37,464 nucleotides of DNA from a virus (lineage: Duplodnaviria; Caudoviricetes): the IMG/VR virus record IMGVR_UViG_3300025168_000240, positions 1 through 37,464 of that record. One strand, 5' to 3'. Under the pieces are notes generated by a model. The model did no database searches. It worked only from the letters and a program-made list of their open reading frames with translations, and was not told the origin of the DNA. Both the position numbers and the translations under genes were made by a program. Numbering within the stretch: position 1 is the stretch's first letter; the number at the start of each line of letters is the position of its first letter. This document shows positions 1-37,464 of this stretch, one piece after another.

Positions 1-53
1 CCCGATTTAATACTTCGTGCTGTTTGTGGAGAGTAATCCTTCTCATCGCTCAT
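1..53 (-). CDS. partial hypothetical protein (runs off window; MSDEKDYSPQTARSIKS...)
   Basis: Hand-translated; ATG at 53 overlaps the TGA of the upstream small ORF (ATGA coupling). Confidence 0.5.
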   Translation of the reverse strand, partial: MSDEKDYSPQTARSIKS

Positions 54-169
54 ACCTCATAGCCAGCTACAGACCAACCGCCATCACAACTCCCGATTAA
101 AACCAATCCCCCTAGGACCACAATTAGAAAAGCTATAATGCTTAAATAGTCTTTTAAATCTTCATTCAT
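50..169 (-). CDS. small membrane/lipoprotein, 39 aa (MNEDLKDYLSIIAFLIVVLGGLVLIGSCDGGWSVAGYEV)
   Basis: Hand-translated, not in ORF track; TAATG coupling to 169..507; hydrophobic stretch ending in lipobox-like IGSC. Confidence 0.6.
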   Translation of the reverse strand: MNEDLKDYLSIIAFLIVVLGGLVLIGSCDGGWSVAGYEV

Positions 170-507
170 TAGTGTCTACCATTAAGCCTGGAAATAATGC
201 CTTTTATCTCTGATATCTGTGCATCCATGTCAGCAATATCTCTAGAAATCGCTTCATGTCTTCTGTTTCTTTCATCGCTTTGTTGTTCTGATTCACGCTG
301 AATCCTATCTACAAGCTTTAAAACAATTGATTGCGTATTAGACATCACCTCAGACATAGCACTGGCATTTTCTCTTATTGCTTCTAGCTCACCATCTTGA
401 CTGGCCTGACTTTTAATAATGTTTGTAATCATAAAACCGAATAAAAGTGCCATTACTCCAGTAACACCTAAGGAGCCATAAGCTTCTATTAATGTTGATG
501 GGTCCAT
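169..507 (-). CDS. membrane protein with N-terminal TM and coiled coil (holin-like position)
   Basis: Hydrophobic LGVTGVMALLFGFMITNII followed by a heptad-rich tail; lies downstream of the tail fibre. Confidence 0.55.
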   Translation of the reverse strand: MDPSTLIEAYGSLGVTGVMALLFGFMITNIIKSQASQDGELEAIRENASAMSEVMSNTQSIVLKLVDRIQRESEQQSDERNRRHEAISRDIADMDAQISEIKGIISRLNGRH

Positions 508-831
508 TTACAGAGCTTTTAAATCTTTTTCCATTTCTTCCATGTCAGCTTGTTCAGCTTGCATTGCTACAATGTTAGCTTTCATGCGACTGATTTCACC
601 AGCAACTTGCTCTAAGCTATAAGATTGAACTGAATCATCCATTGCTTTACCAGTGCTTCCATCAAATTGCTTCTTAACTAGTTGCAGTTCATCACGAGAT
701 TGTTCTGCTTGTGCTTGTCTTACAACAACACCTTTGTCATCTTTTACTTCTTTTACTGCTTCAACTTCAACGACTTTAGTCTTTTTAACAGACCAGCTTT
801 TAGCAGACTTCATTGCTTTGTAGTTTTTCAT
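508..831 (-). CDS. hypothetical protein, C-terminal coiled coil (tail-fibre associated)
   Basis: 107-aa ORF coupled by TAATG to the tail fibre gene. Confidence 0.65.
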   Translation of the reverse strand: MKNYKAMKSAKSWSVKKTKVVEVEAVKEVKDDKGVVVRQAQAEQSRDELQLVKKQFDGSTGKAMDDSVQSYSLEQVAGEISRMKANIVAMQAEQADMEEMEKDLKAL

Positions 832-3800
832 TACTTTTTTTCCTTTAGTTTAGTTTCAAGTACATTTACTTTATTTGTTAATTCTTGTACAGCATTTACT
901 AATGCCCAAATCATTGGTTCTTGATTAGCCGATAACCACTCACCTTTATCGTCAACCATTTCGGGTATCACTTCTTGAGCTTCTTGAGCTATGATTCCTT
1001 GTCTTTCTTTTTCGGGATTGTAGCCATATGGATTGTCTTCTTTAAAATTATATGATACAATTCTTAGTTTATTAATTGCATCTAATCCAACATTCCAATC
1101 TTCAACATTTTCTTTTAATCTGCCGTCTGATGTCGTACTCCAAGATGAACCATTGTCACCCATATAAACATCGGTAATATTTGAACCACCAATTATTGCT
1201 TTATTGTCTCCAACGCCAGTTGCACCTCGACCAATAACAATTTGGTCTAATGCTCCTGAAGATGATGTATCAGCCCCTTTACCAATTAGGGTATTTCTTC
1301 TGCCGGATTCAAGAGTATTTCCAGACGAAAATCCGATAATTACGTTTCCATCGCCATCTGTTAAAGGCTTTCCAGCAAATTTTCCTAGAATGACGTTTTC
1401 ATAAGAACCATTAGCTTGAAGACCACTACCAACTCCTACAGCGACATTATCATATCCGACTGTTTCAGCATTTAAAGACTCAGCACCTACTGCCACATTC
1501 ATATTGCCAGCTGTAATACCGCCTAATGCAGATTTTCCAACTGCGGTGTTATTAGCACCAGTTCTGATTAATTTTAAAGTATCAAAACCAACAGCAGTAT
1601 TACCACTATTTGATTGTCCACTTACACCCATCATAGAACCACTACCAACAGCAGTATTATTACTTCCAGTTACGTTATAGTATCCAGCTTCCCAGCCTAA
1701 GTTGGTGTTGCTATCTCCCGTGCTTATTGAATACCCAGTTGATTTACCATATAAAGTATTCTTATCGCCACTAATCGCAATATTTGCTCCTGATGTATAT
1801 CCAAATATTGTATTTGATGCACCACTATCATTATTACTAAGACTAATGCGAGAGTTGTCATCGAGTAATAATCTTGTAGTTTGAGATGGTTGAAGTGCTA
1901 TGGCGTCAGCACTTTTTATATAAAAAGGATTGCTATCAGAATGAAATAATTCATTTCCATCAATTTGTAAATTATATGTTCCATCGTTAATATGTAGAAT
2001 TTTACTAGGATTGGTTGTTCCAATTCCAACCTTACCATTTGTAAATACAAAATCATAAGCATCACTCTCAAGTGTAAATTGCATATTGCCAGTACTATGA
2101 TTTTTCATCATAATACTATTACCAAAGTCACCTGCACCAGCAGAATTTCTTGATTGTATAAGTTTATTTGTTAATATTAGAAATTTTTCTGTAGTAAAAG
2201 TATTGCCAGTTGTGTGCAAGTTATAACTAGGCGAGGTTGTGCCAATGCCAACTCGATTGTTAGCACCACCAATAGACATAATAGCTGTGCCACCATAATT
2301 TTTAAAAGTATGAAAATGATTATTGTCACCAGTGTAATAACATGGTTGAGGGGCAAATTCTAAAAACTTTCTATCATATACTCTACCACTACCATCTTGA
2401 AATCCATATAAAGCTCCCGATAGCATCATATTCCCATGAACATCCAATGGATAACCAATATCTGTAGTTTTAATGCCAAGTCCAGTACTTGTAAGTGTCA
2501 TGCGATTAGTGTTGTCTTGATTCCACATAAACTTACCAGCATACGCAAGGTGAAAAAGCATATCGGTATTAGCAGAACCAGTTACTATATCGTTTGTAGT
2601 TCTTGGCATACCTACTGTACCTAGTAATGCTTGGTCTGTATCTCTAAATCTTATTTTACCACTTGTAGAACTAGTTTCTTCTAATGCTAATTCTCCAACA
2701 ATGTGAAGCTTTTCTGTGGGCGAGACTGTGCCGATACCAACATTGCCCCCACTATGAATCCTCATTCTTTCAGCACCAGCACCTTGCCTAAAAACAATCG
2801 GTGTATCAGATTGATTACTTATAATAAATGGTTTTTGACCATTACTATCATATCCAAAAAATGTATAATGATTACTATTTCCCGCATTGGTATTATGTCT
2901 TTCAGATACTATTCTTAATCTTGTATCTGTATCTGATATCTCAAGTGTATTGTTTGGCGAAGCTGTACCAATGCCGACTCTGCCATTAGCCAATATTGCC
3001 ATCTTCTCACTACCTTCGGTATGAAATTGGAACCCACCACCACCATCAGCATTGTAAAGGTCATATCTTAAAATACCAGCATCGCTGTCATCTTTATCAC
3101 CAAAATGTAAACCAGCATATCCAGTTGTTCCACCTATGAGCGTAGCATAGACCGCATCAGAAGCATTATAATTATTTTGAAATACTGCAACACTATTATT
3201 ATCGGTAGCTCCTAAAGCACCTTCGTTATCATCTCCAACAACATGAAACTTATTTAATGGCGAAGTTGTGCCGATGCCAATATTACCTCCAGTATCATTT
3301 ATGGTCATCGCAATTTGACCATCAGTTTTTAAATAAAATTTACCAGCGGTTTTAACATCTATATAGGGATACGAACTACCACTACCGGGATGAAATAAAA
3401 TATTATTAGTAGCATTAGCACTTATTCTACTAAGATACAAGTTTCCATCAACATGAAGTGGTTGAGTAGGCGAGGTTGTGCCTATACCAACTGACCCAGT
3501 AAATGCTGAAACTGGAGCAACACCATCTCCCTTTAAAACTAAAATATCGCTATAAGCACCACTACCACTACTAGTATTGAATGTTTTAAATGTGTGTTTA
3601 AGAAATACAGAATAAGTAAGAGTATTTTGTGTATTTCCATGAATAACATTTTTATTAAGGTCTGCCGTTTCTCCAAATTGAAACACATCATTTACAAAAG
3701 ACTTTCCACCAGCATCAAATCTAATTTTTTCTGCACCCGAACCATTAAATAATTCTAAAGCGACATTATCGCCACTATCAGTATCAATTCTAAAAGCAAC

Positions 3801-6752
3801 ATTACTACCATTATCTTGAACTCCTAAAATATAATCTTTATTTGTGCCAGTAGGTTGTTGAATAGTTAAGGAATAATCAGCGTTTGGCGAGGATGTACCG
3901 ATGCCGACATTTCCTGAGTTATTAATTATAACTCTTTGAGTTCCATCAGTAAAAAATTTATGAGCTTGTAATCCTGAAGTATTTCCGTACTCAAAAGTGT
4001 TATTTAAATTTCTTATAAAAGTTTTACTACCTAAAATAATAGATTGAGTAGTAGTGTTGAAAAAGAATTGACCAGTACCGCTACTATTCGCAATGTTTAC
4101 ATGACCATGAACATCTAATTTTTGACTTGGCGAGGTTGTACCTATGCCCAATTTTCCATTATTAGTAAAATAAATTAAAGAATTACTGCCATCAGGTCTC
4201 CAATCTAAAGTACCTTGAGGTGTAATTTTTAATCTTAAAGTTCCACCACTATTAATTAAAACACCATCTGAAGTATTAAATCTTATTTGTTCTGTACCAC
4301 TTGGGCCTCTTAGACCACGAGCATTATCTACTAATATATCACCCCCACTTACATGGAGCTTTTCTGTAGGCGAGGATGTGCCAATTCCAACTCGCTGACT
4401 ACTATCAATTCTAATTGCATCAGCAGAACCAGTTTGCATTTGTATATAACTTGACTGTCCTATTATTCTTGTACCGCCACTCCATACAAGATAATTATTA
4501 TCAGCTAATCTAAGATTTCCATTTACATGAAGCTTTGTGTTAGCATCTGGAGTTTCAGTTCCTATGCCTACATTAGAACCACCAAGACCAAATATTTGAT
4601 GTAAATCGGAAGTATTTTGACCGAGTATCATTTTACCATAAGTGATTGTAGAACCACCAAATGTTCTACCGACCAAATCTACATTATTACCATTGCTTTT
4701 CCAGACATGATTGGCATATCTAGGACTACCCCCTGAAAAAACTAACTCATCAATATCTACACCTTTTGCACGAAGACTTGCAGTCTGAGCAAGACCACCT
4801 GAAGTTACACCTACATTACCAATATTGATTTTACCATCACTACCAATTTCCATTGCTTCAGTATCAGTACCACCAGTTCTGTAATTAAATTTTACACCAC
4901 TAGTATTGTTGTCAGTATGCACATTTGTAATAGCATTATAAGTGGAACTACTCCCAATTGTGTTAAATCCAAAGTGACCACTAGTACCACTATAAATAGA
5001 AAAATTACTTAAATTAGAAGATAGTAGTTGTGATGAAGTGCTTGATTGATGTTTTATATATACTTCTCTGCCACCACTTGAAGCACTTTTAAAAGTTGTG
5101 CCATTTGCACTTCTAATATAATTGCTTAATCCACCAACTAAATTTAAATCTCCATAACCAGTTGCATAGATTTCAGCAGATGTTGTAGCAGTTAATTTTA
5201 ATTTGTTACTAGTAGCACTAGCATGTAATGGCAATAAAATATTACCAGCTACATGGAGCTTTTCTGTAGGCAAAGTTGTGCCTATGCCAATTTCTCCAGT
5301 ATTTTTAATGGTCATTCTATTATTACCACCCATCCTAAATTGCATAACTGCATTTTCATTAGCATAAGTGTTATTAAACCACATTTGAGTAGTACCTGAC
5401 TCACTATAACCAAATTCTGCTCTGTAAGAAACATGGTCATTAATAATTAAAGATGGTGTGCTAGTACTTGATAAACTATCTCCAACTGATAATAAAGCAT
5501 TAGGCGAGGTTGTGCCGATGCCGACATTTCCAGTAGTATTAGCTATAGATAATTTTGTAGAACCATCTGAACTGTCCATTATTCTAAATGTTGTATCAGT
5601 TGAACTGTACCCCAATCTTACACTAGCACTATTATTAGAATTATTTACTCCAATAACTCCACCTACAGAAACACTAGATAATCCATCTTGACCACCTACA
5701 AGTTTTGTATTTCCAGTATTTAAATTTGCTTGTAGTATTGTTTTATGTGTTGCAAAAGAACCATTTAATCCTTCAATCTTTATTTCGCCACCTTCAGAAC
5801 GAATCCTTGCATTCCCAACACCAGCAGATTCTCCACTATCTTGAAGAATAATTCCAGCATCTGTTCCATCTTTAATATGAAATTTAGCTAAGGGCGAGGT
5901 TGTGCCTATGCCTAAAGAAGAGCCTTTAAGCCTCATTTTTTCAGCATTATTTGTTTTAAAAATCACATCACCAGCAGAAGCTTCACTACTAGCATCACCA
6001 CCTGATACTTTTAAATCAGTTTGCCAAGCACCTTTAAGTTCTGTAACAGCAGTTATAGAATTTCCTAAGTAACCACTCATCGCACCATCGCCTTCTATTT
6101 GCCATTGCAATCCACTGCCATTATATATTCTAAGTAACTTATCGTTATTAGTAGTAGTGTTTTTATAGATTTCTAAACTAGCACTTGGCGTAATTGTGCC
6201 TATGCCAATTTTTCCGCCACCCTCAATAATCATTCTATTCGAACCACCAGCTGAAAATACAATGCCTCTGTCTCCTCCGACATCATTTGCTATTTTCATA
6301 AACAAATTTGTAGAACCAGCCGATGAAGTAAGGGTTGTAGTTGAAATTGAATGATTGTTTCCCGATAACTCTAATTTATCAGAAGTTCTAATTTTGCCTG
6401 AAACAAAAAGAGGTACATTGCTAATAGGTGATGCTCCAATTCCAACATTGCCGTTTCCGACTGTAAGAGTTCTACCATTATCAATGTCAAAATATATTTT
6501 TTGATTACTAGAATCAATAATCATTACAGTGTCACCGCTAGTGTCACCAATTTTTCTTGCAGAACTAGCACCTAAATTAATATTGCCACTAAAAGTAGCT
6601 TCACCACTTACAACTTGAAATGCACCACCAGCATCTGTTGCCCATTCTACACCAGTACCATTAGCCGAGACTTTAAGCACCTTCCCCGAACTTGGGGAAG
6701 ATGCTATTTTACTGGCTGACTGTAGCGTTTCCGCTAATTCACGCCACGCCAT
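831..6752 (-). CDS. long tail fibre with GNVGIGTTSP repeats and C-terminal peptidase S74 intramolecular chaperone
   Basis: About 15 G(N/K)(V/I)GIGTxxP repeats; Gly/Asn-rich NTAVG repeats; C-terminal SDGRLKENV...GIIAQEAQEVIPEMV plus coiled coil typical of S74 chaperones. Confidence 0.9.
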   Translation of the reverse strand: MAWRELAETLQSASKIASSPSSGKVLKVSANGTGVEWATDAGGAFQVVSGEATFSGNINLGASSARKIGDTSGDTVMIIDSSNQKIYFDIDNGRTLTVGNGNVGIGASPISNVPLFVSGKIRTSDKLELSGNNHSISTTTLTSSAGSTNLFMKIANDVGGDRGIVFSAGGSNRMIIEGGGKIGIGTITPSASLEIYKNTTTNNDKLLRIYNGSGLQWQIEGDGAMSGYLGNSITAVTELKGAWQTDLKVSGGDASSEASAGDVIFKTNNAEKMRLKGSSLGIGTTSPLAKFHIKDGTDAGIILQDSGESAGVGNARIRSEGGEIKIEGLNGSFATHKTILQANLNTGNTKLVGGQDGLSSVSVGGVIGVNNSNNSASVRLGYSSTDTTFRIMDSSDGSTKLSIANTTGNVGIGTTSPNALLSVGDSLSSTSTPSLIINDHVSYRAEFGYSESGTTQMWFNNTYANENAVMQFRMGGNNRMTIKNTGEIGIGTTLPTEKLHVAGNILLPLHASATSNKLKLTATTSAEIYATGYGDLNLVGGLSNYIRSANGTTFKSASSGGREVYIKHQSSTSSQLLSSNLSNFSIYSGTSGHFGFNTIGSSSTYNAITNVHTDNNTSGVKFNYRTGGTDTEAMEIGSDGKINIGNVGVTSGGLAQTASLRAKGVDIDELVFSGGSPRYANHVWKSNGNNVDLVGRTFGGSTITYGKMILGQNTSDLHQIFGLGGSNVGIGTETPDANTKLHVNGNLRLADNNYLVWSGGTRIIGQSSYIQMQTGSADAIRIDSSQRVGIGTSSPTEKLHVSGGDILVDNARGLRGPSGTEQIRFNTSDGVLINSGGTLRLKITPQGTLDWRPDGSNSLIYFTNNGKLGIGTTSPSQKLDVHGHVNIANSSGTGQFFFNTTTQSIILGSKTFIRNLNNTFEYGNTSGLQAHKFFTDGTQRVIINNSGNVGIGTSSPNADYSLTIQQPTGTNKDYILGVQDNGSNVAFRIDTDSGDNVALELFNGSGAEKIRFDAGGKSFVNDVFQFGETADLNKNVIHGNTQNTLTYSVFLKHTFKTFNTSSGSGAYSDILVLKGDGVAPVSAFTGSVGIGTTSPTQPLHVDGNLYLSRISANATNNILFHPGSGSSYPYIDVKTAGKFYLKTDGQIAMTINDTGGNIGIGTTSPLNKFHVVGDDNEGALGATDNNSVAVFQNNYNASDAVYATLIGGTTGYAGLHFGDKDDSDAGILRYDLYNADGGGGFQFHTEGSEKMAILANGRVGIGTASPNNTLEISDTDTRLRIVSERHNTNAGNSNHYTFFGYDSNGQKPFIISNQSDTPIVFRQGAGAERMRIHSGGNVGIGTVSPTEKLHIVGELALEETSSTSGKIRFRDTDQALLGTVGMPRTTNDIVTGSANTDMLFHLAYAGKFMWNQDNTNRMTLTSTGLGIKTTDIGYPLDVHGNMMLSGALYGFQDGSGRVYDRKFLEFAPQPCYYTGDNNHFHTFKNYGGTAIMSIGGANNRVGIGTTSPSYNLHTTGNTFTTEKFLILTNKLIQSRNSAGAGDFGNSIMMKNHSTGNMQFTLESDAYDFVFTNGKVGIGTTNPSKILHINDGTYNLQIDGNELFHSDSNPFYIKSADAIALQPSQTTRLLLDDNSRISLSNNDSGASNTIFGYTSGANIAISGDKNTLYGKSTGYSISTGDSNTNLGWEAGYYNVTGSNNTAVGSGSMMGVSGQSNSGNTAVGFDTLKLIRTGANNTAVGKSALGGITAGNMNVAVGAESLNAETVGYDNVAVGVGSGLQANGSYENVILGKFAGKPLTDGDGNVIIGFSSGNTLESGRRNTLIGKGADTSSSGALDQIVIGRGATGVGDNKAIIGGSNITDVYMGDNGSSWSTTSDGRLKENVEDWNVGLDAINKLRIVSYNFKEDNPYGYNPEKERQGIIAQEAQEVIPEMVDDKGEWLSANQEPMIWALVNAVQELTNKVNVLETKLKEKK
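2230..6206. repeat. 12 dispersed direct copies of a 20-bp motif, consensus GGCGAGGTTGTGCCNATGCC (+ strand)
   Basis: Copies start at 2230, 2719, 2956, 3259, 3469, 3886, 4129, 4369, 5269, 5503, 5893 and 6187; degenerate copies at 2008 and 4549. A 22-bp exact duplicate lies at 4350-4371 and 5250-5271. Confidence 0.85.
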
Positions 6753-6755
6753 TTG

Positions 6756-6950
6756 TTAAGCACTCACTTGTGCTGAATTCGATTTAGCAGACTTCTTATT
6801 GCTCTTGTCAGAAGGCTTTACCATTGCTTGGTAACTTTCTCCTAGTTTTTCAAGAACACCTTGAGCAAATGCAGAATCCTTTGCTTGGATGCTTGTATTT
6901 GCTATAGCCTGAATTACGAACTCCATCTCTTGTTGAGTTAACTTATCCAT
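6756..6950 (-). CDS. small hypothetical protein (tail-fibre associated)
   Basis: 64 aa, AAGGAG SD upstream. Confidence 0.7.
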   Translation of the reverse strand: MDKLTQQEMEFVIQAIANTSIQAKDSAFAQGVLEKLGESYQAMVKPSDKSNKKSAKSNSAQVSA

Positions 6951-6971
6951 TGTGCAATCTCCTTGTTATGA

Positions 6972-7865
6972 TTAAGGTCTCCATATTTTGAAAACCCCTA
7001 GTGTGTTATCAAATGCTAAATCTCCAGCCGAAGCTGAAATAGCATTTAATTCTGTTGTTGTCTTTGGCTTTAAGCCAAGTCTGCCATCATTCTTGACAGT
7101 AAATTTTGTATCACCAGCTTTATTCTTAAACGTAGCTTCTCCGTCTTCTTTCATTTTTAAAATTTCTTTATCCGTACCGCTATCATCTACAGTAAGTGCA
7201 ATTTGAGTAGCAGTATCTAATTTCACTTTTGGTGAGTTGTTCGCAGATGATGAAATTTGCCCTGAAGTTGTTTTTACTGCTGAACAAACAATAATTTCAT
7301 CTGTATCAATTCTACCATGTTCGTCTATGGTTAAACCAGTTGGCGATGATGAAGAACCAGTAAATCCACTTCCACCACCACCAATATTAAATTGAGTACC
7401 AGCAAATATTTTTCCATCAGCAACAATATTTCCATTAGTTTCTACATTTCCATTATCTCTAATTCTTATGCCAGTACTACCATAACCCCCACCACATTCT
7501 ATATTTGATGTAGCTATTAAATTATTTGTAGTGGTCGTATTTGTAATGTTTGCATTTAAAGCACTAACTGAACCAGTTAATGTCATAGCTGAACCTGAAA
7601 TAAGGTCAGAGACTGTTAAGTCATCACCGACAGTTAAATCGCCAGTTAATGTTGCGTTAACAGAGTTAAGTGTTCCAGCTATTTCTAATGTCTTACCAGT
7701 AGGTATTTTTAATGTAGTAGTAGAAAGCTGGATTGCAGACTCTACCCCTTCACCATCTACGACAGTTTTAAGACTGGTTTCTAATCCTTGATTTGTTGTT
7801 GCAGAGGAGACTGTTAATAAATCTTTATAAGTTTCCGCTGGTGTTTTATTAATTAATGAGGCCAT
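6972..7865 (-). CDS. tail fibre/spike-like structural protein
   Basis: Thr/Gly/Ser-rich beta-repeat composition (LTGDLTVGDDLTV); GGAG SD; adjacent to the main fibre. Confidence 0.6.
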   Translation of the reverse strand: MASLINKTPAETYKDLLTVSSATTNQGLETSLKTVVDGEGVESAIQLSTTTLKIPTGKTLEIAGTLNSVNATLTGDLTVGDDLTVSDLISGSAMTLTGSVSALNANITNTTTTNNLIATSNIECGGGYGSTGIRIRDNGNVETNGNIVADGKIFAGTQFNIGGGGSGFTGSSSSPTGLTIDEHGRIDTDEIIVCSAVKTTSGQISSSANNSPKVKLDTATQIALTVDDSGTDKEILKMKEDGEATFKNKAGDTKFTVKNDGRLGLKPKTTTELNAISASAGDLAFDNTLGVFKIWRP

Positions 7866-7874
7866 GGTTACTCC

Positions 7875-7904
7875 AAATTTTTAATATTGTGCAGAAGTAT
7901 TAAA
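7875..7904 (-). promoter_or_regulatory. candidate late promoter motif copy (TTTAATACTTCTGCA-N7-AAAAATTT)
   Basis: 13/15 identical to the copy at 23041-23071; intergenic, upstream of the fibre genes. Confidence 0.45.
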
Positions 7905-7909
7905 CATAA

Positions 7910-10900
7910 TTATTGCTTTTTCGATGTTTTATTAATTCTGTTTTTTGAATTGTTTACTGTTTCGGTTGCTTCGTTTTGAGCTTTGATGAATGCCGCATTC
8001 CTTTTATCATAATCTTTTTTTGTTAGATTACCCTTTTGATAAAAATGATGTAGGTAAGCTTGATACTTAGTCCTTTCTTTACTACTATATAAGGTCATGC
8101 CCATATTTTTCTCATATTCAAATAAGATACGTTTTTCTGAGTCTTTTGCTGTCTTGCCATAGAATTGCCTAATGAATGGTGCTTTACTCATATCAGCATC
8201 TCCCATAACCAGGCCGCCAGCAGTATTTACTGTGCGAACAAGTGACTTGCCTAATCCGCCACCTAAATAATCAACAAAGAATTCAAGTGTTTCTGGACTC
8301 GTATCTCCAAGCCATCCTACTGGACCTCTAGCCCTTACAGCATTATTGATAGAACCATCGTTTTTATATGTCAAGCTACCGCCAGTCTTTAAAAAACTGT
8401 ATTGAGCTACATGTTTATATATATCTGGAGTCTTTCCCCAATATTTTTCAACTTCTGCTTTATTAGGGCCGTATGGGTTTTCTGGCTTATGGGGACCACC
8501 ATAAAAGTTTTGATTCATTCCCAATTGAACAAACGGTTCTAGAACAGTAGGTGCAATCATTTGCAGTGATGGACCTGAACCTAAGGGGTTATAAGATGCA
8601 TTTATAGCAGATAATAACCTTGCCATTTGCCTACCAGTATCTACTGGCTTACCTTTCATTTGCCCCCAGGCCATATCACCAGCTATATTGCCAGCGACTT
8701 TAAATACGTTGTAACCGTAAGGTAGCCTTATTTTAAAGTATTTATCTCCAGAGCCATATCTCATTATATAATAGTTATCTTTTTCATAATCACTAAGCTT
8801 TGCATATTCATCATCGTCTTCACTTGCCATATTATTTAAAAATGCCTCAGTAAAACCAAATGCCGCAAGACCAGTTACAAGCTTCCTAGCCTTTGATGAG
8901 TTTTTTAATACTCCAAGTATTCTAATACTTCCTTGCAATCCAGCATTAGAAAATAGATATGCAGAATTAAGTATGTTTCCTAATTGACCTTTACGATTAA
9001 AATTGATTGTAACATTCTTTGCTCCACTAGCCGCTTGCTCTTCACTGTAACCATTATCTAACATTGATTTAAATAATGTCAGTCTTACTGCTGATTCTGT
9101 CGCCTCATTTAAACTTTCCACAAAACCTAAAATAGATTTACCAGCAGACTTAACCCCAATGCCTTTTTCTTCTACTCTTGACAAGTCAGCTTCTAAAGTA
9201 CTTAATTTGTCTTCTATAGATTCATAATCGAAAAAACCAGTCTTACCACCAGCTTTCCTCATTCTTTCGTATAATTGAGCCCATTCAGAATCTATATCCT
9301 CATTTTGAACAACATTATAAACAGCTTTCCAGGCTTTACCCAAATTCTTGGGAGATAACGATTGCATTAAAACATCGTTACCTTGTTCAGAACTAATATT
9401 TACTCCAGCAGTTTGGATATCACGAACAAAATTTGTTACGATAAATTCAGGATTGGCTATTGTATTAATATAACGTAAATAATTATTAATTTTATTTAGC
9501 ATTGGAATAGCTTTTGTTGAACCGATATCTTTCATTGCTCTAGCAATCTGCTGACCACTAGCCCCTTTAAAAATAATCTGTTTTACTTTTCCATCTACTT
9601 TTACATGGATTACGTCATCTGGATTAACGGCAACACCTTCAGAATTTTTAATTGAAGAAAGTGGTATCATGTGGTCTATTTCACCCTGGTCATCATAAAC
9701 TGGCTTATGCTTTACTCCAATAACTTCATAAGATTCACTTGGGTAAGACTCGACCAAACTTAAAAGTCTTTTATTAACCAGGTTCTTTTCAGAGCGAACT
9801 ACAGAACTGTGATACTGCTCTAATGAACTAATTAAAATATTTTCAACTTCCCTTTCACTACCATAAGACCTCTGAAACTCTTTTCCTTTTACATCAAAAG
9901 TAGAAGTCCTTCTTTTAGACTCTTCAATAATAGCTTCTTTATTATCCTCGACTCTAAATAATGGGACATAATTTTTATAGGTATTTTTTAAGGTGTCATA
10001 TGTCTCCTGGTCAATTAATCCAGCCTCTAATCTCCTATCCAGAGAAGCATCAATAACCTTAGTTTTAAACTCTTTTGAAAAAGTTCTTATTTTTTTAAGG
10101 CCATACTTTTTATTTAATTTTCTTTTGGTGTCCTTAGCTTGCTGGTTTGTCATACCACTACCACCATCTTGCATGTCTTCCCTTTTACTCGCAACATAAT
10201 TATTACGTTCCTGGGCATGTAAGGCGTGAAGGTATAAATTAAAATCTTCTGAAGAGATTCCTGAATTGACAAGCCTAGACATAAAACTATCAGGATTCTT
10301 ACTGTCAATCATCTCTTTGTTAAAATCCCGTATAATTTCTGGGACCTTACCAATAAATAATTCAGTAGCTAAGTTAACATTTTGATGGTCTCTTATTCTT
10401 CTGTCGCCTAAAAATTTAGACTGAATATCACCTTGCCAGGATACTACTGGATGTAGTTTGTCGAATATTAAGGTTTGAATATAATCAGATAATGTTCTAT
10501 CTGATATTTCGAGGGTTTTATCTACTTGCTCAGCCGCTCGTACCTCTGCGGCAAAGTCTGGGTCAGGTACTAACTGTCTAGTTTTTCGCTGTTGTTCGGA
10601 GTTTCGTTTGAGGGTTGACTCAAGTCTTCTTTCGATTTTTGGCCCATAATGATTGTCGAGCCTTTCGAGTAGAACGGATTGGTGGGTTTTAAGAATGGAA
10701 TCTCTATACCGTTTACCGTTATTGTCTCTTGTCCAGTTATTTTTTGTGTTTTCATATTTTGTCCCAGCTGGTCTCAAAGTTAATTCTAATCCTAATTCGG
10801 TCCTAATTCTTTCTAAAGCTTTTTCTACATTATCTTTATGATTAGATGCAAAATCTTTTTTTTCTGTAAAAGTACCAACAAATAATGATGGTTTATTATT

Positions 10901-13900
10901 TACTAATTCCGTTACAGCTCCAGGAGTAAAGTTACTATCGGTCTCTTCTCTTAATATATTATATACTGCTTTTTGCATTTCAGGTTTAGATAATTCATCA
11001 TGACTATATATCATGCCTAATCCACTTTGATTTGGACTTCTACTTAATAATCCGATTTCATCTTGTTGAAATAATAAACCAATCGAATTCATTAAAGCTT
11101 TAATCGCTTGACTACTACCTCTAACATTTACTGTAGCGTTCGCATTAGCATCATCACCCCAAAATCCTAAACCTTTACTTGATATAGAGTTCACTTTTAA
11201 ACCTAGCTCTTTTGCTAATTCAGGAACTATATCTCGTACTATTTTATCAGTTACAGCTATTTGTTTCTTTAAAGGTAACTTGGAAAATGCTGGTCCATAT
11301 TTTTGTGCAAATGGAGTATTAGCACCAAAAGCTAATTCAAATGCTATTGTTGGTTTCTGTAGACTAATTGCATCTGGTATAGATTGCCCATCTGAAGATT
11401 CAGACATTCTAGCAATTGCAGTCCAACCAATAGCCTGGACCTGGTGAGGTTTAAGATTACCGCCCATATACCCCATTTCATTTAATTGGTCTGTAAGCTC
11501 ATTCATATATTGAACTGCGTATTCATATTGAGTGTCACTAGGTGATGAACCTCTAGAGTCATACCGTAATCTTTTTACTTGTTCTGGGTCTTTTGCTAAT
11601 CGCATTAAAATGTTTCTAATAGCACCATCTATAAAGCCAGCATCTCTAAAAGTGTGTCTATCTATTGCAACAGCTTTTAAACCTCTTGGGTCGTCTTGCA
11701 TAATAGTTCTAGTATCTTTACCTAAAGCTGAATCAAGAAAATCAAATAATTTTGCACCAGCACCCGTTTTTGCTCTAACACCAGCTAAAGTAGCTTTAAT
11801 GTTTCTTGCCACCATTCCAGTGCCAGGTGATTTAAATGAAGCTAATTCGGCACGCAATTGTTCAGCACCTAAAAAGGTGTTTGATAATGCTTGCTGTGGG
11901 CTTGCTTGGACATTTCCCAGTAACCAAGCTACCATATAATTAACAGCCTCTTCTTCACCAAATTCATCAACAAATGCTGGGTATGCATCTTCATACCAAT
12001 TCATGGATGTTTTTATTTCATCTTCATCTAAAACACTTTCAACTTGTTTAATCCAGTCTTCAGGTGTTTTATCTCTTCCTAGAATCATCACCCCACCGTT
12101 TTTCAACTCAATCTCTACTCTATTATTATTTTGTCTTCCAATTGTTGGGTCTTTTTTTCTCCTATCGACAGTTAATCTTAATCTGTCTTTTTTATCCTTA
12201 CTGCTCATTACATCAGGATATAACCCAACTGCTTTTTCAATTACAGCTGGTTCTAGTTGGTAGGATATATTTGAATCTGATTCATCAAAAGTTCCCTGGT
12301 TAAATGTTGATTTTATTTGGCCATTATTAAATACAGCCATAGTTGCAAATTTTATATCTTGTGCGGCTTGTATCCTTTTTTGAATTTCTACGTCAGTAAG
12401 AGGATTATCCTCTTGCATTATTTCTTGCATAATTGCATTTAAGCTAACATCTTTATTTCCATGACTTTCTACACCAGCCACACCGTCATAACCAGCTTTT
12501 TGAATTTCTTTTTGAACCCCTGAGTCATTTAAGTATTCCCAAAGAGATGGAGACTCAACCGCTGATGGGGGATTGTTTTCTATAAAATCAGTCAATCCCT
12601 TAATTTCTACTCCAGTTAATTCTATAAACTCGTCTATAGAAACCATATCATTTAAATCTTTAGTTAATATCAGTGGGTTTTCAACTTTTAAATAAACTGG
12701 ATAAACTTGTTCAGCACCACTATAATCCGCATTTTGTAAGCCTCTAACTCTTTGCTCAGCGTAAACATTTGCAATTTCAGGGTCATCACCAAACCAACTA
12801 ATACCATCTTCATCTGTTGCAAATTTGTTAAAACTATAAGGGGAACCATGATACATAGTAACTGGGACCCCATCGTTTTGGACCACTGAATTGCCAAACC
12901 ATTTTTTAAATGCTGGTGTTTCTATGTTTTCACCTGGGACCATTTGTTTGGTTTTCTTTTGCAGTTTTGATTTAGTTGTTGGCCTAGCTGGTGGTGGTCT
13001 TTGATTGGCTGGCTGGCTTTCTGTTTGACTTGCAATTTCTGCATCAACACCTTTCCTAAATTTCCTATTTGCAATTGTTTTAGATTTGCCACCTTTCAAC
13101 ATGTCAAAAATCTTAGAACCATCGCTCATATCACCCATTTTATCGGTAAATTCCTTCGCAAGACCCTCTGGGATGTATGTTACACCCTCAAAATCTTTCG
13201 ATAGCCCTTTAAAGCCCCCTATGCTGTATACAATCACATCAGAAAATAATTCGATGTCACCTTCCACTGAGTCGGTAAAACGAAGATTTAAGCCCATTTC
13301 TAAAGCTTTTTTTCGAACAGCATCAGTCCAATTTTTGATTTTTAAAACTAAGGCTTGGTCTTCGGCATTTTTGCTGGCTTGGAGTCGTTTAAGTCTTGCT
13401 TCAACGGTTTCTTCGAGAAGTGTGCTTCTATCCGCTGAGCTATTGATGGTAATATTGCCTTTATCATCGTTCTCTCCCTTAACCTTGCCTCCGTAGATTT
13501 TTTGTCCATTTTCATCCTCTCTTATTACTGGAAATTGATTAAGGTCAACATCGTATGAAGTGTTTGTCATCTCTTCTTCTGTGAATTCTTGCGACCCGTC
13601 ATCTTCCTTGTTATATGCTATATTAAAATCATTGGCTTCATCATCATTGATTTGCTTTGCTTGCGTTTCAACTGTGATTGCTTCTTCTGGTGATACCTGA
13701 TTAGGTAATTCCATTTCTTTGCTAGTGTCTACAAGACCACCAACAATTTGATTAATTTTTGATGTTCCAGAATTAACTACCGCTTTTCCACCATACATTG
13801 GTAATAATCCAGCCGCTGTCTGCTTAGCAGTTTCAATAGCTTCTTCCCAAATGCTTTTTGCCTCTCTTAGTTCAACCCCTTCTAAAAGAGCCCCTAATTC

Positions 13901-14893
13901 AGTAGTTACAACTTCTACAGCAAGCTGTAATTCTTCCTCGGCTATATTTTTCGCCCAATCTTTACCATACCTATCAGAAGCATTTTTAATAAATTTAATT
14001 ACACCATTTGTAATAGCTTTATTTGCTTCCTTTTGCACGCCATCTGGAATAAGTCTTGCAATTTGCATTTGCTCTATTGCGGCATAAAGTCCCCCACCTA
14101 ATGACGATAACATAATAGCTGTGTTGTCATCAACACCTCTATCTATCATATTTCGTAACATCATTCCAGAACCTTGCTGTTGCCAAAATATAGTAGAGCC
14201 TATTGCCATACCAGTTCCAGCACCTAAAGGCACTGTTACAAATTCTTCTGGCACTGCCGCTAATGGCGGAGAACTTCCCACTATTGCCGCACCAGCCATA
14301 CCAGCAGTAGCGTAAGGAATACCAGCTTTAAGACCCTCTGCCATTGTACCAGCTAATCCACCCGTAGCATTAAAAATATATTCTGCCCAATTCTCTGCTT
14401 CTATTGGGTCTCGCTCTACCATCTCTTCGTATTCATTAATTAGTTCTTGGACTTCTGACAATGGTAATGAACCAGGTTGGTTTGTAAAAGAGAGGTAGTA
14501 CATTTGGTCAAGCTTACTACTAGTAGCTGTCCTTCTAAATTGTTCAGCCGCTTTGCGACCTAATGACCTTTTTCGATTCTTTAATAAAGGTTTAGATTTT
14601 GGTTTACTATCTTCTTCTAAACTAGGTCCAGCTTCAGGTGTAAAAGATTTATCTTGTTCAGCTGTTTCAAGCTCCATTGCCTTAAAAATTCTGGCATTGT
14701 TAAAACCTTTTTTGCGTAAACCAGCAATAGTACTTAGCTGTTTTGGTAATCCAAATTGGTCTTCTGGTTCAATAAATACTTCTGGGTCTTCTTCAGCACC
14801 AAGAATATTATCAACAAGGGAACCTTGAGATTCAGCACTCTTTATTGAGTCTTGTTTAAAATACTCTCTTGCTAACTCACGCCAATCAGACAT
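7910..14893 (-). CDS. large polyvalent/ejection protein (ART-PolyVal-like domain, central HhH-glycosylase-like domain, C-terminal LPD38-like domain)
   Basis: FKKWFGNS...MYHGS...WFGDDPEIANVYA...VYPVYLKVENP (ART-like); WYE...AIDRH...QVQAIGW; INFNRKG...LFSNAGLQG...KIRLPYGY (LPD38-like). Position matches podovirus internal-virion genes. Confidence 0.75.
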   Translation of the reverse strand: MSDWRELAREYFKQDSIKSAESQGSLVDNILGAEEDPEVFIEPEDQFGLPKQLSTIAGLRKKGFNNARIFKAMELETAEQDKSFTPEAGPSLEEDSKPKSKPLLKNRKRSLGRKAAEQFRRTATSSKLDQMYYLSFTNQPGSLPLSEVQELINEYEEMVERDPIEAENWAEYIFNATGGLAGTMAEGLKAGIPYATAGMAGAAIVGSSPPLAAVPEEFVTVPLGAGTGMAIGSTIFWQQQGSGMMLRNMIDRGVDDNTAIMLSSLGGGLYAAIEQMQIARLIPDGVQKEANKAITNGVIKFIKNASDRYGKDWAKNIAEEELQLAVEVVTTELGALLEGVELREAKSIWEEAIETAKQTAAGLLPMYGGKAVVNSGTSKINQIVGGLVDTSKEMELPNQVSPEEAITVETQAKQINDDEANDFNIAYNKEDDGSQEFTEEEMTNTSYDVDLNQFPVIREDENGQKIYGGKVKGENDDKGNITINSSADRSTLLEETVEARLKRLQASKNAEDQALVLKIKNWTDAVRKKALEMGLNLRFTDSVEGDIELFSDVIVYSIGGFKGLSKDFEGVTYIPEGLAKEFTDKMGDMSDGSKIFDMLKGGKSKTIANRKFRKGVDAEIASQTESQPANQRPPPARPTTKSKLQKKTKQMVPGENIETPAFKKWFGNSVVQNDGVPVTMYHGSPYSFNKFATDEDGISWFGDDPEIANVYAEQRVRGLQNADYSGAEQVYPVYLKVENPLILTKDLNDMVSIDEFIELTGVEIKGLTDFIENNPPSAVESPSLWEYLNDSGVQKEIQKAGYDGVAGVESHGNKDVSLNAIMQEIMQEDNPLTDVEIQKRIQAAQDIKFATMAVFNNGQIKSTFNQGTFDESDSNISYQLEPAVIEKAVGLYPDVMSSKDKKDRLRLTVDRRKKDPTIGRQNNNRVEIELKNGGVMILGRDKTPEDWIKQVESVLDEDEIKTSMNWYEDAYPAFVDEFGEEEAVNYMVAWLLGNVQASPQQALSNTFLGAEQLRAELASFKSPGTGMVARNIKATLAGVRAKTGAGAKLFDFLDSALGKDTRTIMQDDPRGLKAVAIDRHTFRDAGFIDGAIRNILMRLAKDPEQVKRLRYDSRGSSPSDTQYEYAVQYMNELTDQLNEMGYMGGNLKPHQVQAIGWTAIARMSESSDGQSIPDAISLQKPTIAFELAFGANTPFAQKYGPAFSKLPLKKQIAVTDKIVRDIVPELAKELGLKVNSISSKGLGFWGDDANANATVNVRGSSQAIKALMNSIGLLFQQDEIGLLSRSPNQSGLGMIYSHDELSKPEMQKAVYNILREETDSNFTPGAVTELVNNKPSLFVGTFTEKKDFASNHKDNVEKALERIRTELGLELTLRPAGTKYENTKNNWTRDNNGKRYRDSILKTHQSVLLERLDNHYGPKIERRLESTLKRNSEQQRKTRQLVPDPDFAAEVRAAEQVDKTLEISDRTLSDYIQTLIFDKLHPVVSWQGDIQSKFLGDRRIRDHQNVNLATELFIGKVPEIIRDFNKEMIDSKNPDSFMSRLVNSGISSEDFNLYLHALHAQERNNYVASKREDMQDGGSGMTNQQAKDTKRKLNKKYGLKKIRTFSKEFKTKVIDASLDRRLEAGLIDQETYDTLKNTYKNYVPLFRVEDNKEAIIEESKRRTSTFDVKGKEFQRSYGSEREVENILISSLEQYHSSVVRSEKNLVNKRLLSLVESYPSESYEVIGVKHKPVYDDQGEIDHMIPLSSIKNSEGVAVNPDDVIHVKVDGKVKQIIFKGASGQQIARAMKDIGSTKAIPMLNKINNYLRYINTIANPEFIVTNFVRDIQTAGVNISSEQGNDVLMQSLSPKNLGKAWKAVYNVVQNEDIDSEWAQLYERMRKAGGKTGFFDYESIEDKLSTLEADLSRVEEKGIGVKSAGKSILGFVESLNEATESAVRLTLFKSMLDNGYSEEQAASGAKNVTINFNRKGQLGNILNSAYLFSNAGLQGSIRILGVLKNSSKARKLVTGLAAFGFTEAFLNNMASEDDDEYAKLSDYEKDNYYIMRYGSGDKYFKIRLPYGYNVFKVAGNIAGDMAWGQMKGKPVDTGRQMARLLSAINASYNPLGSGPSLQMIAPTVLEPFVQLGMNQNFYGGPHKPENPYGPNKAEVEKYWGKTPDIYKHVAQYSFLKTGGSLTYKNDGSINNAVRARGPVGWLGDTSPETLEFFVDYLGGGLGKSLVRTVNTAGGLVMGDADMSKAPFIRQFYGKTAKDSEKRILFEYEKNMGMTLYSSKERTKYQAYLHHFYQKGNLTKKDYDKRNAAFIKAQNEATETVNNSKNRINKTSKKQ

Positions 14894-15633
14894 TATTGAT
14901 TAGGGTCCCGATTAGTGATTCTTTTAAATTCTTTTCCAAGACCTTTGCTTTCGAAAAATTCCAATACTTTCTTAGTGTCGTTATTAAACTTTTTATATGC
15001 TTGTTCAATGGCTTTTTCTAACATGTAATTTTTTTCAGCCATATACTTTCGACCAGCTAATCTCTTATCCTCATCTAATTCGGCTTGTTGCCGTTCACTA
15101 AGACCTCCACCAGCAAAAGTATTGTCCATGGCTTTAGACTCTAACTCTTTTAGACTCAATCTAAATAATTCGTCATTTTTCTTAAATACGTCTAAATCAA
15201 TTTTAATATCGTCTCTTGATTTAGCTTCTTTTTCAGCTTTAGAAATTGCCTTATTATTGTCTTTTTCAATTTTTGATGCACTGGCTTTTTCATCAGCCAC
15301 TGTCTTCTTCTTCATTATTTTAAGATTGTCTTCATACGCTTTTCTATTTTTTTCATTTCTTAAAGTATTGGGCTTAGCTCGGTAATTAAAATTCTTATCC
15401 ACTTTTTTACCAGATGCCTCTATAGAACGCATTTTAGACCTGACTTCCCTTTTATAAAATGACTTGTCTTTATCTGACATAGTACTAATAAGGTTATCAA
15501 TCATAGCTTGTTCATCTGCCGTAAGACCATCAGCTTCCTTACCAATATCTGTTTGTACCCCTACCGAGACACCTTTCATATTTTGAGAAGGATTATTTTT
15601 GCGTTGTAACGCTTCCATATAACCGTTAGCCAT
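14893..15633 (-). CDS. hypothetical charged helical protein, probable internal virion/ejection protein
   Basis: 246 aa, Lys/Glu-rich; TAATG-coupled on both sides. Confidence 0.55.
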   Translation of the reverse strand: MANGYMEALQRKNNPSQNMKGVSVGVQTDIGKEADGLTADEQAMIDNLISTMSDKDKSFYKREVRSKMRSIEASGKKVDKNFNYRAKPNTLRNEKNRKAYEDNLKIMKKKTVADEKASASKIEKDNNKAISKAEKEAKSRDDIKIDLDVFKKNDELFRLSLKELESKAMDNTFAGGGLSERQQAELDEDKRLAGRKYMAEKNYMLEKAIEQAYKKFNNDTKKVLEFFESKGLGKEFKRITNRDPNQ

Positions 15634-16235
15634 TACACCTCTCCTAGAGCTTCAGCAAAAGCCTTGGCCAATTTAGGGTTACTTAATATTTTACTTAGTT
15701 GAGTATTACGAGTCTTTAAAGCATCTGCTTGCATAAAGCCAGATATCCCAGTACTTGCCGCATCAAAAAGACCACCATAAATATCATCCTTCCTTTGCAT
15801 CTTCAATAGTGAGTTATTGTACTTTATATCTTCTATGCTCTGACCTACTGTTGCCGCTTCCCTACCAGCCGCCAACTTACTTTCTTCGTTCATTTTTGCT
15901 ATTTGCTTTGCCATTTTAGCCGCTTGCAAAGTTGTTTGACCACCTTCTTTAATAAGTTGTTGAGCTACAACACCGCTATTTTCTATTCCTTGCTTTACAG
16001 CTGTAGAACGAATTGCATTTTGCGTATTATTACTAGCCTGAGCGATATCGGTCCCAATTTCGTTTTTAACGTCTTGACCGTATAGGCCCTCCTTACTGAC
16101 ATTTCTAAGTTTGTTTAAATAAGCAGTTGTATCAGAACTAATTTTTTGTTGTGGGGTTTTGCGAAACATCTTACCAAGAGAGTCTAAAGCTCCTGGTGCC
16201 GCCATATATAATCCAGCTGTTAAGGGGTCTGACAT
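15633..16235 (-). CDS. probable DNA-ejection (pilot) protein
   Basis: Ala/Gln/Gly-rich helical protein starting MSDPLTAGL; follows the tail genes. Confidence 0.55.
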   Translation of the reverse strand: MSDPLTAGLYMAAPGALDSLGKMFRKTPQQKISSDTTAYLNKLRNVSKEGLYGQDVKNEIGTDIAQASNNTQNAIRSTAVKQGIENSGVVAQQLIKEGGQTTLQAAKMAKQIAKMNEESKLAAGREAATVGQSIEDIKYNNSLLKMQRKDDIYGGLFDAASTGISGFMQADALKTRNTQLSKILSNPKLAKAFAEALGEV

Positions 16236-16239
16236 AATA

Positions 16240-16500
16240 TTATCCTATCTTTGTTCCAGTAAACACAAATGTGCTACCATCGTTATCTTTAAAATAAATT
16301 CTTGATTCATCATTTGATGGGCCCGTAGGACCATCTTGCCCCTTTCTAACTGTAGTAAATACAAATTCACCAGGTGTAATATCTGCTGGTGATACAATAC
16401 CACTTACCACTCTTGTTTTTGGGGCTCTTTGTTTTACGTTTTTTACCAGTTGGCTTACATTCTTATCAACTTCTAAATTTGTAAATTTTATTCTAGCCAT
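16240..16500 (-). CDS. small hypothetical tail-associated protein
   Basis: 86 aa; GGAG SD; overlaps upstream stop. Confidence 0.6.
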   Translation of the reverse strand: MARIKFTNLEVDKNVSQLVKNVKQRAPKTRVVSGIVSPADITPGEFVFTTVRKGQDGPTGPSNDESRIYFKDNDGSTFVFTGTKIG

Positions 16501-16858
16501 CTATATCTATCTCCAATTTTCTAATAGTTGTTGTATTAACATCCGATGCAGTCTCCAGCAAGATTGAAATCGCTTTTGCTCTAGCTCCAGCTATAGGTCT
16601 CCTACTTACTATCTTACTACCGCTACTATTATTAGCTGGGAATGTAATTGTAAATAAAGCTGTGCCAGTTAATTCACCATCTGCAAAAGCCTTACAAGTA
16701 ATAATAGATGCACTATCATAATGAAGATTGACCCTTCTTATAATATTTACTCTATCATACTTACCACTAATATCTATAATACCAGTTTGATACTTAGCTT
16801 GAACTAATTCAGTACTCGAACTATTATTCATTTCTCTTACTTGTGTTACAAATGCCAT
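16493..16858 (-). CDS. hypothetical tail protein (possibly the separated C-terminal part of the nozzle protein)
   Basis: 121 aa beta-rich; TAATG overlap with 16858..19149. Confidence 0.55.
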   Translation of the reverse strand: MAFVTQVREMNNSSSTELVQAKYQTGIIDISGKYDRVNIIRRVNLHYDSASIITCKAFADGELTGTALFTITFPANNSSGSKIVSRRPIAGARAKAISILLETASDVNTTTIRKLEIDIDG

Positions 16859-19149
16859 TATGGACTCGGATTAGCGTCAAAGACTCGTACACTATACAAA
16901 TCTAAATTATCTTTTATTGCAAAAAAATCTGCGGCTTTATGAGTCCCATCATTAAAATTAATTTTTGTCCATAACTGATTTTCTAAATCATAACTATACT
17001 GTACTTGTACACCCGTTCCAAACTTGCATAAAAGCCTATTCTTTTTAATGTCATGAATAATAGAGCTACTTTCTAAATTGGCAGTGTTTTGATAGGTATC
17101 TCTAATAGGGAGACTAATAGGCGTAAATCTAAAATCTGGAGATATTTGATATATATTATCTCTTGCACAGAAAAATAAATTATCCTTTACATTCACTATA
17201 CCCTTAGGAGCAATACATCCCAGGTTTTTATCTGCTTCCATTAAAGTATAGAGCGATGGCTCACTTGAGCTAACATCAAGTCTAAATACCCCCCGAGTCA
17301 TAAAAACAACAAGATTATCTAAAACCCTACTTAAACCAGTAATAAATCCGCCTTGCTGGTCTTTAATTTGTATATAATTTATTGACGGTAAGATATCTGG
17401 CTGATTTGGCTCTGAATACATTACCCAATCTGGATGGTCTTCCTTATTGCCATCAGGGTCTAATTGAACATTGCCAACAAATAATCTATCTCCAATCATT
17501 TGACTGTATTTGTATCTAGTATTTAATATGATTTCATCTGCGTATGGTTGCACTGCTCCATTCGTGTATCCAGTGTCGTATATGTCAATAGTTGTATTCG
17601 TAGAACCCACAGTAATTACATAGTTTTTAAATAAATCAGGAACATCACCGTTACTAAATGAACTAGTACTTTCAAGCTTCACAGCTTTACCAACGCTATC
17701 TAATACAATATGCTGACCACCACTATCGTCAACAGCTATATTCCCATTAGCTCCACCAGGCCCAAATCGCTTACTATTTGCCATACTATATACAATCGCT
17801 TTATTGTGCCAAACAGTATTAATAATATCTACTGTAGATGTAGGGCTACCAGTAAAAGCTGACTGATTATCCGATGTTCTTTCTCCGTAATACACTCGTA
17901 GTATTTGACATTTTTCATTAAAGTTGTAATGTCTATTTGATTCGGATGGATTAGCATTAACTGGTAAAATTCCCTGAGCTAACTGAGCTAACCATGTGGA
18001 ATTATTTAATGGACCATTACTCGCATTAAATGTCCATATGTTTCCACTGCTATTTGTACCAGTTACACCACCAAAAACAGAAGGGCTGTTAGTTGGGCTA
18101 TTTACACTGTCTAACACGCCATTACTATCTCGCATAAGGATATACCAAGCAACCGTCATATTATTATAAGCAACCGACATCGTAGCATCAGGCATACTAA
18201 ATATTCCATCACTAGCAGAAAGAGAACTATAACTATCAATAAAAGAGCTACTGTATACATAATCAACACTTTGTAATGCAGTTGTACCATCAACGCTACC
18301 ATCAGTAATTACATTAGCACTATTATTTAAAGTGTTAATTGGAACCTCTAAAAGTTCATAATAGTGACCACTACTAGCTATTTCTCTATATAGTTTAAAA
18401 CTTGTAATTCTTGGATTGAATCCATATGTCTTATTTGGTGCGGTCCCAGAACTAGTTTGATTAGCAAATGAAACTGTTACCTTACCAGCCTTTGTTGCCA
18501 GTGTAGGCGTTATATTTAAAAAACTATCTGATAATGGCAATTCTTGAAGACCATCAAAGATAGGAGAAATTTTATAATTATAACTATTAGCCGCTAGTGA
18601 AAGTCCCGTATTTGCTCCAACTAATAACTCACTTGCCGAATCTAAAAACATTTCATTATCCGCTGGGTAAGTAGGAGTAGCATCTTGGAATACATAATCA
18701 TCAATTGTAACAGCTCCTTCAAAAAACTTTCTACTGATATGCTGTAATATTTTAGGTTTCTGATTTAAGTTATCTGGAGCTAATCTAAAATCTACCCCAT
18801 GGTCCCTTAAATCAAAGCTTCCTGGCTTATTTGATGAATAAGTGATACAATTAGTGACTGTCGTAAAATCTACGCTTATAAGCCTTAATATATCGCTATG
18901 GGCATCGTATCCTATCCAAGTAGGAGTAATCGCTGTACCATCTGTTTTAAGATTGGAAGGTGACCAGTAAACCAATGACGACATTCTTGTGCTTGCAATG
19001 TCAGTGTGAGAACCTCTACCCCTTGCTTTAACTAATGACCCTGGAGTATCTAATAAAAAGTTTTCATTAGAAAATGCAAATTCTAACCCCAAATCATTAG
19101 GGTCTGCCTGAGTGGCAATACCTTTAAAGTCCTTTATCTCCAGTAACAT
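16858..19149 (-). CDS. tail nozzle/tube protein (P22 gp10/T7 gp12-like beta-propeller)
   Basis: N-terminal IKDFKGI...ENFLLD; RLFVGN, VMYSEPNQPD, ITGL...LVVF and GCIAPKGIV...LFF motifs of podovirus stabilisation proteins. Confidence 0.7.
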   Translation of the reverse strand: MLLEIKDFKGIATQADPNDLGLEFAFSNENFLLDTPGSLVKARGRGSHTDIASTRMSSLVYWSPSNLKTDGTAITPTWIGYDAHSDILRLISVDFTTVTNCITYSSNKPGSFDLRDHGVDFRLAPDNLNQKPKILQHISRKFFEGAVTIDDYVFQDATPTYPADNEMFLDSASELLVGANTGLSLAANSYNYKISPIFDGLQELPLSDSFLNITPTLATKAGKVTVSFANQTSSGTAPNKTYGFNPRITSFKLYREIASSGHYYELLEVPINTLNNSANVITDGSVDGTTALQSVDYVYSSSFIDSYSSLSASDGIFSMPDATMSVAYNNMTVAWYILMRDSNGVLDSVNSPTNSPSVFGGVTGTNSSGNIWTFNASNGPLNNSTWLAQLAQGILPVNANPSESNRHYNFNEKCQILRVYYGERTSDNQSAFTGSPTSTVDIINTVWHNKAIVYSMANSKRFGPGGANGNIAVDDSGGQHIVLDSVGKAVKLESTSSFSNGDVPDLFKNYVITVGSTNTTIDIYDTGYTNGAVQPYADEIILNTRYKYSQMIGDRLFVGNVQLDPDGNKEDHPDWVMYSEPNQPDILPSINYIQIKDQQGGFITGLSRVLDNLVVFMTRGVFRLDVSSSEPSLYTLMEADKNLGCIAPKGIVNVKDNLFFCARDNIYQISPDFRFTPISLPIRDTYQNTANLESSSIIHDIKKNRLLCKFGTGVQVQYSYDLENQLWTKINFNDGTHKAADFFAIKDNLDLYSVRVFDANPSP

Positions 19150-20108
19150 TATATAATTCCAACACCAACTCTATCCGCAACAAAACTCATGCGGTCATGA
19201 GCGGCATTAGCTACAGTAGACCTCGCTTTTTCTCTGTTTACAACATATAATTCATAATGAGTTCTAAATTCTTTTGTATTCCCAAGGTCTTGATGAATCA
19301 TTGCCTTTACATAATCAGTAAGATAAATATGATAGACATCTGGAATTATTGGTTGTGACTCCGTATAATCAAAATGGCCGCCTTGAGTTTTAGCCATACC
19401 ACCAAAACCTAAATTATTCCAGGTAGTGATAAAACTATCCCAATTCACTCCAAAAGAACTTTCATATTGAGCAGATTCTGGACCTGAAACAAAAAAATCT
19501 TCATTATCAACTGCAAACCCATTTGTTGTCGGGCTGTAAGTCAAGACACCAGAAAGAGTATCTTCATATTCAACTCTTTTTATTGTGCCTACAGAAGATG
19601 TCGTATTTGAAGCACCAGCTCTAGATTTAATCACATCATTAACATCAAAGAATTCAGATACTATATTATCAAATCTCAATTGCTTTAAACCAGTACTTGT
19701 TCGAAGACTAACTGGGATAGCAACATATGTAAGTGTTAATATTCCAGCAGTTGAAGGTCTTGGCAGAAAGTATAATCTATTGTTTTCAATATAGTAGTCT
19801 CTCGTAGAACCAGTCCTAAATCGATTTGTTTCTGAGCTTTTACTATAATTAAAACTGTTACTAGCAGATTTAGTTAAGCATCTACCTTTAAAAATTGGAT
19901 GGTCCGCAAGCTCTATAAATCCTGATGGTAAATCTATATAAGTCTTTTCAGCCGCTATGTACATATGCGTTTTTTTAACATAGCATCTTGTATGCATGGA
20001 AAAATCTTCCTGGGCTTCATCAACATATAAACCAGCTCTTTTATCTAATTGTCCAGCTCGACCTTCAAAAGGGACCAAAGCTCTTTGAATTAGTGTATCC
20101 CAATTCAT
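19149..20108 (-). CDS. head-tail adaptor-like protein
   Basis: IDLPSGFI, YYIENNRLYFLPRPS, P..PDVYHIYLTDYV motifs; follows capsid genes. Confidence 0.65.
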   Translation of the reverse strand: MNWDTLIQRALVPFEGRAGQLDKRAGLYVDEAQEDFSMHTRCYVKKTHMYIAAEKTYIDLPSGFIELADHPIFKGRCLTKSASNSFNYSKSSETNRFRTGSTRDYYIENNRLYFLPRPSTAGILTLTYVAIPVSLRTSTGLKQLRFDNIVSEFFDVNDVIKSRAGASNTTSSVGTIKRVEYEDTLSGVLTYSPTTNGFAVDNEDFFVSGPESAQYESSFGVNWDSFITTWNNLGFGGMAKTQGGHFDYTESQPIIPDVYHIYLTDYVKAMIHQDLGNTKEFRTHYELYVVNREKARSTVANAAHDRMSFVADRVGVGII

Positions 20109-20779
20109 CCGTTTACCCCCGTTGGTGCTTCAATTGCATATCTATCATTTAACATCTTTATTTGTTCCATTGCTGAAGATTTTGCTACTTGAGACCTATC
20201 TACCTTATTATCCATTCTCCATAGCTCTGCCTCAGCTAAGTCAATCATTATGTCGTGCAATGCAGAATTAAGAATTGGTTGCACTTCAGCTGTGCTTCCT
20301 ACTACTGGAGCTATATCTGTAGGAGTTTTAAGATAGTATATAATTGCAGTAGTTGGACCTGAAGGCCTAAAATGTAAATTGTTACCAAATACCCAAAACA
20401 CTGGGTTTAAAGTATCTGCACCTAAATATTCATTCTCTAGTTTTTTAACATCTGAAAAAGGGATTTTTATGCCATATCTATAATTGGGATTGGTATAAAA
20501 TTGAACAGCTCTAACGCTGTTGCGAATAGGTTTTTCATTAGATAGATTTGAGTCATTCGGGTAACTACCAGTTCCCGTTAATTGAATAAGCCCAGTATTT
20601 CCAGTAATTAAAACTGTGTCTTTAAATTCTAGTTCAGTTAAATAAGCTTCGTGTAAAAAATTAGCTACCATTCGCTGTGCTGTATTTAAAGCACTATCTT
20701 TCGTAGCTGTATTAAAATTGTTTTCGCCAGTATCTTCTAATCGAAGACCTAGCTTTACATGCATTTGGGCTCTTGTCAT
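20105..20779 (-). CDS. head-tail adaptor-like protein
   Basis: ALNTAQR, LHFRPS, YYLKTP, LHDIMIDLAEA motifs. ATG at 20779 preferred over TTG at 20788. Confidence 0.65.
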   Translation of the reverse strand: MTRAQMHVKLGLRLEDTGENNFNTATKDSALNTAQRMVANFLHEAYLTELEFKDTVLITGNTGLIQLTGTGSYPNDSNLSNEKPIRNSVRAVQFYTNPNYRYGIKIPFSDVKKLENEYLGADTLNPVFWVFGNNLHFRPSGPTTAIIYYLKTPTDIAPVVGSTAEVQPILNSALHDIMIDLAEAELWRMDNKVDRSQVAKSSAMEQIKMLNDRYAIEAPTGVNG

Positions 20780-20787
20780 ATTATTCA

Positions 20788-20824
20788 AGAGTTCCCTGGC
20801 CCGTAAGGACCAGGGATTAACTCT
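20788..20824 (-). terminator. strong hairpin after the capsid genes (attenuator/stability element)
   Basis: Minus strand CCCTGGTCC-TTAC-GGGCCAGGG (9 bp, one G-U) with outer AGAGTT/AACTCT pairing; no clear poly-U tract. Confidence 0.5.
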
Positions 20825-20841
20825 ATCTCTTTATTTAGCTA

Positions 20842-21093
20842 TTATGATTGGGCACTTACCAATTCCCATACTACTGTTGCCACACCAGCGGCTGTTTTCT
20901 TGCAGTAAAGGTCAGGTTGAGCAGTGTCTAAGTACATTGAACCCTTAGGACTTGCTTGCATATCTCCAGCGGCTGGGGCTCCAGTACCAGTGGCGAAATC
21001 AACACCACCTAATGAAAATACTGATATACCTTCAACATCTTTTGATATCATGCCAGCAGACTTTTTGTCAGCTTGAGTTTGTGCTATTGCCAT
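20842..21093 (-). CDS. small capsid-associated (decoration-like) protein
   Basis: GTGAP...PKGSMYLDT...LY motif; immediately after MCP with GGAG SD. Confidence 0.55.
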   Translation of the reverse strand: MAIAQTQADKKSAGMISKDVEGISVFSLGGVDFATGTGAPAAGDMQASPKGSMYLDTAQPDLYCKKTAAGVATVVWELVSAQS

Positions 21094-21104
21094 ATTCTAC
21101 TCCC

Positions 21105-22103
21105 TTAATAAGCTGAAGGAAGACCAGTAATCTTCCCAAGCATTCTTGGATTACTTACAGTTAAAGCACCTAACCATAGGATTTGTGCAACTGAAGCATC
21201 TTGGTTAACGGGTTTAGAAAAGCCCTGGAACGCAAAGTTTCTTGAACCATGATGTCTAAATTTGATGTATTTAGTGTTCAAGAAATACATGTGTCCAGCT
21301 GGGCAATGGTCATCAACAACAATTGGTGTACCTCTGTACAACAAGTTATTAAAACCAGCATCAGCTAATGACTCACTAGAAGCACCGAAACGCTTCTGTG
21401 CAGACAATGACTCTTCATAAGCATCAAAAATAACCTGAGTGGTTACAATGACATCTGGAGCATCATTATCTACAGTGCAGTTACCATACATCTCTCTAAT
21501 ATATCCTTGGATAAAATCAGCATGAGATGATGTTACAGCTTGTGTGTAGCTCATTCCGCTAGTAGCGGCTTTAACATTAGAATCCCACCATGTATATGTT
21601 GTAGAATTAATTCCACCTAAGGAACGGTCTACTGCACAGATATGTTGCAATCCTAAAAAGCCATCACTCTCAGCATCCGCTGGAGTGCTAACTGATGAAC
21701 CCGTATTATTACTATACAACTGGCTACCAAAAAGGTCTTTAAGTGATTTCTCTGCATTTTTAACTTTAGCAGAAATCAAATCGACTACCCTTTCGGCACC
21801 ACTATTCAACGCTTGCTCTTTACCTGAGTAGGTAATAGAAGCATGACACTGAACCCAGTCGTAAGATGCATCTGTGAACAACTCTTGTGGAGTCGTATCA
21901 AGAACATCATAACCACTGTAAAAACCTTTGGCACCAGACTTAGCGTATTCAATCGGCTGAAGTACTTTGTTACCACTGGCTGTCGGCTCAGAGTTCTGTA
22001 ACATCTTAAATGTTAAGATATTACTGTTGAAAATGTTGTCAATAAGAACGGGTATAAATTTGTCTCTTGTTACAGCACTTAAGCTGTCGGGACTTATACT
22101 CAT
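21105..22103 (-). CDS. major capsid protein
   Basis: 332 aa; LIDNIFNSN, QPIEY, FYSGYDVLDT, LNSGAERVVDLI, GFNNLLYRGTPIVVD, MYFLNTKY motifs; follows scaffold. Confidence 0.88.
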   Translation of the reverse strand: MSISPDSLSAVTRDKFIPVLIDNIFNSNILTFKMLQNSEPTASGNKVLQPIEYAKSGAKGFYSGYDVLDTTPQELFTDASYDWVQCHASITYSGKEQALNSGAERVVDLISAKVKNAEKSLKDLFGSQLYSNNTGSSVSTPADAESDGFLGLQHICAVDRSLGGINSTTYTWWDSNVKAATSGMSYTQAVTSSHADFIQGYIREMYGNCTVDNDAPDVIVTTQVIFDAYEESLSAQKRFGASSESLADAGFNNLLYRGTPIVVDDHCPAGHMYFLNTKYIKFRHHGSRNFAFQGFSKPVNQDASVAQILWLGALTVSNPRMLGKITGLPSAY

Positions 22104-22118
22104 ATTATTATCTTCCTA

Positions 22119-23021
22119 TTATTCAAAAAAGTTATAGTTTTTCAACGCATCAGTTCTAGCTTCCCTATAACCTTTAGGTTTACTGACGGGTTCTGTGTGT
22201 TGACCCTTAACAGCACCTTTTGGTTCAGGTACACTCTTCATCGCTTTTGCGTTTCTAACTCGACTAACTGCGGTTTTAAAAGCACTGTCTTCAGCTGATG
22301 AATGATATGCTAAGACAAAAGCATCCTCTAAGCCCTCGACACCAGTAAAGCCTCTATCTATGGCTGTGGTAATTACCTCATCCATTAAGTTCTGGTCATC
22401 AAGTTCGGGATGGTTTTGCTTTAGTTGCCTAAGGTCAGCAGTAACTTGTTGGTCGGCTTCTACTTCCAACTGTTTCTGGTCTTGTGCCTCAGTAAACTTG
22501 TTTAACTTATCTTCCAACTCCTGGATTTTATCTAAATCCTTCGTGTCCTGAGATTGTATCTCTTCCGCTTGACCTTCAGAAAATATAGGATGGTCCTCAT
22601 CTAAAACATCTTTCAATGCTTCCATTGCATCCTCGTTAGACCTTAAACTATTCCATTTAGATTGTTCAGCTTCGAAAGCTTTACGTTCTTCACTAATAGT
22701 TTGAGCCTTTTCTGTATTTGTCTTTTGCCAATCTGATTTATTTTTTAAAGCACTAATTGCTTCTGCAATGGTTTCCATATCATAATTTTCACCATCTAAT
22801 TCCAGACTTTCAATTTCCTCAACAGAATAATTATCTTCTTCTTGGTCCTCTTGTTGTACAGATTCTAGTTGTTCTGATTGGTCCTCTTGAGGACTTGCAA
22901 CATCTTGGGACTGTAACGTACCCGTTTGCTCCATAGGCGAATTATCTGAATCAGTCAATGAATTAACCTCATCAGCCGTTAAAGTGACACCACTATAACT
23001 AGTTAGTATTTCTTCTGACAT
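22119..23021 (-). CDS. capsid scaffolding protein
   Basis: Very acidic, coiled coil, LDGE/DWQKTNTEKAQ motif; between portal and MCP; AGGAG SD. Confidence 0.75.
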   Translation of the reverse strand: MSEEILTSYSGVTLTADEVNSLTDSDNSPMEQTGTLQSQDVASPQEDQSEQLESVQQEDQEEDNYSVEEIESLELDGENYDMETIAEAISALKNKSDWQKTNTEKAQTISEERKAFEAEQSKWNSLRSNEDAMEALKDVLDEDHPIFSEGQAEEIQSQDTKDLDKIQELEDKLNKFTEAQDQKQLEVEADQQVTADLRQLKQNHPELDDQNLMDEVITTAIDRGFTGVEGLEDAFVLAYHSSAEDSAFKTAVSRVRNAKAMKSVPEPKGAVKGQHTEPVSKPKGYREARTDALKNYNFFE

Positions 23022-23040
23022 TTATTCTCCTATGATGTTT

Positions 23041-23071
23041 AAATTTTTGCAAAGCTTGCAGAACTATCAAA
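23041..23071 (-). promoter_or_regulatory. candidate late promoter motif copy (TTTGATAGTTCTGCA-N8-AAAAATTT)
   Basis: Matches 7875-7904; intergenic, upstream of scaffold/MCP. Confidence 0.45.
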
Positions 23072-23074
23072 ATA

Positions 23075-23212
23075 TCAATATGATGATTTAGAAGGTTTTT
23101 TCTTTAACTTTACTTTAGCCTTTTTTTTAAGCTTTTTTACTTTGACTGTTTTTGAATCATGCCTTGATGTCATAATTAAACCAACAGTTGTTTTACGTTT
23201 TTTCTTTTTCAT
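23075..23212 (-). CDS. small very basic protein, 45 aa (MKKKKRKTTVGLIMTSRHDSKTVKVKKLKKKAKVKLKKKPSKSSY)
   Basis: Hand-translated; ATGA overlap with the stop of 23209..23532. Confidence 0.55.
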   Translation of the reverse strand: MKKKKRKTTVGLIMTSRHDSKTVKVKKLKKKAKVKLKKKPSKSSY

Positions 23213-23532
23213 TTTTTATATCCACGCTTTTTATTAACCTTATCTACAACCTTATTATATATTTTTTTACCACCAGATAAGACCCCTTGTGTAATTAAGT
23301 TACCAGCAACCATTTTACCAAGTAACTTCCGTTTCTCTTTTTTACTCTTACCTTTCATAGCTGCTGCTTGTGCTATTGTTGCTGATGCAGTCACACCCCA
23401 ATGTTCTCTACTATCTATTTTTTTTGTTTTTATCTTTTTTAATTTTTTCTTCCTCTTCTTCTTTAAAGCTTTTTTATAATCTTCTTTTCCTTGAGAATCA
23501 TAACTGTATTTTTTTCCATCTATTTCAGGCAT
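23209..23532 (-). CDS. Lys-rich basic hypothetical protein
   Basis: 107 aa, MPEIDGKKYSY start, poly-Lys tracts. Confidence 0.65.
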   Translation of the reverse strand: MPEIDGKKYSYDSQGKEDYKKALKKKRKKKLKKIKTKKIDSREHWGVTASATIAQAAAMKGKSKKEKRKLLGKMVAGNLITQGVLSGGKKIYNKVVDKVNKKRGYKK

Positions 23533-23534
23533 AA

Positions 23535-25307
23535 CTATTTTCCTTCCATTTGTTTCATTAATTCTGGATTAGCTTGAAGCTGTTCAAATATTTCATCTTC
23601 ACTCATCCCTTCAAATTGTTCTGGCCCAGCTTGTTGTTGCTGTTTCTGTTCACGCATCTGGTTAATTAATCGCTCAATACCAGGTAATTCCATATTGGAT
23701 AAAATATATTCTGGGTCCTGAATCAATCCAGCCTGAGCTAAAGATAATATTTTTTCTTCAACGTAAGCACGATTATCGGGTAACATAGAACCAATCCTTG
23801 CCCGAACCATCATATCGGTCTCATTAAATTCCATTCCAGTGTATTTTACTTCAGCGGCATTGCCTTCACCGTCTGTTGTAGACAAAGAATGCATTTCAGT
23901 CCCCATATTCTTAATCATAGCAATCCACATTTGACCAATGACTTGCATGGCCGCATCTAACTGCCTCGCTTTAAAATCAATCTTATTTGTAGCCGCTTTT
24001 TGATAGGTTTGTGCTTGGACACCACTTGTAACATTTGGCTCTTGTTTACCCATCGTTGCCCTATTAACACCAGACACAGTTTCAAACATATCAATCATTA
24101 ATTGGTAAAAATTAAAAACATAACCAGGCATACTAGATGGTTGAATCATATTTACAGCACCAGGGCCTCGCTTACGAATAATGCTACCAGGTTTATTGTT
24201 TATTTGGTCCTGAACATCACTAGTCTCATCGACAACCCACATAGGATTAGCCATTAAATGGATATTATCCATCACTTGAGAAGCAATTCTATCTAACGCA
24301 AGGTTAATACTTTTAAGTCGTTTAGGTTCTGGTTTACCCCAAAATGAATGTGCTGACCCACCATTTTTCATACTAACAAATGGAAATGGATAAGGACACC
24401 TATTCATCTTATCCAGGAACTGATATCTAGACGGACCATCGTAAAGTATAATGTCGTTAGCCATGCAAATCTTTCGTATCCCACCTGGGTACTTTGGTTT
24501 GCCAACCTTTTCATTATTAGTACCTTCTTCTGCTGTATAATCAAGACTACCGTCTCTCATATACACTTCAACCAGAAGGGACCGTTCTTCCAAGTTTTGC
24601 ATAGCTTCAGTTTCACCATCAAAGTAGTTAGTTTCTTTCCCCTGAGTATCAGTTACCTGGACTAAGTTTTTATCACCTTGCTGAACATCTGTAATTTTTA
24701 ATGCTTCGTATTCTGCAAGTTTTCCCATAGGCTCTACATACTTACCCTTTTCTGGGAATAATTCTTTTATTTCATATATTGGCCTTGGAGCCATGTGGAT
24801 TATCCATTGTGCATTTTCTAATTTTGTAGCACTAGGATTAACATAGAAAGAAAACGGGTCCACAATATCGCAATCTGGCAAGTCATCATACATATTCCAG
24901 TTAAGCTTTACAATACCAGTACCATACACCAAGTAATCTGTAAGCCACTCAGGAACCAAAGTTGCCATATCTCGCATGTACCATAAATCATCTATTTGAG
25001 CTTGTAATGTCTTAGCTACAAATGTTGATTCATCTGTGGACCCTACGGGAATAACATCAATTTTGGGTGGCTTAGAGGACATAATAGGTATCTGAGTATC
25101 AATCACATTCGCTATCATGTCCAATGTAAGCTGATTTTTATAGTTTGGCATATCCATACCAGACCAATGTTCACCCATATATAATTTTTCAGATTCACGC
25201 CAGACTTGTGTTGTTTTATTTCTTGCCCTTTTAGCAAGGTCCATCATCGCATGAATCTTTTTTACTAATTCTTTTTCTTTGTGTCCTGGTTGGTATTGTT
25301 CTGCCAT
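23535..25307 (-). CDS. portal protein (P22-like)
   Basis: 590 aa after terL; YMGEHW, YGTGIVK, VDPFSFYVNP, SGVNRATMG...SG motifs; Gln-rich tail. Confidence 0.85.
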   Translation of the reverse strand: MAEQYQPGHKEKELVKKIHAMMDLAKRARNKTTQVWRESEKLYMGEHWSGMDMPNYKNQLTLDMIANVIDTQIPIMSSKPPKIDVIPVGSTDESTFVAKTLQAQIDDLWYMRDMATLVPEWLTDYLVYGTGIVKLNWNMYDDLPDCDIVDPFSFYVNPSATKLENAQWIIHMAPRPIYEIKELFPEKGKYVEPMGKLAEYEALKITDVQQGDKNLVQVTDTQGKETNYFDGETEAMQNLEERSLLVEVYMRDGSLDYTAEEGTNNEKVGKPKYPGGIRKICMANDIILYDGPSRYQFLDKMNRCPYPFPFVSMKNGGSAHSFWGKPEPKRLKSINLALDRIASQVMDNIHLMANPMWVVDETSDVQDQINNKPGSIIRKRGPGAVNMIQPSSMPGYVFNFYQLMIDMFETVSGVNRATMGKQEPNVTSGVQAQTYQKAATNKIDFKARQLDAAMQVIGQMWIAMIKNMGTEMHSLSTTDGEGNAAEVKYTGMEFNETDMMVRARIGSMLPDNRAYVEEKILSLAQAGLIQDPEYILSNMELPGIERLINQMREQKQQQQAGPEQFEGMSEDEIFEQLQANPELMKQMEGK

Positions 25308-25538
25308 TTAATTTCTCTCGTTATTGGTGTAACCAGTAGACATTATATCACTGATACTGGTAATAATATCAATATATGCATCTCGTAAGTCAGGAGGCAT
25401 TTCCACCACTTCATCATCTGCGTATAATTCCACTCTATGCCAGGTTCCATTTTCAAAATCAAACCGTTCTATTACCCTCTTAGTCCTGGGGTGTCTGTTT
25501 TTTGCATTTCGAACCTTTGCATCAGTTTCGTTATCCAT
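25308..25538 (-). CDS. hypothetical protein (start uncertain; overlaps terL 3' end)
   Basis: Fills the gap between terL and portal; stop abuts the portal ATG. Confidence 0.5.
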   Translation of the reverse strand: MDNETDAKVRNAKNRHPRTKRVIERFDFENGTWHRVELYADDEVVEMPPDLRDAYIDIITSISDIMSTGYTNNERN

Positions 25539-26833
25539 GGTTTTGTATCTTCCTCTTCAGGATTCCCAATACTCATTAGGGCGTATCTAGTTGAGTCCGC
25601 CAAATGGTCGGGTCCTTTTGTATCTAAATCCTCTGGCCGTCTAATATCATGTACCAACATGGGCAAGGTCTCAATAAACTTGCGACATGTTTTAAATACA
25701 TGAAACTTCGGAGGGTTAGCATCATCCCATTTTAAATATTCACGCAGAAGGTTCCAACCATTGAGGCGGTTATTGTTCGCTTTTATGCAATTAATTCCCC
25801 CTTTTCTTAATATATCTGCAATGGCCATATGGCTACCAGCTACACCATCAGAACGATTCATACTTTGGGGGTTACGAATCCACATACTAGGGTCGCCTAA
25901 AGTGCCTCTGTATTCTTCTCCTTCACTCATTGCATTGATTGCATCTATATGGCCAGATAATTCTAATTCGGATACGTAATAATCACGATACATATAGACA
26001 TCTTTCTCTGGGCTTACCGCTAACCAAGTAACTGCAAATGGAGCTTTAAAACCATAGTCAATTCCACGATACTTATACCAGTGACTGGGGATTTTAAATG
26101 GTTCACACACATGAACATCATAACGCCATGAAGAAAAATACTGCCCGTAATACACATCCCAATCCCCATCTAACCACGCCCGTCTTAATTCATCTGGTAA
26201 ACCCTTTAACATTTCCATATATCCAGGGTCTTCTTCCATTAATGTAGGATTATCTTGAATCTTACTAGGGATAAATATTCGGGTCCTACTTGTAACGGGG
26301 TCATAGTATGTTTTTTCCCTATCATTATCTACAAAACGCCTTTTAAACCAATTATGCCCAGGACCACCAGGGTTACATGTTAAAAATATCTGGGGGGTTA
26401 GCCCGACAGTACTTCTGCAACTACTAATAAGCTTAAGATAATCTTCTTCATCTGCAATCAGAGTAGCTTCCTCAATGCCCATTTTTTGATATTCATGACC
26501 CTGATATTTTTGGTATGCTTGTTTATCCATTAAGTGCCCCGTTCTAATCACCGCACCCGTTGGAAATCTAAACTCTGCTGGATTACCGACTACTTCAACA
26601 TCTAAGTACTTATACATTTGTGTAGCCCTATCAATGTAGTCACGCAAATCATCATAGTTACGTCTTATGATAAGACCCCTAAAGTTGGGGTTATTTAAAT
26701 ATTTTGGGTCTACCATCCATGCCATTAGACAGCTTGATTTGCCACCCCCTCGAGAGCCCCCAAAAGCTATTTCAAATTCAGGTCTAGCTAAAGCAAATGC
26801 TTGTCTTGGATGTGGTTCCCAATGTACTTGCAT
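25472..26833 (-). CDS. terL: terminase large subunit
   Basis: Walker A GGSRGGGKS, Walker B GIEEA, TCNPGG motif, RNase H-like GIDYG and DHLADSTRYA. Confidence 0.95.
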   Translation of the reverse strand: MQVHWEPHPRQAFALARPEFEIAFGGSRGGGKSSCLMAWMVDPKYLNNPNFRGLIIRRNYDDLRDYIDRATQMYKYLDVEVVGNPAEFRFPTGAVIRTGHLMDKQAYQKYQGHEYQKMGIEEATLIADEEDYLKLISSCRSTVGLTPQIFLTCNPGGPGHNWFKRRFVDNDREKTYYDPVTSRTRIFIPSKIQDNPTLMEEDPGYMEMLKGLPDELRRAWLDGDWDVYYGQYFSSWRYDVHVCEPFKIPSHWYKYRGIDYGFKAPFAVTWLAVSPEKDVYMYRDYYVSELELSGHIDAINAMSEGEEYRGTLGDPSMWIRNPQSMNRSDGVAGSHMAIADILRKGGINCIKANNNRLNGWNLLREYLKWDDANPPKFHVFKTCRKFIETLPMLVHDIRRPEDLDTKGPDHLADSTRYALMSIGNPEEEDTKPWITKLMQRFEMQKTDTPGLRG

Positions 26834-27084
26834 TACTTATTGAATATCCAATCTGGGAGAAAATCTAAGGGTTTTGGTCTTTTAATTGAATTACTCCAAG
26901 GGAATTGCATAGGTTCATACTCTTCTATTTTTGCTATATGTGCAATTTTATCTATACCCCTAGCCAAACATTCAGCCTCTTTATTTTGACCCATAGCAAC
27001 TAAATTTGTTACATAGCTATTTTGATGATTCATTGTTTTATAAAATTGATAGATAGCTTTCGCTTGTTGCTTTGTTAAGTTCAT
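26833..27084 (-). CDS. hypothetical protein
   Basis: 83 aa, TAATG-coupled to terL. Confidence 0.6.
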   Translation of the reverse strand: MNLTKQQAKAIYQFYKTMNHQNSYVTNLVAMGQNKEAECLARGIDKIAHIAKIEEYEPMQFPWSNSIKRPKPLDFLPDWIFNK

Positions 27085-27291
27085 TTAATAACCTTTTCTT
27101 ACTTTAGTTTTTTGGTAGGCGTTCATGTCTTTCCAACATTTAGGTAATGCTTTAACCCGATTATCGTAACCAGTTGCTAATCCGCAGTATAGATAAGTTG
27201 TATCAGTGTATTTTTTCTTATGTGGGTGCCATGTGCTAAATGTGGCAAAAGTACATTTTGTATTATTTTTTTTAGGGCAAGATTCAAACAT
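27085..27291 (-). CDS. small Cys-containing hypothetical protein
   Basis: 68 aa with four Cys; stop abuts the next ATG. Confidence 0.55.
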   Translation of the reverse strand: MFESCPKKNNTKCTFATFSTWHPHKKKYTDTTYLYCGLATGYDNRVKALPKCWKDMNAYQKTKVRKGY

Positions 27292-27414
27292 GTATAAAAA
27301 AGTATTTCATATTCTGTCTGGGACTCCTAATGATATTGGCGACAGATGGGACCCGAAGAGCGGAGTGCCCCCTTGCGATATTTAAAAGGTTCGTGAACAT
27401 TATAATCTAACAAC

Positions 27415-27870
27415 TTACTTTTCCTTCTTTCCAGAGCCAGGCCCACTGTTTAAGCGTGCTTTCTTCCTCGGTGACGAACTATTTGTCCCGACTTTGTCCC
27501 GAGTCACTGAGGCTTTTGTCTCCTCATCATTATCAGTTGGCCCAGGTAAAATAGTTGAGCCCTCACTCTGGCTGTGGGTACTAACTTTCTTAGGGTCTAA
27601 GCTTACTTTCTCAGGTAGTACAATCACGCCAGTAATACTCTTTTGTTCTACTTCCATTTGCATTGCTTTTAAATCTGGGACCATCTTAGGTAATAGTATC
27701 CGCCAGGCTGAAACTTGCCTCTGGTCTTGGTCATCCATCGCTACATCAAACAGCTTCTGTACTAACTCATTCTTCTGTGGATGCATCCTTACTAAATCCT
27801 TAGCGGATGTCTTGGGCCTTCCTAGTGGGTTACCAGATTGTCCCTTTTGAAATTGTCCTTTATTACTCAT
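27415..27870 (-). CDS. terS: terminase small subunit (DUF5681-like N-terminus)
   Basis: GQFQKGQSGNPLGRPK motif, GVIVLPEK; upstream of terL. ATG at 27870 preferred over GTG at 27900. Confidence 0.75.
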   Translation of the reverse strand: MSNKGQFQKGQSGNPLGRPKTSAKDLVRMHPQKNELVQKLFDVAMDDQDQRQVSAWRILLPKMVPDLKAMQMEVEQKSITGVIVLPEKVSLDPKKVSTHSQSEGSTILPGPTDNDEETKASVTRDKVGTNSSSPRKKARLNSGPGSGKKEK

Positions 27871-27961
27871 ACTTACCTGATTTAAACCTGTAAAATTCAC
27901 TGATTATATATATATGTGTAGTACTATCCTACCTTACAATAATATTATTTTATAAAACTAC

Positions 27962-27991
27962 TTGACACATATAAGTGCTACACTGTAACAT
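27962..27991 (+). promoter_or_regulatory. sigma70-type promoter of the rightward cassette
   Basis: TTGACA (27962-27967), 18-bp spacer, TAACAT (27986-27991). Confidence 0.55.
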
Positions 27992-28023
27992 AGGGCTCAA
28001 TCAAATAACAAAGGACAGTAAAC

Positions 28024-28437
28024 ATGAAAGAACAAATATATAAATCAACTGATTATGAACTTAAACTAATTGCTGGGAGTAGTAGCGAGAGAGAAGGGGT
28101 TTACCCACTGACTCCTGATGAAGTTAGACAGTATATAGAATCCTGGGCCTTTATTAACACTGATTATGGCCGCAGTGATTTAGGGATTGAGTATTATGTT
28201 GACATCAGGATTGATGGAGAGTGGAGTAAGAGTGATGCCAAGAGAAGAAACGGTATTGAAATTTGTGAATGGGATAAAACTGAGCAATATGTTAAGCTAA
28301 AGAAAAAAAACTTCAGTGTCTGGTGTAAGCCTCAAAATGGGTGGACTGAAAATAAGAAATATGCCAGGCATAATCTAAGACCAGTCGATGGTGTTACTAG
28401 CTGGGGGACTTCCTACATAACAATCACAAAAAAATAA
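28024..28437 (+). CDS. hypothetical protein (accessory cassette gene 1)
   Basis: 137 aa, AAGGACAG RBS at 28011. Confidence 0.75.
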   Translation: MKEQIYKSTDYELKLIAGSSSEREGVYPLTPDEVRQYIESWAFINTDYGRSDLGIEYYVDIRIDGEWSKSDAKRRNGIEICEWDKTEQYVKLKKKNFSVWCKPQNGWTENKKYARHNLRPVDGVTSWGTSYITITKK

Positions 28438-28497
28438 CCATACTGATGATGGCCAGGGTAGTTCCCTGGCCGAAACCGTAAAGGTCTATGGAAACTA
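28438..28497 (+). ncRNA. type I hammerhead ribozyme 1 (cleavage predicted after C28486)
   Basis: CCATA-CTGATGA-T-GGCCAGGG/TAGTT/CCCTGGCC-GAA-ACC/GTAAA/GGT-C-TATGG; loop II TAGTT pairs with 3' AACTA. Confidence 0.93.
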
Positions 28498-28523
28498 AAA
28501 CAAATCAAATAAAGGACAGTAAC

Positions 28524-29114
28524 ATGAAATTAAAAAAAGATACATTCACATTATTACAGCTTAAAAAAACTGCGAAAAGCATCAGCACTGAAAGTGGTTG
28601 GGCTTTACCAGGTGATAAGTGGGAAGTTGTACTCACCAGTAAATTATGGGACAGTATTTACCATGAAAAAGCACAGAGACAGCACGGTCTTGGTTTTCAT
28701 GAAGGTAACCCAGTTGATAGAGATGATTTAAAAATAATTAAAACTCTGGATATACCTGAATCTATTGAATATCAAGTGGCGAGATTCAATGAGGATATCG
28801 AAGCTGGTAATGCTCGTTTTTCACCAGTATACCATACCAACAATCTAGGTCCAGATTGGAATACTACTATCGTGGTAGGCGGCAAACCTTACCAAGTAGA
28901 AACGATAGCTGAGCGTGATAGACTTGAGGATGATAGGTCTCATTTTGTTATTGGTATAAATGGAATACATTACATTTATCCAGTTGTGGGTAATGCTGGT
29001 GCATTTAATGAGGATGGCTATGTTACTAGATATGCTCGTGAAGCACTAGCTAGAATGGAGATTAGGAAGGCTTATAAGCTAGTTGGTAAGTCTGCCGCTG
29101 GATTGGGAAAATAA
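28524..29114 (+). CDS. hypothetical protein (accessory cassette gene 2)
   Basis: AAGGACAG RBS at 28512 supports ATG 28524; an in-frame ATG at 28488 lies inside the ribozyme. Confidence 0.75.
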   Translation: MKLKKDTFTLLQLKKTAKSISTESGWALPGDKWEVVLTSKLWDSIYHEKAQRQHGLGFHEGNPVDRDDLKIIKTLDIPESIEYQVARFNEDIEAGNARFSPVYHTNNLGPDWNTTIVVGGKPYQVETIAERDRLEDDRSHFVIGINGIHYIYPVVGNAGAFNEDGYVTRYAREALARMEIRKAYKLVGKSAAGLGK

Positions 29115-29173
29115 CCATACTGATGATGGCCTGGGTGATTCCCAGGCCGAAACCCCAGGGTCTATGGAAATCA
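29115..29173 (+). ncRNA. type I hammerhead ribozyme 2 (cleavage predicted after C29162)
   Basis: CCATA-CTGATGA-T-GGCCTGGG/TGATT/CCCAGGCC-GAA-ACC/CCAG/GGT-C-TATGG; loop II TGATT pairs with 3' AATCA. Confidence 0.93.
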
Positions 29174-29199
29174 TAACTAAAACAAAAAAGGACAGCAAC

Positions 29200-29751
29200 A
29201 TGATATTATTAAATCACAATCAAATCTGGATGACATTATTAACAAATATTTTTTGTCAGAACATTGGCAAAAATGTTAATCCATGGCTTAAGGAAAACTG
29301 GAAACAAAAGAAAGATAATACGCTTAGACAGCATCAGCTTACTCAGTTAGAAAAAAGAATCTCGGACTCACTTGAAGCCACTTGCCAGGACTTAAAAAAT
29401 ATAGATGAGTTTGGTTATGGTGGGTATGACTTTCGTTTCACCAACTGGAACAGTTACAGCGTTTGCCTAGTGTTGGAAGTTCTTTACTACAAATGGCCTA
29501 AGAAGGTTGATAGAACTGTATCTACCAAGAAAGCGATATTAAGGTTAGGACCTGACTGGGATTACAGTAATCAGGAGAAATTAGATACATGCTACCCTAC
29601 TCATGAACATCCCTATGAAACTGTTATAAAAGGCATAGAAGAACAGATTGAGATTGATGAACAGATTAAGAAACTAAGAACAAAAAAAGCAGACCTACTA
29701 CGTTCAATTGGACATAGTTATTTTGAGGATTTAGATTACAAGGTCCATTAA
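29200..29751 (+). CDS. hypothetical protein (accessory cassette gene 3)
   Basis: AAGGACAG RBS at 29188 supports ATG 29200. Confidence 0.75.
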   Translation: MILLNHNQIWMTLLTNIFCQNIGKNVNPWLKENWKQKKDNTLRQHQLTQLEKRISDSLEATCQDLKNIDEFGYGGYDFRFTNWNSYSVCLVLEVLYYKWPKKVDRTVSTKKAILRLGPDWDYSNQEKLDTCYPTHEHPYETVIKGIEEQIEIDEQIKKLRTKKADLLRSIGHSYFEDLDYKVH

Positions 29752-29755
29752 AATA

Positions 29756-29816
29756 TCCATACTGATGATGGCCCAGGTGGTTCCTGGGCCGAAACACTAA
29801 GTGTCTATGGAAACTA
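29756..29816 (+). ncRNA. type I hammerhead ribozyme 3 (cleavage predicted after C29805)
   Basis: TCCATA-CTGATGA-T-GGCCCAGG/TGGTT/CCTGGGCC-GAA-ACAC/TAA/GTGT-C-TATGGA; loop II TGGTT pairs with 3' AACTA (one G-U). Confidence 0.93.
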
Positions 29817-29842
29817 AAAATTCAAGAAAAGGAAGAATCATC

Positions 29843-30142
29843 ATGAAAGAAACAGATAGTTTGTTTTTATTACATGTAATTAACAAAAATAATGAAGGAC
29901 AAGTTGTAGGTGTATTTAATGATTTAAAGATAGCAAGAAAAGTTGCAGAGTCTTTTTTAGATGTCCCAGTAAAGTCATTATCAAAGATTAAAAAAGATAT
30001 TGATAATGGAGTTGTTGTCGACTTGCATACAACTAGAGGTGTGAGGGGATGCTTAGCTTGGAAACATAGAAGAGTATGGATTGAATTTGTAAAAGTAAAT
30101 GAAGCAATAGAATTAGGCCGCTATTTTTTAGGTGACAATTAA
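29843..30142 (+). CDS. hypothetical protein (accessory cassette gene 4)
   Basis: AAGGAAG RBS supports ATG 29843; VVGVFNDLKIA motif common in small phage proteins. Confidence 0.7.
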   Translation: MKETDSLFLLHVINKNNEGQVVGVFNDLKIARKVAESFLDVPVKSLSKIKKDIDNGVVVDLHTTRGVRGCLAWKHRRVWIEFVKVNEAIELGRYFLGDN

Positions 30143-30169
30143 TTAATAAAATAAAAAAAGGACAGCAAA

Positions 30170-30613
30170 ATGAGTAAATATAGAAAAGTTATTAACCTCC
30201 TTCAAGACCCACTTAATGAACGCATTCCCTACGATTTGACTATTACGGGAATCAATTACAGTGATATACCTGAGGCTTATAGGAAGGGTCGATATGGCAT
30301 AGATTGCCAAATTGATAATATTCCAGGTTGTTACACTGAAGATGGTGAGAAATGGTACAGTGTGCATGACAGCAGAAAAAATATCATCGTAGCAATCATA
30401 GTTAAAATAGATTACTCCAGTAAGGTAACTCCTCGGTATGAACCTTATATCGTTTTCACTCCGATATGCCGACCATGTGCAACTCTCAAAGATGAACTAG
30501 AGGTCGTCTGTTATACCAAATGGAATTGTTATAGACCAATCTATGCAAATTCACCAAAGACTCTCCAGGAATGCATTGATAAAGTAACGAACATAAATGG
30601 AGAATACTTGTAA
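30170..30613 (+). CDS. hypothetical protein (accessory cassette gene 5)
   Basis: 147 aa, AAGGACAG RBS at 30158; TAATG-coupled to the recombinase. Confidence 0.7.
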   Translation: MSKYRKVINLLQDPLNERIPYDLTITGINYSDIPEAYRKGRYGIDCQIDNIPGCYTEDGEKWYSVHDSRKNIIVAIIVKIDYSSKVTPRYEPYIVFTPICRPCATLKDELEVVCYTKWNCYRPIYANSPKTLQECIDKVTNINGEYL

Positions 30614-31749
30614 TGAAGAAGATAAACCTACCAAACCTTCAAAATAAGGTCCGTAAAGGCTACATAGCCTATTATTACAGATTTGTTCTTGAAGGTAGTG
30701 AGAAATTTATCGCATTAGGTGATTCAAAAAGTAATACGGTCACCCAGGTTAAACTGCGATATGTTCAAGCTCAAAACAAGGCTTTTAATCTTAAGCATGG
30801 TTTAGAACCAGTGGTATTAGATGCTCCTAGTGATGAACAGCAACCTATCTTACTGGCTGATGTGTTTGACCCCTGGGTCGCTCATGAAAAGAATCGCTCC
30901 AGGACTTGGATGAGAGATATCTATAATCTTAAGCATTTTATCGCTTTTTTTGGTAAAGAATCAGACTGGGTCAATAACAGAGTATCAAAAGATTGTAAAA
31001 TTGATTTAGCCGCATTGACATCATCAGATATTAATGATTTCTATGGCCATCAATATGTGCAAGGTTACAAGACTGAAACAGTTGCTAAACGTCATAATTA
31101 TCTTAATCCATTGTACACATGGTTAACAGATGAAAAGATTCTTAAGGATAATTATTACGCCAGGAAAGGCAAACTTAAAAAGCCAGGTGAAGATAAAACC
31201 CCTTACCAGGTATTGACCAGGGACCAAGCTGAGCTTATTGTAGATAATGCACCAAATGATTACACTAGAATACTTTGGACCATTATGCTTGATACAGCTT
31301 TGTCACCAGTTGATGCAAGAAATCTAAACGAGAAAAAGCATCACATAAATGGTATTGGTGACAATGGCGAAGTCATACCTTGCATTGTAACATCAAGACA
31401 AAAGACTGGTAAGTATAGTGCAATCTCAATCAGTGATAGGATTAGTAGCTTAGGAAGCCTTCTTTGGGACCTAGGTGGCTCTAAGTCTGACCAGGACAAG
31501 GCTAATACTAAGTTTGCAAAAGTCTGCAAAATTGTAGGTATAAAGCAAAATAAAGGTGAGAAGCTAAGCCAGTATTCATTCAGGCATTCATTAGCTACGC
31601 ATCTTATTTCTAATGGTCACTCATTAGATTCAGTGCAAAGACAGCTAGGTCACACACTTGGCAGTAAAGTAACTCAAACTTACATAGCAAATCAAATTGC
31701 TAGCGAAGTATCAAAAACAAAAACAACCCTAAATGAAAGGACAGCATAG
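30613..31749 (+). CDS. int: tyrosine recombinase/integrase
   Basis: Arm-binding-like N-terminus (YYYRF...FIALG), SAM-like middle, DTALSPVD, RQKTG, YSFRHS, LGH, TQTY. Confidence 0.88.
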   Translation: MKKINLPNLQNKVRKGYIAYYYRFVLEGSEKFIALGDSKSNTVTQVKLRYVQAQNKAFNLKHGLEPVVLDAPSDEQQPILLADVFDPWVAHEKNRSRTWMRDIYNLKHFIAFFGKESDWVNNRVSKDCKIDLAALTSSDINDFYGHQYVQGYKTETVAKRHNYLNPLYTWLTDEKILKDNYYARKGKLKKPGEDKTPYQVLTRDQAELIVDNAPNDYTRILWTIMLDTALSPVDARNLNEKKHHINGIGDNGEVIPCIVTSRQKTGKYSAISISDRISSLGSLLWDLGGSKSDQDKANTKFAKVCKIVGIKQNKGEKLSQYSFRHSLATHLISNGHSLDSVQRQLGHTLGSKVTQTYIANQIASEVSKTKTTLNERTA

Positions 31750-31751
31750 TC

Positions 31752-31973
31752 ATGGTAGCAGTTAAAATAAAAAACAGTAGAACAGTCAGGATTTATGGAA
31801 AGTCAATAGACTCAAAATGGAACGCTTTTAATATCTTTGCCAAGTCACAAGGTAAACAACCAGGGCATTTACTTGGTGAGATATTTGAAAAGCATTTTAC
31901 AGATAATCTGGTAGAGATTAGCGAGGCTTGTCATAATTATGTAAATAGTGAATTGATACCTGAAGAAGAATAA
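31752..31973 (+). CDS. small protein, possible ribbon-helix-helix DNA-binding regulator
   Basis: TVRI strand followed by two helices with a G turn; AAGGACAG RBS at 31737. Confidence 0.5.
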   Translation: MVAVKIKNSRTVRIYGKSIDSKWNAFNIFAKSQGKQPGHLLGEIFEKHFTDNLVEISEACHNYVNSELIPEEE

Positions 31974-31990
31974 GCAAGTGACTTACTCAT

Positions 31991-32020
31991 AAAAAAAGGC
32001 CCTAGCAATAGGGCTTTTTT
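31991..32020. terminator. bidirectional intrinsic terminator
   Basis: A7-GGCCCTA-GCAA-TAGGGC-T6. Confidence 0.85.
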
Positions 32021-32034
32021 GTTTATATTAAGAT

Positions 32035-32172
32035 ATGATTAATTGTAGTATCTGCGAAAAAGAAATTGAAGATAAACTAAGCAACAACGCTGAGCCTATT
32101 AACGATGGCCGTTGTTGTAATGAATGCAATGTCGAAGTAGTTGTGCCGACCAGGTTAAATCTAACACATTAA
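32035..32172 (+). CDS. small zinc-finger protein, 45 aa (MINCSICEKEIEDKLSNNAEPINDGRCCNECNVEVVVPTRLNLTH)
   Basis: Hand-translated; CxxC...CCxxC pattern seen in small phage proteins. Confidence 0.7.
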   Translation: MINCSICEKEIEDKLSNNAEPINDGRCCNECNVEVVVPTRLNLTH

Positions 32173-32306
32173 TCTTCACTGGTATATCTTCTAATTAAAT
32201 CTTGCCTACGTTGTACTCTGTTATAAAACTTCTTATCTTCGTATGCACCAGCCACCCAATAACAAAAGCCAATTCCAACAACAATAAAAACTAACATCGT
32301 ACCCAT
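32169..32306 (-). CDS. small membrane protein, 45 aa (MGTMLVFIVVGIGFCYWVAGAYEDKKFY...)
   Basis: Hand-translated; AAGGA SD; N-terminal TM. Confidence 0.6.
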   Translation of the reverse strand: MGTMLVFIVVGIGFCYWVAGAYEDKKFYNRVQRRQDLIRRYTSED

Positions 32307-32308
32307 AA

Positions 32309-32635
32309 TTATTTTTCCTTTAATCTTTTTTCAATAATGCACGCATAGGTTAATTCAAGATATTGAATCAGGTCTTGAATTCTTCCAGATATATCTTCAT
32401 CACTAAATTCTTTCCCAGTCTTAATATAATTAATAATACTGGACCAGTGCTTCTTCATAAAAATGCCCAAAACTTGTAAAGCATCTAAATCTAAATCATA
32501 AGCTGTTGCTTTAAAGTTAGCAAGGACATCCTGGTCCCCCCTAGATTCAGTATATTCTATTCTTTTCTTAGCCGCCTGAGAATCTCCTCGCTCTCTAAAA
32601 TCAGCTATCAACTTATCATAATCAGATATATTCAT
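32309..32635 (-). CDS. all-alpha NTP-pyrophosphatase-like (Nmad1/DUF1599-like) protein
   Basis: KKRIEYT...LANFK...KH...GRIQDLIQYLEL pattern. Confidence 0.55.
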   Translation of the reverse strand: MNISDYDKLIADFRERGDSQAAKKRIEYTESRGDQDVLANFKATAYDLDLDALQVLGIFMKKHWSSIINYIKTGKEFSDEDISGRIQDLIQYLELTYACIIEKRLKEK

Positions 32636-32788
32636 TTAGGACCCTATTCCTCTCTTTTTATTAAGTTTGTTTTGCAATTGTTTAAGTCTTTCATGGCCAG
32701 CACTACCATAGTCAAACACACCGTCTTTCATCAGTTTTCGGTAGTAAGATACTTGCGTAGTTAAGCTCATAAGATTGTTTTCATTCAT
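32636..32788 (-). CDS. small hypothetical protein, 50 aa (MNENNLMSLTTQVSYYRKLMKDG...)
   Basis: Hand-translated; GGAG SD; exactly fills the gap between neighbours. Confidence 0.55.
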   Translation of the reverse strand: MNENNLMSLTTQVSYYRKLMKDGVFDYGSAGHERLKQLQNKLNKKRGIGS

Positions 32789-33182
32789 AAGGAAACTCCA
32801 TGTATTGATAGAAGTAACGTCTGTACTTCTGTTGGTTATTTTTACTTGGTTTTAGTGCCAGACTTATACTGGCCTCATCGTTGTAAGGCACATAAGCAAC
32901 AATATCTTTTTCCATGTAATAAACAGCTATTACATCTACTTTATTTTGTTTTGCGTACTTATGTAACCTTACTTCAATAGAAGTAAATGTTTTCATTTCT
33001 GTAATTGTTTTTACTTGAACCCTAACAAACTCTTTAGGTTTTTTTTCAATGATTAAATCACAGCCTTTTTCATCAACGACTGGTTTAAATATCTGGTAGT
33101 CATAGTTAGTAAGAAGGTCTTTAACAACAGCGGTTAAGCCAATCTCACCAATATGAACAGTGAAAGGTTTACGACTGCTCAT
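32781..33182 (-). CDS. PD-(D/E)XK endonuclease (PDDEXK_5 / I-Ssp6803I-like)
   Basis: GEIG...CDLIIEK...RVQVKT...VDVIAVY. Confidence 0.7.
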   Translation of the reverse strand: MSSRKPFTVHIGEIGLTAVVKDLLTNYDYQIFKPVVDEKGCDLIIEKKPKEFVRVQVKTITEMKTFTSIEVRLHKYAKQNKVDVIAVYYMEKDIVAYVPYNDEASISLALKPSKNNQQKYRRYFYQYMEFPYE

Positions 33183-33429
33183 CGCACCTATAACATTGTT
33201 TCTTTTTTAAACCAAAAGATGGGAAATCTTGATAGAATTCTATCTTGGGTCCTTTTACCATTTCCCAGGAAAGAGAGCAAGTTTGGCAGTGGTATAAAGT
33301 ATCTTCGTTCGTAAAATTCTTGTGACTAACATATCTATCTGGATACTCTCGGCTTCGTTCAATCTGCTCAATGACCCAACTAACCCCGTAAGATTTCTTC
33401 GACATCAATACCCTCTGCAATAGCTTCAC
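33169..33429 (-). CDS. small zinc-ribbon hypothetical protein (start probably internal MSKK)
   Basis: CQTC...CYRC. Confidence 0.6.
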   Translation of the reverse strand: MKLLQRVLMSKKSYGVSWVIEQIERSREYPDRYVSHKNFTNEDTLYHCQTCSLSWEMVKGPKIEFYQDFPSFGLKKKQCYRCDEQS

Positions 33430-33739
33430 CGACTAATCTTGTAACTGACTCAAGTGGTAGTGATACAAAAGCTTGCATTCTGTCGCCACGATATACCACA
33501 CCGATTTCAGTTTTCTCAGGCACCAACCAGCTGGGTATCCTAGTACGTCTCTTACAACCAAGCCACACGCCAGCAACTTCAATATCTCCTTTTTCATGAT
33601 TCGCTCCTCCTCTGTCTCTGTTAAAACAACTTACCGAGTATGTCTTGAAGGCTCTCACTGTCTCCCGTTGAAGTTCCGCTCCTCGTTGACGATTCCTTCG
33701 GCCTCTCCTGACGTTCTCTGGTTTCTTCTCTTTTGGCAT
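33380..33739 (-). CDS. Holliday-junction resolvase-like PD-(D/E)XK protein
   Basis: RGAELQRE...KGDI...CKRR resembles Hjc-type resolvases, although the ExK glutamate is Gly. Confidence 0.55.
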   Translation of the reverse strand: MPKEKKPENVRRGRRNRQRGAELQRETVRAFKTYSVSCFNRDRGGANHEKGDIEVAGVWLGCKRRTRIPSWLVPEKTEIGVVYRGDRMQAFVSLPLESVTRLVGEAIAEGIDVEEILRG

Positions 33740-34679
33740 AAATATCCTCTTTAGGTTTTGGTAGTGGTTTAATTATTGATTTAGCTCTTGTGTTGTGCCA
33801 ATCATGACCGCAAGTACAGCCTTTTTTTATATCCCAAGTATTCTTAGCAAAGCATGATGTCGCATAGTTACTGCATTTAACATTATGGCAGTAGACAAGG
33901 TAATCTCCAGAAGTAGCAACTTTGAACTCTTGTTGCTCTTTAGCTTTTGGCTGGTCCTTCATCCTTCTCTTCCAATTTGCGGCCGCCATCCGCCAGTTCT
34001 TTATCTTAGCCTTTCCACTAAACCACCCAGTCATCTCATAGTAATTATAAAAAGTCTTTGCTTCAGACATGGGAATGTCTTTTTCTTTAAAATAATCAAT
34101 TACCATATCTAAGTCTTTAGGCTTAGCAGTATAGCTAACAGACTTACCCCTACTAACCCTACTAGTAGAAGGCTTTTTTGCATCTTTTTGCAAAATATTA
34201 TAATTAGTATTTGTATTATTATTATTACTAGTACTATTATTAATAATATTATAATTATTACTACTATTAGTACTATTAGTACGCCCCCCAAAAAAGGAAT
34301 CATACAAACTGCTATCTTCAATTACCTCTTGAGTCATAGTTGTTTCAGGTTCCAATGGTTTGACCAGGAGAGATATGCGAGTCATTCTTGATTCATTATT
34401 GATGCAACATTGATTCATGGTGACTAACTTTTTAAGGAATCTATTGACGGCAGACTGGGTCCAATTTATTGATTCAGCTATCTTTCGTTGGCTCATGATA
34501 AATTCATTGTCTTTTAACGTAACCATAGTTCCATTTAAAAACTTTGTTTCACCGCCCATTGAATCAGCCCAAACCATGAATTGTATATAAGCTTGAGCTT
34601 CGCTGTATGGCTTATCATTATTCCATAAATCGCCATTTATTAATTCAATTGGTATAGTTATACCCTTATCCAACGACAA
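33621..34679 (-). CDS. replication initiator protein
   Basis: N-terminal HTH SQRKIAESINWTQSAVNRFLKKL, Asn-rich linker, FYNYYEMTGW...IKNWRMAAANW C-terminal domain. Confidence 0.75.
   Translation of the reverse strand: MSLDKGITIPIELINGDLWNNDKPYSEAQAYIQFMVWADSMGGETKFLNGTMVTLKDNEFIMSQRKIAESINWTQSAVNRFLKKLVTMNQCCINNESRMTRISLLVKPLEPETTMTQEVIEDSSLYDSFFGGRTNSTNSSNNYNIINNSTSNNNNTNTNYNILQKDAKKPSTSRVSRGKSVSYTAKPKDLDMVIDYFKEKDIPMSEAKTFYNYYEMTGWFSGKAKIKNWRMAAANWKRRMKDQPKAKEQQEFKVATSGDYLVYCHNVKCSNYATSCFAKNTWDIKKGCTCGHDWHNTRAKSIIKPLPKPKEDIYAKREETRERQERPKESSTRSGTSTGDSESLQDILGKLF
34148..34290. other. candidate replication origin inside the initiator gene
   Basis: CCCTACTA x2 (34148, 34157), tandem TACTATTAG x2 (34262-34279), nearly pure AT tract 34190-34260; lambda O-type arrangement. 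Confidence 0.5.
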
Positions 34680-35130
34680 CCTCAGAAATAGGTATTATGA
34701 CTAGCTTGCTAGCATTCTTATCACCGCCCATGATTACATGATTGCGATGCATGTGTATAGCCGCTAATCTTTTGAGCCGCTGAAGAGATATTATCAACAT
34801 CAACGGCTCTCGCTTGGGGATGCGTATATTAAAAAGCCACCAATCAGCTTCACTGGTTTGTATACCGCTAGGCTTACCAAAGCATTCTATTTCAATGGCA
34901 AGGTTACCAGTCTTATATGCTTTAAAATCTGTTTTTACTTCTAACTTACCAGTTAGTATCTCTAAGGCTTCAACTTCGCCATTAAGACCCCTTAAAAGGT
35001 CTATATCAAAGTTCTGTGCTTTATTATTACCGTAACGTAACTGGGCTAGTAAGTTTTCTATCTGGTCTGTAGTTAAATTTAGTTTTAGTTCTGGCATGTG
35101 GTATGTGCTTTCTTCTATAAGGGGATGCAT
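34666..35130 (-). CDS. PD-(D/E)XK-fold nuclease-like phage protein
   Basis: EVKTD...TGNLAIEIECFGKPSGIQTSEADWW; start may be 35097. Confidence 0.65.
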   Translation of the reverse strand: MHPLIEESTYHMPELKLNLTTDQIENLLAQLRYGNNKAQNFDIDLLRGLNGEVEALEILTGKLEVKTDFKAYKTGNLAIEIECFGKPSGIQTSEADWWLFNIRIPKREPLMLIISLQRLKRLAAIHMHRNHVIMGGDKNASKLVIIPISEVVVG

Positions 35131-35170
35131 TGGAAATCAATAAGGACAATAAAACCATCACACCCCCCTA
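35118..35170 (-). promoter_or_regulatory. stem-loop with a 21-nt U-rich loop carrying UUGUCCUUA
   Basis: AGGGGGGTGTGATGG pairs with CCAATGCATCCCCTT (4 G-U, 1 mismatch); G-U pairs imply it forms on the minus-strand RNA. Confidence 0.5.
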
Positions 35171-35410
35171 TTTCTCACTATGGAGCAATTCTATAAATTT
35201 GTGATTGACTTCAATATAACTTTCCCATATACGGTGAGCCATATCAGTGTCATAACCCTCAACGTCTGTTAAGAATTCTATCATATCATGAATATCGACA
35301 TAGCCAGAGACTTGCTCGGGCGTATGTTGTTCCTCTACATAATCACTTATCCTTGGAAATACATCATCACATATTTTATCAAAGACTATGTCGAATTCAG
35401 TAATCATCAC
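35168..35410 (-). CDS. acidic hypothetical protein
   Basis: 80 aa; start abuts the upstream stop. Confidence 0.6.
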   Translation of the reverse strand: MMITEFDIVFDKICDDVFPRISDYVEEQHTPEQVSGYVDIHDMIEFLTDVEGYDTDMAHRIWESYIEVNHKFIELLHSEK

Positions 35411-35689
35411 TTAGAAAGGTATATTGTCGTCACTTTCGTTTTTCTTAGCGATTTTAATATTCAAAGTGGTCTTACCATCCTTACCCTGATTCTTCCATAG
35501 GCTTATAGAAAGCTTCTTCTCAGAAGGGATAGCAGAATAATCAATCTGCTTTTTTCCATCAACCATTTTAGAAACAGCTTCAAGGTCCGCAACAGTATTA
35601 ACTGTTCCCTTAAAGTCTGGGTCTGAAGGACTCTTCTTGTCCTCGTTTGGCCAGAGTTTACCCTGGTACTTATCTTCGTATGATGCCAT
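35411..35689 (-). CDS. single-stranded DNA-binding protein (DUF736-like)
   Basis: LWPNEDK...PDFKG, SISLWKN, acidic C-terminal DDNIPF. Confidence 0.7.
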   Translation of the reverse strand: MASYEDKYQGKLWPNEDKKSPSDPDFKGTVNTVADLEAVSKMVDGKKQIDYSAIPSEKKLSISLWKNQGKDGKTTLNIKIAKKNESDDNIPF

Positions 35690-35690
35690 T

Positions 35691-36554
35691 TTATTTCGGC
35701 TCCTTTGTTATGTTTAAAGAAAACTTTTTCGGTAGCCTTTGCTTTGTCTTAGGCTGTTTAAACTTTTGATTAGATTCCCATAAGTCGTATAGCTTGACTA
35801 CTCTATTCATAAGGAATTTTGCATCTTCAGTAAAGTCACCGCCCTTATTTCGTATAACCTTTACTTTCATCTTACCTGGCTTTACTTCACCTTTCCATCT
35901 ACCCTGACAGTAAAGAACCCCAAGGGCTCCTACCTTTACCTTGTATATTTTTTCTAGTAGTATTGCATAAGCCATGCACTGCACAAAATGCTTTTCGTTT
36001 TCATTACCAGTTTTAAGGTCAGCCATCATTATAATTTCTTTATCCTGGCGTTTGTTGTATATATTAAGGACTAAATCAGCTGTACCAGCATAAGGGACAT
36101 CTGGATGCCACATCATTATTTCTGATTTTAGAATGGTGGGTTTGTGTTCTTCGTACCAGGCAATGTAACCCATCAACATTTTTTTAATAAGCTCTACAGC
36201 TTCCCATTTATTAGGATAAATTAAACGCCACCTTATATCATAATAGTTATCCAGCGTATCAACAATCCATTCTTCAGTGACTTCCTTACCCTCATTCATG
36301 TAATCCACACCAGAATGACCAATAGTTCCTAAGATAGCAGTTGTTGGGCCTATGATGTCTGACCACTTACCATTATTCTTAAACCAATCTGTTAATCCTG
36401 GGGATGATTCAATATTGGCCACATTGGTCCAGGATGGTTTTAAAGGATTGTCATATTGATTAAACACATCTAAATCAGTAGGACCGTAAAAGCGGCCACC
36501 TGATGTATTAAATCGTTTATTGTCTATAGATTTCTTAAAATCAAGCTTAGGCAT
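35691..36554 (-). CDS. PD-(D/E)XK exonuclease (recombination)
   Basis: PSWT, GTIGH, SEI...YAGTADLV, DLKTG, QCMAYA. Confidence 0.8.
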   Translation of the reverse strand: MPKLDFKKSIDNKRFNTSGGRFYGPTDLDVFNQYDNPLKPSWTNVANIESSPGLTDWFKNNGKWSDIIGPTTAILGTIGHSGVDYMNEGKEVTEEWIVDTLDNYYDIRWRLIYPNKWEAVELIKKMLMGYIAWYEEHKPTILKSEIMMWHPDVPYAGTADLVLNIYNKRQDKEIIMMADLKTGNENEKHFVQCMAYAILLEKIYKVKVGALGVLYCQGRWKGEVKPGKMKVKVIRNKGGDFTEDAKFLMNRVVKLYDLWESNQKFKQPKTKQRLPKKFSLNITKEPK

Positions 36555-36741
36555 TTGTCACCGCCTTAGACTCAAGCCAAATTTCAAAATCAGCTTTTTT
36601 AATTCTTATTAGTTTATTTGATAATCTAAGATGTGGTAACTCCCCATGTGTTACTTTGTGATATACCACCTTATAGTCCACTCCTAATATTTCAGATATG
36701 TCTCGTATACTGTAGAATTCAGACTCTCTTCTTTGTCTCAT
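36547..36741 (-). CDS. excisionase/MerR-like HTH DNA-binding protein
   Basis: YSIRDISEILGVDYKVVY...GELPHLRL...IRIKKADFEIWLE. Confidence 0.85.
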   Translation of the reverse strand: MRQRRESEFYSIRDISEILGVDYKVVYHKVTHGELPHLRLSNKLIRIKKADFEIWLESKAVTNA

Positions 36742-36938
36742 ATATGATGCCTTTGATTATGTGGTTAATTAATACCATATCATACCTCGAAATAGTATTA
36801 TAGTGTTATATAATATTAATATTTAATACAATTATACTGCAAGTTGTATTATAAAATAATTTAAGGAACGTATTGCAACAGTATGTTATAATATGGTATA
36901 ATAAGGTAAGGACAGCATATTATATAAGGACAATTGAT
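36742..36938. promoter_or_regulatory. divergent promoter/operator region
   Basis: TTGCAA (36873)-N18-TATAAT (36897) with TG extension; second TGnTATAAT at 36884; inverted repeat TAATACAA-N12-TTGTATTA (36824-36851). Confidence 0.6.
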
Positions 36939-37464
36939 ATGAGTACTAATTATAGTAAAGTGTTAAAAATTATTAGAATAGAAAGAGGTATAACTCAAAG
37001 AATTTTAGCTAAAGAACTAAGTCTTTCGCCTGGCTCTATCTATAAATACGAAAACAATGTTATGCGGCCAGGTGCCAATGTCATTGATAGAATAACTTCA
37101 TATTGTAAAGAAAATGAATTAATAGAAGCAACTCGTCTAATTAATGACGCTTCTAGTATTGATTCATGGTCTAAGCAAGATGGGGAAAATAAAGAAGGAG
37201 AACTAACCATGAATCAGCAAAATAGACTAATAGATTATCAAGAAAGCGAGATACAGCAGTTAAAACAAGAAAATCTAGCATTGAAAAAAAATAATAGCAT
37301 GGCGATAGATGGCATGTTGGATACGAGTTATCAATTTTCCATGAATTGTGAATTTGAACTTAGTATATCAACATTATCTGTAAAAATTAAATACACAAAG
37401 GCAATTTCAAATTTTGATTACATAGTTAAAAAGCTAGGTTACAGTAAAGATACTTTAAGTAATG
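36939..37464 (+). CDS. XRE-family HTH regulator (repressor-like), partial
   Basis: Hand-translated, open to window end: LKIIRIERGITQRILAKELSLSPGSIYKYENNVMRP. Confidence 0.85.
   Translation, partial: MSTNYSKVLKIIRIERGITQRILAKELSLSPGSIYKYENNVMRPGANVIDRITSYCKENELIEATRLINDASSIDSWSKQDGENKEGELTMNQQNRLIDYQESEIQQLKQENLALKKNNSMAIDGMLDTSYQFSMNCEFELSISTLSVKIKYTKAISNFDYIVKKLGYSKDTLSN

Follow-up and report, generated by a model that had tools for sequence, protein, structure and literature searches.

An operon in the genome of a temperate tailed phage carries three predicted ribozymes that comparison of their copies shows to be paralogous, pseudoknotted type I hammerheads with covarying stems, each with a start codon built into stem I just behind the predicted cleavage site. 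We propose, with a confidence slightly above even, that these predicted hammerheads split the operon message into single-gene mRNAs started from Shine-Dalgarno (SD) sites, and that the U-AUG exposed by cleavage draws enough ribosomes for this clade to maintain it in frame and without stops.

Three predicted pseudoknotted hammerheads in a phage operon

The window (the whole stretch of DNA analysed, a record of 37,464 bases) belongs to a temperate tailed phage, as judged from PHROG and Pfam matches to a terminase, a portal, a major head protein and a tyrosine integrase. Sequencing runs containing parts of the region bear mostly marine or seawater labels, and the runs that were checked (four plus four) do contain pieces matching it; their tables of deleted and inserted bases had no entries. 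The three predicted ribozymes lie within a plus-strand operon of seven genes, which extends from a promoter candidate at 27962 to a terminator at 31993 and includes the following features:

27962..27991, + strand, sigma-70-like promoter candidate (10/12 matches)
28024..28437, + strand, operon gene 1, 137 aa, no family, here with no ribozyme before it
28438..28497, + strand, type I hammerhead copy 1, predicted cut after 28486
28487..28523, + strand, leader 1, 37 nt, with stem-I AUG at 28488-28490 and AAGGA SD site at 28512-28516
28524..29114, + strand, cassette gene behind ribozyme 1, 196 aa, its stop adjoining copy 2
29115..29173, + strand, type I hammerhead copy 2, GUC at 29160-29162, predicted cut after 29162
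29163..29199, + strand, leader 2, 37 nt, with stem-I AUG at 29164-29166 and AAGGA at 29188-29192
29200..29751, + strand, cassette gene behind ribozyme 2, 183 aa
29757..29816, + strand, type I hammerhead copy 3, GUC at 29803-29805, predicted cut after 29805
29806..29842, + strand, leader 3, 37 nt, with stem-I AUG at 29807-29809 and AAGGA at 29829-29833
29843..30142, + strand, cassette gene behind ribozyme 3, 99 aa
30170..30613, + strand, cassette gene without a ribozyme, 147 aa, ribosome-binding module of the same type
30613..31749, + strand, tyrosine integrase (phrog_1, E 4.7e-30; PF00589)
31993..32020, + strand, terminator-like hairpin closing the operon (match on both strands)

Sigma-70-like sites such as the promoter candidate are not enriched in the window (19, versus 15.9 in shuffles). 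The genes adjoining the ribozymes gave no significant PHROG or Pfam match, and the homologues of gene 29843 start six residues later, at the position of an in-frame TTG (29861). A GTDB scan returned eight loci, none from the clade of the window, and a search of a phage collection yielded nothing beyond a 34-nt DNA match due to chance and terminases of at most 37% identity. The sole contig from an RNA library covers 28649-28841, inside gene 28524, and includes neither a ribozyme nor transcript ends.

All three copies carry the CUGAUGA core, the GAAA segment and the GUC triplet, with one extra U before stem II, and have the type I topology, in which stem I is open and stems II and III are closed by loops. 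Stem I has 5-6 bp (CCAUA/UAUGG), stem II 8 bp, and stem III 2-3 bp beyond the core A-U, and five bases of loop II pair with five bases 3' of stem I to form a pseudoknot. In copy 1, whose stem I adjoins the stop codon of gene 28024, stem I is formed by 28438-28442 and 28487-28491, followed by the core (28443-28449 plus the extra U), stem II (28451-28458/28464-28471), GAAA (28472-28475), a short stem III and GUC (28484-28486). The pseudoknot joins 28459-28463 to 28493-28497 in this copy, 29136-29140 to 29169-29173 in copy 2, where two compensatory changes distinguish it from copy 1, and 29778-29782 to 29812-29816 in copy 3, where one pair is G-U.

When 14 copies were aligned, 98.9% of cells were paired and 9 of the 21 pairs showed compensatory change (3/5 in the pseudoknot, 2/5 in stem I, and some in all three stems), a score reached by 0/500 shuffles, for a structure derived from the same sequences that were used to score it. 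Among 71 distinct ribozymes, the pairing score between loop and tail was at least 4 in 44, compared with 19.7 (maximum 30) when the partners were permuted. No Rfam family reached the gathering level in the window; RF03152 (RAGATH-1) matched copy 3 only, at 20 bits (E 3.7) against a gathering threshold of 56.3. The cleavage sites given here are predicted from the hammerhead consensus.

A sequence-only reading of this region had already placed the AUG within stem I but had missed the pseudoknot, and that UAUGG together with the six bases after it makes up the strands of stem I and of the pseudoknot. The UAUGG and the codons that read "METK" are thus base-paired ribozyme strands, and it is RNA pairing, which fixes the first 11 nt of the leader, that gives the extension its M-E-T/I start. 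The same reading held that all three leaders in the window measure exactly 37 nt, and that the AUG at their second position (U-AUG) is in frame with the gene and followed by no stop. We confirmed both points, each leader running from behind a GUC to the ATG of a gene (28524, 29200 and 29843), with potential 12-aa extensions METKTNQIKDSN, MEIITKTKKDSN and METKNSRKGRII for leaders 1, 2 and 3. The ungapped identities among them are 28/37, 20/37 and 22/37, and they fall into repeat families D1 and D2. Since the leaders are paralogous copies of one module they do not represent three independent draws, and their frame is equal because their lengths are equal; the window is shown to contain three copies of the 37-nt form of the module. 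In the predicted cleavage product the AUG lies within 3 nt of the 5' end, the distance that defines a near-leaderless start. Two other ways of relating these frames were rejected. Read-through in the upstream frame would meet stop-to-start gaps that are out of step (86, 85 and 91 nt; 83-87 nt in relatives), and a rolling-circle reading of the released pieces would meet lengths, 676 and 643 nt, that are not multiples of 3.

A portable module and the length and frame of its leaders

Relatives carry this ribozyme-plus-leader module in front of many genes that are unrelated to one another, and in 26/26 cases stem I starts 0-5 nt after the upstream stop. Public contigs join ribozyme 2 of the window to the leader of gene 28024, and in others the gene between ribozymes 2 and 3 is replaced, or ribozyme 3 is joined directly to the integrase, with the crossovers located inside the module. 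Genes of the 28024 and 29843 families are found both with and without a ribozyme. These arrangements show that the ribozyme, the A-rich leader and the ribosome-binding site form a portable, shuffling module. The stem-I AUG is present in only part of the family: among the 71 ribozymes, collected by searches biased towards AUG, stem I begins with UAUG in 29, UGGG in 25 and UAGG in 5, and the same integrase operons also hold AUG-less ribozymes (L173, L178).

The claim that every cleavage leaves exactly 37 nt did not survive the comparison of spacing in homologues. With loci identical to the window counted once, the clade has 22 distinct short leaders, which measure 28 (1), 29 (1), 31 (2), 34 (8), 36 (2), 37 (7, of which three are those of the window) and 38 nt (1), so that a length of 37 nt is found in 4 of the 19 from outside the window. 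Five further clade loci have leaders of 123-132 nt, including the 132-nt ribozyme leader of a gene-29200 homologue in G004, and in AUG-less relatives the leaders span 20-57 nt (46 with an assigned start). No start could be assigned in 12/28 of the other UAUG rows and in 1/47 of the AUG-less rows, and the starts of L067 and L074 were assigned at TTG codons. L240 was dropped as a false match inside a gene, and L030, L150, L151, L153, L154, L201 and L262, which are chance or unrelated matches, were left out of the stop and frame analyses. With the clade ranging over 28-38 nt and the wider family, often without an AUG, over 20-57 nt, no exact 37-nt leader is being standardised. A conserved 12-aa peptide was also rejected, as the N-terminal extensions vary from 9 to 12 aa and only the codons on paired strands recur, with no common sequence beyond these strands.

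The link with the reading frame holds up in part. Among the short clade leaders, 18/22 are in frame and stop-free (15/19 without those of the window) and 4/22 break the frame; for comparison, the length is of the form 3n+1 in 19 of 46 AUG-less relatives. The ribosome-binding site, used as an anchor, moves by single bases while the total length stays at 34 or 37 nt, which points to compensating indels. Of the indel classes, 7/9 are in frame (permutation p 0.024), or 5/7 outside the window (p 0.045). On a minimum spanning tree, whose assumption is broken by recombination among modules, stop codons were gained or lost 0, 9 and 9 times in the AUG frame and the two other frames, and without the window there were 0-2 such events in the AUG frame versus 14-19 under four settings (p 0.003-0.013). 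Between -27 and -10 of the gene start, gene-frame stops made up 2/24 of the stops in 22 ribozyme-led leaders, whereas among 24 leaders that share the binding module but lack a ribozyme they made up 19/39 (Fisher p 0.0009); this control includes stop codons belonging to upstream genes.

The long-leader relatives follow the same tendency. In three lineages their AUG frame is open for 41-45 codons, ending 2 nt before the next gene, overlapping it, shortly inside it or fused to it, and four distinct long leaders contain no early stop in this frame versus 3-8 in each other frame; the long leader of L180 is shifted by one base relative to the others. The long-leader ORF had no homologue among proteins of 22-72 residues, and a motif scan added to the five contigs already known nothing but five unrelated matches. 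These leaders can, however, be folded back onto the AUG (z -0.6 to -2.8, with 4/25 pairs compensatory), and such a predicted RNA fold would explain their conservation equally well.

Several results weaken the case for the frame. A prediction set beforehand, that at least 70% of new members would be in frame, failed, with 2/4 distinct new leaders of the same clade and, in a sister clade where orthologous genes differ in frame, 8/13 leaders with a length of 3n+1 but only 5/13 stop-free. All other short UAUGG leaders gave no signal (7/20 in frame; stop events 4/2/7). Frame-keeping indel edges outside the window amounted to 8/14 (p 0.058), and the early stops of short leaders, when counted by distinct position, numbered 2/3/4 across the frames, which indicates that much of the raw count is shared ancestry. 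We regard it as partly supported that the clade keeps its stem-I AUG in frame and stop-free more often than expected by chance; both the delimitation of the clade and the stop-event test were decided post hoc, after inspection of the data.

Possible translation from the predicted cleaved end and competing explanations

The main start of each gene is well provided for. The median SD energy is -5.4 kcal/mol before the gene starts versus -2.0 before the stem-I AUG, and in the window the values are -5.3 to -5.6 at the gene starts versus -1.5, -2.0 and -1.5 kcal/mol at the three stem-I AUGs, for which no hidden SD was found in these copies. SD-like purines occur inside stem III in some relatives. 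In fold predictions made without the pseudoknot, the probability that the stem-I AUG is unpaired would rise upon cleavage from 0.15 to 0.70, from 0.11 to 0.21 and from 0.68 to 0.81 in copies 1 to 3, while the predicted accessibility of the gene's own binding site changes little (0.67 to 0.72, 0.81 to 0.78 and 0.51 to 0.72), which makes gating of the main start unlikely.

Published work bears on the cleaved end in both directions. Hammerhead cleavage is described as leaving a 5'-OH (PMC6765202), and leaderless translation has been reported to depend on a 5' phosphate (PMC4611024; PMC11698992). A hammerhead-made mRNA with a 2-nt leader is nevertheless reported to have yielded protein in Escherichia coli under T7 expression (PMC5101355), and translation in that species is also reported for NAUG 5' ends on SD-led mRNAs (PMC4965119). 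A 5'-monophosphate end is described as the kind favoured by RNase E and RNase J (PMC3997798), and from this we infer that a 5'-OH plausibly stabilises the RNA. Whole genes begin at the stem-I AUG in other lineages: in L150/L156 it begins a 234-aa protein with a nuclease domain, and in L061/L063 the products are 34% identical and homologous from residue 2 of L063. These layouts show that an AUG so placed can serve as a start, but they belong to different elements.

The mechanism we favour combines these observations as follows. The module, a hammerhead with covarying stems and a pseudoknot in which the AUG and the following bases are pairing strands, begins 0-5 nt past the upstream stop and is exchanged before different genes in relatives. 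Transcription from 27962 followed by self-cleavage would release single-gene RNAs of 676 and 643 nt, each probably beginning with a 5'-OH and an A-rich leader free of structure, and carrying the G-C-rich hairpin of stem II at its 3' end. The bulk of the protein would come from the SD-led AUG, and the U-AUG would become, after the cut, a near-leaderless start with low-level use, as the statistical signal suggests. Leaders that are out of frame or stop early would be mildly selected against, because ribosomes starting on them would cross the binding site unproductively, and the 9-12 extra residues would themselves be functionless. Weak use of the start, where selection acts solely against harmful frames, would agree with both the exceptions to the bias and the lack of conservation of the peptide. 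The earlier suggestion that cleavage unmasks a start holds in part: within the clade the frame is kept and stops are avoided, and in the window this AUG has no SD of its own, but 4/22 members break the frame, other clades have no bias, and the prediction for new members failed.

More tentatively, the closing helix of the hammerheads in this clade may hold a working start codon, which cleavage would turn into a 5'-OH near-leaderless start whose ribosomes pass through the leader, in frame or coupled, to the next gene and raise or time its expression. This would be a natural case of ribozyme-made leaderless initiation in bacteria, with selection on the frame and not on the peptide, and in the long-leader relatives the start would have to contend with a helix that buries the AUG anew. 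Somewhat unlikely, in our estimate, is that the same ribozymes cut the mRNA while the stem-I AUG is never used, so that the frame bias reflects descent from 34- and 37-nt modules spread by recombination. The many relatives without this AUG (25 of the 71 begin with UGGG and 5 with UAGG), the AUG-less ribozymes of the same integrase operons, the orthologous genes that differ in frame (37 versus 38 nt in L067 and L074), the failed prediction and a 5'-OH end that disfavours leaderless starts all speak for this explanation, whereas the single-base anchor shifts at constant totals of 34 or 37 nt, the avoidance of the AUG frame by stop events, and the long leaders, open for 41-45 codons with 0 early stops versus 3-8, speak against it. 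A use of cleavage to gate translation, or to select a longer isoform in which the 12 residues are meaningful, appears improbable. It would account for three window copies that are all in frame, for an AUG whose predicted accessibility rises with cleavage, and for the whole genes that begin at such an AUG in L150/L156 and L061/L063, but the extensions, of 9-12 aa, are alike only in their paired strands, the same kind of extension stands before unrelated genes, and the gene's own binding site barely changes in predicted accessibility. An unconserved peptide, genes that also exist without a ribozyme (the 28024 and 29843 families) and the SD-led start of each gene together make the isoform choice that the sequence-only reading had offered unlikely.

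The same reading had proposed a natural insulator, and what stands of this is a portable ribozyme with an A-rich leader and a binding site, not the fixed 37 nt. Selection for a 5' UTR of exactly 37 nt could explain the 37/37/37 of the window and the seven of 22 clade leaders that keep this length while their internal spacing shifts, but 34 nt is equally common (8/22), 28, 29, 31, 36 and 38 nt also occur, and the 20-57 nt of the wider family and the 123-132 nt of five clade loci largely refute it, leaving very little probability for this explanation. We give equally little credence to the repeats being DNA recombination handles for cassette exchange, or serving RNA release or circularisation, with incidental effects on translation. 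The crossovers do fall inside the module and the released 676- and 643-nt pieces would carry ligatable ends; compensatory pairing and the pseudoknot, however, indicate selection on the RNA fold, and the ribozyme-free binding-site repeats could serve recombination equally well. Moreover, Perreault et al. state for their tests that no ligated or circular products were seen (PMC3088659), and no RNA ligase family was matched among the window proteins scanned; neither was a kinase family.

Comparison with known hammerhead and leader systems

If ribosomes do start at a ribozyme-made 5'-OH U-AUG, self-cleavage would be directly tied to translation initiation, and the clade would provide a natural exception to the rule by which leaderless initiation in bacteria requires a 5' phosphate. 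The clade itself supplies the controls, namely in-frame, out-of-frame, AUG-less and long-leader versions of the module before homologous genes. If the AUG is unused, the window contains an ordinary, well-preserved example of tandem phage hammerheads.

The ribozymes and their operon layout are of a kind that is already known (PMC3088659, the supplements of which may list related sequences). Perreault et al. 2011 describe tandem hammerheads on either side of single genes in polycistronic RNAs of prophages, demonstrate cleavage for three such sets, and propose that they process these RNAs into single-gene mRNAs (PMC3088659). Cutting the operon message into single-gene RNAs is the most likely task of the present ribozymes as well. 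The purpose of phage hammerheads is described as still open (PMC6765202). As in those sets, several hammerheads surround single variable genes near an integrase, and the pseudoknot between stems I and II is a shared trait, reported for about 40% of their representatives and in all three types. The tandem sets tested came from other bacteria, and the description of them mentions no stem-I AUG or link to the downstream frame; the window copies also differ from them in the extra U before stem II and in a stem III of only 2-3 pairs. Listings and the beginnings of abstracts in the open-access literature gave no instance of a stem-I start codon whose frame is biased across a clade.

The cleaved leaders also resemble the mRNAs described by Beck et al. 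2016, in which an AUG lies at most 3 nt from the 5' end of a message that has an SD-led start as well; such 5'-terminal AUGs are reported to bind ribosomes and to be able to affect the downstream gene (PMC4965119). In that work the 5' ends are promoter transcript starts and the tabulated examples are short separate or overlapping uORFs (PMC4965119), whereas in the window predicted self-cleavage would make the end, which would bear a 5'-OH, and the AUG frame continues into the gene. HHphage of haloviruses HF1 and HF2 is likewise a phage hammerhead close before a start codon, and its 5' end has been mapped to near the cut, but it has an archaeal host, a core variant and a distance of 13 nt to the start, and its description mentions no second in-frame AUG (PMC3088659).

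Among Rfam models the nearest is RAGATH-1 (RF03152), which is also of type I, with a 5-bp stem I and UA before the core, but has a very short stem II region, compared with the 8-bp stem II and pseudoknot loop of the window copies. Synthetic ribozyme insulators such as RiboJ use cleavage to remove the upstream context and leave a defined 5' UTR. They are engineered and of fixed sequence, whereas the natural module described here varies over 28-38 nt and beyond.

Genes opened by the AUG in stem I

The AUG at +2 of the predicted cleavage product, inside the 3' strand of stem I, was also found at the start of whole genes in other sequences. Two hammerhead copies in a Nitrosopumilus genome (L150 and L156) have the same stem I as the clade, that is, the close relatives of the window's three predicted type I hammerheads, and there the stem-I AUG directly opens a gene of 234 aa with a nuclease domain.

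Predicted cut before position 1505, minus strand: hammerhead L150/L156

In marine-type viral contigs, ORFs of 76, 77 and 49 aa (at L061, L063 and L032, respectively) are opened by the same AUG. Homology between the L061 and L063 ORFs begins at residue 2 of L063, and thus the stem-I AUG is probably the true start of both.

In the window, gene 29843, which follows the third ribozyme, starts six residues upstream of its homologues' start (29843-29863). An in-frame TTG (29861) lies in this stretch, as does a relic of the homologues' binding site, which suggests that recombination fused a new leader, in frame, to an older one.

Long leaders behind clade ribozymes

Behind the clade ribozymes at L012/L248 (contig G004), L223, L232, L238 and L180/L286 the leader measures 123-132 nt, and contains two GTTA-N6-TAAC-like palindromes with a spacing of about 22 nt, a hairpin, and 41-45 codons open in the stem-I AUG frame up to the next start. 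Its 3' segment is complementary to the first bases past the predicted cut, and would be in competition with stem I and the pseudoknot. The long leader matched no Rfam family, and is a candidate for either a switch or a new kind of structured RNA.

The cassette array and other window proteins

Positions 27900-30613 form a hypervariable gene-cassette array flanked by a small-terminase-like gene and the integrase. Such arrays are likewise present at L159-L166 and L170-L180, and the crossover points are the ribozyme and binding-site repeats. An imperfect palindrome (27976-27990) overlaps the promoter candidate (27962-27991) and is possibly a repressor operator; in relatives, too, palindromes like it lie upstream of the first gene of the cassettes. 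Two large proteins are encoded elsewhere in the window, the second of which probably enters the host along with the phage DNA by injection.

831-6752: tail-fibre-like protein, 1973 aa, Peptidase_S74 chaperone domain at the C-terminal end
7910-14893: polyvalent protein, 2327 aa, ART-PolyVal and LPD38 domains

Core variants and type II hammerheads

Five clade hammerheads (L012, L174, L176, L303 and L170) have a CCGAUGA or CCGACGA core, with C replacing the second U, their stems and pseudoknot being otherwise intact.

Before the integrase: L170, core-variant clade hammerhead

Type II hammerheads were found at L001, L003, L005, L008, L009, L013-L015 and L021-L024, several of them in tandem between phage genes; their stem II, GGCC, is preceded by the extra U that the window copies also have.
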